Shown here piece after piece: positions 1-64,000 of a stretch of 64,000 nt of DNA (positions within the stretch are counted from its first letter, which is position 1; every line of letters begins with the position of its first letter). Both the position numbers and the translations under genes were made by a program. Under the pieces are notes generated by a model that saw nothing but the letters and a program-made list of their open reading frames with translations, did no database searches and was not told the origin of the DNA. Origin of the DNA: a candidate division WOR-3 bacterium (GTDB taxonomy: Bacteria; Hydrothermota; Tepidihabitantia; SM23-42; JAOAFX01); assembly GCA_037443805.1 (NCBI GenBank), contig JBBINQ010000008.1, positions 3,075-67,074 on the forward strand, read 5' to 3'.

Positions 1-2
1 GA

Positions 3-91
3 AAACAAGCAGAAACAGCATTAAAGATTGCTGAAGAATATGGTATGAAGAATACACACATCGGCAATGTTCATCTGCTAACAGACTGATT
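3..91 (+). CDS. 3' end of an unidentified upstream gene (partial, ...IAEEYGMKNTHIGNVHLLTD*)
   Basis: Open frame 3 runs from the window edge to TGA at 89-91; no recognisable domain. Confidence 0.25.
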
Positions 92-153
92 ACTCACATT
101 TTTGAAATATATAATTATTTTAACAAAATATTTTAATATTGTCATTTTACCCC

Positions 154-181
154 TTGACAATTTCCGATTTTTGATTATAAT
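154..181 (+). promoter_or_regulatory. sigma70-like promoter (TTGACA-16 bp-TATAAT) 5 nt upstream of the hsdS ATG; implies leaderless mRNA
   Basis: TTGACA at 154-159, TATAAT at 176-181, ATG at 187. Confidence 0.5.
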
Positions 182-186
182 ATAGT

Positions 187-813
187 ATGATTAAAAAATA
201 TAGTTATATAAAATTGAAAGATATTGCTGAAAAGATCTTTGCTGGTTTGCCTCCTGCTGAGAAGTGGAATACAAAGGATAATCATCCACGCGTGGTTTAT
301 ATCAATCTAAAAGACCTAAAGAATGGCACTATATCAAGTAATAATCTTGATATCATTCCGCTTGGCAATTCAAATGCTCTCCAGCGGTACCAAATTATTA
401 AGGGGGATATATTAATTGCCTGTCGGGGCACACAACCAAAGGTTGCAATGGTTCAAGACGAACTGAGTGGATTTACTGTCGCTTCACAGAATATTATCAC
501 AATCCGACTTGGTGAGAAACTAAATCCTGTCCTCCTTAAATTTTATCTTGAGAGCCCTGTGGGTAGCAGACAATTACGCTCAAGAGCCTTTTTTTCCAAA
601 ACACAATATATCCTAACGGTTGCTGCTCTTTCAGAAATGGAAATACCAGTGCCACCGCGGGAAATCCAAGATCAACTCGTAGGACTGTTGTCTTTTGTTG
701 ACGAACAACATTCTTTGTCAATTAGAGCTGCGGAACTTCGCAGGCGGATTATGGAGAAACTGGCACTTGATTTAATGATCGGCAAAAAAGAAGACAGGGG
801 GTTTCATGAATAA
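187..813 (+). CDS. hsdS: Type I R-M specificity subunit, half-size (single target-recognition domain plus conserved central region)
   Basis: 208 aa; ends with the conserved ...IPVPPREIQDQLVGLL... spacer typical of HsdS; overlaps hsdM start by 8 nt. Confidence 0.75.
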   Translation: MIKKYSYIKLKDIAEKIFAGLPPAEKWNTKDNHPRVVYINLKDLKNGTISSNNLDIIPLGNSNALQRYQIIKGDILIACRGTQPKVAMVQDELSGFTVASQNIITIRLGEKLNPVLLKFYLESPVGSRQLRSRAFFSKTQYILTVAALSEMEIPVPPREIQDQLVGLLSFVDEQHSLSIRAAELRRRIMEKLALDLMIGKKEDRGFHE

Positions 814-2311
814 ATTAACAAAGGAACAATTTTTTAATCATTTATGGAGCGCTGCAGACATTTTAAGAGGCTCCATTGATGCGGCTGATTATAAGAATTA
901 TATTTTTGGATTTCTTTTTCTTAAGCGGCTGTCTGATGTTTTTGAAGAAGAAGGTGAGAAAATAGAGAAAGAAACTGGAGACAAATATCTTGCCTGGCAG
1001 GAGCCCGACGAACACACTTTTTTTGTTCCTGAAACAGCCCGGTGGTCAGAGTTACGCAAGGTTTCTACGAATATCGGCGACCGTCTCAATAAAGCCTGTT
1101 TTGCATTAGAAGAAGCAAATCCAAAACTTGAAGGTGTATTGGCGGGCATTGACTTCAACGATGAACGGAAACTCGGGGATGCCAAAAATCGTGATTCTGT
1201 GTTGTCTCGGCTTGTCAATCACTTTTCACAAGTAAGTATGCGCAATGCTGATTTGGCAGAACCGGATATCCTTGGTCGTGCATACGAATATTTGATAGAA
1301 CGGTTTGCAGACGATGCAGGTAAAAAGGGTGGAGAATTCTACACGCCAAGGCAGGTAGTTAAATTAATCGTAGAATTACTGGAACCAAAAGAAGGTATGA
1401 GAATTTGCGACCCCTGTTCAGGCAGTGGAGGCATGCTGATTGAATGTGCCCATTATATTGAGCGTCACGGTGGCAATCCAAAAAATATTTCACTTTTTGG
1501 GCAAGAGAAAAACCTTGGCACATGGGCAATATGTAAAATGAACATGCTTCTGCATAATATACCGGATGCACGAATAGAAAAAGGGGATACTATTAGAGAC
1601 CCAAAACTAATTCAGGATGGCGAACTTATGCTATTTGACCGGGTAATAGCTAACCCTCCTTTCAGTCTGAAAGATTGGGGTTATGAAACGGCAATGGCGG
1701 ATGGCTTTGGCCGTTTTCGATTCGGCATCCCGCCAAAAACAAAAGGCGACCTGGCATTTGTCCAGCATATGATCGCGACACTTAATAGTAATGGTATGCT
1801 GGGCGTTGTAATGCCTCACGGGGTTTTATTCCGTGGGTCAAGCGAAGCCAAAATCAGGCAGGGAATACTTGAAGAAGATTTATTTGAAGCAATAATAGGG
1901 CTTGCCCCTAATTTATTCTATGGAACTGGTATTCCCGCTGTAATTCTGGTTATCAATAAGGCAAAACCAAAAGAAAGAAAGGGTAAGGTTTTATTTATCT
2001 ACGGTGCTGAATTATATGAGCAAGGCAAAAATCAGAACAAATTGCGGGATGAGGACATTGCACAGATAGTAAAGGCATTCAAGGATTATTGCGATGCAGA
2101 GCGATTTTCAAGGGTTGTGAGCCTGAATGAAATTAAAGAGAATGATTACAACCTAAACATCAGTCGTTATGTGGATACGACAATACCTGAGGAAAAGATT
2201 GATATTAAAGAGGCATTGATTAAATTACGCCAAATAGAACGGGAACGGGATAAAGCAGAAGAGAAGATGAATGAATATCTTAAAGAACTTGGCTATGATA
2301 TCAAAAAATAA
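806..2311 (+). CDS. hsdM: Type I R-M N6-adenine DNA methyltransferase subunit M
   Basis: 501 aa; HsdM N-terminal domain, SAM-binding region and catalytic NPPF (VIANPPFSLKDW). Confidence 0.92.
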   Translation: MNKLTKEQFFNHLWSAADILRGSIDAADYKNYIFGFLFLKRLSDVFEEEGEKIEKETGDKYLAWQEPDEHTFFVPETARWSELRKVSTNIGDRLNKACFALEEANPKLEGVLAGIDFNDERKLGDAKNRDSVLSRLVNHFSQVSMRNADLAEPDILGRAYEYLIERFADDAGKKGGEFYTPRQVVKLIVELLEPKEGMRICDPCSGSGGMLIECAHYIERHGGNPKNISLFGQEKNLGTWAICKMNMLLHNIPDARIEKGDTIRDPKLIQDGELMLFDRVIANPPFSLKDWGYETAMADGFGRFRFGIPPKTKGDLAFVQHMIATLNSNGMLGVVMPHGVLFRGSSEAKIRQGILEEDLFEAIIGLAPNLFYGTGIPAVILVINKAKPKERKGKVLFIYGAELYEQGKNQNKLRDEDIAQIVKAFKDYCDAERFSRVVSLNEIKENDYNLNISRYVDTTIPEEKIDIKEALIKLRQIERERDKAEEKMNEYLKELGYDIKK

Positions 2312-2370
2312 CTTGACAAAATCATTGTCCTCTTGTCATTGCGAGCCGAAGGCGAAGCAATCTCATCAGT

Positions 2371-3744
2371 ATGACTAAAAAAGAATTGCAGATCATCATT
2401 CAGGAAGGCGAAGGCTACAGAATTGAATTCAAAGAAAGTATTTCAAACATAGACAAAGACCTCGTTGCTTTCGCCAATTCATCAGGTGGCAGGATATTTC
2501 TTGGGGTAACTGATGATAAAAAAATAGCAGGCGTGCAAATTACCAACAAACTCAAAACGCAAATTCAAGACATTGCCAATAATTGCCGACCTGAAATACA
2601 GATTATCATGGAACAATTCTATAATATTCTCATTATTGATGTCCGTGAAGGCTCTGATAAACCTTATGAATGCTCTTCGGGATTTTTCAAAAGGATTGGT
2701 CCTATTTCCAAGAAAATGACGCGAGACGAAATAATTGATTCAATAAAATCGGAAGGTAAGATCAGATTTGATGAACTAACTGCACAAAAATTCAGATACC
2801 CCACTGATTTTGATCGCAATAAACTTAAGAGATTTTTAGAATTAGCCGGACTGTCTAAATCATTAAAGGCAGAACCTGTTCTTGTTAATCTCGGCGTAGC
2901 CGAAAAACAAGAAGGAATACTTTATTTCAATAATGCTGGAGTACTGTTTTTCGCCAAAGAACCGCAAAAGTTCATCCCATGGTCAGTGTTCACAGTGGCT
3001 TTATTTAAGGATGAAGATGGTGTAGATGTGATTGACCGAAAAGAGATTGGCGGTTCTCTCTTTGAAATCGTTGACCAAGTCATGGATTTTGTAAAACTCT
3101 ATTCCAAAGTCGCTTATCGGTTTACTGGAAGACCGCAGCGCGAAAACATTTATGAATACCCTTTTGAGGCGATACGAGAAGCAGTAATAAATTCAGTTAT
3201 GCATAAATACTATTTTGAACATGGTCATAACAATATTTTACGCTTTCTGCCCAATAAAATACGAATTGAAAACTATTGGCAAAAACCACATAAATTTAGG
3301 CTTGGTAAAACAGTATTTAGAAGAAATCCATTGGTGGTTGATCTATTCGCACGAATTCACTTCGGCGAAAAGATGGGCACGGGTTTGGATAGGATGAAGA
3401 ATATTTGCAAGAAGGAAAATGCACCCTATCCAAAAATCGAATTTAACGAGAATTATTTTTATGTCACTTTTACGCCGAGCAAGGAATACCTTAAAATGGC
3501 AACGAAAAAAGAAACTAAAAGAAAATTTGATTTAAACAAACTCAATGAACGACAGCGAAAAGCGGTAGACTACGTGCGAAGGTATGGGCACATAGGGAAT
3601 AAAGAATATAGAAAAATTACAGGATTAGGAAAAGTCTATGCGGCAAAAGAACTAAATGAGTTAGTTAAGAAAAGAGTTCTTGTGAAAATCGGGAAGGGAA
3701 GCGCGACGCACTATGTACTCAGTGAACGATTAGTGAACGATTAG
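2371..3744 (+). CDS. AlbA_2 (Schlafen-like) DNA-binding domain / HATPase_c_4 / wHTH protein (RecG-like putative regulator) embedded in the R-M operon
   Basis: N-terminal ...RIEFKES...VAFANSSGGRIFLGV... matches the AlbA_2 fold; this architecture is commonly inserted between hsdM and hsdS. Confidence 0.7.
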   Translation: MTKKELQIIIQEGEGYRIEFKESISNIDKDLVAFANSSGGRIFLGVTDDKKIAGVQITNKLKTQIQDIANNCRPEIQIIMEQFYNILIIDVREGSDKPYECSSGFFKRIGPISKKMTRDEIIDSIKSEGKIRFDELTAQKFRYPTDFDRNKLKRFLELAGLSKSLKAEPVLVNLGVAEKQEGILYFNNAGVLFFAKEPQKFIPWSVFTVALFKDEDGVDVIDRKEIGGSLFEIVDQVMDFVKLYSKVAYRFTGRPQRENIYEYPFEAIREAVINSVMHKYYFEHGHNNILRFLPNKIRIENYWQKPHKFRLGKTVFRRNPLVVDLFARIHFGEKMGTGLDRMKNICKKENAPYPKIEFNENYFYVTFTPSKEYLKMATKKETKRKFDLNKLNERQRKAVDYVRRYGHIGNKEYRKITGLGKVYAAKELNELVKKRVLVKIGKGSATHYVLSERLVND

Positions 3745-3756
3745 TGAGCGATTACT

Positions 3757-5082
3757 ATGCAAGGTATAAAGAATCTCTCCGCCAGCACAAAATTTAAAAA
3801 AACACCCATCGGCGAAATTCCGGTTGACTGGAGCGTGGTTAAACTGGGTGATGTGATTTCTTTATTTCAAAACGGCATTTGGGGTGAAAAGCCATCCGCG
3901 AATGATATGTCTTTTCCAGTGATAAGATCAACAGAAATAACGTATGATTGTAAGATCAATGTCGCAACGGTAGAATACAGAAAAGTTCCTGAAGATAAAG
4001 TAGACAAATATAAATTAAAGGATGGTGATATACTTATAGTATCTTCAAGCGGTTCACCGCACTTAATCGGCAGAGTAGCACAATTCAAACACAATGCTAC
4101 TGATAAGCAAACATATTTATTCTCCAATTTTATGATAAGAATAAGACCTCAAGGTATAAATTCAACATTTTTGTTCTACTACTTAAATTCCTATTCGTAT
4201 TTTTGTTTCTTGAAAAATCTTCAGCAGACATCAACTGGATTAAGGAACTTACCGAGAACAGAGCTAATCAATTTTTATGTTCCCTTACCACCGCTATCTG
4301 AACAAGAAAAAATTGCTGCGGTTCTTACCTCTGTTGACGATACCATAGAAAAAACCCAGCAATTGATTGAACAGACAAAAAAACTGCAGAAGGCATTAAC
4401 CCAAGAACTACTAACCAAAGGCATTCCGGGTTTACACAAAAAATATAAGAAAACGATCTTTGGTGATATACCTGTAGACTGGGAGATTGTAAGATTAGGT
4501 GATGTCTTAATAGTAGTCAAAAATGGCCTTTCTTATAAACAATCACAAAATGCAGGTCGTTATTCAATAACAAGAATAGAAACGATTTCAGAAGGTGTAA
4601 TCAACGCAGATAAGGTTGGATATTTGGATCATTTGACCGATGAAGAAATCAGAAACAATAAATTAACGGCTGGTGATATTTTGTTTAGTAATATTAATAG
4701 TCTTGAACATATTGCCAAGACAGCCATTTATTTATCTTCACATCCGATGTTAATACACGGGATGAATTTATTGCTACTTAGGCCAAATAGAAGCAAAATA
4801 GAGCCATTCTTTCTGCTATTTTATCTTAAATTCAATGAGACGATCAATAGATTTAGACGGTTATCTAAAAAAGCTATTAACCAAGTATCAATTAATCAGA
4901 CTGAAATTAAGAATTTTCTTATTCCACTTCCAAGTCTTAACGAACAGAAATCCATTGTTAATTCTTTGCTCGCAATAGAACATAATCTTGTAGGCTTACT
5001 TAATCAGAAATTACAGATTGAAACCCTAAAACAAAGTCTCATGCAAGTTCTATTGACTGGCAAAGTAAGGTTAAAAAAATAA
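3757..5082 (+). CDS. hsdS: Type I R-M specificity subunit, full length (two TRDs)
   Basis: 441 aa; two conserved spacer motifs (FYVPLPPLSEQEKI...; FLIPLPSLNEQKSI...). Confidence 0.88.
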   Translation: MQGIKNLSASTKFKKTPIGEIPVDWSVVKLGDVISLFQNGIWGEKPSANDMSFPVIRSTEITYDCKINVATVEYRKVPEDKVDKYKLKDGDILIVSSSGSPHLIGRVAQFKHNATDKQTYLFSNFMIRIRPQGINSTFLFYYLNSYSYFCFLKNLQQTSTGLRNLPRTELINFYVPLPPLSEQEKIAAVLTSVDDTIEKTQQLIEQTKKLQKALTQELLTKGIPGLHKKYKKTIFGDIPVDWEIVRLGDVLIVVKNGLSYKQSQNAGRYSITRIETISEGVINADKVGYLDHLTDEEIRNNKLTAGDILFSNINSLEHIAKTAIYLSSHPMLIHGMNLLLLRPNRSKIEPFFLLFYLKFNETINRFRRLSKKAINQVSINQTEIKNFLIPLPSLNEQKSIVNSLLAIEHNLVGLLNQKLQIETLKQSLMQVLLTGKVRLKK

Positions 5083-5113
5083 TGCTTTTTTCTCAAGGTG
5101 GGTGGATAAAAAT

Positions 5114-5140
5114 TTCCTCCCCATTGATGGGGGAGGATTA
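5114..5140. repeat. Palindromic element TTCCTCCCC-ATTGAT-GGGGGAGGATTA (copy 1), followed by two degenerate half-copies at 5163-5183 and 5204-5224
   Basis: Near-identical copy at 46861-46887; stem CCTCCCC/GGGGAGG. Confidence 0.7.
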
Positions 5141-5245
5141 TTAAGGAGGAAATTATATACATACCAATTATCCCTCCCATCAAGGGCGGGAACAAAGAAA
5201 GAAAATATCCTCTCATCAAGGGATGGGAAGTTCAGGGTCATTACT

Positions 5246-8200
5246 ATGCCTTCTGATTGGGATGAGTTGCATTTAGTGGAAGAGCCGGCGATTGAAGTCC
5301 TGAAGGGGCTGGGATATACATTTGTTTCTCCGGAGGAATTGGATAAGGAACGGGAAGGCACCAAGAATGTAATTTTAGTCCCGCGGTTGGAAAAGGCGTT
5401 ACGGAAAATCAATCCCTGGATTTCAGACGAGAATATTAAAAGGGCAGTGCGTGCAATTGGACAGGTGCAGGCAACAAGTCTGATGGAAGCCAATGAACAG
5501 ATTCATACTGCATTAGTCCATACTATTTCTTTGGAGCAAGATATTGGTCAGGGAAAGAAAGGACAGCCAGTTCATTTTATTGATTTTGAAAATATTAAGA
5601 ATAACGAGTTTGTCATAACAAGGCAATTTAAGGTTACCGGACAAAAGGTGAGTATCCAAGCTGATATTGTGGTTTTTGTAAATGGCATTCCATTGGTTGT
5701 TATTGAATGCAAAAGTCCAACAATTAGAAACCCGATTGAAGAAGGAATTATTCAATTATTGCGTTATCAGGAAGCAGAGGAAAAATTTAAAGGTCTTGGC
5801 GCGCCAAAATTGTTTGAATCTTGTCAGATTGTTGCCGTTATTTGTCGGGAATCGGCTCGGTATGGAACATTATGGACGCAACCGAGATTTTGGAGCGAGT
5901 GGAAAACTACATATCCACTATCACTTGATGAAGTTAAGAGTCGCATTGGCAGATTGCCGTTGGCACAAGATGTATTTTTATATGGTATGCTTGCACGTGA
6001 TAATCTATTGGATTTAATCCGATATTTTATTGTTTTTGATATAGAAAAAGGCAAAACCATAAAGAAACTGGCTCGTTATCCGCAGTTTTTGGCAGTGAAC
6101 AATGCGATTGAACGTATTAAAAAGACTCGGATACCAAAGAAAAGGGGCGGTGTGGTGTGGCATACTCAGGGCGCAGGAAAGTCTTTGACCATGCTCTGGT
6201 TAGCAACAAAATTACGGAGAATGCCTGAATTTGAGAATCCAACGCTTGTAATTGTCACAGACCGAAAAGATTTGGATCGGCAGATCAACAAGACCTTCAA
6301 AAATTGTGGGTTTGCCAATCCGTTAAGGGCTAAATCGGGTGAAGATTTAAAAAATCTACTTACTATTGGCGTTGGGCAGACAGTTCTAACGACAATACAA
6401 AAATTTACCGATGCTGCACAGGTAGCAGCACTCATTGAGGCGACAAATATATTCGTGATGACCGACGAAGCGCACAGAACCGAATACGGTATTCTTGCCG
6501 CAAAGATGCGTCGTGCCTTGCCGAATGCATGTTTTCTTGCTTTTACCGGCACACCAATTGACAAGCGAGAGCGTAGTACACTCAGGACATTCGGCGATTA
6601 TATTCACACTTACACAATTGAACAGGCAGTCCAGGATGGGGCAACTGTTCCCATTTACTATGAGAGTAGATTGCCCGAAGTTCAGATTGTCGGTAATACT
6701 ATTGATACGCTTTTTGAACGCTGGTTCAGGGACTATACATCTGAACAGAGGGAAGAGATAAAACGGCGTTATGCCACCGAAGAGGTAATTGGCCAGTCAG
6801 CAAAAAGGATTGAAAGAATCTGTCTGGACATTGTAGAACATTATGAAAAATTCATTATGCCTAATGGATTTAAAGCACAGGTTGTCGCACCGAGTCGGGA
6901 AGCTGCAATTACTTATTATGAAACACTCAATCGCCTTAATGCACCATCAAGCGAGGTTCTAATTTCACCAGCACACAATGACCCGGAGCGTCTGGTCAGC
7001 CATTATAAAACTGAAGCCGAAGAGAAAGAGGTAATTAGAAGATTCATTGAAGAACCAGTTGAGGATTTAGCGATTATTGTTGTCTGCGACAAATTGCTTA
7101 CTGGTTTTGACGCACCGATTGAACAGGTGATGTATCTTGATAAACCATTGAGAGAACATACTCTTTTGCAGGCAATTGCCCGGGTAAATCGCACATATGA
7201 AGGTAAGGACTACGGTTTGATTGTTGACTACTGGGGCGTATCCCGTGAATTGCAAGAGGCATTGAATGTATTTAGACCCGAAGATATTATTGGTATTCAA
7301 AGATATTTTGAAGATGAACTACCCAGATTAGAAACAAGGCATCGTGCGGTAATGCGCTTTTTTGATAATGTCAATAAAGCGGACATTAACGAGTGCATCG
7401 CGGTCCTTGAACCTGAGGATGTCAGAGCTGATTTTGACACTGCATTTCGTCGTTTTTCAAAAAGTATGGATATGATGCTCCCTGACCCAAGGGCATTACG
7501 ATTTATCGCTGATTTAAAATGGCTTGGCCAGGTTCGTAATGCGGCACGCTTGAGATATCGGGATGATACACTTGATTTAGCCGGTTGCGGAGCAAAAGTC
7601 AGGCAACTCATTGAAGAACATCTGACTGTGACCGGCATTACAAAATTGATTGAGCCGGTATCTATCTTCTCCAGCAAATTTGAAGAAGAGTTGGCTAAAC
7701 TCAGCTCACCTGAGGCAAAGGCAAGTGAGATGGAGCATGCGATACGACACGAAATTAATATTCGGTTAGATGAAAATCCCGTATATTACCAATCATTAAA
7801 AGAAAGGCTTGAGCAGATTATTGAACAGCGTAAACAGGAAAGAATAGATGCCATAAAACAACTGGAATTATTAGAAAAATTAGCAGAAGAAATGAAAAAT
7901 CTGCATAAAATTGCAGAGTCAATCGGCATGACCGAGGCGGAGTTCGCTTTTTACAAATTGCTCTCATCAGGGCACGATGACAAAACTAAAAGTGTCAAAG
8001 ACATTCAAGTTTCTGATGTTGAGCCTACTTATGAGGCTATAAACGAATCTCACAAGGAACTTGCGGGATTAATAATAGAGTCGCTTGAAAAACTGATTGT
8101 CATTGATTGGATTCACAAAGAAGATGTTCAGCGCGAGATGCGCAGACAAATTAAGAGACATCTGCGGGCAGCAGGGTATGGACCCGAAGAAATTGAACAT

Positions 8201-8248
8201 CTGACTTTAAAAATGATGGACCTGGCACGGATTAGATTTGCCCAATGA
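5246..8248 (+). CDS. hsdR: Type I R-M restriction subunit R (SF2 helicase/endonuclease)
   Basis: N-terminus MPSDWDELHLVEEPAIEVLKGLGYTF... resembles HsdR N-termini; DEAH-like TDEAHR; helicase motifs. The track ORF from 5102 reads through the palindromic element and is probably an over-extension. Confidence 0.9.
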   Translation: MPSDWDELHLVEEPAIEVLKGLGYTFVSPEELDKEREGTKNVILVPRLEKALRKINPWISDENIKRAVRAIGQVQATSLMEANEQIHTALVHTISLEQDIGQGKKGQPVHFIDFENIKNNEFVITRQFKVTGQKVSIQADIVVFVNGIPLVVIECKSPTIRNPIEEGIIQLLRYQEAEEKFKGLGAPKLFESCQIVAVICRESARYGTLWTQPRFWSEWKTTYPLSLDEVKSRIGRLPLAQDVFLYGMLARDNLLDLIRYFIVFDIEKGKTIKKLARYPQFLAVNNAIERIKKTRIPKKRGGVVWHTQGAGKSLTMLWLATKLRRMPEFENPTLVIVTDRKDLDRQINKTFKNCGFANPLRAKSGEDLKNLLTIGVGQTVLTTIQKFTDAAQVAALIEATNIFVMTDEAHRTEYGILAAKMRRALPNACFLAFTGTPIDKRERSTLRTFGDYIHTYTIEQAVQDGATVPIYYESRLPEVQIVGNTIDTLFERWFRDYTSEQREEIKRRYATEEVIGQSAKRIERICLDIVEHYEKFIMPNGFKAQVVAPSREAAITYYETLNRLNAPSSEVLISPAHNDPERLVSHYKTEAEEKEVIRRFIEEPVEDLAIIVVCDKLLTGFDAPIEQVMYLDKPLREHTLLQAIARVNRTYEGKDYGLIVDYWGVSRELQEALNVFRPEDIIGIQRYFEDELPRLETRHRAVMRFFDNVNKADINECIAVLEPEDVRADFDTAFRRFSKSMDMMLPDPRALRFIADLKWLGQVRNAARLRYRDDTLDLAGCGAKVRQLIEEHLTVTGITKLIEPVSIFSSKFEEELAKLSSPEAKASEMEHAIRHEINIRLDENPVYYQSLKERLEQIIEQRKQERIDAIKQLELLEKLAEEMKNLHKIAESIGMTEAEFAFYKLLSSGHDDKTKSVKDIQVSDVEPTYEAINESHKELAGLIIESLEKLIVIDWIHKEDVQREMRRQIKRHLRAAGYGPEEIEHLTLKMMDLARIRFAQ

Positions 8249-8979
8249 AAATCCATAAAATTAGTTTCGGCAGAAAAATAATAAGGTTTGTAATTAAACG
8301 GACAAAACGCAAAAAAACAATGTCGATTTCAGTCGGGCTTGATGAGGAAGTAAAAGTAAAAATACCTTACAGGCTTGTGGCAAAAAAAGTGTATCCAATA
8401 ATAAAAAAGAAAGCACCATGGATTTTGAAACATTTAAATGATATAAAGGAAATGCATTATCCAGTTATAAAGCATGAATTTGTCAGTGGTGAGTCTTTTT
8501 CTTACTTGGGCAGACATTTCCGTCTAAGGGTGAAAAAACTAAAAGGTACAATAAAGCCTAATGTTGTGACGAATGCTGGGTATCTTGAAACTACGGTTAG
8601 TAGTGCTTTAAGTAAGCGGAAACAAACTGAAACCGTGCGTTTGGCACTCATTGAATGGTACAAAAAACATGCAATTGCGAAACTGGGCGAAAGGGTATCC
8701 ATTTATGCCCGAAAAATGGGACTTACAAAACCAATAGTTTTAGTGCGAGACCAGAAGAAGCGTTGGGCAAGTTGTTCAAAAACTGGTGTTTTACGATTTA
8801 ATTGGCGAATTATAATGGCGCCGATATCAATCATTGATTATATTGTCGTCCATGAACTCAGCCATCTCAAAATCAAAAGCCACTCGGCAGAGTTTTGGAA
8901 GCAAGTGTCTTCAATTATACCAGATTATGAGCGCAGAAGATTATGGCTCAGGAACAATGCGGGGATATTTAGATGGTAA
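8245..8979 (+). CDS. DUF45/YgjP-like (SprT/WLM-type) HExxH zinc metallopeptidase
   Basis: 244 aa; HELSHLKIKSHSAEFW motif; start overlaps hsdR stop (ATGA), a common hsdR-linked accessory gene. Confidence 0.75.
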   Translation: MKIHKISFGRKIIRFVIKRTKRKKTMSISVGLDEEVKVKIPYRLVAKKVYPIIKKKAPWILKHLNDIKEMHYPVIKHEFVSGESFSYLGRHFRLRVKKLKGTIKPNVVTNAGYLETTVSSALSKRKQTETVRLALIEWYKKHAIAKLGERVSIYARKMGLTKPIVLVRDQKKRWASCSKTGVLRFNWRIIMAPISIIDYIVVHELSHLKIKSHSAEFWKQVSSIIPDYERRRLWLRNNAGIFRW

Positions 8980-9638
8980 AAAATGTAAGTAACAGAAATA
9001 TGAAAAAAATATTATTAATTACTGAACAGCCAGAACAATACCCACCGAGTGTCGTTCAACCACATCTGAGAGCAATCGCCCAATGCACGCCTATCAACGC
9101 ATGTTGGGGAAATGTTGTCCACAATCCTATCGGACTTGCCCTGAACTCTAATCCATTTGGCACTAGCACTTTGACATTGCAACGTCTTGATAGAATATTC
9201 AATTGGCTTCTTACCCGCGGGCACACATATTACTGGACACACTGGATCAAATGCCCGCGACAAGGATACCCCAAAAATATATATTTTAATGACGCATGCG
9301 CTAATAATTGGCTCCATCAAGAAATAAGTCAATTTATTCCGGATGTTATCTTCACATTTGGTGAACATGCCACATCATTTGTTTTAAAAAGACTCGCTGG
9401 TTTTAATATTCATAATCATGAATTTACAGATATTCTATGGGAATTCGTTAGATCATGTTTCAAAAATCGAAATAGAAGAGCAATTATGCTGAGAAATGTC
9501 AAACCGTCGATTCAAGTGCATCTTATTCCACTTCCTCATCCAAGTGGTGCTAATAATCTAAGTAGATTGTTTTTTAATAAATCTAACAAATTACGAGTAG
9601 AAATCCGAAATTATCTATTAACCAGAAGAATACTATAA
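8973..9638 (+). CDS. Uracil-DNA-glycosylase-superfamily-like protein with degenerate motif A
   Basis: ...THWIKCPRQG..., ...IFTFGEHATSFV..., ...PLPHPSGAN resemble UDG family-4 motifs (NIVKCRPP, LGxxA, HPSP), but GE(A/G)PG is replaced by ACWGN. Confidence 0.4.
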   Translation: MVKNVSNRNMKKILLITEQPEQYPPSVVQPHLRAIAQCTPINACWGNVVHNPIGLALNSNPFGTSTLTLQRLDRIFNWLLTRGHTYYWTHWIKCPRQGYPKNIYFNDACANNWLHQEISQFIPDVIFTFGEHATSFVLKRLAGFNIHNHEFTDILWEFVRSCFKNRNRRAIMLRNVKPSIQVHLIPLPHPSGANNLSRLFFNKSNKLRVEIRNYLLTRRIL

Positions 9639-9957
9639 CCACAAATTTCCTAAAAATAAACATTGAAAAATCACCAATACCTATAATCTGGCTGGATTCC
9701 TCTATTATTATTATTCATATAGCAAAAAGCAAAGTAGGCGAAAAAATTGATAGAGACTTAAAGAACAAGGTGAACTACTTATACAACGCTATTAGAGTCC
9801 TCACAAGAAAAAGGTAATTACTATATCACCATGAAGGGTAAGAAGAAAAAGTTGAATTAGGTGAAAAATTTAAATATAAATGTAGAAAAATCCCCTGTAA
9901 TTCGCCACCCCAGTCATTTTATCATTTTGACAATTGTAAAAATGACAAAACGAAGAT

Positions 9958-10518
9958 TTAGTAATTATTTTGTTCTAAGGGAACATAAACAAGTTTATCC
10001 GACTTGCGGAATCCCCTTTTCAATAAGATATCTCTTTCCTTCAGCAGGCAACTGCGGTTGTGCTTGATGGCGTCATCAAAATTACCTGTTAGCCAGGCAT
10101 TCATACAAGCCATACTATTATCATAAAATGGATCATCGTAATTTAAAATTTGCAGATCAATTACAACATCCTTTTTTCGTTCATACATAGCACTATTCAA
10201 TTCTCCTTCAAATTCAATTTTTTGGTTAAGAAAATAGAATAATACGCTTCTTTCAAAATTAGTGTTAAAAGCATAGTATGGCCTTTTCAATTTAGGCAAT
10301 AAGATTAAAATTTCCTTTTTTAATTCAGGGACTGAATCGTTATCCACTGCGCATAATATTTTTATTCGGCGATTATTTATTGTGCCAAAAATAAAGGGAA
10401 TAATGTTTATACAACGGCGCGAATCACGATACTGATTAAAAAAATAACCATAAGTTTCAAGGTCAATTATTGTGCCCTTGAAATCCGATGTTATTTCTTC
10501 GGTATATACTTTAACCAT
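9958..10518 (-). CDS. Small protein with DnaQ/Orn-like (DEDD-type) 3'-5' exonuclease motif I (IIDLETYG); candidate partner/effector of the upstream cyclase-STAND gene
   Basis: 186 aa. Motif I DLET near the N-terminus. Possible motif II FNTNFERSVL and motif III NFDDAI with substitutions. ATG overlaps the stop of the 1035-aa gene (ATGGTTAA). Confidence 0.45.
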   Translation of the reverse strand: MVKVYTEEITSDFKGTIIDLETYGYFFNQYRDSRRCINIIPFIFGTINNRRIKILCAVDNDSVPELKKEILILLPKLKRPYYAFNTNFERSVLFYFLNQKIEFEGELNSAMYERKKDVVIDLQILNYDDPFYDNSMACMNAWLTGNFDDAIKHNRSCLLKERDILLKRGFRKSDKLVYVPLEQNNY

Positions 10519-13500
10519 TGGTGTATTTTTTATACAGGGAGAGAAAACTCAGAGGGGATGTTTTCTTTTTTAAGGTCTTTTTATCTGGTATTATTGATAT
10601 CAGGTTCTGTTTTTTCAAAAATTTATATGCCTCTTCTTTTTTGCCTCGCGCGAGCAAGTAGATAAAATATTCATTACAAAATAAATTTTCTTTTCCCTTT
10701 ATAATTTTTTCAACATCTTCTAATTTACCATAGTATAACAGAAGTTTAAGATAACCAGCAGCATACAATTTTGTTGCGTTTGCCACCTCATCATGCAGTC
10801 TGGCAAAATATTGTGCGTTAGCCTTCTGATTTAGTAGTATATGAAGTTCAGTCAGCGCCAATAAAACAATGGATTCCCAGTAAGGAAAACTGATTGTCTG
10901 AAAATTTTTGAGGCTCTTTTTGAGGTAATTTTGGGCGATTTCAAAATTTCCTTTTAACATTTCAATCTGTCCAAGCCTTAAGAGTGCTGTCCCTTCATCA
11001 AATAAATCACCTTCTTTAACGAATTTGAGTGACTGGTGAAAATATTTTTCAGCCTTTAAATATTCCATTTTTTTAAAATAAATCCAGCCAATATTGTAGT
11101 AACTTCCTATTAAAGCCCCAAGATGATTCTTCTGCCGGGCAAGGACTAAAGATTTCCGATACTGTAACAGTGCCTCGTGGTTTTTCCCAATCATATCATA
11201 ATAGATGCCCCATAGTTCAGTTTTTAATAATTTTTCTTTAATATTTAATGGATATTTGTCCAGTGCCCTGAGAACTCTTTCCATCTTTGGATACTGATTA
11301 CTCCAGTCATATAATCCGGCAAGTGCAAATAACACTTCTTTTTTAATCGATTTAATCTTCTTGAGCTTCAATAGAATCTCCTCTGCATCGTAATAGTCTG
11401 ATACTTTTATCAAATACAGGGCATTAATAAAAGAACTTGTGTTTTTTGTCGGCGTATCATCATAACTACCCAAATTTTGTATTATTTTTGCAATTTCACT
11501 CTGAAATCCCTGGCTGTAAAGTTCATCAAATGTGTCAGCCCAGTATGGTAGTGCCCTATAAGAATTTCCTGCTTCAGTGAAATGCCTGGCGATTTCATAA
11601 GGACTCCTGCCTTCTTGCACAAAAATTTCGCCAATCTGTTTTTCATATTTTTTTCTGTGCGTATCAAGTAGTGAATCCAGTATTGCTTCACGAAATAAGG
11701 CATGCCTGAACTGGAATATGCGGTCATTCTTTAGAATTATGCCTTTATCAATGGTTGATTTAAAGTCTATATTTTTATTACTGAAGAATTTTTTAATGGT
11801 CTGGTCAGAGAATTCCATACCAATACAGGAACCGATTTCAAGGAGTTTTTTTGCACTGGAGGATAGATTATTGAACTTTGATAATAGAATGGAGTGTATA
11901 CTAAAAGGTAATGTGTGTGCATCATCACAGATAGAAAACTTTTTTCCTTTATTAATAATAAATTTTTTTTCCTGCAAATCTTTTATTATTTGTTCAAAAT
12001 AGAAAGGATTTCCCTGAGTACGTTCCTGCAGAAAATTGTAGAATTTTTTATCTGGTGGTGCACCCAGTGTTTCTTCAGCGAGATTCTTTAAATGCTCCGA
12101 AGATAAATTTGCACAACCTATTTTTTCTATTTTAAGCTTATCCGCAAATCTTTCACCTTCCTGCCTTGATGAGGCAATAATGATAAATGGTAGCGGCATC
12201 AAATCTTTTAATAACATAAATGATACATCATCTATCCATTGCAGGTCTTCAACAAAGATTATCAAGTTGGACTTTGTTTTGAATAACTTTTTTAATAATT
12301 CCAGCACTTTAATTTGAGGCAATTGTAGTGAACCATTAAGGTAATTCTTAAGTTCAGGAAATTCGCCTTCAGGAAAGTGTTTAAAAATCTCTTTTAATAA
12401 AAAGAGTGGTGAAGAAACAGGTAAGAGTGCTACTTCAATAACATTTTTCTGTTTTATCTTTTTCCTCAACTCATAGAGCAACCGTGATTTTCCAGTTCCC
12501 CCATCACCAATAAAGCATATACTTTTATTGTTTCTTATAAGACTTAAACCGGTCTTGAATTCTTTTGCCCTGCCCACAAATTTAAAACTGAACCGTGCAG
12601 GATTCAATACACCGGCAACTCTCTCCTGTGGAATATAAATTCCAATCTTTTCTTCTTTACCTTTTAATTTTGTAGCACCTACATATGTAAAATTAAATCT
12701 ATGTTTCAATACTTGTTGAATCTCTGCTGAGAGATATATACTATTTTCAGGTGCAAGTGCACATAATCGGGCAGCAATATTGACCGAATCGCCAAGTACT
12801 GCAAATTCTGTAAATTTTTTTGTTTTAATTTCTCCCGCAAATACAATCCCTGAACTGATTCCCATTTTAAATTTATGACCCTTGAATTCAGTTTTTAATC
12901 TATTGAAGATATCAATGCACATCTCTGCTTCTTTTCCTGAAGACTCAGGAAAACCGGCAATGAGCAGTGCCTGGAAACCATCAATGGTGGGAATCCATTT
13001 TAGTAACTTTATTTTGTCTTTCTGTTCACAGAAGAAAGAGCTTAGCAAATAGACCAGAGCAATATTTTGCGGGACTTTAAAAAACACAATATAAAGGGGT
13101 CTATGCGCAGGAGGATAATCCAGTTTCTGTGAGATACTCGGAAAGTCTGGAAGAGCAGTGCCTTTCTGCAGTGAGGCAGAAAGAATATCTATCTTTCCTG
13201 CAGGGGTCTTTTCTTCTAATAAATTCAGGTCATAGAGCACCTGACCATTAATAAGCAAGTCCTGATAATTATCCGATACCTGTAGCCAATCACCTTCAAT
13301 CAGTCCTGATACTGCAACAAATCGGGTCTTAAGGTTATTTTTCTTTAAGATTCTTAGATTTAGAAGTTCTTTACCCAGTATCTTTAATCTTTCTTTTTCA
13401 ATATTTCCTGGAAATATTGCATAAAAAGCATCACCAGCGAGTTTAAAAATCCTTCCCTGACAATTTAGAATTTTATTTTCTGCTTCTTTAAAAAAATTTG

Positions 13501-13618
13501 TAATTATTGCACTTAACTGCTCAGTACCTTTTTTTCCTTTTTTTGCCAGTTGTTCACTCAGTGTAGTAAAACCACCAATATCCTGGATTCCTATCCAGTA
13601 GTTACCTTTAAATTTCAT
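10511..13618 (-). CDS. Multidomain signalling ATPase: tandem class-III nucleotidyl cyclase homology domains + STAND (AAA_16) NTPase + TPR repeats
   Basis: CHD1 has IQDIGGFT/KLAGDAFYAIF. CHD2 has GISSGIVFAGEI...VLGDSVNIAARL. Walker A GDGGTGKS, Walker B IIFVEDLQWIDD. The C-terminal ~450 aa is TPR-like. Confidence 0.85.
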   Translation of the reverse strand: MKFKGNYWIGIQDIGGFTTLSEQLAKKGKKGTEQLSAIITNFFKEAENKILNCQGRIFKLAGDAFYAIFPGNIEKERLKILGKELLNLRILKKNNLKTRFVAVSGLIEGDWLQVSDNYQDLLINGQVLYDLNLLEEKTPAGKIDILSASLQKGTALPDFPSISQKLDYPPAHRPLYIVFFKVPQNIALVYLLSSFFCEQKDKIKLLKWIPTIDGFQALLIAGFPESSGKEAEMCIDIFNRLKTEFKGHKFKMGISSGIVFAGEIKTKKFTEFAVLGDSVNIAARLCALAPENSIYLSAEIQQVLKHRFNFTYVGATKLKGKEEKIGIYIPQERVAGVLNPARFSFKFVGRAKEFKTGLSLIRNNKSICFIGDGGTGKSRLLYELRKKIKQKNVIEVALLPVSSPLFLLKEIFKHFPEGEFPELKNYLNGSLQLPQIKVLELLKKLFKTKSNLIIFVEDLQWIDDVSFMLLKDLMPLPFIIIASSRQEGERFADKLKIEKIGCANLSSEHLKNLAEETLGAPPDKKFYNFLQERTQGNPFYFEQIIKDLQEKKFIINKGKKFSICDDAHTLPFSIHSILLSKFNNLSSSAKKLLEIGSCIGMEFSDQTIKKFFSNKNIDFKSTIDKGIILKNDRIFQFRHALFREAILDSLLDTHRKKYEKQIGEIFVQEGRSPYEIARHFTEAGNSYRALPYWADTFDELYSQGFQSEIAKIIQNLGSYDDTPTKNTSSFINALYLIKVSDYYDAEEILLKLKKIKSIKKEVLFALAGLYDWSNQYPKMERVLRALDKYPLNIKEKLLKTELWGIYYDMIGKNHEALLQYRKSLVLARQKNHLGALIGSYYNIGWIYFKKMEYLKAEKYFHQSLKFVKEGDLFDEGTALLRLGQIEMLKGNFEIAQNYLKKSLKNFQTISFPYWESIVLLALTELHILLNQKANAQYFARLHDEVANATKLYAAGYLKLLLYYGKLEDVEKIIKGKENLFCNEYFIYLLARGKKEEAYKFLKKQNLISIIPDKKTLKKKTSPLSFLSLYKKYTNG

Positions 13619-13652
13619 ATTTAAGGTTTCTGCCCCCCAGGGAAAATTTAAT

Positions 13653-13674
13653 TTGATTATAAGATTATAATCAA
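13653..13674. promoter_or_regulatory. Perfect 10-bp inverted repeat TTGATTATAA-GA-TTATAATCAA carrying two TATAAT boxes; candidate promoter/operator of the cyclase-STAND operon and terminator region of the upstream ACAD
   Basis: Lies ~35 nt upstream (minus strand) of the ATG at 13618; a G-rich RBS (GGGGGG) lies between. Confidence 0.45.
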
Positions 13675-14756
13675 ATGGTCAGAGAGGCAATCAATTCTTC
13701 TGTTTCAATATTTGAACTGCACAATACACGGGAGACCTGCGCATCCCTGAAATATCGCTCAACCGGATAGTCCTTCATATAACCATAGCCACCATAGACC
13801 TGGATGGCATTGGTTGTGATCTCTGCAACAGCCTGGTTACTGAAATACCGTGCAATCGCTGCACCACGAACATAGTCTTTACCACTATCTCTGATACTGG
13901 CTGAATCGTATAGCAATAACCGCATTGCCTCAATCTTTGTTGCCATATCCGCAATGAGCTCGCGCACCATACCAAAATTGATGATTGGTGTGCTAAACTG
14001 AACCCGTTCTTTTGCATATTTTATTGCATTCTCCATTGCTGCCTGGCAAATACCAAGATTAATTGCCGCAAATGCTAAATTTGCAAAGGATGTAATCTCT
14101 TTTAGAATTTCGTTTCCAGCATTAGGTATAAGGTTCTGCTTTGAGATTATACAGTTATCAAATTCCACCTGGGTAATGCCACTGGCATGCATTCCAATGA
14201 TATTATCTTTTTTATGCCTCTTCACATTAGCGTTATTCCCATCAATAACCAAACCATTCAATGTGCCATTGTTTTTTACAAAAGTCATAAATGGCCCATT
14301 GGCTACACCGTTCAATAAAATATGATTTTTGCCGTTAATTACAAAAGAATCAGTATTCTCTGATGCTTTGATTTCATTGGTTCCAACCTCAGCAAATCCA
14401 CCTATGATCTCACCTGTGGCCGCTCTGGGAAGATACAATTTTTTCTGTGCATCATTGCCAAACTTTGCGAGTGGATAAGAGAATAGAACATTATGGGTGG
14501 CAATGACCAGGGCAGTTGAAGGGCAGACTTTACTGACCTCTTCAAGGCAGACAAGTAATGAGATGGTATCAAGGGCACAACCACCAAAGGATTCAGGGAT
14601 TGCTCCTCCGAGAATACCCATTTCTGCAAGTCTTTTAATATTTTCAACCGGGAAGATACCCTGCTTGTCAAATTCATCAACCTTCTCTGCAATGACATCC
14701 TTTGCAAATTTTTTAATTTCATTCTGTAATAATATTATTTCTTTATTGAATTCCAT
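13671..14756 (-). CDS. Acyl-CoA dehydrogenase family protein
   Basis: 361 aa; ACAD N-terminal, middle and C-terminal domain signatures (...YGGYGYMKDYPVERYFRDAQV...). Confidence 0.85.
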   Translation of the reverse strand: MEFNKEIILLQNEIKKFAKDVIAEKVDEFDKQGIFPVENIKRLAEMGILGGAIPESFGGCALDTISLLVCLEEVSKVCPSTALVIATHNVLFSYPLAKFGNDAQKKLYLPRAATGEIIGGFAEVGTNEIKASENTDSFVINGKNHILLNGVANGPFMTFVKNNGTLNGLVIDGNNANVKRHKKDNIIGMHASGITQVEFDNCIISKQNLIPNAGNEILKEITSFANLAFAAINLGICQAAMENAIKYAKERVQFSTPIINFGMVRELIADMATKIEAMRLLLYDSASIRDSGKDYVRGAAIARYFSNQAVAEITTNAIQVYGGYGYMKDYPVERYFRDAQVSRVLCSSNIETEELIASLTI

Positions 14757-15904
14757 TATTCACTCCTTTTGTAGCCGATTTCACGGATTATTTCTAAGGC
14801 AATCTGGCCACGCTGAATCTGATTTGTGCCTTCGTATATCTGGGTAATCTTAGCATCCCGTAACATCTTTTCTACATTATATTCTCTTAAAACTCCATAA
14901 GGACCCATAATCTCAATCGCGGTAAGGGTTGATTTCATTGCGATATCTGAGGGAAATAATTTAGAAAATGATGCGGGCTTTGTAGTATTCTTTATGCCTG
15001 CATCAATTGACCGTGCAGCAGCATAGATCAATGCCCGGGCAGACTCAATTTCAGTTGCCATATCAGCAATCCGGCGTTGAATGTATTGATTGCCGAGCAG
15101 GTCTTTCTCCGCGCAAAATTTGAGCACTGATTCATAAGCACCCTGGGCAACACCGAGCCCTATTGCGCCAACACCCGGACGTGCACGGTCAAAATTCCGC
15201 ATTGTATAGATAAAACCCATACCTTCTTTTCCCATTAAATTCTCTTTCGGCACCTTGCAATCAGAAAAAACAAGTTCGGTCGTAATTGATGTCCTGATAC
15301 CGAGTTTATTTTCGTGCTTGCCAAATTCAAATCCAGGCATACCCTTTTCTACAATAAATGCGGAAATGCCCCTTGCCCCGCGTGATTTGTCAGTTGAGGC
15401 AAGAACAACATACACATCTGCAATACTACCATTAGAGATAAATTGCTTTACCCCATTTAAAATATAGTAGTCACCATCTTTGCGTGCGGTGGTCTGGATA
15501 TTTGCAACATCACTTCCTGCCTGGGCTTCAGTAAGACCAAAGGCGCATAATAGTTCACCACTGGCAATCTTTGGTAAATATTTTTTCTTCTGTTCTTCAG
15601 AGGCGAAATAGATAATCGGTCCTGAACCGAGTGCACCGACCGCATACGCTGTGGCTACGCCTGCACAGACACGGGCTACCTCTTCGCAGGCAATACTCAT
15701 ATCCATTATCCTTGCTCCTGTGCCACCATATTCTTTAGGAATGAAGATGCGCAGTAATCCTTGTTTAGCCATCAGTTCAATAATTTCGCGCGGAAACTCT
15801 GCTGTCTTATCCAGTTCATCACGTGCCGGCAGGATTATCTCTTCTGCTATCTTACGAACCTTTTCCTTTAATGCCTTTTCCTCATCATTTAAAAAATATT
15901 CCAT
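14756..15904 (-). CDS. Acyl-CoA dehydrogenase (short/branched-chain type)
   Basis: ACAD motifs (GSDVANIQTTA..., QIYEGTNQIQR). The start is moved to the second ATG, which follows a GGGAGG RBS at 5-nt spacing; the track ORF starts at 15925. Confidence 0.88.
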   Translation of the reverse strand: MEYFLNDEEKALKEKVRKIAEEIILPARDELDKTAEFPREIIELMAKQGLLRIFIPKEYGGTGARIMDMSIACEEVARVCAGVATAYAVGALGSGPIIYFASEEQKKKYLPKIASGELLCAFGLTEAQAGSDVANIQTTARKDGDYYILNGVKQFISNGSIADVYVVLASTDKSRGARGISAFIVEKGMPGFEFGKHENKLGIRTSITTELVFSDCKVPKENLMGKEGMGFIYTMRNFDRARPGVGAIGLGVAQGAYESVLKFCAEKDLLGNQYIQRRIADMATEIESARALIYAAARSIDAGIKNTTKPASFSKLFPSDIAMKSTLTAIEIMGPYGVLREYNVEKMLRDAKITQIYEGTNQIQRGQIALEIIREIGYKRSE

Positions 15905-16026
15905 ATACCTCCCTTTCTGTTCCATTAATCAAAAAGAAAATATATTTTAATAATTTTTAAATCAAAGTCAAGTAAGGGTTTATTTAGAATCTTGATTTTA
16001 TAAAAAAATGGGATAAAATTATTATT

Positions 16027-16371
16027 ATGAAGATAAAGAATATTAATGAGATAAACCCTGAATTGCCCCAGATGCAGGGCACAAAGGATACCACAATCCA
16101 ATGGCTCATAACAAAAAATGATGGTGCAATGCATTATGCAATGCGGGTATTTACGATTGAACCAGGAGGACAGATACCATTACATTCTCACAGTGATATG
16201 GAGCACGAAATATTTATTATTGAAGGTGAGGCGGTATTAAATACAGGAGAGGCAGAGATTCCCGTAAAAAAAGGAGATGCCCTATTGGTCTTACCCAAAG
16301 ACAAACATGGTTTTACAAATATTTCTACTACACCATTTAAATTTATCTGTGTAATACCCATTCTTAAATAA
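16027..16371 (+). CDS. Cupin-domain protein
   Basis: 114 aa; HSHSDMEHEIFIIEGEA...KGD cupin_2 metal-binding pattern. Confidence 0.75.
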   Translation: MKIKNINEINPELPQMQGTKDTTIQWLITKNDGAMHYAMRVFTIEPGGQIPLHSHSDMEHEIFIIEGEAVLNTGEAEIPVKKGDALLVLPKDKHGFTNISTTPFKFICVIPILK

Positions 16372-16377
16372 TCAGAT

Positions 16378-17517
16378 GTGAGTAAATTTGATATTATTGT
16401 TGTCGGTGCTGGACCTGCGGGTAGCAGTGCAGCACTGAGTGCAGTAAAAGAGGGTGTATCAGTTCTGCTCCTTGAAGAGCATCCAATAATTGGTATCCCC
16501 TTGCAATGTGCTGAAGGTTTATCCCGCAGCACAATAAAGAACTATCTTGAAATCAAACCCGAGTGGACTTCAGTAAATCTTACTGGTTCAGTTGTACGTG
16601 GTCCAACTGGTGAAGAATTCAAGATTGAATATCCGAATGTAGGCTGGGTTTTGAATAGAAAAATCTTTGATGCAGAGATTGCAAAGATGGCAGTAGAGAA
16701 AGGTGCGGTGCTCAAGACAAATTCAAAGGTGATTGGAATAGAAAACAGTAATGTTATTGTAAAAGAAGATAATACAATAAAAAAATATCAATACAAATTT
16801 CTCATCGGTGCAGATGGTATGGGTTCTAAGGTAGGCAATTGGATGGGCATTGATACAAGATTGGGATTAAATGAGATTGAAATTTGTGCTGAATATCTGA
16901 TTGAAAATATAAAAATTTTACCCAATTATACATATCTCATATTTGATGAAAAGATTGCACCAGGTGGTTATGCCTGGATATTTCCCAAATCAGATTCTTC
17001 AGCAAATGTTGGTCTGGGGATCTCTCCGCTGAAAACAAAAAAAAGGGCAAAAGATTATCTTAATGAATGGATAAAGAATGAATTTCCTGAAGGAATAGTC
17101 AAAGAAAAGATTTTTGGTGGTGTGCCAGCAAAGGTTTTGAAAAGATTTTCTGGCAAAAATTTCTTTCTGGTTGGTGATGCAGCAAGATTTACTGATCCAT
17201 TAAGCGGTGCAGGTATTGCCAATGGCATTAAATCCGGGATTATCGCGGGTAGAAATGCAGTTTTAAGACTGAAGCGCAAAAAAGATTTTTTTGAAAAAGA
17301 GATTGAAAAAGAGATTCTTGAAGAGATTAAGTTCCACAAAAAAGTGAGGGATATTTATTTAAAACTTGATGAACAGGATTATAGAAAAATTTTCCAGCTC
17401 GGGAAAAAATTCTTTGCAGATAAAACCATAAATGATATTAATACCCGCGCACTGGTCAGGGAAGTAATTATAAACTTGCCCTATCTTCTGCCTCTTACCC
17501 TGCGTATATTGTTCTGA
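16378..17517 (+). CDS. Geranylgeranyl reductase-family FAD-dependent oxidoreductase
   Basis: GTG start; DIIVVGAGPAGSSAA Rossmann FAD motif; GDAAxxxxPxxGxG C-terminal motif. Confidence 0.8.
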   Translation: MSKFDIIVVGAGPAGSSAALSAVKEGVSVLLLEEHPIIGIPLQCAEGLSRSTIKNYLEIKPEWTSVNLTGSVVRGPTGEEFKIEYPNVGWVLNRKIFDAEIAKMAVEKGAVLKTNSKVIGIENSNVIVKEDNTIKKYQYKFLIGADGMGSKVGNWMGIDTRLGLNEIEICAEYLIENIKILPNYTYLIFDEKIAPGGYAWIFPKSDSSANVGLGISPLKTKKRAKDYLNEWIKNEFPEGIVKEKIFGGVPAKVLKRFSGKNFFLVGDAARFTDPLSGAGIANGIKSGIIAGRNAVLRLKRKKDFFEKEIEKEILEEIKFHKKVRDIYLKLDEQDYRKIFQLGKKFFADKTINDINTRALVREVIINLPYLLPLTLRILF

Positions 17518-17536
17518 TACTAAATCCTCTGTAGCA

Positions 17537-17977
17537 CTATTTCAGGGAAATATTTACCGGATAACTTATCTCACCAATAACTGTTTTGATATATGCCTTT
17601 GCCTTGATGCTATAGGATGCACTCTTTAATCGCAATGCCTCAACAATAGCCTGTCCAATCTTTGTATACTCAAGTGAAATGGTTGTAGTAAAATTTTCAG
17701 ATTTGCCTGCCTGCACTTTCAATCCTTTTCCTGTGGTTCCAGAAAATACATCGGTCTGGTTCGCATAGAATGTATAATCAAGTCTATCAAGGACCGCATC
17801 TATATCATTTGGATTCTGCACCTTCAATGTAAAATCAACCTTTACATCTGAGAATGTGAAGTCATAAGGATTTGCTGAGAGAAAGGTAAACTTGCATTCT
17901 TTTATTGCCAGACGTTCTTTTATGGCAGAGCAAGAAGCAATAAGAATGATTGAGCATATAATTATTATTTTATTCAT
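17537..17977 (-). CDS. LEA14/WHy-domain lipoprotein
   Basis: 146 aa; signal peptide with lipobox (LIASCS); WHy-like beta-sandwich pattern. Confidence 0.6.
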   Translation of the reverse strand: MNKIIIICSIILIASCSAIKERLAIKECKFTFLSANPYDFTFSDVKVDFTLKVQNPNDIDAVLDRLDYTFYANQTDVFSGTTGKGLKVQAGKSENFTTTISLEYTKIGQAIVEALRLKSASYSIKAKAYIKTVIGEISYPVNISLK

Positions 17978-18137
17978 AAAAGATTATATTCAAAACTATT
18001 GATAAATCAAGGATGGTTATAGGGCGTGGTTTATGGTCAGGGCAATAATACACGACCAAAGAATTTTCGGCCAACCCCAAGGATTGTTCCGTGCCCAGCT
18101 GTAGTTGCCCGATTTATCGGGCAGAAATTTTTTAATC

Positions 18138-18171
18138 TAAAAAATAAAAAAGGGGAGCATTGCTCCCCTTT
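18138..18171 (-). terminator. Rho-independent terminator (GGGGAGC-ATT-GCTCCCC, then a U-run on the minus strand)
   Basis: 7-bp GC-rich stem at 18152-18168 flanked by A/T runs; directly downstream of the 18189-18932 gene. Confidence 0.75.
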
Positions 18172-18188
18172 AGTAAAGAACAAAATAT

Positions 18189-18932
18189 TTATGCTGCTGG
18201 TTTTGCAAGCTTGAAGTAGTGTTTTACTTTCCAACCCTCACTCAAGAGAATGAAGTATCCATCATAACCCTCTGGGTCTGGCTCAGCAAAGAATTCATAC
18301 TTTACAAAGATGGTCTGGTCAAACTTTGCCCAGTTCTCTTCGGTTGTGCCTGAACCATCTTCAGCAAAACGGAACTGAGCAGATAGCCTAATATCTGATG
18401 AAGTCGTAATATCAATTGCTGCCTGTTCAGTGATTGTGCTATTATCAAATGTGTATCTGTACCAGGTGGTATTCCAGTTCCATTTAAAATCACCTGTGAC
18501 ATGGGTTGTATCAGGAATTCCAACTACTGCATGGAACCAGATGTCTCTGTTATCCGCAAGCAAGCCAATGTCCATCTGGGTAATGGTGCTATCCTGATAA
18601 AGGGTATCCCAGATATCAGGTGTGAACATAAGATAGATATGGCCTGAATCAATGGTTACACCCTGGCTATCAACCGGGAATTTAATGGTCCAGCGATAGT
18701 ATAAATCTGCCCATTCATCAGGGACATCAAAAGTATCCGGTCCTTCCCACAGTGGTGGTGCATTCAAGAATGAATTGCTGTATGCATCAACATCGGTCAT
18801 AATGCCGAGCATGGTCAAGCCCTGAACAAGATTCTGTGCCTCATACAGTTCGTTCTCATCAGTTTTTTTACCGCATCCAACAAACAATAACGCCAGCAAC
18901 ATAATCCCTGCAACAACGAGTTTTGGCTTCAT
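18189..18932 (-). CDS. Secreted lipoprotein, function unknown
   Basis: 247 aa; signal peptide and lipobox (LLFVGCGKK). Confidence 0.6.
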   Translation of the reverse strand: MKPKLVVAGIMLLALLFVGCGKKTDENELYEAQNLVQGLTMLGIMTDVDAYSNSFLNAPPLWEGPDTFDVPDEWADLYYRWTIKFPVDSQGVTIDSGHIYLMFTPDIWDTLYQDSTITQMDIGLLADNRDIWFHAVVGIPDTTHVTGDFKWNWNTTWYRYTFDNSTITEQAAIDITTSSDIRLSAQFRFAEDGSGTTEENWAKFDQTIFVKYEFFAEPDPEGYDGYFILLSEGWKVKHYFKLAKPAA

Positions 18933-19089
18933 ATTACCTCCTTTTTCTATTATATATTATAATCCAAATTACTCGTCTGTCAATACCTAAATGCAAATTT
19001 TGTGCCAGGAATAGAAAAGAAAAATATATGAAAAATAATGAGTTTAATTGCATTAGATTCCCATTGTATTATAAAAAAGTGCAACTATT

Positions 19090-19129
19090 TAAAAAAAAGA
19101 TAACAGAAGGGGCAAAAATGCCCCTTCTG
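19090..19129 (-). terminator. Rho-independent terminator (11-bp stem CAGAAGGGGCA/TGCCCCTTCTG, loop AAAA, then an 8-U run)
   Basis: Perfect hairpin at 19104-19129 followed on the minus strand by TTTTTTTT; downstream of the T9SS-CTD gene. Confidence 0.85.
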
Positions 19130-19145
19130 TTTCTGTTCTGATGAA

Positions 19146-20948
19146 TTATTTCACCAGAATGAGCTTTACTGATTCCTTATTGTCTGCCAGTCCGAAATAT
19201 ATTCCTGGATTCAATCTCTTGCCATTATTGTCACAGCCATTCCACAGGCCAACACCCCTTTCAAGCGCAAGATTTCGCACCAGCCTTCCGCAGGCATCAT
19301 AGATTTTTACGGAATTAACATATGGTGCAAAATTGATATATGTTGTTTTCTTGAATGGGTTGGGCGATGCATAAGCAGGTCTTGTTTGGGTTCTAACATC
19401 TGGATTGAGTTCTTGTACTGCACCGGGCCAGAGCTCAATGTTCGCCCTTATTAAAATATCCATGCTTGCATTGTCACGATGAGGTGCCCAGGAACCAGTA
19501 TATTCATAACCTCTCATTGAAAATAGAGGGTCTGTATCCATTGAAAAACCAGGTTCACCTGCATATTCAGCTATACCACCGACATAGAATGCACCACTGG
19601 CAATCATAAAATAGTGATTTGAAACATCAATGTTCTTCCAACCTGTATCAGTAACCACTATCAAGGTATCAAAGATTACTGTTCCGGGGTCACCATTTGG
19701 TCCATCATCATCAATTAATTGTATATGAACCGGTGAGTTTCCACTGGTCGTAGAGCCAAAATGGAAATTCAATTGATTGACCTTTATTGGATAGCGCGGA
19801 GGATAGAATTTGTTACCCCAGCCCGAATTTGGACCGTTCCAGGACATCACTTGCTCATAGTTTCCATTATCATACTGAAGCGTTGCTGGATATGTTACTA
19901 CCCTAACCTCAACCACTGCGGAATCGTTTGATGGTGTCATATCACCGCTGAGCAATGATTTTACCTTAAGTGAATATGGTCCATTTACAGTGGGAGTCCA
20001 TGACGGCGTAAAAATTAAAGAGTCTGTGGCACCAGGTGAGATACTTGGCACATTGATTGTATCAGAAAAGACAACCATATTTGAAGGATTCCTAACCTCA
20101 CAATAGACATTGAATCCTGCTTCTGGTTGATTACCAGTATTCTTAATGACTGCCCATAAATTTATGGTATCATTATTATAAACAAAAATTCCACCAGACA
20201 CATCATTCATAACCTTCCAGACAGCAATATCGTGGACTTGATAAGTGGTTGATTCGGGTGGATAGAAGAGTATTGCAAGGTCATTATGAATTGTGTTATT
20301 GCTCGGCACATTATCGTGCTGGTATTGGAGACCAACTGCACCTGATACATTTTCAATACCGACAGTCAAAAAGTTTGTTCCACCACCAGGCGTTCCAGTT
20401 TGAACAAGATACTGGAAGGTAATTGTGCTATCGGGTTTTGAGAGTATGATTTGAAAAGTATTGAGACTGGTTCCAACATTCCAGAAGCGGACACTGTCGT
20501 ACTGGATAATACAGGTATCCTGTGCAGCATTTGTCCAGTACCAGCAAGTGCCCTGAGGTGTAAAATCAATATCGCTCATAAGCGGAGCAAGCACATTGTT
20601 TGGTGTTTGAGCATTGGGTAATGTCTGGAATGGATGCGCTTCAAGTGTCGGGTCACCAAATGCAATGTAGCCATTTGAGCCAACATAAAAAGAGTTTACC
20701 CTATACCAGTAATAAGGAAATTCAAAACCAATGGAGAATGGACCAACAACATTATCATCGGCAAGACCTGTAATCTGAGTTCCAACACCTTTAATATCAA
20801 TCCAGTTGAAGCTCGGACCGCCAGTTGTATCACTATCAATCCATCTGTAACCATAGGCATCAGGACCACCTGCACCAGTAATTGTTGGTTCGGTTATATT
20901 CAGGAATGGCGAACCAGCAACCTGCAGTAATATTAATATATATATCAT
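19146..20948 (-). CDS. Secreted protein with T9SS C-terminal sorting domain
   Basis: 600 aa; N-terminal signal peptide; C-terminus ...NGCDNNGKRLNPGIYFGLADNKESVKLILVK is typical of a Por/T9SS CTD. Confidence 0.7.
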   Translation of the reverse strand: MIYILILLQVAGSPFLNITEPTITGAGGPDAYGYRWIDSDTTGGPSFNWIDIKGVGTQITGLADDNVVGPFSIGFEFPYYWYRVNSFYVGSNGYIAFGDPTLEAHPFQTLPNAQTPNNVLAPLMSDIDFTPQGTCWYWTNAAQDTCIIQYDSVRFWNVGTSLNTFQIILSKPDSTITFQYLVQTGTPGGGTNFLTVGIENVSGAVGLQYQHDNVPSNNTIHNDLAILFYPPESTTYQVHDIAVWKVMNDVSGGIFVYNNDTINLWAVIKNTGNQPEAGFNVYCEVRNPSNMVVFSDTINVPSISPGATDSLIFTPSWTPTVNGPYSLKVKSLLSGDMTPSNDSAVVEVRVVTYPATLQYDNGNYEQVMSWNGPNSGWGNKFYPPRYPIKVNQLNFHFGSTTSGNSPVHIQLIDDDGPNGDPGTVIFDTLIVVTDTGWKNIDVSNHYFMIASGAFYVGGIAEYAGEPGFSMDTDPLFSMRGYEYTGSWAPHRDNASMDILIRANIELWPGAVQELNPDVRTQTRPAYASPNPFKKTTYINFAPYVNSVKIYDACGRLVRNLALERGVGLWNGCDNNGKRLNPGIYFGLADNKESVKLILVK

Positions 20949-20999
20949 AAGACCTCCTTATCATTGATTTTAATCAAAAATTCCTGAAAGTCAATACTC

Positions 21000-22670
21000 T
21001 TATTTTTCAAGAACTGACAATAAATCTTTTACTTCAAAAATCTCAACTGGTTGACTGATATTTTTTAACTTCACTGGCGGTAATTGCTGGGCGGAAATAT
21101 AATTTTTTACTGCCTCGTAAGTCGTTTTACTTATTAGAATCTGTCCTGGTTCAGCAATATCTTCCAGTCTTGAAGCAATATTAACTGCGGTTGAAACCAC
21201 AGTATATTCCATCCTTTTTTCATTGCCAATATTACCTGCAATCACTTCTCCAGTATTTATACCAATACCAATTTCAAATGATGAAACATCCGGGATATTC
21301 AGTTTTTTCTGCCAGTATTCTTTTAATTCCTGGACCCGCTTTTTCATTCCCAGTGCACATTTTACCGCCCTTAATGGACTATCTTCGTGAAAAACCGGAG
21401 CGCCAAATATTGCCATTACACAATCACCAATATACTTATCAAGTGTTCCTTCATACAGAAATACCTCTTCGGTCATACTGCTCAAAAAATCATTGAGGAT
21501 TTCAACCGCAACCACTGTATCAATCCGCTCCGTGAGTGAGGTGTAGCCACGAATATCACAAAAGAGGATTGTGGCAACACAATGTTCACCACCCGGCTTA
21601 ATCGCCTTTTCTTCAGTAATAATCTTTTTAACCACATCAGGAGAAAAGAATCGCTGTAATCTTTCAGTAATCCTTTCCTCTCTTTTTATCTTTTCATAGA
21701 GCTGGGCATTTTCAATGGCAATCGCAGCTTGACTGGCAAAAGAATCAAGAAATCCAATATCATCTTCAGAGAATTTATTAAAACCAACAGGATTATCAAG
21801 ATAGATTACACCTAAAATGGATTTTTCTTTTGAAATGAGTGGAACGCAGACAACAGAGCCTATGGCATAGGTAATGACGCTCTCCTGGGTTTTAAATTTT
21901 TCGTCCTTTGTTGCGTCGTCTGTAGCAACCAAACAGCCGGTCTTAAATGTTTCAAGGGCAATGGTCTGGCTGATACCAGTAGTCTTTTGAAGATCAATCT
22001 CACCTCCCATATTACGTGCCACCCTGACCTTGAGACTTTTTGAAGTCTCATCATAAAGCATAATAAAACCCCTCTTTGCCTGGATTATTCTTAATGCAAG
22101 GTCCATTAAGAGATTCAAAAGAACATTCAGGTCAAAGACAAAGTTTATCACCTTTCCCACTTCACATAGAGTAGCAGCAATTTCTCGTGATTTCTCTGCC
22201 TCCAATAATTTTTTTTGATATTCTTTAATACTCTCCTGGAGTGTGTTAATTGACCTTAATATCTTCTCCTTTTTTTCACCCTTATTAATTAAGATTTTTA
22301 TATTATCAATTGTTTTATCAATATCAAGAATATCTCCGAACCTTCGTGCTATAGTTTTTCGTTCAGGTATCTGGCTCAGTTTTTTTTCATCAACAAATGT
22401 TATTATAATGTTTCCTAACTGAATTTCATCACCGTAATCAAGTCTTTTTTCTGTAATCTTTTCACCGTTTACAAATGTGCCATAACGGCTCTTGTGGTCT
22501 TTGATAATATAATATTCACCTTTTTTAATGACCTCGGCATGTCGCCGTGATACAAAAATGTCATCAAGAACAATGTCATTATCATCAAGTCTACCCAGGG
22601 TAAGAAATTCTTTATCCAGTTTAATAATCTGGGTCTCTTCGTTAGATTTATGAATAAGAAATGTTGCCAC
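21000..22670 (-). CDS. FHA-GAF-adenylate/guanylate cyclase
   Basis: FHA (LGRLDDNDIVLDD..VSRRHAEV), GAF, and class III CHD (ATILFCDIRGYTSL, KYIGDCVMAIFGAP, GIGINTGEVIAGNIG). Confidence 0.88.
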   Translation of the reverse strand: MATFLIHKSNEETQIIKLDKEFLTLGRLDDNDIVLDDIFVSRRHAEVIKKGEYYIIKDHKSRYGTFVNGEKITEKRLDYGDEIQLGNIIITFVDEKKLSQIPERKTIARRFGDILDIDKTIDNIKILINKGEKKEKILRSINTLQESIKEYQKKLLEAEKSREIAATLCEVGKVINFVFDLNVLLNLLMDLALRIIQAKRGFIMLYDETSKSLKVRVARNMGGEIDLQKTTGISQTIALETFKTGCLVATDDATKDEKFKTQESVITYAIGSVVCVPLISKEKSILGVIYLDNPVGFNKFSEDDIGFLDSFASQAAIAIENAQLYEKIKREERITERLQRFFSPDVVKKIITEEKAIKPGGEHCVATILFCDIRGYTSLTERIDTVVAVEILNDFLSSMTEEVFLYEGTLDKYIGDCVMAIFGAPVFHEDSPLRAVKCALGMKKRVQELKEYWQKKLNIPDVSSFEIGIGINTGEVIAGNIGNEKRMEYTVVSTAVNIASRLEDIAEPGQILISKTTYEAVKNYISAQQLPPVKLKNISQPVEIFEVKDLLSVLEK

Positions 22671-23557
22671 TACCTGCAGATAACTACATTGTCAAAACTG
22701 GCATTTATCTGATTTGTCCCTTCTCTTTCAATAAGTAAACCGGCCTTTCCTTCACCAAAAGTGCCATCTGTTTTTTCAATTTTCAATTCCTCATTAAAAT
22801 ATATTTTGAATTGTGTATCACAGACATCTACCCACAAGTCATACCACTGGTTATGTGCCACAAAGACCTGCGCATGGTCAATAATAGTAAGCACACCATT
22901 GACTACTTTGCAAAAGAAGAGCCTTTCCCTTGATGTAGATACAGTATAATAATTAAGGCTATCCTGTAATCTCAATACCACACCCACTTGACTAAATGAA
23001 TCAGGAGGCGTATTAAACTTGAATTCAATGCCAATGGCAAAACTTTGCACAGTTTGATTGTATAAGACAAGACCGCGCTGGGAAAAACAACTATACACAT
23101 TTGGCAGGGATGGTGCACTATTATCGTTCTGGACATTCCAATTACCATAAATCCACTTAAAATCAAATGGCTCAATTGTGCCTACTGTATCATTATCAAA
23201 ATTAAAGATCATTGTTGAAAAATAGAGGTCAACAGTATCAGAAGTTCCAGCCGGCAAACTCTCTGGATAATATTCTGCAGGAAGATAATATGGAGCAAAT
23301 GCCATTATTTTATAGATGCCCGGGTCTATGTCAGAGAATTCATACCATCCTTCAAGGTCAGAGAATGTTGAATCATAGAGTTCATGGTCAAGGGTCAATA
23401 ATTTGACTTTGGCATTCTTAACCTTACCGTAAGGTGAATCAAGTATGCCGTTTAAATAAGCCTTATCCGGATTTTTCGGGTCAAATTCATTGTCCCTTTT
23501 AGGTTTGAGGCAGGCGACCATAAAAATAATGATTATTGAAATAAATATTTTTTTCAT
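22670..23557 (-). CDS. Lipoprotein with carboxypeptidase-regulatory-like domain, function unknown
   Basis: Start set at the MKKIFISI ATG preceded by AGGAGG; lipobox ...MVACLK. Confidence 0.55.
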   Translation of the reverse strand: MKKIFISIIIIFMVACLKPKRDNEFDPKNPDKAYLNGILDSPYGKVKNAKVKLLTLDHELYDSTFSDLEGWYEFSDIDPGIYKIMAFAPYYLPAEYYPESLPAGTSDTVDLYFSTMIFNFDNDTVGTIEPFDFKWIYGNWNVQNDNSAPSLPNVYSCFSQRGLVLYNQTVQSFAIGIEFKFNTPPDSFSQVGVVLRLQDSLNYYTVSTSRERLFFCKVVNGVLTIIDHAQVFVAHNQWYDLWVDVCDTQFKIYFNEELKIEKTDGTFGEGKAGLLIEREGTNQINASFDNVVICR

Positions 23558-23588
23558 TTTGCCTCCTATGTTAATCATTTATTAAGTT

Positions 23589-24446
23589 CTATTTAATCGC
23601 AAAATTGTATCCAATCTGAAAATAATCTTTATTCAGACTGCAATAAAACCCTTTATCAAATATATTCATTGATGATTTTGTAACGGGCTTTGCTGTTAGC
23701 ACATCGTAGATATTATAAACATATAACACAAAATAGGAACCCCAGGAGATTGCCGCAATGTTATACCATAACCGGTATTCTTTGTAAGCCTGGTCCATTT
23801 CATCCTCATTGCCTGGTTCAATATCAAGATATTTCTTATGTTTTACCTCTTGAATAGAACTTGATATCACTGCTGTAGGCAAAAGAATTGCCGTTGCAAT
23901 CATCAATTTTTTCCCTTTTGAACTTTCGCCTTTATACATCTGGCCCCAGCCCGGTAAACAGCAACTGCGTAATAAGGCACCAGTAGTACTCACCTGAGCA
24001 GGCTGGACAACAGGTTTTGTTGGCTTTGCAGGTGGTTGGACTGTTGGTGGTTTGGGTGTGACCAATACCATCTCTGCTTTTGCTTCTTCAAATACCTTGA
24101 TAATCTTCGGTGAAACAGTAGCAGGGTCAAGTTCTAATTTCGGGTCGAGCATTAGTGCCTTTTTAAACTGTTCTTTTGCCCTTTCCTTATCACCAAATGC
24201 AACATAACTGAATGCCAGATATTTATATGCTTCAACCTGTTCAGTCTGGTTGAGTTGTTTTAAGTATTGCAGGGCATCTTCCAGTTGTTTTATTGCATTT
24301 TCGTATTCACCATTGTTATAATATAATTTTGCCTTTTCCAGCATCTTTAAGAGTGAATCTCCACTGACCTGCTGGCTAAAACTGAAACCAACAAAGACTG
24401 CACATAAAATTATAGAGAATTTTTTTAACATATATACTCCTTTCAC
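23589..24446 (-). CDS. TPR-repeat protein (secreted/membrane-anchored)
   Basis: 285 aa; signal peptide; TPR-like helices; proline-rich linker; C-terminal hydrophobic segment. Confidence 0.6.
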   Translation of the reverse strand: MKGVYMLKKFSIILCAVFVGFSFSQQVSGDSLLKMLEKAKLYYNNGEYENAIKQLEDALQYLKQLNQTEQVEAYKYLAFSYVAFGDKERAKEQFKKALMLDPKLELDPATVSPKIIKVFEEAKAEMVLVTPKPPTVQPPAKPTKPVVQPAQVSTTGALLRSCCLPGWGQMYKGESSKGKKLMIATAILLPTAVISSSIQEVKHKKYLDIEPGNEDEMDQAYKEYRLWYNIAAISWGSYFVLYVYNIYDVLTAKPVTKSSMNIFDKGFYCSLNKDYFQIGYNFAIK

Positions 24447-26386
24447 TTTGGTTTAAGTTCAATATTTTTCTTTAAGGTCCGATTTACTGATATTTCTATT
24501 GTCTCTTCGTATGGCTGGTAAGACGGGTTTATTAATTTTAATATATGTCTGCCCGCAGATAATCTAATGGGTTCGGCAATGGGTGTTGTTTCATAGAATT
24601 TCCCATCAATATATACATCTGCCCAGGGTTTGACTGTAATCTTTAAAAAGCCCTCAAGTGGTTCAAGTTTTACATTCAAATCCACGGTCTGGTCCGGGGT
24701 AAATTTTATTCTTTTTTGCCAGATTTTAAAATTGGGATTTTCAAGGCGCACTGTATGTATTCCTGCACTCAACTGAAGTGGCCTTGCAATGGGTGTTGTT
24801 TCAATATATACATTATCAATATAGATCTTTGCCCAGGGTTTAACCTTAACCTTCAGATAACTTGTTCCTTCAACTGGTGGTATGGGTTTTTGAACGGGTG
24901 GTTTAACTATGATATTCGTATCTTTCTTTGCGATTTCTGCAGTCAAACTAATATTGAGGTTGATTGTATCATTACCCTTAATTTCAAATCTCTGCAAAGA
25001 GGGTTTATACCCGGATTTTTTAAATTCAACCTGATATTCTCCTATTTTTAGACTCTCCAGTATTGCTGGAGTCTTTTTTCCTAAACTGTCATTATTAAGA
25101 AAGACCTCTGCCCCATCTGGTGTTGTATTCAATATTGCATATCCAGTCAGTGGTATCTGTGGCGCAACCTGGGATCTTTGTCTTGGTAAAAACTTTGAAA
25201 GGGCAAATAAGATTATTACAATCGCAATTATACCAGCCACTATTGCGATGGGGCTGAAGGCTTTTTTTTCTACGGATTTCTTCTCTTCTTTAGGAACGAC
25301 TTTTTTCTTTGCAATCGGAGTTTTCTCTTTCTTTTTCTTTAATTCATCAAGATAAATCTTTGCCTTTGAATCATCTGGGTCTAAAATAAGAACTTTTTCA
25401 AATTCACCTATTGCGTCATCAATCTTTTCATAACCGAGGTTCATAAAATAGATTGCCCGTTCATAATGCCGTTCTTTCCTTTTCTGCAAAAGGTTCTGAA
25501 AATTCTGGGCAGGTGTAGCAATGAAATCACCAATCTCTTTTCGTTGAATCTCAATCCGATTTCTGCGTAGATAACTGCTGATTTCTGAAACAACATCATT
25601 GCATTGCTGGTATCTTTTATCCGGGTCTTTCTCTAACATTCGTTCAATAATGCTACTTATTTCTTTTGAAACGAGCGGGTTTGCTTCAAACGGCTTTGGT
25701 GGTGTAATGGTGAGGATTTCATGGATTACTGAAGAGTAATTATCGCCCCGAAATGGTTTTATGCCGGTAATCATCTCATAGATAACCACACCGAGCGAGA
25801 ATATATCAGAACGGATATCTACTTTTTTGCCAGCTGCCTGCTCAGGCGACATATATGCAGGTGTGCCGACGATTGAACCAGTCACAGTTATTGATGTCAA
25901 ATCCTGAGCCTGGGCAAGTCCAAAATCTGCAATCTTTACAGTTCCATCATAACCGATTAGAATGTTTGCAGGCTTCACATCGCGGTGAACAATACCCTTT
26001 TGATGAGCATAATCAAGCCCTTTGCTGATTTCAATTGCAATAGATAGGGCGACCTCCTGGGGAACAAATTTTATCTGGTTCAATATCTCTTTCAAACTCT
26101 TGCCATCCACATATTCCATTGCAATAAAATAGACCTCTTCATCCCGACCAAAATCAATAATATTAACAATATTTTCGTGCTGGAGGTTTGCTGCTGCCTT
26201 TGCCTCCCGTTCAAAGCGGACAATAAAATCTTTATCCTGCGCAAGGTGTCCGTGCAATATCTTTATTGCGACAATCCGGTCAAGGGAGATCTGAACCGCC
26301 TTATAAATTGCTGCCATGCCACCAGTTGCAATAAGCTCTTTTATTTCAAAATTTCTGATTTTGCGATTTATCATAAGATATTTCAA
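24443..26386 (-). CDS. Ser/Thr protein kinase (PknB-like) with transmembrane helix and C-terminal PEGA repeats
   Basis: HRDVKPANILI, DFGLA, GTPAYMSPE kinase motifs; three repeated ~70-aa PEGA-like beta-rich modules. Confidence 0.88.
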   Translation of the reverse strand: MKYLMINRKIRNFEIKELIATGGMAAIYKAVQISLDRIVAIKILHGHLAQDKDFIVRFEREAKAAANLQHENIVNIIDFGRDEEVYFIAMEYVDGKSLKEILNQIKFVPQEVALSIAIEISKGLDYAHQKGIVHRDVKPANILIGYDGTVKIADFGLAQAQDLTSITVTGSIVGTPAYMSPEQAAGKKVDIRSDIFSLGVVIYEMITGIKPFRGDNYSSVIHEILTITPPKPFEANPLVSKEISSIIERMLEKDPDKRYQQCNDVVSEISSYLRRNRIEIQRKEIGDFIATPAQNFQNLLQKRKERHYERAIYFMNLGYEKIDDAIGEFEKVLILDPDDSKAKIYLDELKKKKEKTPIAKKKVVPKEEKKSVEKKAFSPIAIVAGIIAIVIILFALSKFLPRQRSQVAPQIPLTGYAILNTTPDGAEVFLNNDSLGKKTPAILESLKIGEYQVEFKKSGYKPSLQRFEIKGNDTINLNISLTAEIAKKDTNIIVKPPVQKPIPPVEGTSYLKVKVKPWAKIYIDNVYIETTPIARPLQLSAGIHTVRLENPNFKIWQKRIKFTPDQTVDLNVKLEPLEGFLKITVKPWADVYIDGKFYETTPIAEPIRLSAGRHILKLINPSYQPYEETIEISVNRTLKKNIELKPK

Positions 26387-26533
26387 TATTATATTAAATT
26401 ATATTGAATAGTCAAGTAAATGTTATGACTAAACTTTTTAAATTTAGATTCTGTCAAAAAATAAAATTATAATTCCTAGAATTTTCCTTTACTTTTTAAT
26501 TTTTCTTGATAAAATTTATAAAGCAGGAGGTAA

Positions 26534-27535
26534 TTGATGGAGATGGCACAGGATGAGATAAAAGAGATAAATGAACAAATAAATAAAGAAAGTATCATTG
26601 TGCAGAAATTGACGAGTGAGATAAACCGAGCGATTGTGGGTCAGCACTATTTGCTCAATCGGTTATTGGTTGGGTTGCTTGCCAATGGTCATATCCTTAT
26701 TGAGGGTGTGCCAGGTCTTGCAAAGACCTATGCCGTGCGCACCCTATCAAAGGCAATAAAGGCAAAATTCCAGCGTATCCAATTTACACCTGACCTATTG
26801 CCAGCAGATATTATAGGTACACTTGTGTATAATCAACGCACTGGAGAGTTCACAGTTAGTAAAGGACCAATCTTTGCCAATCTGATCCTTGCTGATGAGA
26901 TAAACCGCACACCGCCCAAGGTGCAGAGTGCACTTCTGGAAGCAATGCAGGAACGCCAGGTGACAATAGGTGAGCAAACATTCAAATTAGAAGAGCCATT
27001 CTTAGTTCTTGCTACGCAGAACCCTATAGAACAGGAAGGGACCTATCCCCTGCCCGAGGCACAGGTTGACCGATTCCTGCTAAAGGTAAAGATTACTTAT
27101 CCTACCAAAGAAGAAGAAAAAGAGATTATGGAAAGGATTGCAGTTCAGGGAGAACCAGAGATCAAGCCAGTGGTGGATTTAGAATCAATCCTCAATGCCC
27201 GTGAACTATGCAAAAAGATATATATTGATAAAAAGATCAAAGACTATATTGTTGACCTTGTCTTTGCGACAAGAGAGCCAGAAAAATATAATCTTGGCGA
27301 AATAAAGGGACTTATTCGTTATGGTGCATCCCCGCGCGCATCAATCTATCTTGCTACAACTGCCCGTGCACTCGCTTTTCTGAAAAGACGGGGTTTTGTA
27401 ATTCCTGAAGACATTAAGGAACTTGCTCCTGATGTCCTGCGCCATCGCATTATTCTGACCTATGAGGCAGAGGCAGAGGAGATAACAACCGATGATGTGA
27501 TTCAAAAGATACTCAATGGCATTGAAGTGCCATAA
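26534..27535 (+). CDS. moxR: MoxR-family AAA+ ATPase
   Basis: Walker A GVPGLAKT, Walker B LLADEINR, AAA_3 pattern. Confidence 0.9.
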   Translation: MMEMAQDEIKEINEQINKESIIVQKLTSEINRAIVGQHYLLNRLLVGLLANGHILIEGVPGLAKTYAVRTLSKAIKAKFQRIQFTPDLLPADIIGTLVYNQRTGEFTVSKGPIFANLILADEINRTPPKVQSALLEAMQERQVTIGEQTFKLEEPFLVLATQNPIEQEGTYPLPEAQVDRFLLKVKITYPTKEEEKEIMERIAVQGEPEIKPVVDLESILNARELCKKIYIDKKIKDYIVDLVFATREPEKYNLGEIKGLIRYGASPRASIYLATTARALAFLKRRGFVIPEDIKELAPDVLRHRIILTYEAEAEEITTDDVIQKILNGIEVP

Positions 27536-27541
27536 ACTTCA

Positions 27542-28435
27542 ATGATTTCACCAGAATTTATAAAAAAGATTCGGGCAATTGAGATCCGGACAAAAAAGAT
27601 TGTAAATACGACATTTGCCGGCGAATATAAATCAACATTTAAAGGCACAGGAATAGAGTTTGTAGATGTGCGGGAATATCTACCAGGCGATGATATTCGT
27701 TCCATTGATTGGAAGGTTTCCGCACGCATGGCAAGACCTTATGTCAAAAAATTTGTGGAAGAGCGCGAACTCACAGTAATTATCTGTGTTGATGCATCTG
27801 GTTCCTGCCATTTTGGAACAAGAAATTTGCCCAAAATAGAACTTGCGGCTGAGGTTGCTGCAACCTTAGCATTCTCCGCCGTGCGTAACAATGACAAAGT
27901 AGGATTACTCTTTTTTACTGACAAAATAGAAAAATATATTCCACCAAAAAAGGGAAGATTCCATGCGCTCCGTCTTATTCGGGATATCCTCTATTTCCAG
28001 CCCGAACATAAAGCAACAGACCCGATTCAGGCACTGGAATTTTTAATGCATATCCTCAAACATCGGGCAATTATATTTTTTATCAGCGATTTTATTGGTG
28101 AAGGATTTGCGCCTGATAAACTGCGTATTCCACTGGGAGTTGCTGCGCGCAAACATGACCTGGTGATAATCAAAATTAGTGACCCGGGTGAAAACAGGAT
28201 TCCGGTAATAGGGCTTGTGCAATTAGAAGACCTGGAGAGTGGCGAAACTATAATGATTGATACAAGAAATCGCAGCCTTATGAACAATTATGCACAGTTC
28301 ATAAACGAGAAAAAGGTGGCGATAGAAAAACTTTTTAATTCCCTGGGCATTGATAGTATCAGACTTTCCACTACTGAAGATTTTGTTCCTCATCTCCATA
28401 AATTCTTTGAACAGAGGGCAAGGCGCTACCGATGA
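27542..28435 (+). CDS. DUF58 (vWA-like) protein, MoxR partner
   Basis: 297 aa; conserved DUF58 position after moxR. Confidence 0.8.
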   Translation: MISPEFIKKIRAIEIRTKKIVNTTFAGEYKSTFKGTGIEFVDVREYLPGDDIRSIDWKVSARMARPYVKKFVEERELTVIICVDASGSCHFGTRNLPKIELAAEVAATLAFSAVRNNDKVGLLFFTDKIEKYIPPKKGRFHALRLIRDILYFQPEHKATDPIQALEFLMHILKHRAIIFFISDFIGEGFAPDKLRIPLGVAARKHDLVIIKISDPGENRIPVIGLVQLEDLESGETIMIDTRNRSLMNNYAQFINEKKVAIEKLFNSLGIDSIRLSTTEDFVPHLHKFFEQRARRYR

Positions 28436-29316
28436 TTAATATCATTTTTATTATTATTTTATCTCAGATTGAGGCAAAGGCAAACCTCTCCCGTGAATAT
28501 CTCAATAAAAAGTTCACTATCGGTGACCCATTTGAAATTTTAGTGGAGATAAAGGCACCTGCCGGGCAAAAAACCACTGGACCTTTTATTGATTCACTTG
28601 AACCATTTGTCATCATTGACCAGAAACATAAAATCATCCAGGAAAAAGGACAAGCTAAGGATATTTATTTACTCAGAGTGGCTGCCTTTTCTGCGGGTGA
28701 TTTAAAATTTCCTCCAATCAAATTTTTTGTTAAAGACAGCACGCGCTTAGATACCATAAAGACCAATGAAGTGTCAATAAAAATCATTTCGGTTCTTCCG
28801 GAAAAGATGGAAGAGATAAATGATATCAAAGAGGCAGTTGAATTTCCTAATCCCTTGCCACTGCTCCTCGTTTTAATCCTTGCTGGCTCAGGGATGCTCA
28901 GTTTTATTGGTATTAAATTATACAAAAAATACAAAAGAATCAAGGCAGAGAAAAAACCATCAATACCCTGCTGGGAACAGGCAATGAACGCAATTAGCAA
29001 TCTCTTGGAACAGGACCTGGTCGCAAAGGGTCTTTTGAAAAAATTCTATTATACACTGAGCGAAATTTTAAAACGGTATCTTGAATTCAGATTTGGTTTT
29101 CCTGCAATTGAGCAGACCACGACCGAAATTATACAGAGTATGAAAAGGGAAAAAATTCCTCTGCGTGATGAATTTGCCGATTTCTTTTCAAGGGTTGACC
29201 AGGTAAAATATACAAAATATATTCCACCTCAAAATGAAATTGAGACCATCGTCCATCAGGCAAAGGATTTGATAACCCGAACAATTCCAGAACAAAATGT
29301 AACGGAGCAAAGATGA
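28432..29316 (+). CDS. Membrane protein of the Bat operon (hypothetical)
   Basis: 294 aa, one internal TM; positional equivalent of the unnamed gene between DUF58 and batA. Confidence 0.55.
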   Translation: MINIIFIIILSQIEAKANLSREYLNKKFTIGDPFEILVEIKAPAGQKTTGPFIDSLEPFVIIDQKHKIIQEKGQAKDIYLLRVAAFSAGDLKFPPIKFFVKDSTRLDTIKTNEVSIKIISVLPEKMEEINDIKEAVEFPNPLPLLLVLILAGSGMLSFIGIKLYKKYKRIKAEKKPSIPCWEQAMNAISNLLEQDLVAKGLLKKFYYTLSEILKRYLEFRFGFPAIEQTTTEIIQSMKREKIPLRDEFADFFSRVDQVKYTKYIPPQNEIETIVHQAKDLITRTIPEQNVTEQR

Positions 29317-30290
29317 GATTTGCACATCTATTATTTTTACTACTATTTATCCCGCTGGCTGGTCTTATCTACTGGGAATTTAGAAAGCGCACCAGTACTA
29401 TAAAATTTCCTGATATTACATTTTTTAAATCTAATGAGCATCAGGGCAGGATACTTGATACAATTATGAAGGTTCTAACCTTTGCCGGATTATTTTTTAT
29501 CATTCTCAGCCTTGCCCGACCCCAGAAAGGTAGGGTCTATGAAGAAACAGAATCCCACGGTGTTGATATTATGCTATGCCTTGATATTTCAGGCACAATG
29601 CAGGCTGAGGATTTTCATCCTAAAAACCGTTTGTTTGTAGCAAAGGAAACGGCAAAGGAATTTATTTCCAAAAGAAAAGGGGATAGAATCGGTATGGTCA
29701 TATTTTCTGCCCTGCCCTTAACTCAGTGCCCCCTGACATCTGACCATAAAATACTCAATGACATAATTGACCGGATTGAATATGGTATTCTACCTGATGG
29801 AACTGCAATTGGTATGGGACTGGCAACTGCAATATCAAGGCTCAAGGATTCAAAGGCAAAAGAAAAGGTAGTGATCCTTTTGACTGATGGACTCAACAAT
29901 GCAGGCGAAATTGAACCGATTACTGCGGCAAAACTTGCCCAGACTTATGGAATAAAGGTCTATTGTATTGGTGTTGGTTCCAAGGGTCCAGTACCGATCC
30001 CGGTAAACCATCCAATCTATGGCAGGATATATGTTCGCGAAGAAATAGATTTGGATATGGAGGTCCTGGAGCAGATATCAGCACTCACCCAGGCAAAATC
30101 ATTCCTTGCGACCGATGCGAATGCACTCCGCACCATATATGATGAAATTGACAAAATGGAGCCAACCGAATTCAAGGTGCACAGACACACGGTCTATTCA
30201 GAAAAGGCAGAAATCTTTATGGTGCCGGGCTTATTTCTTATCTTGCTAAATCTGATATTGTCTTTCACCTTTTTAAGAAAATTACCATGA
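29313..30290 (+). CDS. batA: BatA-type vWA-domain membrane protein
   Basis: N-terminal TMs and vWA MIDAS (DISGTM...TDG). Confidence 0.8.
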   Translation: MRFAHLLFLLLFIPLAGLIYWEFRKRTSTIKFPDITFFKSNEHQGRILDTIMKVLTFAGLFFIILSLARPQKGRVYEETESHGVDIMLCLDISGTMQAEDFHPKNRLFVAKETAKEFISKRKGDRIGMVIFSALPLTQCPLTSDHKILNDIIDRIEYGILPDGTAIGMGLATAISRLKDSKAKEKVVILLTDGLNNAGEIEPITAAKLAQTYGIKVYCIGVGSKGPVPIPVNHPIYGRIYVREEIDLDMEVLEQISALTQAKSFLATDANALRTIYDEIDKMEPTEFKVHRHTVYSEKAEIFMVPGLFLILLNLILSFTFLRKLP

Positions 30291-31291
30291 TTAAATGGGC
30301 TGAACCATCATACCTTTATCTTCTTTTCATTGTTCCTGTTGCTATGGTGGGAATTATAATTTTAGGATATTTGAAAAAAAGGGCACTGCGAAAATTCTCT
30401 GATGCAGGGCTAATCCCCGTACTCATTGAATCATTTAGCCAGAGGTTCTATCTGTTGAAATTCCTGCTCTATATGCTGGGATTGGTATTTTTGATTATCA
30501 GCCTTGCCCGTCCACGCTGGGGTGAAAAGATGCAGATTTATAAAGGAAAAGGGATTGATATAGTAATTGCCCTTGATGCATCAAAAAGTATGTATGCCCA
30601 GGATATCCAGCCCAGCAGATTGGAAAGGGCAAAGCAGGACATTGCCTATCTGCTTGATAATTTAGGAACACATCAGGTCGGTTTAACCGCCTTTGCTGGA
30701 GATTGTTATGTGATGTGCCCATTGACAACTGATGTGGATGCGGTTAAACTCTTCCTTGATATTATTGACCCGACAATGATGCCAAAGCCAGGAACTAATA
30801 TTGGGAGAGCACTTGTGGTTTCCAATGGCCTGTTCAATCCAAAAGAAGAAACGCACAAGGCATTGATTCTTTTTACTGATGGTGAAAATCTTGAAGGTGA
30901 CCCAATGGCACAGATTGACTATGCAGCAGAGCATGGTATAAAAATTTTCACGGTCGGCATTGGTAGTGCTGAAGGTGCACCTGTGCCTGAAACCAATCTT
31001 TCTACGGCAAGTGTATCATATAAAAAAGATAAAGGTGGTAATATTGTGATAACCCGATTAGCCGAGCGGCTTTTACTCGCTATTGCCCGACTTACAAATG
31101 GTAGATACTTTCGCACTGATGGTCTTTATATCAATCGGCTCATTGATGAACTGAACAAAATAGAAAAAAAGGAGATTGGTGGTGAGGAATATTTACAACT
31201 TGAGGAACGCTATCAGTATTTTTTAATCGTTGCGTTTGTCTGCCTGTTTTTGAGTATCTTTTTGAGTGACCGGAGAGGAAAATGGCTATAA
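30287..31291 (+). CDS. batB: BatB-type vWA-domain membrane protein
   Basis: vWA MIDAS (DASKSM...TDGEN), C-terminal TM. Confidence 0.8.
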   Translation: MIKWAEPSYLYLLFIVPVAMVGIIILGYLKKRALRKFSDAGLIPVLIESFSQRFYLLKFLLYMLGLVFLIISLARPRWGEKMQIYKGKGIDIVIALDASKSMYAQDIQPSRLERAKQDIAYLLDNLGTHQVGLTAFAGDCYVMCPLTTDVDAVKLFLDIIDPTMMPKPGTNIGRALVVSNGLFNPKEETHKALILFTDGENLEGDPMAQIDYAAEHGIKIFTVGIGSAEGAPVPETNLSTASVSYKKDKGGNIVITRLAERLLLAIARLTNGRYFRTDGLYINRLIDELNKIEKKEIGGEEYLQLEERYQYFLIVAFVCLFLSIFLSDRRGKWL

Positions 31292-31926
31292 AAAAATATT
31301 TGTTTATCTTTTTTATTTTTCTAAATCCCCTTATTATTTCACTCACCTTTGCTGATGTGGGTTCAAATATGCGTAAAGGAAATAGTTTGATGCGCCAGGG
31401 CAAATATGAAGAGGCACTCAAAAAATATGAATCTGCCTTAATTGAGGAACCAGACAATATAAAGATCCATTATAATATGGGCAGGGCACTATACAAAATG
31501 AACAAATATCAAGAAGCAATATCAGAATTTGAACTGGGACTTTTGACAAAAGACAAAAAATTCCAGGGACAGACATTCTATAATATTGGTAATTGCCAGT
31601 TCAAACAGGGACAATTAGAATCAGCAATCAATTCGTATAAATCTGCACTCCTTTTAAATCCAAAAGATATGCAGGCAAAGCAGAATCTTGAATTCTGTCT
31701 GAAATTAAAAGAAGAACTGAAGAATCGTCCGCAATCAGACTCCACAAAACAACAGCAGAAAAAAGAAGAGCCCCAACAACAACCTCAGCCACAGCCCCAG
31801 ATGCAGAAAGGCCAGGTAAGTAAAGAAGATGCAGAAAGATTACTTGAGGCATTGAAGAACAAAGAAAAAGAGACCCGTAAAGAAAGACCTAAACCCGGTG
31901 TTGAAAGGGTTGAAAAGGACTGGTAA
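31282..31926 (+). CDS. batC: BatC-type TPR protein with Q/P-rich tail
   Basis: TPR repeats then QQQKKEEPQQQPQPQPQMQ low-complexity region. Confidence 0.7.
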   Translation: MAIKKYLFIFFIFLNPLIISLTFADVGSNMRKGNSLMRQGKYEEALKKYESALIEEPDNIKIHYNMGRALYKMNKYQEAISEFELGLLTKDKKFQGQTFYNIGNCQFKQGQLESAINSYKSALLLNPKDMQAKQNLEFCLKLKEELKNRPQSDSTKQQQKKEEPQQQPQPQPQMQKGQVSKEDAERLLEALKNKEKETRKERPKPGVERVEKDW

Positions 31927-33691
31927 TATGTTAAGAAGATTGGTTCTTTTTTTAACCATATTTACCTTGCCTTTATTCTCTGCAGAACTCAATTTTTCTG
32001 CTACAGTGGACCGCACTACTGTGGGCATTGGCGAGACATTCACCTTGAATGTCACGGTGAGCGGTGAAAATATTGGCAATGTTCCCACTCCTGAACTACC
32101 GGATATGAATAATTTCAATATCCTTGGTCGTTCCAGTTCCCAATCAACAAACATCAGTTTTATTAATGGCAAGATGTCGCAACAGATCACAATCAATTTC
32201 ATTTACACGGTCAGCCCCAAAAAAACAGGAAAATTCACAATCGGTGCCTGTAAGATAAATTATCAGGGTAAGACCTATGAAACACAACCTATTGAGATTG
32301 AAGTGATAAAGGGCACAACCCAGGCACCGTCTTCCCCTGCACCTTCTCAACCAGGAACAACGCCACCGGAGCCAGGTGGTGATAATATATTCATTCTTGC
32401 TGTTCCCAATAGAACCGAGGTATTGTGCGGAGAGCAGATAAATATAAGTTTTTATCTGTATACAAGATACTCATTAGGAGACCTGAACCTTGAAAAATTA
32501 CCGAGTTTTAGTGGTTTCTGGGCAGAACCGACCGATGATATAAAACAGCTCCGTTTTCAGACAAAAGTATACAATGGTAAATCATATAATGTAGCATTGA
32601 TTAAAACCTATGCGGCCTTTCCGATTACCAGCGGAAAACTTACAATTGACCCATTGGTTTTAAATGCTGAGGTAATTCAACCGCCTCGTGACTTTTTTGA
32701 TTTTTTTGGTACGAGTCGTATCGTAAAAATTGAATCAAAACCAATCAGTATCAATGTACTACCACTGCCCCAGGAAAATAAGCCTGAGCATTTCTGTGGC
32801 GGAGTGGGGAAGTTCAATATCAGTGCTGCTTTGGACCGTGATTCAGCAGTGGGTGGCACACCAGTAAATCTCATAGTAAAGATATCTGGCTCAGGTAATA
32901 TCCGCCTTATAGAAAAACCAAAAGTTTCCAGTATCCCAAATCTAAGGATCCTTGAACCAGAGGTAAAAGATAATATCCAGAGGTCAGGCAATCTTATAAA
33001 AGGGACAAAAGAATTCAGATATCCGGTAATTGCCCAGGTGGATGGAGAGCATATTTTACCCGAAATAAAGGTTGCTTATTTTGACCCACAAAAAAAAGTA
33101 TATGAGACCATTACTACCCAGAGATTGAAATTTGTCGCAATGGGCACCACGACTGCCTCCACCACAACTGAGTCAGGTGGATTAAAAATTCTCGGCAGTG
33201 ATATTCAATACATTAAACCCGATGCACGAAAATTTAGCACCCAGTCCTGGTCTGTATCAGGATGGATAAATATATTTTATATTCTTTCATTTTTGATCGT
33301 TGGATTGGCACTACTTTATCAAAGATACCAGGCAAGACTTTTGATTGACCGAGCATATGCAAGGAGAATAAGAGCAGGCCATCTTTTTCAAAAACGAATA
33401 AAACAGATAGAAACATTGCTCAAAGCACAGGACAAAAAAAATTTTTATACAAGTCTCGGTACAGCAGTTATGAACTATATTGGAGACCGTTATAATTTAC
33501 CAGTCGGAACTCTGACCAAAGAGCAACTAAAACAGGAACTTGTAAATAAAGGGTTAGCCAGAGAATTGCTGGATGAATTGCTCAAAATTGTTGAATGTTG
33601 TGAAAATGCAGGCTATGCGCCAGTGATTTCAGAGCTTTATGAACCAGAAGAAATTTTAAAAAAGGCAAAAGAATTAATCCACCGGTTATGA
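31898..33691 (+). CDS. batD: BatD-type protein
   Basis: 597 aa; signal peptide, large extracytoplasmic region, single TM near the C-terminus; position in operon. Confidence 0.7.
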   Translation: MLKGLKRTGNMLRRLVLFLTIFTLPLFSAELNFSATVDRTTVGIGETFTLNVTVSGENIGNVPTPELPDMNNFNILGRSSSQSTNISFINGKMSQQITINFIYTVSPKKTGKFTIGACKINYQGKTYETQPIEIEVIKGTTQAPSSPAPSQPGTTPPEPGGDNIFILAVPNRTEVLCGEQINISFYLYTRYSLGDLNLEKLPSFSGFWAEPTDDIKQLRFQTKVYNGKSYNVALIKTYAAFPITSGKLTIDPLVLNAEVIQPPRDFFDFFGTSRIVKIESKPISINVLPLPQENKPEHFCGGVGKFNISAALDRDSAVGGTPVNLIVKISGSGNIRLIEKPKVSSIPNLRILEPEVKDNIQRSGNLIKGTKEFRYPVIAQVDGEHILPEIKVAYFDPQKKVYETITTQRLKFVAMGTTTASTTTESGGLKILGSDIQYIKPDARKFSTQSWSVSGWINIFYILSFLIVGLALLYQRYQARLLIDRAYARRIRAGHLFQKRIKQIETLLKAQDKKNFYTSLGTAVMNYIGDRYNLPVGTLTKEQLKQELVNKGLARELLDELLKIVECCENAGYAPVISELYEPEEILKKAKELIHRL

Positions 33692-34404
33692 GTATATTAT
33701 TCATTATTTTATTAAGTACAAACAATCCTGTTGAATTATACAATCAGGGCAATGAGTATTACAAAAACAGGGATTATCAAATGGCAATCTCCTGCTATGA
33801 AGAGGCATTGAAATTATGTCCGAACAGTGATATCTACTACAACCTTGGCAATGCATACTTTAAGATGAACAGACTGGGCAAGGCGATGGTTCAGTATCAG
33901 CGTGCGCGCATACTTGCCCCACGAGACCGTGATATAATTTATAACATAAATTTTTTACGAAGGTATCGGGTTGACAAAACGACCGAACTGGAAAATCCAA
34001 TTGTTAGTCTGCTTGCAAAGATATTCCACTATTTTTCAATCACCGAGTCATACCTTCTAACAGGTATCTTCTTTTTTCTCAGTGCAATTCTCATTGCCTT
34101 AGAGATTATCTATAGAACAAAATATTTAAAATTTATTCTGATTTTGTCGGTGTTCTGTTTTCTGTTTTTTATCATCACCTTTATGGTCTGGAATGGAGAA
34201 AAAAATATGCGTTACTGTGTAGTAATAAATCAAGAGGTAAAGGCATATAGTGGACCAGGAGAAGAATACAAAGAGATATTTATTATTCACGATGGAGCAG
34301 AGGCGAAGATCCGCGAAGCGCGAGGAGGATATTATCTCATCCAATTGCCCGGAGGTCTGGGCGCCTGGATTGATACAGCAAATGTTGAGGAAATCTTTAA
34401 ATAG
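33688..34404 (+). CDS. batE: BatE-like TPR + SH3b-like membrane protein
   Basis: TPR N-terminus, TM segments, C-terminal SH3b-like region. Confidence 0.6.
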   Translation: MSILFIILLSTNNPVELYNQGNEYYKNRDYQMAISCYEEALKLCPNSDIYYNLGNAYFKMNRLGKAMVQYQRARILAPRDRDIIYNINFLRRYRVDKTTELENPIVSLLAKIFHYFSITESYLLTGIFFFLSAILIALEIIYRTKYLKFILILSVFCFLFFIITFMVWNGEKNMRYCVVINQEVKAYSGPGEEYKEIFIIHDGAEAKIREARGGYYLIQLPGGLGAWIDTANVEEIFK

Positions 34405-34409
34405 CCAAA

Positions 34410-35540
34410 TTGATGAAGCTCATTGTTAAACGGCGCCATTTCAATCATCCCTGGATATTTTCTAATGAAATTATAAAAAAAGAGAATATCACACCCGGAA
34501 GCATTGTCCTGGTTGAAGAACAGAGAAAGATTATTGGTACTGGTTTTTATAATCCGCACTCACTTATTGCCATTAGACTATTCTCTTATACAGAAGAGAA
34601 ATTTGACCGCGATTTTTTGCTAAAAAAATTAAAGTCTGCCTATATAAAGCGCAGCGGAATGGGCAATAGTTTCCGTTTAGTAGCAAGTGAATGTGATAGT
34701 CTTCCTGGGTTGATAATTGATAAATATAATGAATATTTTGTGATACAGATCAATTGTTTGGGAATGGAACAATATAAAGATGTGATAAAAGAAATTCTTA
34801 TTGATGAATTCAAGGCTCAAGGCGTATATGAAAAATCTGATGAAGGGCTCAGAAAACGGGAAGGGTTAGATGTAGCAAATGGTATTATCTTTGGTAGTAT
34901 ACCAGACCTAGTAGAGATTGAGCAGGATGAATTGAAATTTTTGGTTGATATTAAAAATGGTCAAAAGACTGGCTTCTTTTTTGACCAGCGGGAAAACAGA
35001 AGGATGGTAAAGGAATTGGCAAAAGGAGAAATTCTTGATTGTTTTTGCTATACTGGTGGTTTTTCAATCTATGCTGGTGATAAAGGCAATGTGCTTGGCA
35101 TTGATAGTTCTGAGGGAGCAATTGCACTGGCAAAGAAGAATGCAGAGATTAATAATCTCAAATGCAATTTTGACTGTGCCGAGGTCTTTAAGACCCTGCG
35201 CGATTTTGCAAAGGCAGGAAGGAGATTTGATACAATAATCCTTGACCCACCTTCTTTTACCAAATCAAAAAAAGAAAAGCGTGATGCCCTGCGTGGATAC
35301 AAAGAGATTAATCTCAGTGCAATGAAAATTTTGAATCCTGATGGCTTGCTTTTTACTGGTTCCTGTTCCTATCATATTTCACGACAGGAGTTTTTAGAGA
35401 TGCTCCAGACATCAGCGCAGGATGTGCACAAACAATTTCAAATCATTAAAGAGGGGATGCAGTCAAAGGACCATCCGGTCCTGTTAAATTTTCCTGAAAG
35501 TAACTATCTGAAATCATTTTGCCTGCGTGTACTTGACTGA
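34410..35540 (+). CDS. rlmI: Class I SAM-dependent 23S rRNA m5C methyltransferase (RlmI-like, PUA + MTase)
   Basis: 376 aa; PUA-like N-terminus; SAM motif FCYTGGFS; DPPSF catalytic motif. Confidence 0.8.
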   Translation: MMKLIVKRRHFNHPWIFSNEIIKKENITPGSIVLVEEQRKIIGTGFYNPHSLIAIRLFSYTEEKFDRDFLLKKLKSAYIKRSGMGNSFRLVASECDSLPGLIIDKYNEYFVIQINCLGMEQYKDVIKEILIDEFKAQGVYEKSDEGLRKREGLDVANGIIFGSIPDLVEIEQDELKFLVDIKNGQKTGFFFDQRENRRMVKELAKGEILDCFCYTGGFSIYAGDKGNVLGIDSSEGAIALAKKNAEINNLKCNFDCAEVFKTLRDFAKAGRRFDTIILDPPSFTKSKKEKRDALRGYKEINLSAMKILNPDGLLFTGSCSYHISRQEFLEMLQTSAQDVHKQFQIIKEGMQSKDHPVLLNFPESNYLKSFCLRVLD

Positions 35541-35633
35541 ATATATTTAGATAGTATTGCCTCCACTTCAACCATTGACAAGTAATATTTTCTATGTAAA
35601 ATAATATATAGAAAAATTTTAGGGGGTATAATA

Positions 35634-37316
35634 ATGAAGAAGACCAAGACTATCAGAAATTTTGTATACAAGCCAGTGACTGCACCTCGTGGTAGCACTC
35701 TTAAATGCAAATCCTGGCAACAGGAAGGTGCATTTCGTATGCTACAAAATAATTTAGATCCGGATGTCGCAGAAAAACCTGAAGAACTTGTTGTCTATGG
35801 AGGTAGTGGTAAGGCAGCAAGAAACTGGGAATGTTATAATGCAATAATAGAATCTTTAAAAAAATTAGAAAATGATGAAACCTTACTGGTCCAATCTGGA
35901 AAACCAGTGGGTATATTTAAAACATTTGAATATGCACCGCGTGTTTTAATTGCCAATTCATTACTTGTGCCAGCATGGGCAAACTGGGATTATTTCAGAA
36001 AACTTGAGATGCTCGGTTTGATAATGTATGGACAGATGACTGCTGGAAGCTGGATCTATATCGGAACCCAGGGAATAATCCAGGGAACCTATGAGACCTT
36101 TTCTGCCTGCGCCCAGAAATACTTTAAAGGAACATTAAGAGGTAAATGGGTGCTCACTGGCGGTATGGGTGGAATGAGCGGTGCCCAGCCCCTTGCAGTA
36201 ACAATGAATGAAGGTGTGATACTGGATATTGAGGTTGACCCAAAACGTGTCCAGAGACGGGTGAACCAGGGATTCTGCGATATAATGGTCTATGATCTTG
36301 ATGAAGCATTAAAACTTGTCTTTGAGGCGGTTGATAAAAAGATTCCGCGTTCAATTGGACTTGTGGGCAATACTGCTGATATTGAACCCGAACTTGTAAA
36401 AAGAAATATTATTCCGGACATCTTAACTGACCAGACCTCTGCCCATGATGAATTGAATGGCTATGTGCCCGGTGGAATGAGTTTTGATGATGCACTCTCT
36501 TTGCGCTCACGAAACCCTGAAGAATATAAAAAACGCGCACTTGATTCTATTGCAAAACAGATGCAGGCAATGCTGGAGATGCAGAGAAATGGTGCAATCG
36601 CATTTGATTATGGTAACAATATTCGTGGACAGGCAAAGCGTGCTGGCGTGGAAGACCCATTTAAAATACCAGGATTTGTGCCTGAATATATCAGACCGCT
36701 CTTCTGCATGGGCAAAGGTCCTTTTCGCTGGGCAGCACTGTCCGGTGAAAAAAAGGATATTTATCTGTTGGATAAAGAGGTCCTTGAGATGTTTGGTGAT
36801 AATCCATCAATAAGACGCTGGATTGAACTTGCCCAGAAAAAGATTCCTTTTCAGGGATTGCCCGCAAGGATTATGTGGCTTGGCTATGGAGAAAGGGATA
36901 AATTTGGTCTCAAGATAAACCATCTGGTCAGACAGGGAAAACTAAAAGCACCCATAGTAATTGGCAGGGACCACCTTGACTGTGGTTCTGTAGCATCACC
37001 TTATCGTGAGACCGAAGGAATGCGGGATGGCTCAGATGCAATTGCTGACTGGCCAATTTTGAATGCGCTATTAAATACCGCATCCGGTGCCTCCTGGGTT
37101 TCAGTCCATCATGGTGGTGGTGTAGGAATCGGCTATTCAATCCATGCGGGTCAGGTCCTGGTCTGTGATGGCACAGCAATGATGGACAAAAGGATTGAAA
37201 GGGTTCTCACGAATGACCCTGGTATCGGTGTAGTAAGACATTATGATGCAGGCTATAAAGAGGCAATTGAATTTGCTAAAGAACATAAATTCAAGATTCC
37301 GATAGAAAAGGGTTAA
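35634..37316 (+). CDS. hutU: Urocanate hydratase
   Basis: 560 aa; strong urocanase similarity throughout (NAD-binding [11 protein letters not shown]). Confidence 0.92.
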
Positions 37317-37319
37317 CCG

Positions 37320-38861
37320 ATGAAAAAAAATTTGAAAAAATTTAGCTATTTAACCCTTTATCAATTATTCAAATTCACTCTTTATTCGGTGATGACCACT
37401 TTTTTCTTTCTGTCGTGTGGTCCACCAGAACAAAAATCCATTACTATTGTCTATGATGCACCACCTGCCACATTGGACCCGCACCTGAAAAGAGAAGTTG
37501 TTAACCAGACCATTATGAGTAATATTTATGAGGCGCTCGTTTGCTTTAATGCAAATATGGAATTACAACCGTTATTAGCTAAATACTGGGAAAATGTAGA
37601 TAGTATAACCTGGCGTTTTGAACTCCATTCCGGCGTGACCTTTCATAATAAAAAAGAACTTACTGCACAGGATGTGCTCTATTCTTTATACCGTATCTGG
37701 CACAATCCCCAGTCCGAATACCGGGCATTTACCTGGTATATGGATACAATTTATGCTGAGAATAGAAATATCATCTTTAAATTGAAAATTCCTTATCCAT
37801 TCTTTCTTTATGACATTGCAGGAATATTTATTATTCCTGATGGGTTTGACCCACAAAAAGAGATGCCGGTTGGAACCGGTCCTTATAAATGTATAAAAAA
37901 ATCTCCTGACGAGATTAAACTTGAATCTTATGAACATTACTGGGCTGGTCCACCACCAATAAAGAGTGCACGCTTTGTATTTATTCCTGACTACAAAGAC
38001 CGTATTAAAATGTTAAAAGATGGTAAGGCAGATATTATCAATTTCATCCCATTGAGTGCCCTGTCTGAGCTGGAAACGATTGGACAGGTGCTTGCTACAC
38101 CTGGCAATTCTACAAGATACTTAGAATTCAATCATGCAAAATATCCATTTAATCAAAAGGATTTTCGCAAGGCAATAAATCTGGCGATTGACCGGGAATA
38201 TATTGCTCGTGTAATATACAAGGGTTATGCAGTACCTGCTAATCAATACTTACCACCGGGTGTCTTCGGTTTTGATAGTAAATTACCGCAAATTCCTTAT
38301 GAACCAGAACAGGCAAAAAAAATTTTAAAGAAGTTCTCTGATCTACCAATCATAGAAATAGAGTGCACAAGTGCACGTGCTTTTATTGCTGAGGCGATTG
38401 CTCAGGGTCTGGGAAAAATTGGCTTGAAAGTAATGGTGAAAGTCCTTGAGGTTGATGAATACTGGAATAAGGTAGAACATCAAAAGAGTGATTGTTATTT
38501 GATTGCCAGCGTGCCAGGTTCCTACGAAGGCATTGGTATGTTGCGCAGCAGTTTCCATACCTATAATCCAGATAAAGGACTGGGAATGATGAATAATGTC
38601 AATTATTCAAATATAGAGTTAGATAGTATAATTGAGGAACTATTTTATATGAAAGAACAAAATGCGGTCTTACAGGCAATTAATCGCATCCAGAAAATAT
38701 TACTTAATGACCTGCCAAAGATTCCTGTTGTCTGGGAAAAGGAAATATATGGCATTTCCAAAAGGATAATCTATAAACCCAGGCTTGACGAAAGGATTAT
38801 TATCAAAGAAATAAAATTTATAGATACAAAAAATAATGTATTGACCGAGGGTAAACAATGA
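37320..38861 (+). CDS. ABC transporter substrate-binding lipoprotein (family 5, peptide/nickel type)
   Basis: 513 aa; lipobox FLSCG; SBP_bac_5 pattern. Confidence 0.8.
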   Translation: MKKNLKKFSYLTLYQLFKFTLYSVMTTFFFLSCGPPEQKSITIVYDAPPATLDPHLKREVVNQTIMSNIYEALVCFNANMELQPLLAKYWENVDSITWRFELHSGVTFHNKKELTAQDVLYSLYRIWHNPQSEYRAFTWYMDTIYAENRNIIFKLKIPYPFFLYDIAGIFIIPDGFDPQKEMPVGTGPYKCIKKSPDEIKLESYEHYWAGPPPIKSARFVFIPDYKDRIKMLKDGKADIINFIPLSALSELETIGQVLATPGNSTRYLEFNHAKYPFNQKDFRKAINLAIDREYIARVIYKGYAVPANQYLPPGVFGFDSKLPQIPYEPEQAKKILKKFSDLPIIEIECTSARAFIAEAIAQGLGKIGLKVMVKVLEVDEYWNKVEHQKSDCYLIASVPGSYEGIGMLRSSFHTYNPDKGLGMMNNVNYSNIELDSIIEELFYMKEQNAVLQAINRIQKILLNDLPKIPVVWEKEIYGISKRIIYKPRLDERIIIKEIKFIDTKNNVLTEGKQ

Positions 38862-40330
38862 AGATGTCCATCAGGACAAAGATGGTTTTATTTATATTAT
38901 TAACCGTTGTTATAATTTTTCTGGTGATTGGTATATACCATTCAATTTTTCGTATGCACGAATTGAAAAACAGGATTGCCCGAGATGCTGGTCTATTTGT
39001 GCAATTGGTCAATAAAGAGGTAGGCAGGTCATTTGAGTTATATTTTGATAATACCTTTTATAAATTCCGTGCAACTGTTCTTGAACATGCTCGCAATAAT
39101 AATGACCTGACCAATATCCAGGTTGTAAATATGGAAGGTAGTATACTCTATGATATGAATAAAACAGAGAAGGCTTCCTTTCCTGGAGCAAGAACAGAGA
39201 TTTGCCAGGATAGATTTATTTTAGCGAACTTAAAAACAACAGAAATAATAAAGAAAATTGATAAAGATATTAAAATTATTGCACCCTATTTTGATGATTA
39301 TGGTATTCACAGATTTTCAATTGTCTATTTTTTCAGTTTTGAACAGCTGCAGAAACAGGTGAAGACCATTATTGGCGAAAATATTTTCATTTCTTTAGTA
39401 ATTTTGGTGATAAGCTTAATGGGTGCAATATTTGTTTCTGTTCGTATCACTGCCCACATAAAGACACTCCTTACTGCAGCAAAGAAGTTTAGTGAAGGTA
39501 ATTTTGGAGAAAGGATAATTATTAAGACCAATGATGAATTTGAAGAACTGGCAAATACATTCAATACAATGGCTGGAGAAATTAAAAATAACATAAAAGA
39601 TTTAAATGAACTTATTCAGGAATTGGTGCGGAGGGATGAACAGAAAACAATCTTTGTTGCCAACCTGTCCCATGAGTTGCGGACCCCCCTGACCGCTTCG
39701 CTCGGTTATATTGACTATCTACAAAAACAGAAACTCGGTGCACTTAATAAAGAGCAATTACATAGTATTGAGGTGATCAAAAGAAATTTAGAGCGGTTAA
39801 ATAATGAAATCCGCTCATTGCTACAGATCTCAAAATATATCTTAGAAGGGGTAAAATTAGAACCTCAGAAATTTTCTTTTGAAGAAATTATCAATGCAAT
39901 GCTCAACAATTTTCAGCCCCATATTGAAGAAAAGGGTCTTGTCGTAAAACAGGAATCGCAGGTAAAAGACATCATTGCAGATAGAGATAAGTTATCAACA
40001 GTACTGGAAAATTTGCTTGCCAATGCCATAAAATTCGCTGACCCAAAGACCGAAATACATATTACTACACAGAATTATGCTGAGGACTCAAAAACTTATT
40101 TTCTTTTCCGTATCACGAATCAGGGAGTAGGGATTCCAGAAGAGAAAATTCAATATATTTTTGAACCATTTTATCAAATTGATTCCAGCACATCAAGAAA
40201 GTATGGAGGTGTTGGTCTTGGTCTTGCCATAGCAAAGCAAATTATTGAAGCACATTCTGGAACAATAGGTGTGAAAAGCAATAATGGTATGGTAACTTTT
40301 GAATTTATTATCCCTCAACAAGGAGGGTAG
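38858..40330 (+). CDS. Sensor histidine kinase (TM-HAMP-HisKA-HATPase)
   Basis: H-box LSHELRTPL; N/G1/G2 boxes (NLLANAIKF, GGVGLGLAI). Confidence 0.9.
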   Translation: MKMSIRTKMVLFILLTVVIIFLVIGIYHSIFRMHELKNRIARDAGLFVQLVNKEVGRSFELYFDNTFYKFRATVLEHARNNNDLTNIQVVNMEGSILYDMNKTEKASFPGARTEICQDRFILANLKTTEIIKKIDKDIKIIAPYFDDYGIHRFSIVYFFSFEQLQKQVKTIIGENIFISLVILVISLMGAIFVSVRITAHIKTLLTAAKKFSEGNFGERIIIKTNDEFEELANTFNTMAGEIKNNIKDLNELIQELVRRDEQKTIFVANLSHELRTPLTASLGYIDYLQKQKLGALNKEQLHSIEVIKRNLERLNNEIRSLLQISKYILEGVKLEPQKFSFEEIINAMLNNFQPHIEEKGLVVKQESQVKDIIADRDKLSTVLENLLANAIKFADPKTEIHITTQNYAEDSKTYFLFRITNQGVGIPEEKIQYIFEPFYQIDSSTSRKYGGVGLGLAIAKQIIEAHSGTIGVKSNNGMVTFEFIIPQQGG

Positions 40331-40331
40331 A

Positions 40332-40718
40332 ATGAAGAAAAATATTTTAGTTGTTGACGACGAAGAAGACATCCTTGATTTTGTGGGCAGAGTCTTAAAG
40401 GATGCCAATTTCAGTGTCTTTACGGCTAAAGATGCTAAACAGGGGCTGACAATCCTGCAGAATGAAAAGATTGACCTCATTTTGCTGGATATTATGTTAC
40501 CCGAGATTGATGGCTGGGAGATGATGAGAATGATGCGTTCAGATGAAAATTTGAAAAATATTCCTGTGGCAATGTTAACCGCACGCGTGGACGCCTATGA
40601 CAAAATTATCGGTTTGAAAGAAGGGGCAATAGATTACATCTGTAAACCATTTACTGCTGAGCAACTTTTAAATCGCATCAGTAATATCTTTAAATATATA
40701 AAAGAAAATAATCTATGA
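40332..40718 (+). CDS. Response regulator receiver domain protein (stand-alone REC)
   Basis: Start at MKKNILVVDDEE after AAGGAGGG; receiver Asp in LILLDIMLP. Confidence 0.85.
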   Translation: MKKNILVVDDEEDILDFVGRVLKDANFSVFTAKDAKQGLTILQNEKIDLILLDIMLPEIDGWEMMRMMRSDENLKNIPVAMLTARVDAYDKIIGLKEGAIDYICKPFTAEQLLNRISNIFKYIKENNL

Positions 40719-41998
40719 ATAACGATTTTAACAAAATCCAATCAGAATGGTATAAATACCGTGCCTGTCTTTTTGACCGTGCCACTGGTCTACCTACAGT
40801 TAATGCCATTATTGATGATATCCGTAAAGAACTTGAAAAAGAAAAGATATTGGGGATTCTTTTCCTGGCAATCGGCGACCAGCAACAAATTGAGCCTGTT
40901 TTTGGCTGGGAGCAGTATGATGAAATTGTAAAATATTTTACCATCACTGTGCTCAGTGAAATTGGTAAATTGATACCACGCCAATCTTTAATTGGAATAT
41001 CATCAATCAGCGGTGATGGTTTCTTTATTTTTATGAACCGCGACAGTAATGGTGCTCAAATAAATAAAGAATACTTTTTAGACCTTATTGAGAAATTCAA
41101 AATAAAAATTGAGCAATTTAAGAAAAAAGATTTACGACACGATGTAATGAATCGGGTGGATTTTCATGCAGGTTACCAGATCCTGCATATTGACCCTCTG
41201 GTGCGGCCTGAAAGATTAATATATCAGGCACTGGAAGAAGTAAAATATGCTGCATATTTCAAAGAGAAGATGGATGAGCGGAAAAGATATGAGGAGCTGC
41301 GTCAGATTATCTATAAAAAGCAGATTACCACGGTCTATCAGCCCATTTATAATCTGCTTGATGATACATTGTATGGATATGAAGCATTGAGTCGTGGTCC
41401 TGCGGGCTCCTATTTTGAGAGCCCGGATATGATATTTTTGTATGCATCAAAGGGTGAACTACTGATGTCTGCAGAAGAGACCTGTCTATACCAGGCAGTG
41501 CGCAATGCCCGGTGTTTAAATAATGGTAACCTTCTCTTTATTAATATCACCCCAACTTTAATTCCCAGTCTAATCAATGACAACTTTAAAACATTTTTAC
41601 AGGAAGCTGGATTAAACAATCAGCACATAGTCCTGGAACTTACTGAAAAATTTGCTATTCCTGACCATGGATTATATCAAAGAATACTGGTCAACACCAA
41701 GGGCAAGGGTTATAAGATTGCCCTGGACGATGTGGGCATTGGTTATTCTACCTTAGAACGAATAAGTGAGATTACCCCTGATTATTTGAAATTTGATAGG
41801 AGTTTGGTGCGCGATATCAACAAAAACCTTGTGCGACAGGAACTGGCAAAATCCTTTGTAGAATTTGCAAAGAAGATAAATGCCATTATCATTGCCGAAG
41901 GCATTGAAAATAAAGAAGAACTGGATTTTATTAAAAGTATCGGCATCAATTATGGACAGGGATTCTTATTAGGCTGCCCAAAATCATATTTTGATTAA
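40715..41998 (+). CDS. EAL-domain c-di-GMP phosphodiesterase with N-terminal degenerate GGDEF-like region
   Basis: EAL motifs (YQPIYNL, YGYEALSRGP, DDVGIGYS, EGIE). Confidence 0.8.
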   Translation: MNNDFNKIQSEWYKYRACLFDRATGLPTVNAIIDDIRKELEKEKILGILFLAIGDQQQIEPVFGWEQYDEIVKYFTITVLSEIGKLIPRQSLIGISSISGDGFFIFMNRDSNGAQINKEYFLDLIEKFKIKIEQFKKKDLRHDVMNRVDFHAGYQILHIDPLVRPERLIYQALEEVKYAAYFKEKMDERKRYEELRQIIYKKQITTVYQPIYNLLDDTLYGYEALSRGPAGSYFESPDMIFLYASKGELLMSAEETCLYQAVRNARCLNNGNLLFINITPTLIPSLINDNFKTFLQEAGLNNQHIVLELTEKFAIPDHGLYQRILVNTKGKGYKIALDDVGIGYSTLERISEITPDYLKFDRSLVRDINKNLVRQELAKSFVEFAKKINAIIIAEGIENKEELDFIKSIGINYGQGFLLGCPKSYFD

Positions 41999-42064
41999 AG
42001 TCATTTCAGGGGAATATTTTTCTGCTAAATTGGTATTTAAACATAGATAAAGAAGGAGGAAAAA

Positions 42065-45000
42065 ATGAAATTTTTCATACCAATTAGCCTTGGTCTTTTG
42101 ATGTCGGGAATCTTAATTAATATTGCAGACTCCCGGCAGAACACAGATATATATCTCAATATTCCATTCGCCGATATGAAAGGTGAACTGGGCAGATGTG
42201 ATGTTGAGATTATGGAGCCGGATAATAATGTAATAGGTAGTATTTCTCGGTATATTTTTATCAATAATGATAATTACTCACTGAAATTGAATATTAAATT
42301 GAAAAAAGAGGTTGGTGATTACGACCTTTTACGCGTGCGTGTCCGTTTTAAAAAATATGAAAAAATCTATTCCCTTTTCCAGTTACAGGATAAGATGATT
42401 GTCAAAATTTTAGGTCAGGATAAATTTATCTCCGGGACACCAATCAATTATCGGATCATTGCAAAAAATCAACGCACTGATGAACCACTCTCTAATGCCA
42501 GGGTAAAGGTTATCTTATTGGCTAAAGACAACGAAAAGATAGTTTATGAAGGGGTTACAGACAATGCTGGCTCCTGTCAGACCAATTTTACCATTCCCGA
42601 GAACATTACCAGTGCCGAACTAAAGTTTATAATAGATTCTGAACTGGGCAAGGATGAGTATACTACAAGCATAAAGATTACAAGTGGAAATTTGACCTAT
42701 CTGGTCACAGACAAACCAATATACCAGCCAGGTCAGACAATTCATATAAGGACCCTGTCTTTACAAAAACCATCTTTGAAGCCCGTAAAGAATAATGATG
42801 TAATTTTTGAGGTTGAAGATGCAAAAGGCAACAAGGTCTTTAAAAAAATTATCAAAACCGATGAATTTGGTGTTGCCTATACGCCATTTTTGCTCGCAGA
42901 TGAAGTCAATTTTGGTAACTGGACAATCCGCGCCATACTGGATAATGAAAAATCAGAAAAGACCGTAAAGATAGAAAAATATGTCCTGCCCAAATTCAAG
43001 ATTGGCTTAAAGACTAATAAAGAGTTTTATCTACCAGGCGAGGTAATAGAAGGTGACTTAGATATCCAGTACTTTTTTGGTAAACCTGTTGCTGATGCAA
43101 AGGTAAAAATCGCAGTCTATAAATTTGATATTGGATTTAATCAGGAGGCTGTGCTTGAGAGTAAGACTGACAAAGATGGAAATTGTCATTTTACATATAA
43201 ATTACCAGACTATTTTGTTGGTGAACCATTAGAAAAGGGCGATGCATTTGTCCGACTTGATATTGAAGTGATAGATAAGGCAAATCACAGCGAAAAGATT
43301 TCCGCAACAAAAAAGGTAGTGCAGGATTTGATAAATATTGCAATTGTGCCAGAAGGGGGTGCGCTCAGACCGAATCTTGAAAATAGAATCTATGTAGTAG
43401 CAAATTATCCAGATGGTTCTCCCTGCCTGGCACAGGTGGAGATGGAGATTGATGGTGTCAGGCTTTCAGGCAAAACAGATGATTATGGTGTTGCAGAGTT
43501 TTTGTATACACCTAAAAAAGAACAGACAGAAATCCTGGTTAGAGCGACCGATAATAAAGGAGAGAGAGCAGAGGTAAAAAAAGATTTCAGTTTAAATTTA
43601 GACCAGGAACAGCTCATTATGCGTATGAAAAGGGGAATCTATAAAGTCGGAGACATCATTGACCTTGAATTTCTTACTACAAAAAATACGGGCAGGGTGT
43701 ATCTTGATATGATAAAAGATAACCAGACCGTGCTGACAAAATCTATTGATATAAAGAATGGCAGAGGGTCATACCAACTCCGTCTCAGTTCTGAACTTAC
43801 CGGCTCAATCTGGTTACATGCCTACATCGTTACCCAGGGTTCAGATATTATAAGGGATACAAGATTCTGTTATGTTCATGGTGCAGATGATTTAAAAATA
43901 GATGTCCAAACTGATAAGAAAGAATATTTACCCGGTGATGATGGTGAAATCGTATTTAAAATCACAGACAGAAAAGGCAAACCAAAGATTGCCGCCCTGT
44001 GCCTGGCAATAGTGGATGAGGCAGTATTTGCCGTAAGTGAGTTACAGCCAGGATTGGAAAAGGTCTACTTTACTCTGGAAAAAGAGATAATGACCCCGCG
44101 TTATGAAATCCATGGATTTGAACCAGCAAATATTGTAAAGAATCCTGTGATTGATGAACGGGCAGAGAATGTAATGTTCTCCACACTCCAGCCCAAAGAG
44201 CCATTTCCTGTGCATTACACAACACCAATAGAAATCGGCGAAAAGATTATCCAGGCATTCTATCCAATGCTTGCTAATCTACGCAATAAACTTTATACTG
44301 CAATAAATAAATATTATGACCGTTATAAAGAATATCCAAAGACCACGAATGCCCTTGAATTATTTATCAAAGAAGGATTAATAAAAGAGACTGACCTGCT
44401 CGACCCCTGGGCAAGAAAATACCGTGTTACCTGTGAAGATGAATACTTCAGTGATTTCGCCCTTGCTTCTGCTGGTCCAGACGGTATCTTTGATAATGAA
44501 GATGATTTAAGTGAATGGAGAGGATGGGGCGGAATGGGAAGGTTTGATGAAATGATGGTTGAAGAAAGGACGATTATGCCAATGGCTGCTCCTGCAAAAT
44601 CAGGTATTGGCAGGGACCAGGATAGAGAAATGCGCCTTGAAGGTCCTGAAGAACCAAGGGTGCGCGAATACTTTCCTGAGACATTTATTTTTGAACCCGC
44701 ACTAATAACCGATGCAAATGGCAGGGCAAAGATTTCTGTGACGATGCCTGATGCAATCACAACCTGGAGAATGACGATGTTTGCCTCTGCCCAGAATGGT
44801 GAACTCGGTTCTGGCTTATCTTCCATAAGAGTATTCCAGGATTTCTTTGTTGATATAGATTTACCAGTTGCCCTGACCCAGGGCGATGAAATATCAATTC
44901 CTGTTGCCTTGTATAATTATCTGCCCAGGCAACAGAAAATAAAGATTGTTTTAGAACACGGCGATTGGTTTGAGATTATGGATAAGGATGAAATAACAAA

Positions 45001-46756
45001 AACGCTAAATAAAGACGAAGTCTCTGTAGTATACTTTCCGATAAGGGTAAAGGAACTCGGCTACCATCCTATTACTGTGAAGGCATATGGTGAGGTAAAA
45101 TCAGATGCAATAAAGAGGAAGATTGCAGTATTGCCTGATGGCAAAAGATTTGAGACAATTATTTCGGACCGACTTGAAGGTAATGTAGTAAAGAAAGTAA
45201 GTTTTCCTGATAATGCAATTCCTGGTGCAAATTCGCTCATTCTTAAACTATATCCAGGTATCTATTCCCAGGTTGTTGAAGGACTGGACAAGATGTTAGG
45301 AATGCCTTTTGGCTGTTTTGAGCAGACCTCTTCAGTAACCTATCCCAATATTCTAATTCTCAATTATCTTCGTCAGACCGAGCAGATTAAACCTGAAACT
45401 GAGATGAAGGCAGAAGAGTATATCAGTATCGGTTATCAGCGACTCCTCTCATTTGAAGTCTCAGGTGGTGGGTTTTCCTGGTTTGGCGATGCACCGGCAA
45501 ATAAGGTTCTCACTGCCTATGGCTTAATGGAATTCAATGATATGGCAAAGGTATACAATATTGATGAGAGGCTAATAGAGCGGACTGCCCAATGGCTAAA
45601 AAATCAGCAGGAAAAGGATGGTTCCTGGGCACCGGATAAACAATATCTGCATGAAGAATCATGGGGTAGAATTCAGCACAGCGAGATTATGCCCACTGCA
45701 TATATTGTCTGGGCACTGGCAGAGATTGGACATAAAGATGGTGCAGCACAAAAGGGACTTGACTATTTGAAAAAGAATTGGACAAAGGTAAATGACCCAT
45801 ATATTCTCGCACTCATTGCCAATGCCTTTGTGGCAATGGAACCAAAAGCAGAAAACACAATTGAAGTTCTGCGTAAACTCGTGGATATGGCAAAAGAGGA
45901 CAATGGTGCTATTTACTGGGAATCAAATATACCATCAATAACCTTCAGCCGTGGAAAGGGTGCAGACATTGAGGCGAGCGGTCTCGCAACCTATGCCCTG
46001 GTAAAATCTGGCAAATTCTCTGATGCTACAACCAAGGCTCTCACATATTTGATACGCTCAAAGGATACATCAGGAATGTGGTACACGACCCAGGGAACAA
46101 TCATTGCATTGCGTGCCCTGGTTGCAGCACTGGGTGGAACTGCCGAAGATATTAATGCAACGGTAGTAGTAATCCATAATGGCAAAAAGGTAAATGAAAT
46201 AAAAATTGATAAGAATAATGCGGATGTGATGCAACAGATTGAACTTGATGAAAATCTAAAAAATGACAATACCGTAGAGATTCAACTCAAAGGCGAAGGA
46301 AATTTCCTTTATGAAATTACAAGCAGTTATTACATACCCTGGAAAGATTTACCAAAACCACCAATGCCGTTATTTGCTATTGATTTAAAATACGACCGCA
46401 AAACCCTTTCAATGAATGACCTTGTGAATGTAGATGTATCTATCAAACTGCTTAAGAGCGGAACTGCACAGATGGTGATGATTGACCTCGGTATTCCACC
46501 GGGATTTGAAGTGCAGACACCGACTCTTGATGAATATGTGAGCAAGAAGATTATCCAGAAATACAGTCTTACTCCGCGCCAGATAATTGTATATATTGAA
46601 TCAATCTCATTAAACAAACCGATTGAAATTACCTATAGTCTCAAGGCAAAGTATCCAGTGCGGGCAAAGGTTATGTCCTCACGCGTTTATGAATACTACA
46701 ATACTGACAAAGAAGCAATTGCAGAACCATTTGAGATTAAGGTGACAAAGGAATAA
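42065..46756 (+). CDS. Alpha-2-macroglobulin family protein
   Basis: 1563 aa; signal peptide; MG domains; thioester-type CxEQ (FGCFEQTSS); A2M receptor-binding-like C-terminus. Confidence 0.85.
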   Translation: MKFFIPISLGLLMSGILINIADSRQNTDIYLNIPFADMKGELGRCDVEIMEPDNNVIGSISRYIFINNDNYSLKLNIKLKKEVGDYDLLRVRVRFKKYEKIYSLFQLQDKMIVKILGQDKFISGTPINYRIIAKNQRTDEPLSNARVKVILLAKDNEKIVYEGVTDNAGSCQTNFTIPENITSAELKFIIDSELGKDEYTTSIKITSGNLTYLVTDKPIYQPGQTIHIRTLSLQKPSLKPVKNNDVIFEVEDAKGNKVFKKIIKTDEFGVAYTPFLLADEVNFGNWTIRAILDNEKSEKTVKIEKYVLPKFKIGLKTNKEFYLPGEVIEGDLDIQYFFGKPVADAKVKIAVYKFDIGFNQEAVLESKTDKDGNCHFTYKLPDYFVGEPLEKGDAFVRLDIEVIDKANHSEKISATKKVVQDLINIAIVPEGGALRPNLENRIYVVANYPDGSPCLAQVEMEIDGVRLSGKTDDYGVAEFLYTPKKEQTEILVRATDNKGERAEVKKDFSLNLDQEQLIMRMKRGIYKVGDIIDLEFLTTKNTGRVYLDMIKDNQTVLTKSIDIKNGRGSYQLRLSSELTGSIWLHAYIVTQGSDIIRDTRFCYVHGADDLKIDVQTDKKEYLPGDDGEIVFKITDRKGKPKIAALCLAIVDEAVFAVSELQPGLEKVYFTLEKEIMTPRYEIHGFEPANIVKNPVIDERAENVMFSTLQPKEPFPVHYTTPIEIGEKIIQAFYPMLANLRNKLYTAINKYYDRYKEYPKTTNALELFIKEGLIKETDLLDPWARKYRVTCEDEYFSDFALASAGPDGIFDNEDDLSEWRGWGGMGRFDEMMVEERTIMPMAAPAKSGIGRDQDREMRLEGPEEPRVREYFPETFIFEPALITDANGRAKISVTMPDAITTWRMTMFASAQNGELGSGLSSIRVFQDFFVDIDLPVALTQGDEISIPVALYNYLPRQQKIKIVLEHGDWFEIMDKDEITKTLNKDEVSVVYFPIRVKELGYHPITVKAYGEVKSDAIKRKIAVLPDGKRFETIISDRLEGNVVKKVSFPDNAIPGANSLILKLYPGIYSQVVEGLDKMLGMPFGCFEQTSSVTYPNILILNYLRQTEQIKPETEMKAEEYISIGYQRLLSFEVSGGGFSWFGDAPANKVLTAYGLMEFNDMAKVYNIDERLIERTAQWLKNQQEKDGSWAPDKQYLHEESWGRIQHSEIMPTAYIVWALAEIGHKDGAAQKGLDYLKKNWTKVNDPYILALIANAFVAMEPKAENTIEVLRKLVDMAKEDNGAIYWESNIPSITFSRGKGADIEASGLATYALVKSGKFSDATTKALTYLIRSKDTSGMWYTTQGTIIALRALVAALGGTAEDINATVVVIHNGKKVNEIKIDKNNADVMQQIELDENLKNDNTVEIQLKGEGNFLYEITSSYYIPWKDLPKPPMPLFAIDLKYDRKTLSMNDLVNVDVSIKLLKSGTAQMVMIDLGIPPGFEVQTPTLDEYVSKKIIQKYSLTPRQIIVYIESISLNKPIEITYSLKAKYPVRAKVMSSRVYEYYNTDKEAIAEPFEIKVTKE

Positions 46757-46795
46757 TAAGAAAATTCATTCTGTTAATTTTCTTTCTTTATACGG

Positions 46796-46843
46796 CTGGA
46801 GTAAGGAGTATGTAGTATGTAGTTTGTATCCAGTATCATTTCC
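46796..46843. repeat. Heptad minisatellite copy A (AGTAAGG AGTATGT AGTATGT AGTTTGT ATCCAGT ATC...)
   Basis: 7-nt period; the same ordered degeneration as copies B and C. Confidence 0.7.
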
Positions 46844-46860
46844 TGAGTCCTCCCCACTTT

Positions 46861-46887
46861 TTCCTCCCCCTTAATGGGGGAGGATTA
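46861..46887. repeat. Palindromic element TTCCTCCCCC-TTAAT-GGGGGAGGATTA (copy 2)
   Basis: 8-bp stem; near-identical to 5114-5140. Confidence 0.7.
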
Positions 46888-46987
46888 AGGTGGGGGTGTT
46901 GCACATTGTGTCTACTAAAGTTTCTATTCCATTTTCACATATGTTAGGAATAGAGGCTTTAGCCTCGTTAAATCCTTCATAAGCATA

Positions 46988-47067
46988 TTCCAGTGCATGG
47001 CACTAACTTCCAGACGAAGTCTCACTTCCAGTGCTTCGCACTCCTTTCCAGTTCCGCAGGAACTCAC
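46988..47067. repeat. Array of four tandem ~20-nt units, each TTCCAG followed by a short hairpin with a different stem sequence
   Basis: Units begin at 46988, 47008, 47026 and 47046; stems AGTGC/GCACT, AGAC/GTCT, AGTGC/GCACT, AGTTCC/GGAACT with 3-nt loops. Confidence 0.6.
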
Positions 47068-47069
47068 AT

Positions 47070-47100
47070 CTTTATCCAGTATCGAGTATCAAGCATCATT
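47070..47100. repeat. Heptad minisatellite tail copy A2 (ATCCAGT ATCGAGT ATCAAGC ATCATTC) abutting the promoter
   Basis: Same ATCMAGT heptads as the 3' part of copies B and C. Confidence 0.6.
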
Positions 47101-47104
47101 CCCT

Positions 47105-47132
47105 ATTGACAAAGTTCAATATATATATAGAA
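47105..47132 (+). promoter_or_regulatory. sigma70-like promoter (TTGACA-16-TAGAAT) for the 47154 ORF
   Basis: TTGACA 47105-47110; AGGAGG RBS before ATG 47154. Confidence 0.45.
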
Positions 47133-47153
47133 TATTATATATAGGAGGTTGCT

Positions 47154-47354
47154 ATGGCGAATGAGAAGACCAATGAATCATTGTTTGCAAATATGGATGA
47201 AGCAGCACAGAAGGCAAAAGAAGAATTTGACCAGATGCCTGAGGATGTGAAAAAAACTTTTGCTGTCTGGATGAGAAAATGGTATCTTAAAGCAGGTTAT
47301 CGCAGATTAGGAAGGATTGCGGTTTCCTATGCAAAATCTTTGCAAAAAACATAG
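47154..47354 (+). CDS. Hypothetical small protein
   Basis: 66 aa; strong RBS AGGAGG; no recognisable domain. Confidence 0.45.
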   Translation: MANEKTNESLFANMDEAAQKAKEEFDQMPEDVKKTFAVWMRKWYLKAGYRRLGRIAVSYAKSLQKT

Positions 47355-47387
47355 TTAAATCATTGCGCGAGATAAACAGGGGGCAGA

Positions 47388-47939
47388 ATGATATTTGATG
47401 ATATGGAAGATACTGAAAAAGGACCATTTTGTAAGCCTTTTGGACAGTTATTCTATGATAATCTTGAAAAGATGCCCTCATTTCAAATTGTTGAAGCCTA
47501 CCTTGCCTGCCTCTTAGATGCACAGGACAAAATTCAGAAAGCAATCAATATTCTTGAAGGTGCCTTAAAAAAAGGGACTGAGAGGTTAAAACAGATAGAT
47601 AATCCAGCAGAACTCCAGTTCTTTTTTGGCAAGATTACTGGAGCGCGGGGTGAAATTGAAAAGGAGATTGAGCGACTCTCCCATCATCGCAGGGAACTTG
47701 AACATTTAATCTCAGAATATTCTGAAAAAGGATTGTTCAATGTGCCATTAAAAGATTTTATGATTACCTTTGATGCTGAGTATCCAATAAAGGTTGAAAA
47801 GAAACACATTGATAGTGATGAGTGTTATATCACTGAAATAAAGGCTCCAGACCTGGTGGGTTGTGCTGGTTTTGAACATTTAAATAGAGTAATGACCGGT
47901 TATATCTTAAAAAAGCTCCTTGCAAAAAAGGAAGGATGA
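47388..47939 (+). CDS. Hypothetical protein
   Basis: 183 aa; coding-like composition; no recognisable domain. Confidence 0.5.
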   Translation: MIFDDMEDTEKGPFCKPFGQLFYDNLEKMPSFQIVEAYLACLLDAQDKIQKAINILEGALKKGTERLKQIDNPAELQFFFGKITGARGEIEKEIERLSHHRRELEHLISEYSEKGLFNVPLKDFMITFDAEYPIKVEKKHIDSDECYITEIKAPDLVGCAGFEHLNRVMTGYILKKLLAKKEG

Positions 47940-47940
47940 G

Positions 47941-48060
47941 AGGAATAGGAGGAAGGAGTAGGGAGTAGGTAGTAGGGAGTAGGTAGTATGTAGTAAGTAG
48001 TAGGTAGTAAGTAGTATGTAGTTTGTATCAAGAATCAAGTATCGAGTATCCGGCATCCAG
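47941..48060. repeat. Heptad minisatellite copy B (AGTAGGT AGTAGGG AGTAGGT AGTATGT AGTAAGT ... AGTTTGT ATCAAGA ATCAAGT ATCGAGT ATCCGGC ATCCAGT)
   Basis: About 17 consecutive 7-nt units; + strand C-free for ~90-115 nt. Confidence 0.8.
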
Positions 48061-48061
48061 T

Positions 48062-48101
48062 TTACATAATTCCACTTACGATTACATAATTCCACTTACG
48101 A
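48062..48101. repeat. Perfect tandem duplication of 20-bp unit TTACATAATTCCACTTACGA; second copy ends in palindrome CCACTT-ACG-AAGTGG
   Basis: 48062-48081 is identical to 48082-48101. Confidence 0.85.
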
Positions 48102-48142
48102 AGTGGGAAAGAAGGTATTCTATTCTTATTGCTATGGTATAT

Positions 48143-48170
48143 TGACATTGGGGGAAATCTGAATATAATT
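48143..48170 (+). promoter_or_regulatory. sigma70-like promoter (TTGACA-16-TATAAT) for secG
   Basis: TTGACA 48143-48148, TATAAT 48165-48170; AAGGAG RBS at 48189. Confidence 0.55.
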
Positions 48171-48199
48171 GGTTCAGAAATTAATTTAAGGAGATATAA

Positions 48200-48544
48200 A
48201 TGTACGGAATAATCTTTGCTTTACATGTGCTTATTTGCGTTCTATTGATTATTGTAGTCCTGCTCCAGCAGACCAGAGGTGCGGGTATGTCCAGTGTCTT
48301 TGGTGGTGGTGGAGGTAGTGATTCATTATTTGGTGGTAAGGGCGCTACGCCTTTCTTTATAAAACTCACTTCAGGACTGGCGATCGGTTTCTTCCTTACC
48401 TCTTTGTTTCTGGTCCTCCTATCCCGAAGACCAATGCCAAAGAGCGCTGTGGAAAGAGGACTTGAAACAGAAGTGCCTGCACCGATTAGCCCTGTGCCTG
48501 AAGGGCAGGCGCCAGTAATTCCTGAAGAACCAGGGAGTAAATAA
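48200..48544 (+). CDS. secG: Preprotein translocase subunit SecG
   Basis: Two TM helices flanking a Gly-rich loop (FGGGGGSDSLFGGKG). Confidence 0.8.
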   Translation: MYGIIFALHVLICVLLIIVVLLQQTRGAGMSSVFGGGGGSDSLFGGKGATPFFIKLTSGLAIGFFLTSLFLVLLSRRPMPKSAVERGLETEVPAPISPVPEGQAPVIPEEPGSK

Positions 48545-48858
48545 TGTTTGCGGTAATTAGAACCAATAATCACCAATATGTAGTATCAAAGGGTGAAAAG
48601 ATAATTGTTCCAGCAATTCTCGGCGAATCAGGAAAGGAAGTTGAATTTAACAAGGTTTTGATGATAAAGGATGAAAATAATGTGCTGGTGGGAAAACCTT
48701 TTATTGAAGGTGCTTCAGTTAAAGGTGTGATAAAAAAGACTGGTAAGATGCCCAAGGTGATCGTCTTTAAATTTATTCGGCGTGAGAATTATCGTCGTAA
48801 AAAAGGGCATCGCCAGTCATTTACAGAAGTGGAAATCACTGAGATTACCAAAAAATGA
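48544..48858 (+). CDS. rplU: 50S ribosomal protein L21
   Basis: MFAVIRTNNHQYVVSKGEKI... canonical L21. Confidence 0.93.
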   Translation: MFAVIRTNNHQYVVSKGEKIIVPAILGESGKEVEFNKVLMIKDENNVLVGKPFIEGASVKGVIKKTGKMPKVIVFKFIRRENYRRKKGHRQSFTEVEITEITKK

Positions 48859-48879
48859 GATATAAAAACAGGAGGTAGC

Positions 48880-49140
48880 ATGGCACACAAAAAAGGAACT
48901 GGTTCAGCAAAGAATGGACGGGATTCAGAAGGCAAAAGGCTCGGTGTGAAAAGGTTTGACGGACAGGTTGTCAATACAGGCACAATAATTATCAGACAGC
49001 GTGGCACACGTATCCATCCTGGTATGAATACTGGTATGGGTAAGGATTATACAATTTATGCCCTTGCCCGTGGTCAGGTGAAGTTTGGCTGGACAAAGGG
49101 TGGTAAAAGGACTGTTTCTGTAATCCCTTCAAATAATTGA
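48880..49140 (+). CDS. rpmA: 50S ribosomal protein L27
   Basis: [29 protein letters not shown]... canonical L27. Confidence 0.95.
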
Positions 49141-49195
49141 GGTTATTTACTACATCTTTTTTCCATATTTATATTCTTCTCCCCTATCCCTTATA

Positions 49196-49223
49196 TTGAC
49201 TTTTTCTAAACTTTATTTATAAT
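49196..49223 (+). promoter_or_regulatory. sigma70-like promoter (TTGACT-16-TATAAT) 5 nt upstream of the metG ATG (leaderless)
   Basis: TTGACT 49196-49201, TATAAT 49218-49223, ATG 49229. Confidence 0.5.
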
Positions 49224-49228
49224 TGTTT

Positions 49229-51199
49229 ATGAAGATACTTGTAACGAGTGCATTGCCTTATGCCAATGGCGATATTCACTTAGGACATCTTGCTGGTGCA
49301 TATCTGCCAGCAGATATCTATGTGCGTTATCAGCGGCTCAAAGGCAGGGATGTAATACATATCTGTGGCACAGATGAACATGGTGTGCCCATAACTGTTC
49401 TTGCAGACCAGCAGAAAAAGACGCCGCAGGAAATTGTAGATTATTATTATGAATCTATAAAAAAATCGTTTATTGATTTTGGTATAAGCTTTGATAATTT
49501 TTCCCGCACAACAAGACCATTGCACTATCGTCTTGCCCAGGATTTCTTTCTGCAGATATATAATAAAGGTCTTATATATGTAAAAGAGACCGAACAATTT
49601 TATTGTCCCAAATGTGCAAGGTTTTTACCTGACCGTTATGTGGTTGGTAAATGTCCGCGCTGTGGTATTGATGGTGCAAAAGGTGACCAGTGTGAATCCT
49701 GTGGTAGATGGCTTGAACCGTTCCAGTTGATTGAACCAAGATGTTTGGTCTGTGGTGAAAAACCAGTAAGGCAGAAGACCAAACACTGGTATTTTAAACT
49801 TTCCCAGTTTCAAAAGCAACTCAGTGAGTGGATTGAGACAAAGAAAAACTGGCGCGAGACAGTTCTCACCTTTGTAAAAGGATGGCTCAAAGAAGGGCTT
49901 GAAGACCGCCCCATAACCAGGGATATGGCATGGGGTGTGCCTGTGCCCCTTGATGAAGCAAAGGGAAAGGTATTGTATGTATGGTTTGATGCACCGATCG
50001 GCTATATCTCATCAACTATGGAATGGGCAATAAATAAAGGTGAACCTGACCTGTGGAAGGAATACTGGCTAAATCCAGACACAAAGTTAGTCCATTTTAT
50101 TGGCAAAGACAATATTGTATTTCACGCCCTTATCTGGCCAGCAATGCTGACGGCTTATGGTAATTATGTCCTGCCCGCTGAGATTCCCGCAAATCAGTTT
50201 TTGAACTTAGAAGGTGAAAAACTTTCTACTTCCCGTGGCTATGCGATATGGCTTCCTGAATATCTCAAAGAATTTCCTGCTGATTCTTTGAGGTATGCCC
50301 TTACGCGCAATCTTCCGGAGACAAGAGACTCAGATTTTACCTGGCGTGATTTTCAAGCCTGGCATAATAATGAACTGGCAGATATCCTTGGCAATTATAT
50401 CAATCGCACATTAACCTTTATTGAAAAGTATTATAATTCAAATGTTCCATCTGCCTCTGCATTTACGGAAAATGAAAATAGAATTCTTGATATACTACAC
50501 AATGCGCCTAAGATAATCGGTGAAAAGATTGAAAATTTTGAATTTAAAAGCGCACTCCAGGAAGTGATGAAGATTGCCCAGGAAGGAAATAAATATTTTG
50601 ATAAAGAAGCACCCTGGATTGCAAGAAAGACCAGTCCTTTGATCTGCGAACGGACAATGTATATCTGTATGAAGATGGTAACTGCACTTGCAGTATTAAT
50701 GGAACCATTCTTACCTTTTACTGCCCAGAAATTGAAAAAGATGATAAATTTTCAGGAACAAACCTGGGACAATATTGGCACGCCCATTGTTCCGCAAACC
50801 ATAAATAAGGCTGAAATTCTTTTCAAAAAATTTGAGGATGAGGTTATTGAAGTCCAGATTGCAAAGTTAAAACAGAAAGAGATAAGTATTGAGGATTTTA
50901 ATAAAATTGAATTACGCACAGCAAAGATTCTTTCAGCACAGATGGTTCAAGGAAGCAATCATCTGGTGGTCTGTGAGATTGAAGTAGGCGAGATAAAGAA
51001 ACAGATTGTAGCAGGCATTGGTAAACAATACAGACCAGAAGAACTTGTAGGAAAGACAATCATTATTGTAAATAATTTAAAACCCGTTTCGTTAAAGGGC
51101 GTATTGTCCCAGGGAATGCTTTTGGCAGCACAGGATAAGAATGGGCTTGTGCTTTTAACCACTGATAAACCCATCTCATCAGGTGCAGTTGTGAAGTGA
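49229..51199 (+). CDS. metG: Methionyl-tRNA synthetase
   Basis: HLGH (LGHLAG), KMSKS-type LSTSRG, zinc knuckles CPxC...CxxC, C-terminal tRNA-binding domain. The track start is TTG at 49223; ATG at 49229 preferred. Confidence 0.93.
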   Translation: MKILVTSALPYANGDIHLGHLAGAYLPADIYVRYQRLKGRDVIHICGTDEHGVPITVLADQQKKTPQEIVDYYYESIKKSFIDFGISFDNFSRTTRPLHYRLAQDFFLQIYNKGLIYVKETEQFYCPKCARFLPDRYVVGKCPRCGIDGAKGDQCESCGRWLEPFQLIEPRCLVCGEKPVRQKTKHWYFKLSQFQKQLSEWIETKKNWRETVLTFVKGWLKEGLEDRPITRDMAWGVPVPLDEAKGKVLYVWFDAPIGYISSTMEWAINKGEPDLWKEYWLNPDTKLVHFIGKDNIVFHALIWPAMLTAYGNYVLPAEIPANQFLNLEGEKLSTSRGYAIWLPEYLKEFPADSLRYALTRNLPETRDSDFTWRDFQAWHNNELADILGNYINRTLTFIEKYYNSNVPSASAFTENENRILDILHNAPKIIGEKIENFEFKSALQEVMKIAQEGNKYFDKEAPWIARKTSPLICERTMYICMKMVTALAVLMEPFLPFTAQKLKKMINFQEQTWDNIGTPIVPQTINKAEILFKKFEDEVIEVQIAKLKQKEISIEDFNKIELRTAKILSAQMVQGSNHLVVCEIEVGEIKKQIVAGIGKQYRPEELVGKTIIIVNNLKPVSLKGVLSQGMLLAAQDKNGLVLLTTDKPISSGAVVK

Positions 51200-51951
51200 T
51201 TGATACCCATTGCCATCTAATTGACCCCCAGTTTAATAAGGACTTAGAAGAAGTAATCAAGCGTGCCTGGTCTGCAGGAATAAAATATATTATCAATGTT
51301 GGTTATGACAGAGAGACCAGTATCCGGGCATTGAGAATGAATGAAAAATATGACTGGATTCTACCCGCAGTTGGAATCCATCCTAATGAGAGTGCAGATG
51401 AGTCAGTTGCACAGATGGCAGAGATTGATGCACTATGCGATAATAAAAAAGTCGTTGCGATTGGTGAAACCGGCTTGGATTTTTATCGCCATTATTACCC
51501 CAAAGAAGCACAGCAAGCACTCTTTGAAAAGCATATCAATATTGCCCGTAAATACAATCTGCCATTAATCATCCATACAAGGATGTCCATTGATGAGGCA
51601 ATAAAAATTTTAGTTAAAGAAAATTATCACAAAGGACTATTCCACTGCTTTAGTGGAACCATTGAACAGGCAAAAAAGGTTATGGATCTTGGATACTATT
51701 TGGGATTCGGTGGAGTCTTAACATTTTCCAAGAATATGCGTGAGGTCTTTCAATATGTGCCACTTGATTTTATAGTGTTTGAAACAGATGCACCATTCCT
51801 TGCACCAGCCAACCACCGTGGACATAGAAATGAACCTGTTTTTATTTTTGAAACCCTGAATGTAGCAGCATCAATAAAAAGCTTGAGTGCGGATGAAGTT
51901 GAGACAATTACAGATAAGAATGCCCGTAAACTTTTTAGTTTGAAAGAATAA
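51196..51951 (+). CDS. tatD: TatD-family metal-dependent hydrolase
   Basis: GTG start; IDTHCHL, GETGLDF, HCFSG motifs. Confidence 0.88.
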   Translation: MIDTHCHLIDPQFNKDLEEVIKRAWSAGIKYIINVGYDRETSIRALRMNEKYDWILPAVGIHPNESADESVAQMAEIDALCDNKKVVAIGETGLDFYRHYYPKEAQQALFEKHINIARKYNLPLIIHTRMSIDEAIKILVKENYHKGLFHCFSGTIEQAKKVMDLGYYLGFGGVLTFSKNMREVFQYVPLDFIVFETDAPFLAPANHRGHRNEPVFIFETLNVAASIKSLSADEVETITDKNARKLFSLKE

Positions 51952-51966
51952 ATATTTAACACAAGA

Positions 51967-52737
51967 ATGCCCGGAAAAAAGTTAGGACAGCATTTTTTGA
52001 ACAATATCTCTATAGTAAAAAAAATTATTAAATTTGCCCACATAGAAAATGAACCGGTCCTTGAGATTGGTGCAGGAAAAGGAATATTGACACGGGAGAT
52101 TGCAAAAAAAGCAAAGATTGTCTATGCCATAGAGATTGACCCTCAATATGCAGATATACTTGCAAAAAAGAATATTCCCAATACCGTAATAATAAATACA
52201 GATTTTCTATCACTTGACTTGAATGATTATAAAGATTGTATTATTGTGGGCAATATTCCGTATTATATAACGACCAGAATTATTGAAAAATTGGTCCAGG
52301 AACGGAATAAATTCTTACATGCGGTCCTGACAGTCCAGAAAGAATATGGAGAGCGGCTTCTAACAAAGCCCGGCACTACAAAATACAGTTCAATCACCTG
52401 CTATGTTAACTATTATTTCAATGTCGCAAAAGGTTTTAATATTTCACCAGGATATTTTACACCACCACCAAAGGTGAGTTCAATGGTGATTGGATTATAC
52501 CACAGAGAACCACTGTTTTTGTTAAATAATGAACAGAAATTTTTTGAATTTATTAACGGCATATTTCGCTACCGTCGCAAGACCCTGAAGAACGCCCTGA
52601 TTAATTATCTTGGTTCTTTACCTGCTCTTACTGATAAAGAAATTCTCAGAAAAAGGCCTGAACAATTAGGATTAAACGAATTTTTCCAATTATATGAAAA
52701 TATAAAAGAAGATATTCTGCTGAATAAACAAGAATGA
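51967..52737 (+). CDS. rsmA: 16S rRNA (adenine1518/1519-N6)-dimethyltransferase
   Basis: LGQHFL, EIGAGKG, GNIPY motifs. Confidence 0.9.
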   Translation: MPGKKLGQHFLNNISIVKKIIKFAHIENEPVLEIGAGKGILTREIAKKAKIVYAIEIDPQYADILAKKNIPNTVIINTDFLSLDLNDYKDCIIVGNIPYYITTRIIEKLVQERNKFLHAVLTVQKEYGERLLTKPGTTKYSSITCYVNYYFNVAKGFNISPGYFTPPPKVSSMVIGLYHREPLFLLNNEQKFFEFINGIFRYRRKTLKNALINYLGSLPALTDKEILRKRPEQLGLNEFFQLYENIKEDILLNKQE

Positions 52738-53780
52738 AGACAAAGGTTTATATCAAAGAAGGCACAAATCTGAAAGATTCAATCAGTGAACTATTTGAAG
52801 CATTCGGATTAAATGATTTAAAATATAAACGGGTATTTGTGAAACCGAATATGTTGCGCATTGCCCATCCTGAAGAGTGTGTCATTACTGACCCGCAATT
52901 GATTAAATGGACAGTGGACTATCTATTAAAAAATTCAGCCAATGTAATGGTCGGTGACAATCCTATTCCGCAGCCACTCAATGAGATTGAAGTTGCCCGT
53001 CAATGCGGATTTTTTCAGGCGAGTCAAGGATGTTTTAAAAATATTGGCCGCTATGTGCAGAAAATAAGATTAAAACATAAGAGCGTAAAAGAGGTCTATA
53101 TTTCAAGGGATATACTGGACGCAGATATTGTGATATCCTTACCAAAATTCAAGACCCATGAATTGACCATACTGAGCATTGCAATAAAGAATCACTTTGG
53201 TCTTATTCCCGGCGGGATGAAACCCCATTTACATGCGCAATGCACTTCACTTGATGATTTTTGCAAATTATTATTAGAACTGTATAATCTAAAAAGACCA
53301 GCGTTGATTATTGTTGATGCCCTGAATATTCGTGATGCAAATCATCGGTTATTCAAACTGAACAAGGTCATTGCCAGTAATGACCCCTGGGCAGTAGAGT
53401 ATGTGTGTTCACTTATGGCGAATTTAAATCCTGAATATCATCCTTTATTGAAGATTGGTTTGAAACAAGAATTATTTGACCCAAATAACATTGAAATCAT
53501 CGGCACATTAGAGCCGCTCAAAGATTTTTCCCTGCCACCTGGATTGTTTTTGAGAAATATATTCTCGGGTATTGGTAGTCGCATATTTGCAAAAGTTCAG
53601 GACCTCAGGGTAACATATATTGACCATCTGCTCTGTAATAGATGCCGTGCCTGTGAAAATGTCTGCCCGACCCGTGCAATCAGTAATTTTAATATTAATA
53701 CCAGAAGTTGTATAAAATGCTATTGTTGTTTTGAAGTCTGCCCTGCCGGTGCAATAAAGAAAAGGCTGAGGATTATATAA
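52734..53780 (+). CDS. DUF362-domain protein with C-terminal 2x[4Fe-4S] ferredoxin motifs
   Basis: CNRCRACENVCP and CIKCYCCFEVCP clusters. Confidence 0.75.
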   Translation: MKTKVYIKEGTNLKDSISELFEAFGLNDLKYKRVFVKPNMLRIAHPEECVITDPQLIKWTVDYLLKNSANVMVGDNPIPQPLNEIEVARQCGFFQASQGCFKNIGRYVQKIRLKHKSVKEVYISRDILDADIVISLPKFKTHELTILSIAIKNHFGLIPGGMKPHLHAQCTSLDDFCKLLLELYNLKRPALIIVDALNIRDANHRLFKLNKVIASNDPWAVEYVCSLMANLNPEYHPLLKIGLKQELFDPNNIEIIGTLEPLKDFSLPPGLFLRNIFSGIGSRIFAKVQDLRVTYIDHLLCNRCRACENVCPTRAISNFNINTRSCIKCYCCFEVCPAGAIKKRLRII

Positions 53781-53783
53781 CAC

Positions 53784-54665
53784 TCAATATTGGAATATTT
53801 TCATCTCATTGTCTTTAATATAGCACCAGGACATTGCCTGCGTATTATTCACACATAGTATTCTTCCTTTTCTGTCTATACCAATTATGCCAGCACGACA
53901 CTTATTCCTGGTCGCATAATCAATCGCCAGTTTGCCTGCTACAGAAGCAGAATATTTTGTTAGAAGTGAAACAGTGTGATAGGCAAGGAATGTTTTCATA
54001 ATCATTTCACCGTGTCCAGTAGTAGATACGCCACCATAACGATTTGCATATGTCCCTGCACCGATGATCGGTGTATCACCGACCCTGCCTGGCAGGTGCA
54101 ATGATATTCCGCCGGTTGAGGTGCCTGCAGTTATCTTACCATCTTTATCCATCGCCACAACGCCAACTGTTTCATACAATTCTTTTAATATTTGCAATTT
54201 AGGAAAATAATCGCCTTTTAATTTCTTTTTTGCAATGAGCCACATCTTCTCTTTTTCTTTTGTTTTGGGATTATGGTATTTGATGCCATTAAGACGGGCA
54301 AAACGGAGTGCACCTTCTCCGCATAATAATAGATGGTCGGTCTTTTCCATTATCAGACGCGCAATCTGAATTGGATAACGCACATTTTTGATTGCAGCCA
54401 CTGCTCCGAACCTGCCATCAGCAGTCATTATTGATGCATCCATCTCAACTTCACCAGTTAGACTCAATGTTGAACCAGTTCCGGCATTGAAAATTGTAGT
54501 ATCCTCTAAGACCATTATCGCCTTTTCCACAGCATCAAGGCTTGAACCACCCTGTTTCAAAATTTCATAACCCACATTTACTGCCTCTTTTAAACCCTGG
54601 GCACGACGGTATGGAAAGTTAATGCCGCCTGCCCCGCCATTGGCAATGATTACAAGATTTTTCAT
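53784..54665 (-). CDS. iaaA: Isoaspartyl peptidase / L-asparaginase (Ntn hydrolase, plant-type)
   Basis: GVVAMDKDGKITAGTSTGG with the autoproteolytic Thr; GAGxYA motif. Confidence 0.85.
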   Translation of the reverse strand: MKNLVIIANGGAGGINFPYRRAQGLKEAVNVGYEILKQGGSSLDAVEKAIMVLEDTTIFNAGTGSTLSLTGEVEMDASIMTADGRFGAVAAIKNVRYPIQIARLIMEKTDHLLLCGEGALRFARLNGIKYHNPKTKEKEKMWLIAKKKLKGDYFPKLQILKELYETVGVVAMDKDGKITAGTSTGGISLHLPGRVGDTPIIGAGTYANRYGGVSTTGHGEMIMKTFLAYHTVSLLTKYSASVAGKLAIDYATRNKCRAGIIGIDRKGRILCVNNTQAMSWCYIKDNEMKIFQY

Positions 54666-56722
54666 TTCTGCCTCGCTATCTTTCCTATTACGCTGAAACT
54701 TTTATCTTTTACAAGAATAAAATATATTCCTGCACCTACATCTTTGTGATTATTGTCTTTCCCATCCCAGAATATTTTTTTATTAACAATTGAAGAGGGC
54801 TCAAATTTCCTGATGAGCCGACCCGCAATAGAATAGATATAGACGGTCGGCATCACATTATCAGGAAGGTCAAGAACAATCTCACAGTCTTTCTGGAATG
54901 GATTCGGTACTGAATAGGGAATGGCAAAATTTGTTACATTGACCTTTACAAATTCTGACAGGTCGCTCTGATTTCCATAAAAATCTTCGGCATAAAGCGC
55001 ATAATAATATTCTCCTTTTAATTTATTGAATATATATAGTGTAGTATCACAATAATTATTACGAACATATCTATTAGAGATGAGTTCATATAATTTTATA
55101 TCATCAATATAAACACCGCCATTATTAACACTTCCATTAGAACGGTAATAAATTTTTAATGGCTCATTCCCTTCAGGCAGAATAAGGCGACAATGCTGCC
55201 AGGTTCCAGACCTACCATAATATACATATTTTTTTGCACCATATTCAATAATCAGGGAGTCAGCCATATCTTCAGTATTATAAAACAGATAAAAATCGAG
55301 CAGGGCTAAATTGTCTATCTTCAAATTCGTTCTCGTGATCAATGAATTATTGAGATTATTACTATTCCCTGAGAAGAAAGAGCCTGCACCATTATGGCTG
55401 ATATTTTTAACCAGTGAAAATCCATTGAAGAGCCATAAACTTGAATCCTCACACGGGTCATCAAATAGTAATAGAGTATCGGTCAATTCAATCACATTAT
55501 AGACAACCGGGCTAAGGTCAAATGAGCGGTTCCAGAATAGTGTGAAGTCATTATCTTTTCCCATACCACTCACTGAAACTATGGGACAGGTAGGTCTTAT
55601 ATCGTCCTGTCCATAGAACCAGTTAAGAAAATTTGCCCAACCCGATTCATTGTAGTCTAATAGCAGATAAATGTTTATTAAATTTTTAAATTCAATATAA
55701 CGGTCAGGAAAAAATGTCGTTATTCCGGTGAGCCGTGAAAGTTCAGCACCCCATGATGCAGTGGCAATGATGGTCTGGTTGTAAATATTATACAGATCCT
55801 GGTACTCTTTTTTTGTATTATAATCCTTTAGCAAACGCAGAAAATCACCAAGGTCAATGTAATCATCCTCAGTTTCTGGATTCGGGTCAGTAAGGGATAT
55901 AGTCTGGACCTGAGCCCTTAAATCTTTTATGCCTGAATCAGGAGGATTCTGCATAATTTTTTCAAGATTCTTCAGCGCATTTTTCAAATCAATTAGATTC
56001 TCAAGATTTATTGCTGAGATTGCTGATTCAATGGTTGTCGTATAATAATCTCTGCATCTATTAACAATCTCTTTTACCAGTTCATTCTCATTTATATCAG
56101 GGTCTTGTTTGAAGATATAAAAAATGGATTCATAGGGAAATCCACTCAATGGCCAGACAGTCTGTGGTCCAAGGCAGAATTTTGCATAGTCTTTTATCTC
56201 ATAGGCAATCTCAATCTGCTGCATATTGCAGGCATCAAAACCAATGATGTTTAGATGCTTTTTTGTGGCATCATAAAAAGTCTTTAATGCCCGATTCAGG
56301 TCTCCATTGGCAATGCTCATCTCTGTACCGGCAGACCAATCACTTCCAAAAGTGCGATGTGGTGCTAATGTCCAGCCTGTGCCATGGTCCCAGAGAATAA
56401 GTAGATATTTTTTGGCAGGAAAATACATTACACTCCACTGGAGAAAATCACTGAGTGTTTGCCAGTCACACATATCAATCGTGCCTAAATTGGCTAAATT
56501 ATAAAGTGTATCCTTTGCTACATAAAAGCGGTTTGCTCCAATATAAGGTTTATCAACCTGAGCAATGATGGCGAGTTCATCATTTGAGCCAATGGCTTTC
56601 ATTTCAATAAGGTCTGAGTCAGCCAGTGCACTGAGAGAGTTGTCTGCCGCCATATATACCATCACGGTCCATTCACGGCAGAAAAGGGTTAAAGGAATGA
56701 ACAGGAGAATAAGAAAACGCAC
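54662..56722 (-). CDS. Clostripain-like (peptidase C11) cysteine protease with T9SS C-terminal sorting domain
   Basis: Signal peptide; LLILWDHGTGW (catalytic His) and IGFDACNM (catalytic Cys); C-terminus ...GAGIYFILVKDKSFSVIGKIARQK. Confidence 0.75.
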   Translation of the reverse strand: MRFLILLFIPLTLFCREWTVMVYMAADNSLSALADSDLIEMKAIGSNDELAIIAQVDKPYIGANRFYVAKDTLYNLANLGTIDMCDWQTLSDFLQWSVMYFPAKKYLLILWDHGTGWTLAPHRTFGSDWSAGTEMSIANGDLNRALKTFYDATKKHLNIIGFDACNMQQIEIAYEIKDYAKFCLGPQTVWPLSGFPYESIFYIFKQDPDINENELVKEIVNRCRDYYTTTIESAISAINLENLIDLKNALKNLEKIMQNPPDSGIKDLRAQVQTISLTDPNPETEDDYIDLGDFLRLLKDYNTKKEYQDLYNIYNQTIIATASWGAELSRLTGITTFFPDRYIEFKNLINIYLLLDYNESGWANFLNWFYGQDDIRPTCPIVSVSGMGKDNDFTLFWNRSFDLSPVVYNVIELTDTLLLFDDPCEDSSLWLFNGFSLVKNISHNGAGSFFSGNSNNLNNSLITRTNLKIDNLALLDFYLFYNTEDMADSLIIEYGAKKYVYYGRSGTWQHCRLILPEGNEPLKIYYRSNGSVNNGGVYIDDIKLYELISNRYVRNNYCDTTLYIFNKLKGEYYYALYAEDFYGNQSDLSEFVKVNVTNFAIPYSVPNPFQKDCEIVLDLPDNVMPTVYIYSIAGRLIRKFEPSSIVNKKIFWDGKDNNHKDVGAGIYFILVKDKSFSVIGKIARQK

Positions 56723-57006
56723 AGCAAATTCTATTGAATTTTTGGACTATGTCAATATAACCATTCTGCTAATCGTAATTCGTTATACGGTTGCGAAAAG
56801 CGTTTCGTGAATCGTCAAGAGTCTATGGTTATATACACAAATAACCATACCCTTAACCGAAACGGGCATCGTTACCATAGCCTCTTACCCATTTCCCTTA
56901 ACCATAAACCATACCGGCATCCACGCCCTATATAATTAAAATACCTAAAAGTCCAAAACTTGTCCTGATGGATATCAGGATACCTAAATGCCAAAAGGGA
57001 AACGAT

Positions 57007-57047
57007 CTCCCTCAGTCCCCCTTTACCAAAGGGGGAGTGAGGGGGAT
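57007..57047. repeat. Long near-perfect inverted repeat CTCCCTCAGTCCCCCTTT-ACC-AAAGGGGGAGTGAGGGGGA (related to the CCTCCCC/GGGGAGG element)
   Basis: ~18-bp arms, one mismatch and one bulge; 15 bp upstream of the lysA promoter -35. Confidence 0.7.
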
Positions 57048-57061
57048 TTTAAAAATATTAC

Positions 57062-57089
57062 TTGACTTTTTTTGAAAAATATATATAAT
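57062..57089 (+). promoter_or_regulatory. sigma70-like promoter (TTGACT-16-TATAAT) for the lysA leader
   Basis: TTGACT 57062-57067, TATAAT 57084-57089. Confidence 0.6.
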
Positions 57090-57095
57090 GAGCAC

Positions 57096-57164
57096 ATGCT
57101 AAAATATTTTAAGAGATACTGGATGAAGAAGCATGTCCTAAGGATGGGCTTTTCGTTCCCATGA
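57096..57164 (+). CDS. Candidate leaderless 22-codon leader peptide (MLKYFKRYWMKKHVLRMGFSFP) of a transcription attenuator
   Basis: ATG 6 nt after the -10; four Lys codons including tandem AAG AAG. Codons 16-19 contain GGATGGGCTT, a near copy of the terminator's right arm. The stop lies 20 nt before the terminator stem. Confidence 0.3.
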   Translation: MLKYFKRYWMKKHVLRMGFSFP

Positions 57165-57184
57165 TAGAGCGTTTTATGGACGAT

Positions 57185-57212
57185 AAGCCCACCAGCAGGT
57201 GGGCTTTTTTAT
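57185..57212 (+). terminator. Intrinsic terminator / attenuator hairpin (AAGCCCACC-AGCA-GGTGGGCTT, then TTTTTT) within the lysA 5' leader
   Basis: 9-bp stem plus T-run, 33 nt upstream of lysA ATG 57245 and its GAGGAGG RBS. Confidence 0.75.
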
Positions 57213-57244
57213 TGCCATTTTTTTGATAGATGAGAGGAGGTATT

Positions 57245-58465
57245 ATGCAGGATAGCCTAAAAACATTGCGCAGGTATCTTAATAAAGAAACGGTTGAAAC
57301 ACCTTGCTATGTGTATGACCGAATAAGGATAATAAAAAATATTGAAATCTTGAAGCAGCATTTTTTGAAAATTGCCAAACTCTTTTTTGCAGTAAAGGCG
57401 AACACCAATATCGCTATATTAAAATTGATAAAAAGCCAGGGTATTGGTGCTGAGGTAGTCTCACCCGGTGAAATTTTTGTCTGCCTTAAAGCGGGTTTCA
57501 ATCCAGATGAAATTCTTTATAATAATGTCGCACGCAAGATAGAAGAAATTCTATATGCACTTGATAATGGTGTAATTTATTTTAATTTTGAAAGCATTGA
57601 CCAGGCAATCCTCCTGGAAAAAGCAGCAAAGATGCGCGCCAGAAAAATAAATATCTTTGCCCGTATAAACCCTGGCATCTTTTCCAAAACCCATCCGCAT
57701 CTTTCTACTGGCTCTAAATTCAGCAAATTCGGGATGACAATACAAGAGATAAAACAGAGTCTTTCATTAATAAAAAGATTCAGATATGCGAAATTGGTCG
57801 GCATCCACTGCCATATTGGTTCTCAAATACTATCTCCAGAACCATTTGTCAAGGCGAGCAAAAAGGTTGGGCAAACAATAAAATTACTTAGAAGGAATGG
57901 CTTTGATATTAACTATGTAAATTTCGGTGGTGGGTTTGGTGTTCCTTATCTGCCCCAGGAAAGACCTCTTGATTTTAAACCCATTATTGACTGTTATGGC
58001 TCAATAAAGGATAAGTATGAGGTAGAAATAATGCTGGAGCCAGGAAGATTCTTTGTCGCAAATGCCGGCTATATTCTTAGCCGTTTGATTGATAAAAAAA
58101 CAAGGAATCATATACCAGTATATATGATTGATGCAGGTATGACCGAGAATCCCAGGCCTGCGCTCTATGATGCGTATCACCATATTGAGCCATTATGTAT
58201 TAACTCAAACAAACGGATAAAAGTGCGCGTTACAGGTCCGCTCTGCGAAAATGCAGATGAGTTTGGATACTATTCTCTGCCCAATCTGAAACTTGGCGAG
58301 TATGTTCTAATTCATAATTCTGGCGCCTATACAAGGACTATGGCATCAACCTATAATGGAAGACCTTTGCCCGCAGAATATCTGATTGATAATGGTATAA
58401 AATTAATAAAAAGAAAACAACCTTTAAAAGGATTGATTGAAGATGAACAATATCAGAGTTTTTAA
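57245..58465 (+). CDS. lysA: Diaminopimelate decarboxylase (PLP-dependent, Orn/DAP/Arg decarboxylase family)
   Basis: FAVKANTN PLP-lysine motif, GGGFGVPY, EPGR; followed by lysC and ddh. Confidence 0.85.
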   Translation: MQDSLKTLRRYLNKETVETPCYVYDRIRIIKNIEILKQHFLKIAKLFFAVKANTNIAILKLIKSQGIGAEVVSPGEIFVCLKAGFNPDEILYNNVARKIEEILYALDNGVIYFNFESIDQAILLEKAAKMRARKINIFARINPGIFSKTHPHLSTGSKFSKFGMTIQEIKQSLSLIKRFRYAKLVGIHCHIGSQILSPEPFVKASKKVGQTIKLLRRNGFDINYVNFGGGFGVPYLPQERPLDFKPIIDCYGSIKDKYEVEIMLEPGRFFVANAGYILSRLIDKKTRNHIPVYMIDAGMTENPRPALYDAYHHIEPLCINSNKRIKVRVTGPLCENADEFGYYSLPNLKLGEYVLIHNSGAYTRTMASTYNGRPLPAEYLIDNGIKLIKRKQPLKGLIEDEQYQSF

Positions 58466-59699
58466 AGTTGGTGGCTCAGTCCTTTCTGAACCAGAAGATT
58501 TTTTAAAGATTGCACAGTGTATCTTGCAATTTCAGGATTCAAAGGTCTGTCTGGTTACTTCAGCAATAAAAGGGCAGACCGACGAATTAATTAAGACCTA
58601 TACAAAGGCAATCCCCCAGCCTGATTTTTACAATTTTGAAAAATTTGTAGGTATGGGCGAGCTTCAATCTGCTTTAATTTTTGAATCCGCATTCAAATAT
58701 TTAGGAAAGGATGCAAAGGCAATATTACCGGATAGACCAGAATGGCCTATCCACATCTCATTGAAATCCAAAGCCCGTCTCAGCCAGTATAAAATAAATG
58801 AAAAAAGGGACTTCTCAGTTCTTTCAAAATCAAAAATAATTACCCGGAAATTTATTCTTCCTTTGCTCAGAAAAAATACGATTCTCATTATACCCGGATT
58901 CATTGCCCGTGATGAAAAAGGGAATACATTAACCCTGGGCAGGGGTGGAAGTGATATTTCTGCGCTATTAATGGCAGAATTGTTAAAGTCATCAGAATTA
59001 ATTTTGATAAAGGATGTAGGAGGTATCCTGAGTATGGACCCGAAAATTGTAACAGATACAAAAATGATAAAAAGACTCACCTGGGCAGAACTTGGCGCAC
59101 TTGCTGCGTCCGGTGCTCAGGTATTGAATCCGATATCATTAAAACATCGGAAGAATTTGCCAAAACTGCGGGTGATCTCCAATAATGGGACGACCACCAA
59201 AAGGGATGGAACTGAAATCTTATTTGATAAAACAATCTCCATCACTGCTTCTAATAAAAATTATGGTGTGCTCACCTTTATTGGTGAAAAAATTCCTGAG
59301 ACACCAGGAATTCTGAGTCAGATTGCCTCAATCCTTGCCCAGAAAAAGATTGCAATAAATTCAATCACGATTTCGGACAATCTTCTCGCAATATATGTTT
59401 TACAAAAGAAGGCTGAAATCGCTTATAAATTATTAGCACCATTAATTTCTAAATCAAAGAACCTGAAGGCATTAAATTTGAAAAAGGATATTGCGAAGAT
59501 TGTTATCCGCAGTTTGCATTTTATCAATGAACCAGGAGCAATAAAAAATATTGTTGCACCTATTGCCCGCGAAAAGATAAATATCTGGGAGGTTCTGACC
59601 GTGCATACTGATATTATGATCTTTGTTGAATCCCAGGATTGTGCACGGGCATATAAGATAATCAACGGATTATTCAAAAAGGAGAAGAATGGAAAATAG
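58437..59699 (+). CDS. lysC: Aspartate kinase with C-terminal ACT domains
   Basis: VFKVGGSVL, VTSAIKGQTDEL, LTLGRGGSDISAL, AELGALAASGAQVLNP. Confidence 0.85.
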   Translation: MKMNNIRVFKVGGSVLSEPEDFLKIAQCILQFQDSKVCLVTSAIKGQTDELIKTYTKAIPQPDFYNFEKFVGMGELQSALIFESAFKYLGKDAKAILPDRPEWPIHISLKSKARLSQYKINEKRDFSVLSKSKIITRKFILPLLRKNTILIIPGFIARDEKGNTLTLGRGGSDISALLMAELLKSSELILIKDVGGILSMDPKIVTDTKMIKRLTWAELGALAASGAQVLNPISLKHRKNLPKLRVISNNGTTTKRDGTEILFDKTISITASNKNYGVLTFIGEKIPETPGILSQIASILAQKKIAINSITISDNLLAIYVLQKKAEIAYKLLAPLISKSKNLKALNLKKDIAKIVIRSLHFINEPGAIKNIVAPIAREKINIWEVLTVHTDIMIFVESQDCARAYKIINGLFKKEKNGK

Positions 59700-60720
59700 T
59701 AAAATAAAAGTTGCAATTGTTGGTTATGGAAATCTTGGTCGGGGCGTAAAAGAAGCGATCAATAAAAATAGCGATATGGAACTTACAGAGATTATAACGC
59801 GCAGACCCGATTCAATAAAAAAATCAGTTAAAAATATTCCTGTTTTTAGTATGGATAAATTTGAAGTCCTTGCTGATGTAGCCATCCTCTGCGGTGGTTC
59901 AAAAGAAGATATTTTCGGAACCGAGAATAATACACTTGAAAAGATTAGAATAAATAATCCATATACACATGGTCAGGGGCTCTATTTTGCCCAATTTTTT
60001 AACACGGTGGATAGTTTTGATACACACAAAAGGATTCCTGATTATTATCGCCAGATAGGTCGGATAGCGAAATTGAACCGGCATACATCAATCATCTCTG
60101 CAGGCTGGGACCCCGGCACTTTTTCTCTGGAAAGGGTTATGGCTGATGCATTTATGCCTGAAGGCAGAAATTATACATTCTGGGGACCAGGAATAAGTCA
60201 GGGACATTCTGATGCAGTGCGCCAGGTGCCTGGAGTTCTGGATGCAAGGTCATATACCATACCAATAAAGAGTGCCTTAAAAAAGGTCAGGCAGGGCAAG
60301 AATCCTGTCTTAAGACCAGGCCAGATGCACAAGCGTGTCGTCTATGTGGTTGCCCACGACGATGCAGACAAAAATGAGATTGCTGATAAAATAAAAAAGA
60401 TGCCCAACTATTTTGCTGACTATGATACAAAAGTAATCTTTGTTTCTCAGGATAAATTGAACAAACAGCATAAAGGCTTTCCCCATTGTGGTTCAGTAAT
60501 ATTCTCTGGGAACACAGGAAATCATAATAAGGCATTCATTGAATACAATTGTTTATGGGATAGCAACCCTGAAGCAACGGCGAACATCCTTGTTGCCTGT
60601 GCCCGTGCCTGCTACCGATTAAATAAGGAAAAGAAATATGGCGCCCTAACAATGCTGGAAATCCCACCGTTATACTATTCAATCCACAATAAAGAAGAAC
60701 TGCTTGAGAACTATATGTAG
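59689..60720 (+). CDS. ddh: meso-Diaminopimelate D-dehydrogenase
   Basis: VAIVGYGNLGRGV, SAGWDPGTFSL, FWGPGISQGHSDA closely resemble Corynebacterium Ddh. Confidence 0.88.
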   Translation: MENSKIKVAIVGYGNLGRGVKEAINKNSDMELTEIITRRPDSIKKSVKNIPVFSMDKFEVLADVAILCGGSKEDIFGTENNTLEKIRINNPYTHGQGLYFAQFFNTVDSFDTHKRIPDYYRQIGRIAKLNRHTSIISAGWDPGTFSLERVMADAFMPEGRNYTFWGPGISQGHSDAVRQVPGVLDARSYTIPIKSALKKVRQGKNPVLRPGQMHKRVVYVVAHDDADKNEIADKIKKMPNYFADYDTKVIFVSQDKLNKQHKGFPHCGSVIFSGNTGNHNKAFIEYNCLWDSNPEATANILVACARACYRLNKEKKYGALTMLEIPPLYYSIHNKEELLENYM

Positions 60721-60977
60721 TAGGCAGTGGTTAGTAGGTAGTATGTAGTAGGTAGTAAGTAGGGAATAATGAAACCAAACAGATGCAGTATCGCTTCGCT
60801 TGCAGTATCATCTATGATTGGAAGGGTAATAATGGGTTATCAAGGGGAATCAGGGGATGGGAGGATATGTGGATGTGAAGTTGAGTGTTTGCGTGGATAT
60901 GAAGATGGGATGATAGTAAGGAGTAAGTAGTAGGTAGTTTGTATCAAGTATCCAGTATCAAGTATCCAGCGTCCAGT
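60718..60977. repeat. Heptad minisatellite copy C (AGTAGGC AGTGGTT AGTAGGT AGTATGT AGTAGGT AGTAAGT ... purine/T-rich spacer ... AGTAAGG AGTAAGT AGTAGGT AGTTTGT ATCAAGT ATCCAGT ATCAAGT ATCCAGC GTCCAGT)
   Basis: Starts within the ddh stop codon; strongly C-poor + strand; ends 25 bp before the -35 at 61003. Confidence 0.8.
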
Positions 60978-61002
60978 TGAAAATGGTCTGTTTTTTAATA
61001 TA

Positions 61003-61030
61003 TTGACAAACAGGTGATTATAAATATAAT
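61003..61030 (+). promoter_or_regulatory. sigma70-like promoter (TTGACA-16-TATAAT) 5 nt upstream of ATG 61036 (leaderless)
   Basis: TTGACA 61003-61008, TATAAT 61025-61030. Confidence 0.5.
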
Positions 61031-61035
61031 TTACT

Positions 61036-61737
61036 ATGGACCAGGTGATATCAAAAATCTATAATGAAGCACTGCAAGCCTATGAAAAAGGAAATGTAAG
61101 GGAAGCAGTTGAAGGATTAAAAAAGGTTATTGCCGCCTATCCAGATTATCCTGATGTCCATAATGCCCTGGGCCTTGCCTATTCACTTGCGGGAAATTAT
61201 AAGTCTGCAATTGAAAGTTTTAAAAAAGCAATAGAACTCAATCCCAATTACATTGAGGCATATGTAAATATTGCAATCATCTATAATGAACAGTGTCAAT
61301 TTGATGAAGCCATAAAATCTTTTGAAAAAGCAGCCGCACTTGAGACCAAAGAAAAAGGATTTTCACCCCAGTTAAAGACAAAACTTGCCAATACCTATAT
61401 GCAACTTGGTGATACTTACTATGAATTGCAGGAATATAAAAAGGCACGGGATGAGTATCAGCGGGCAATGGAAGTGAGCCCGACATTCCTTGATATAAAA
61501 TTGAAACTGGCAAAAACCTATACCCAGTTAAATGACTATAAATCTGCAGAAAAATTGCTCAATGATATATTGGCTCGTAATAAAAAATATCTTGAGGCAA
61601 AAGTTCTTCTTGGTCTATGTTATTACCAGGAGCGCAAGCACGATAATGCAAGGAAAGAATGGGAAGAGGTTTTAAAGATTGACCCTACAAATATAAAGGC
61701 AAAGGCATATTTGAATATGCTGAAGGAGAAGAAATAA
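61036..61737 (+). CDS. TPR-repeat protein
   Basis: 233 aa; ~6 TPR motifs (AxxxLGxAYxxxGxYxxAIxxFxKAxELxP). Confidence 0.75.
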   Translation: MDQVISKIYNEALQAYEKGNVREAVEGLKKVIAAYPDYPDVHNALGLAYSLAGNYKSAIESFKKAIELNPNYIEAYVNIAIIYNEQCQFDEAIKSFEKAAALETKEKGFSPQLKTKLANTYMQLGDTYYELQEYKKARDEYQRAMEVSPTFLDIKLKLAKTYTQLNDYKSAEKLLNDILARNKKYLEAKVLLGLCYYQERKHDNARKEWEEVLKIDPTNIKAKAYLNMLKEKK

Positions 61738-62105
61738 TGATTAAAAAGCTAAAAAAGGCAGAATTGAAAGAGTTTGAAAAGAGATTACTACAGGAACGGG
61801 AAAAAATCATAAAAGGCATCAATTATGACAGTGGCCAGATCTCTACAACACAGACTGAAGCCTCAGGTGACCTCTCGGCTTATTCCAACCATATGGCAGA
61901 CCAGGGCACTGAGACTGAAAAAAGAGAATTATCATCAATAAATCTATCCCGCCAAAAAGAGCTCCTGTTCAGTATTGACCATGCATTGAGAAAGATCCAT
62001 CAGGGTCGTTATGGAATCTGTGAGAAGTGTGGAAAATTAATTGAGAAAAAACGTTTGAAGATTTTACCTTATGCCAGATTCTGCATTAAATGCACCGGCA
62101 AATAA
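61737..62105 (+). CDS. DksA/TraR-family C4-type zinc-finger protein
   Basis: C-terminal CEKCGKLIEKKRLKILPYARFCIKC four-Cys finger. Confidence 0.75.
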   Translation: MIKKLKKAELKEFEKRLLQEREKIIKGINYDSGQISTTQTEASGDLSAYSNHMADQGTETEKRELSSINLSRQKELLFSIDHALRKIHQGRYGICEKCGKLIEKKRLKILPYARFCIKCTGK

Positions 62106-62568
62106 AAATATCAAGGTTTTTTTAATACCTGTTTTTATTGCATTTTTATTAGACCAGATAACTAAATTATTAATTGTCCATTTTCTAAGCCCATTTGACC
62201 CACCCTATGAATTTATCGGTTCAATTCTCAGATTCAGGGTTGCATATAATCCATACGGCGTTTTCAGTATTTCATTCGGTCCTTCTTATTTATATTATAT
62301 ACTCCACTTTGTTGGTATTATTTTATTTACTTTTATCGGCATTTCGCAAAAAACAAAATTGAGAGTAGTTCTTTTTGGCTTAATTGTAGGTGGTGCTTTG
62401 GGTAATGTTTTTGACCGTATAAGATTAAAATATGTAATTGACTTTATTGATATGGGCATCGGTAATCTCAGATGGTTTACTTATAATCTTGCTGATGCGT
62501 TTGTTACGGTCAGCGCAGTTATTTTAATCATTAATGAACTTTTTAAAAAACCAGAGAAAAATCTATAG
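62071..62568 (+). CDS. lspA: Lipoprotein signal peptidase II
   Basis: 4 TM; VIDFIDMG...NLADAF conserved LspA C-region. The 5' end overlaps the dksA-like gene by 35 nt, so the start is uncertain. Confidence 0.75.
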   Translation: MPDSALNAPANKNIKVFLIPVFIAFLLDQITKLLIVHFLSPFDPPYEFIGSILRFRVAYNPYGVFSISFGPSYLYYILHFVGIILFTFIGISQKTKLRVVLFGLIVGGALGNVFDRIRLKYVIDFIDMGIGNLRWFTYNLADAFVTVSAVILIINELFKKPEKNL

Positions 62569-62572
62569 TCGT

Positions 62573-64000
62573 TTATAATCTTGACCGATAACGGTCCTTT
62601 AATTCTGCCTTTTTACCTTTGTTCCAGCCCGAGACCTTACTAAAATAACCGGTTACCCTGGTAATATGGTCAATCTTTGTGCTGTTGCAGTATGGACAGG
62701 TATTTGATAGACCGCGCGAAGTGCGGAAACAGGAATTACAAGTGGTGAATTCAGGTGAGAAGGCAATCTGGGCATTCCGTGAATGGCTGAATGTCTTGAC
62801 CACAAAGTTTGCAATGCTCTCTTTTGGAGGTTGAGATTCGCCCAGCCAGACATGGGTCAGGGCACCTGCCTCAATCATATCATGGAACTTTCCTTCAACC
62901 CTTACTCTATCAATCGGGTCAATAGGAATACCCACATTCAAATAAGTAGAATTTGTATAATAAACTGAATTGGTTTTTACATCACCCTTTACTACAGAGA
63001 TTGCCTCACCCGGACAATGCTCAAGGTCAAGTCGTGCCATACGATGTGCGGCAGATTCTGCCGGAGTCTGTTCCATCACAAACCGTATGTTATATTGTTT
63101 TGATAGTTCTTTTACTTTCAAATACATATAAGATAAGACTTTCAACCCAAATTTTAAACTCGTCTCATCTTCATGCATCTGTTTTCCAGTATGGAATTGA
63201 ACAAGCTCATTGAGTCCTAATAATCCAATGAGATAGGTTGCACGATGTAATCTGAGATACGGCTCTCCATCCTGTTCCATTGTTAAGAGGGCGAGCGGAC
63301 CTTCATCCCTCAGATCAATCAGTTTTTCAATAAACTTCTTTTTCTGAAGATGTGCCTGCACTGCATAATTCAGTAACTGGTCAATCTTTTTAAATAATAA
63401 TTCATCATTCCCTTTGGCAAAATATGCTGCGCGCGGTAGATTGAGCGTAACATTTTGTAGTGCAGTATAACGCATTTTCCAGGGGGTGCGGGCATCATCA
63501 ATATCACTCTGCTCAAGTTTAAATGATAATCTACAGCATTCTGAAATCTTTGCGGTTTCCCCGCGGTCAAAAACATAATAGGTATTCCCTCTTTTTGAAG
63601 AGACTTCGGCAATATGATTAAGAAAGTCCTGCCAGCCTTCTGTTCTGTAGAACTCTTCAGTGATATGAACTAAAGGCTTTGGGAAAAAGAATGGACGGCC
63701 GGTTCCATCACCATCAAGATAGATATCAAATAATGCCCAGGCAAATTTCTGGGCTTCATTAAGATAATCAATATATTTCTTACCCGTATAATTTCCACCG
63801 GGTCCAATCGCATCAACATCTCGGAAGTGTTTGGGAATTTCCCAGTAGATATTCAAATCTGAAAATATTGCCTGACCGCCCCGTGCTACTGATTGCTGTG
63901 AATATTCAAACACCATCATCTGGGCAACCTGGTGGATCTCTTTATCCGACATTCCGGTTAAAAAAGGAGCGAAGAAAATATTTACTGCATCCCAGCCGAT
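62573..64000 (-). CDS. nrdD: Anaerobic ribonucleoside-triphosphate reductase (class III RNR), C-terminal portion; gene continues beyond the window
   Basis: C-terminal Zn ribbon CPYCNSTKIDHITRVTGYFSKVSGWNKGK and glycyl-radical-region pattern; ~460 aa here versus ~600-700 aa expected. Confidence 0.8.
   Translation of the reverse strand: MGWDAVNIFFAPFLTGMSDKEIHQVAQMMVFEYSQQSVARGGQAIFSDLNIYWEIPKHFRDVDAIGPGGNYTGKKYIDYLNEAQKFAWALFDIYLDGDGTGRPFFFPKPLVHITEEFYRTEGWQDFLNHIAEVSSKRGNTYYVFDRGETAKISECCRLSFKLEQSDIDDARTPWKMRYTALQNVTLNLPRAAYFAKGNDELLFKKIDQLLNYAVQAHLQKKKFIEKLIDLRDEGPLALLTMEQDGEPYLRLHRATYLIGLLGLNELVQFHTGKQMHEDETSLKFGLKVLSYMYLKVKELSKQYNIRFVMEQTPAESAAHRMARLDLEHCPGEAISVVKGDVKTNSVYYTNSTYLNVGIPIDPIDRVRVEGKFHDMIEAGALTHVWLGESQPPKESIANFVVKTFSHSRNAQIAFSPEFTTCNSCFRTSRGLSNTCPYCNSTKIDHITRVTGYFSKVSGWNKGKKAELKDRYRSRL

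Follow-up and report, generated by a model that had tools for sequence, protein, structure and literature searches.

A row of tagged hairpins between an A2M gene and the next promoter

What kind of element is a row of four small hairpins, each preceded by the same short tag, that lies between two genes of a candidate division WOR-3 bacterium? The initial annotation of the window (the whole 64,000-nucleotide stretch of DNA that was analyzed) had described four TTCCAG units with compensatory changes in their stems, had taken these changes as a signature of selection on secondary structure, and had proposed a structured small RNA, a transcription factor landing pad, or a novel REP-like element. 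The features it described are present: TTCCAG begins in the window sequence at positions 46988, 47008, 47026, and 47046, i.e., with 20/18/20 spacing, and the stems are perfect and the loops 3 nt long.

The array (46988-47067) consists of units of 20, 18, 20, and 22 nt, in each of which TTCC is followed by a perfect hairpin (4 to 6 bp, loop of 3 nt) and a G-free linker of 3 nt. All four units are on the + strand. Unit 1 (46988-47007) pairs AGTGC with GCACT around the loop atg and ends in the linker AAC; unit 2 (47008-47025; AGAC, gaa, GTCT, linker CAC) is also found verbatim at locus L071 of a WOR-3 metagenome-assembled genome (MAG); unit 3 (47026-47045) has the stem of unit 1 around ttc, with the linker CCT; and unit 4 (47046-47067; AGTTCC, gca, GGAACT, linker CAC) has a counterpart in L155, where an AGTTCC unit is likewise present. 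Two of the four loops (gaa and gca) are of the GNA type, ttc is of the complement type, and atg is neither. Perfect hairpins with a stem of at least 4 bp and a 3-nt loop begin at 0.83% of window positions, and the chance of four successive TTCC sites each carrying such a hairpin is ~5e-9 per place. The + strand of the window has 36 TTCCAG sequences in total, clustered only at the four array sites, and no other run of TTCC hairpins was found in the 64-kb window, which contains one array only.

RNA folding of positions 46980 to 47075 gave z = −3.55 for the + strand and z = −2.14 for the − strand. Taken singly, the unit hairpins have energies of about −3 to −4 kcal/mol. As units 1 and 3 share a stem, they pair with each other in the minimum-energy fold; this cross-pairing is not a feature of the family described below. 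A CRISPR and coding repeats, already dismissed in the initial annotation, can indeed be set aside: only TTCC(AG) is constant, there is no constant repeat with spacers, the units measure 18 to 22 nt against 24 to 48 nt for CRISPR repeats, and the unit periods are not multiples of three.

The array lies, as first described, between the A2M gene and the next promoter. Upstream and co-oriented with it is the alpha-2-macroglobulin (A2M) gene (42065-46756, + strand; 1,563 aa), identified by the Pfam domains TED_complement, A2M, MG2, and A2M_recep. Downstream is a near-consensus sigma-70 promoter, TTGACA-16-TAGAAT (47106-47133, + strand), whose −35 box is 35 to 120 bp from the array and which belongs to an operon for proteins of 66 and 183 aa (start codon at 47154); these downstream ORFs have no Pfam match. 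No terminator-like site was found in 46600-47400, so that the A2M gene has no canonical terminator downstream, and around the array neither a promoter nor a terminator was found by which it could be transcribed independently. Canonical intrinsic terminators are not enriched in the window as a whole (15 found versus 15.4 expected).

The array lies in a mosaic block that differs between close strains

Homologues of the 66-aa protein fall into 31 clusters, the named ones being from candidate division WOR-3; the exact 66-aa and 183-aa proteins have no database record. The closest relative, L001 (95% protein identity), has the same gene order from the A2M gene to the 66-aa protein gene, and its alignment with the window delimits a mosaic block of ~239 bp (46839-47077, + strand) that comprises three hairpin modules and the array. 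The block folds with −82.5 kcal/mol (z = −6.5), and its edges are ambiguous inside GTATCNA repeats. The left heptamer tract (46800-46838, + strand; AGTATGT three times and then GTATCCAGTATCA, detected by TRF with period 7 at 46807-46828) forms the left junction of the block in the alignment with L001 and is a direct repeat of 47078-47104, so that the two bracket the block. The right tract (47073-47104, + strand) reads TATCCAG TATCGAG TATCAAG CATCATTCCC and is kept in both L001 and L007, another relative (92% identity).

Three hairpin modules precede the array. The first is a G/C-run hairpin (46852-46894) with the core TCCTCCCCC-ttaat-GGGGGAGGA at 46862-46884, and hairpins resembling it occur elsewhere in the window at 5115-5137 and 57016-57036. 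This strong hairpin and the heptamer repeats that flank the block had been overlooked in the initial annotation. The second is an inverted repeat with 16-nt arms (46915-46930 and 46947-46962) that are 88% complementary; the 8-bp hairpin TCTATTCC/GGAATAGA reported earlier exists and is the core of this larger repeat (46915-46962). The third, GAGGCT-TT-AGCCTC (46953-46966), overlaps the 3′ arm of the inverted repeat; its sequence and its overlap are as reported, but the 6-bp stem is effectively one of 5 bp with a 4-nt loop, because a 2-nt loop is sterically too small.

The ~239-bp block (window positions 46839-47077) is absent from L001, where the array and the other hairpins are missing, the junctions fall within GTATCNA heptamers, and the downstream promoter is intact; in the window a diverged copy of the tract brackets the block. 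L007 retains the right part of the block (GGAATAGAGaCTTTAGCCTCGTTAA) and the right heptamer tract, with 48 unrelated nucleotides in place of the array; the 3′ arm of the 46915-46962 inverted repeat is conserved there, and a G-to-A change breaks the GAGGCT-TT-AGCCTC hairpin. More distant relatives, L002 to L006 (~80 to 83% identity) and L008 (86%), have a different gene upstream, in divergent orientation, and a short intergenic region that contains no array, and a covariance model of the family (model R1) found no match in L001 to L008. Absent from L001, replaced in L007, and lacking in the distant relatives, the array is thus strain-variable and not a conserved feature of the A2M locus: between close strains it has been gained, lost, or exchanged for other sequence, and this happens inside repeat tracts. 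Short slippage-prone repeats fill the surrounding DNA, and their copy number varies between strains.

A structure-defined family of intergenic arrays in WOR-3

Related arrays were collected with two patterns. The first, three repeated units of TTCCAG-N7-9-CT-NNN searched in one genome per species, gave at least 118 matches. Most of the matches listed are tandem repeats of the ordinary kind, with one stem type throughout, and at least 12 loci among them have the multi-stem anatomy of the window; 11 of these belong to MAGs labeled WOR-3, Candidatus Stahlbacteria, or unclassified “bacterium” and 1 to a contig binned as Syntrophorhabdus. The second pattern, TTCCAGTGC-N3-GCACT-N3-TTCCAG, retrieved 32 metagenome contigs, and almost every one of them has a multi-unit array. 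In the viral contigs of IMG/VR, 26 pattern matches included no multi-stem array and no family member. The pooled collection holds at least 67 arrays of 2 to 8 (typically 4) units, with at least 143 distinct hairpin units and at least 49 different 5′ arms; as the patterns were derived from the query array, it is a biased sample, and its copy numbers and taxonomic range are not a census.

The unit consensus is TTCC, A(G), one to four variable pairs, C, a 3-nt loop, G, a complementary arm ending in (C)T, and a linker of 3 nt without G (CAC, AAC, CAA, CAT, CCC, etc.). Palindromes measure 11 to 15 nt in the window and up to 19 nt in the family, the 20/18/20 spacing of the window is the commonest layout (19 times), and the arrangement of stems of 5, 4, and 5 bp recurs across distant WOR-3 lineages. 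All four window units have the tag, a hairpin with a C-G-closed 3-nt loop, the G-free linker, and spacing of 18 to 22 nt.

Model R2, a covariance model of three consecutive units, was built without the window, from 15 arrays that belong to other genomes. It matched the window at 46982-47050 on the + strand with 69 bits (E = 2.5e-15), the only significant match in 64 kb. Model R1, which included the window, gave 89 matches in 247 kb of family loci. Several arrays per contig occur in related genomes, compared with one in this 64-kb window. L061 is flagged by the model as a probable mis-binned contig.

The window array is therefore one copy of a dispersed intergenic repeat family across WOR-3, defined by its structure and apparently undescribed; among the matches listed, the family is specific to WOR-3. 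The initial annotation had tied its case to conservation of the unit structure in related genomes: the structure is conserved there, but not at the orthologous position.

Selection on pairing and the strand that folds

The initial annotation had read selection on structure from the four units of the window. It is the family that shows this, rather than the four units alone. In a set of 60 distinct 20-nt units, chosen by TTCCA spacing alone, pairing reaches 97.7% of cells, 55 changes are double-sided, and the covariation score is 0.542 against 0.193 ± 0.019 in shuffles, none of 500 shuffles being as high. Controls in which the partners were slid by one to three columns had 11 to 42% pairing, and an alignment of three consecutive hairpins that includes the window is 99.1% paired. 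As the search patterns had forced some pairs, pairing was recounted after the AGTGC units and the two outermost pairs had been left out; it was still 96.7% for 20-nt and 98.5% for 18-nt units, versus ~70% in shuffles. Three paralogous arrays on one contig (L137) have the stems AGTGC/GCACT, AGTGC/GCATT (with a G·T pair), and AATGC/GCATT. At the family level, then, the stems are maintained by selection on intrastrand pairing. The TTCC tag is invariant in 60 of 60 units.

The loops and the mismatches are strand-specific. Among the loops, GAA (41), GCA (13), GTA (12), and GGA (6) make 72 of the GNA type versus 7 of the complement type TNC. Half of all loops are GNA, 122 of 143 are closed by a 5′C-G3′ pair, and the G and A positions of the loop are conserved together with that closing pair, the middle loop base being variable. 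Of the single mismatches, 13 are G·T or T·G and 3 are A·C or C·A. Given the GNA bias of the loops and the predominance of G·T mismatches, the TTCC strand is the one that folds; in the lineage of the window, the flanking genes have it as their sense strand. Nearest-neighbor RNA and DNA parameters assign the same hairpin energy to GAA and TTC loops and give the GGAA strand a slight advantage, as its linkers can form G·U pairs; this energy-based test of the strand is uninformative, because the parameter sets do not contain GNA bonuses.

These statistics bear on whether the array could have arisen without selection. Units 1 + 2 and units 3 + 4 have the appearance of two diverged copies of a 38-nt block (81% identity over 26 nt), and the short repeats around them are slippage-prone and of strain-variable copy number; a tandem duplication of two units followed by template switching (quasi-palindrome correction) might thus keep the arms complementary as a neutral by-product. 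We consider this quite improbable. The conserved loop G and A and C-G closing pair around a variable middle base already disfavor it, as does the ratio of G·T to A·C mismatches (13 versus 3), the 5/4/5-bp layout persists across distant WOR-3 lineages, and among the matches listed the tandem repeats of the same pattern in other phyla are never multi-stem.

The transcription factor landing pad proposed in the initial annotation would be double-stranded DNA whose TTCCAG sites, about two helical turns apart, bind such a factor or else a nucleoid protein. This reading fits the constant hexamer, the 18- to 20-bp spacing, and the location 35 to 120 bp upstream of the −35 box. It leaves unexplained why palindromes of differing and unrelated sequence covary and why loops and mismatches are strand-biased, the 18/20 spacing is out of helical phase, and the promoter is intact in L001 in the absence of the array. 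We regard it as very improbable.

A structured small RNA fares no better: the array has no promoter or terminator of its own, and at the same locus in close relatives it is absent or replaced. Two forms of this idea are a trans-acting small RNA or protein sponge similar to CsrB/RsmZ and a repeat RNA similar to a type III antitoxin. The − strand does read CUGGAAGUUAG / CUGGAAAGGAG; its linkers are rich in GGA as in CsrB/RsmZ, with five to six GGA motifs within 90 nt, and toxin-antitoxin genes are the commonest neighbors of arrays elsewhere. However, the asymmetry of loops and mismatches indicates the TTCC strand, not the GGA strand; GGA is confined to the − strand and to the linkers instead of the loops; there is no transcription unit; and the locus is not conserved. 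ToxI-like RNAs have identical repeats of ~36 nt with a promoter upstream and a toxin gene downstream, whereas the units here are 18 to 22 nt long and differ from one another and the promoter is downstream of the array. Such a trans-acting RNA is hardly credible at this locus.

Does the folded strand act as RNA or as DNA? The DNA mini-hairpin d(GCGNAGC) is very stable as DNA, its RNA counterpart much less so, and such mini-hairpins are used as folded DNA in the phage G4 origin, ssiA, and the promoters of the phage N4 virion RNA polymerase (PMC13037366). The N4 promoter hairpin has a 5-bp stem and a 3-nt GGA or GAA loop, and single-stranded-DNA-binding protein (SSB) binds the mini-hairpin poorly (PMC13037366). 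GAA and GCA belong to the frequent triloops of natural RNA as well (PMC4615370), and for this reason the loop bias cannot settle the choice between RNA and DNA.

Arrays among genes, promoters, and small cassettes

All collected arrays are intergenic. In the lineage of the window, for which orientation was scored on the metagenome set and the window with crude ORF calls, 40 of 45 upstream genes have the same orientation as the array and 5 the opposite one; for downstream genes, the count of co-oriented ones is 38 of 45. The array begins a median of 95 nt after the stop codon, and the next start codon follows a median of 181 nt after the array; of 29 cases, 20 have the array closer to the upstream stop codon. 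They commonly adjoin or precede promoters; in one subfamily (L132, L146, L152, and L156) the array begins just behind the stop codon and extends to the next promoter's −35 box. Four other arrays (L136, L138, L142, and L150) must be transcribed, since they lie 22 to 37 nt before a start codon.

Larger hairpins often accompany the arrays, which are embedded in short-period repeats, namely ACCAGAN heptamers in the metagenome lineage and GTAGTAN/GTATCNA in the window. Reading these heptamers as rut sites would fit the ACCAGAN tracts but not the G-rich GTAGTAN tracts of the window. The neighboring genes are mostly small accessory cassettes, among them 23S_rRNA_IVP (11 of 150), DUF433/DUF5615, PIN, HicA, ParE, MazF, and MNT/HepT. 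Arrays often lie between toxin-antitoxin cassettes.

In the Stahlbacteria/MFD12922 set, arrays form head-to-head composites of two different arrays and have mixed orientation with respect to genes. Stahlbacteria also have a conserved array of opposite polarity between co-directional genes, near-identical array copies stand at contig ends in the MAG MFD12922, and L072 has arrays on both strands within 8 kb.

Part of this context would suit a host-selected cis-acting RNA, i.e., a terminator, insulator, or 3′-end stabilizer between the A2M transcript and the next operon, in which the hairpin row with its flanking tracts would substitute for the intrinsic terminators that this lineage largely lacks. 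The sense orientation (40 to 5), the proximity to the upstream stop codon (20 of 29), the subfamily in which the array fills the whole gap up to the −35 box, and the arrays transcribed ahead of start codons are all in its favor, as are the lack of enrichment of canonical terminators, the tolerance of G·U-type mismatches, and the frequency of GAA and GCA as natural RNA triloops (PMC4615370). On the other hand, the array is dispensable at its own locus (L001) and replaced in L007, the window has one array per about 15 operon ends, the stems are short and have no U-tracts, and Stahlbacteria conserve the array of opposite polarity between co-directional genes. Such an element is the main rival of the reading favored below and has an appreciable chance of being the explanation, yet we doubt it.

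The proximity to promoters and the dyad composites, with one array per strand, would also agree with a functional single-stranded-DNA signal, in which C-GNA-G mini-hairpins would be extruded from negatively supercoiled DNA upstream of a strong promoter or form on a replication template to serve as a hairpin promoter, a priming signal, an SSB-excluding region, or a supercoil buffer. Its best argument is the loop signature (122 of 143 closed by C-G, half GNA), which matches d(GCGNAGC) (PMC13037366). Because both strands are used within 8 kb in L072, the arrays are not tied to one replication strand; moreover, 4-bp stems are very short for extrusion, the loop bias also fits RNA, and the enzyme partner is putative. 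We judge this signal improbable.

Comparison with known repeats

REPs are palindromes of 20 to 40 bp with a tetranucleotide tag (GTAG or CGTC) at one end; they occur mostly downstream of genes as singletons, dimers, or clusters, and are strain-variable, and for the CGTC class no transposase is known (PMC3733652). The arrays resemble REPs and BIMEs in being short, tagged, intergenic hairpin units that are clustered, mostly downstream of genes, plausibly transcribed, and strain-variable, and a novel REP-like element is the best fit among the three options of the initial annotation. They differ in the tag (TTCC, not GTAG/CGTC), the GNA triloops, the WOR-3 host, the small size (units of 18 to 22 nt with 4- to 6-bp stems, compared with 20 to 40 bp), and the use of several stems in a fixed head-to-tail order, the REPs within a genome being usually uniform. 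In ~350 kb of array-bearing DNA, neither an IS200/IS605- nor a RAYT-type transposase was found in a weak search (phmmer with approximate IS608 TnpA, IS200 TnpA, and E. coli RAYT queries).

REPINs, inverted REP doublets mobilized by RAYTs, have a partial likeness in the Stahlbacteria/MFD12922 arrays, which stand head to head around a short center. Their arms cannot form one long hairpin, because the stems differ, and the window units are head to tail with no inverted partner.

NIME/dRS3 of Neisseria and BOX of the pneumococcus are intergenic mosaics of short repeats and small palindromes whose modules are strain-variable. Their module sequences are unrelated to those found here and, as usually described, they have no tag-punctuated row of covarying mini-hairpins. 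Cyanobacterial STRR heptamers and SDRs are, respectively, lineage-specific tandem heptamers and very small hairpin-forming intergenic repeats; they differ in sequence and phylum, and SDRs, by the common description, are constant in sequence and not defined by structure.

With d(GCGNAGC) mini-hairpins the arrays share C-G-closed GNA triloops on 4- to 6-bp stems (PMC13037366). The mini-hairpins of N4, G4, and ssiA are, however, single and locus-specific, with known enzymes, whereas those of WOR-3 form dispersed arrays with a putative partner. Like integron cassette arrays, the WOR-3 metagenome arrays separate co-oriented small cassettes (toxin-antitoxin and 23S_rRNA_IVP), but many array-separated cassettes carry their own promoters. 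By eye, we found no attC R″/R′ pair (RYYYAAC...GTTRRRY) and no single long imperfect palindrome like the 57- to 141-nt one of attC sites: GTTAAAT at 46967-46973 fits R′ with no complementary ATTTAAC upstream, and L133 6352-6742 has none.

Rfam 15 gave no match in the window at the gathering threshold, with chance-level hits only at E ≤ 10 in 46700-47200, and no match on the arrays in 137 kb of family loci. The literature that we searched on WOR-3/Stahlbacteria repeats and on GNA-triloop intergenic repeats contains no earlier description, and the WOR-3 genome literature searched does not mention repeats, intergenic sequences, palindromes, or hairpins. The TTCC tag is new; tagged intergenic hairpin-forming repeats are an already known kind.

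A REP/BIME-like mosaic repeat as the best explanation

The best explanation, which we hold tentatively and at a little short of even chances, is that the array is a TTCC-tagged, REP/BIME-like dispersed mosaic repeat, turned over at the DNA level and with a secondary effect as a polar barrier. Copies would be gained and lost by DNA-level events. One route would be recombination between flanking repeat tracts, which is suggested by the duplicated heptamer tract that brackets the block; another would be a putative enzyme that recognizes “tag + hairpin” on single-stranded DNA, in which case hairpin integrity would be required for propagation or recognition. The array is probably read into the 3′ region of the A2M transcript, given its sense orientation and the lack of a canonical terminator. 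There, the hairpin row would probably act as a polar barrier before the next promoter, protecting 3′ ends or damping read-through as REPs do; this effect would be local and secondary, and the locus can presumably do without it. We infer that the array acts as RNA or single-stranded DNA, and likewise infer how it spreads.

Several observations count against the REP/BIME-like reading. The window has one array in 64 kb, 4- to 6-bp stems are weak barriers as RNA, orientation is mixed and composites are inverted in Stahlbacteria/MFD12922, and the calculated energies do not favor the TTCC strand.

The hairpin rows and heptamer tracts might instead form a phylum-specific functional system rather than selfish repeats, serving as an insulator or terminator or as a single-stranded-DNA signal; we think this unlikely. 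In one version, a hairpin-array insulator or terminator may replace canonical intrinsic terminators in WOR-3. In the other, a single-stranded-DNA signal with a putative dedicated host enzyme may mark cassette boundaries and promoter-upstream regions.

Implications for WOR-3 and for tagged palindromic repeats

WOR-3 is a widespread, almost uncultured phylum whose non-coding DNA is not described in the sources that we searched. The family reported here is abundant and defined by structure, not sequence, and it combines textbook covariation, a new tag, and the loop signature of ultrastable DNA mini-hairpins. Because array copies sit at contig ends, the arrays break MAG assemblies, and the covariance model could be used as a lineage marker. 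The arrays also provide a test case for the origin and spread of tagged palindromic repeats in the absence of an obvious RAYT, for short hairpin rows as terminators or insulators in lineages poor in intrinsic terminators, and for chromosomal roles of small DNA hairpins beyond phages N4 and G4. If the functional-system alternative were true, they would represent a third “tag class” among palindromic repeats, served by machinery of its own.

Heptamer tracts, hairpins and promoters in the window

Polar tracts with a 7-nt period are present at 46800-46838, 47073-47104, 47950-48060, 60720-60770, and 60920-60985, and in the window they run in the order (GTAGTAN)n, GTAGTTT, and (GTATCNA)n. Near-consensus promoters (TTGACA-16-TATAAT) at 47106, 48142, and 61004 have these tracts 10 to 60 nt upstream. 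Heptamer copy number differs between the window and the locus of its closest relative (L001), and, given the period of 7, the TAG of successive units falls in each of the three frames in turn. In other WOR-3 lineages, the equivalent position is taken by different short-period repeats (ACCAGAN, TAAACGNNC, and TTACTTAA). A further intergenic low-complexity stretch, with short AACCATA- or CCTTAACC-like motifs, lies at 56840-56930, upstream of a divergent promoter pair.

The strain-variable block that holds the hairpin array also contains a 30-codon ORF (GTG...TAA, within 46890-46982), which is preceded 5 nt upstream by a strong Shine-Dalgarno sequence, GGAGGA, and stops 6 nt short of the array. 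This ORF is probably fortuitous, because its reading frame is not kept in the related locus L007. Upstream of the secG promoter lies a direct repeat, ACATAATTCCACTTACGA (two copies, 48066-48109), with the palindrome TTCCACTT-acg-AAGTGGGAA at its end; this palindrome resembles a TTCC...GGAA hairpin unit standing alone. G/C-run hairpins of the form TCCTCCCC(C)-loop-(G)GGGGAGGA make up a small family, with members at 5115-5137, 46862-46884, and 57016-57036; one arm resembles a Shine-Dalgarno sequence and the other its complement. The Stahlbacteria locus L072 has a similar hairpin, CCTCCCCCT-tca-AGGGGGAGG, at 7245-7265.

Some 100 nt downstream of a consensus promoter at 57062-57089 (TTGACT-16-TATAAT) lies an intrinsic terminator (57185-57206, plus a T-run), the only convincing one between positions 40 and 60 kb, and an ORF starts just beyond it at 57246. 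For the region 57062-57210, which had no match in Rfam, a small RNA is one possibility and a leader/riboswitch another.

Array-bearing loci in other genomes and metagenomes

In the Stahlbacteria/MFD12922 MAGs (L041, L072, L090, and L107), arrays are adjoined by a conserved element of ~110 nt (e.g., L090 355-530). This element is bounded by terminal inverted repeats, CCCACACACCTTT...AAAGGTGTGGGG, is present in either orientation, and may represent a MITE or, alternatively, a structured RNA. Two arrays typical of WOR-3 (AGGC/AGTGC/AGAC/ATTCAC) lie on contig L061 (CAZXBI010000005.1); it was binned as Syntrophorhabdus but is probably a mis-binned WOR-3 contig. On the array-rich contig L140, positions 4256-4395 match a group II intron D1-D4 fragment (RF02003, 87.6 bits).

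Several metagenome loci, including L133, L137, L148, and L150, contain runs of small, co-oriented cassettes that encode DUF433+DUF5615, RelB+ParE, MazF, PD-(D/E)XK_3, and 23S_rRNA_IVP. By eye, these runs show no recognisable attC cores. Between the cassettes there is, each time, a hairpin array with heptamer tracts, and the layout of the runs resembles that of an integron cassette array.
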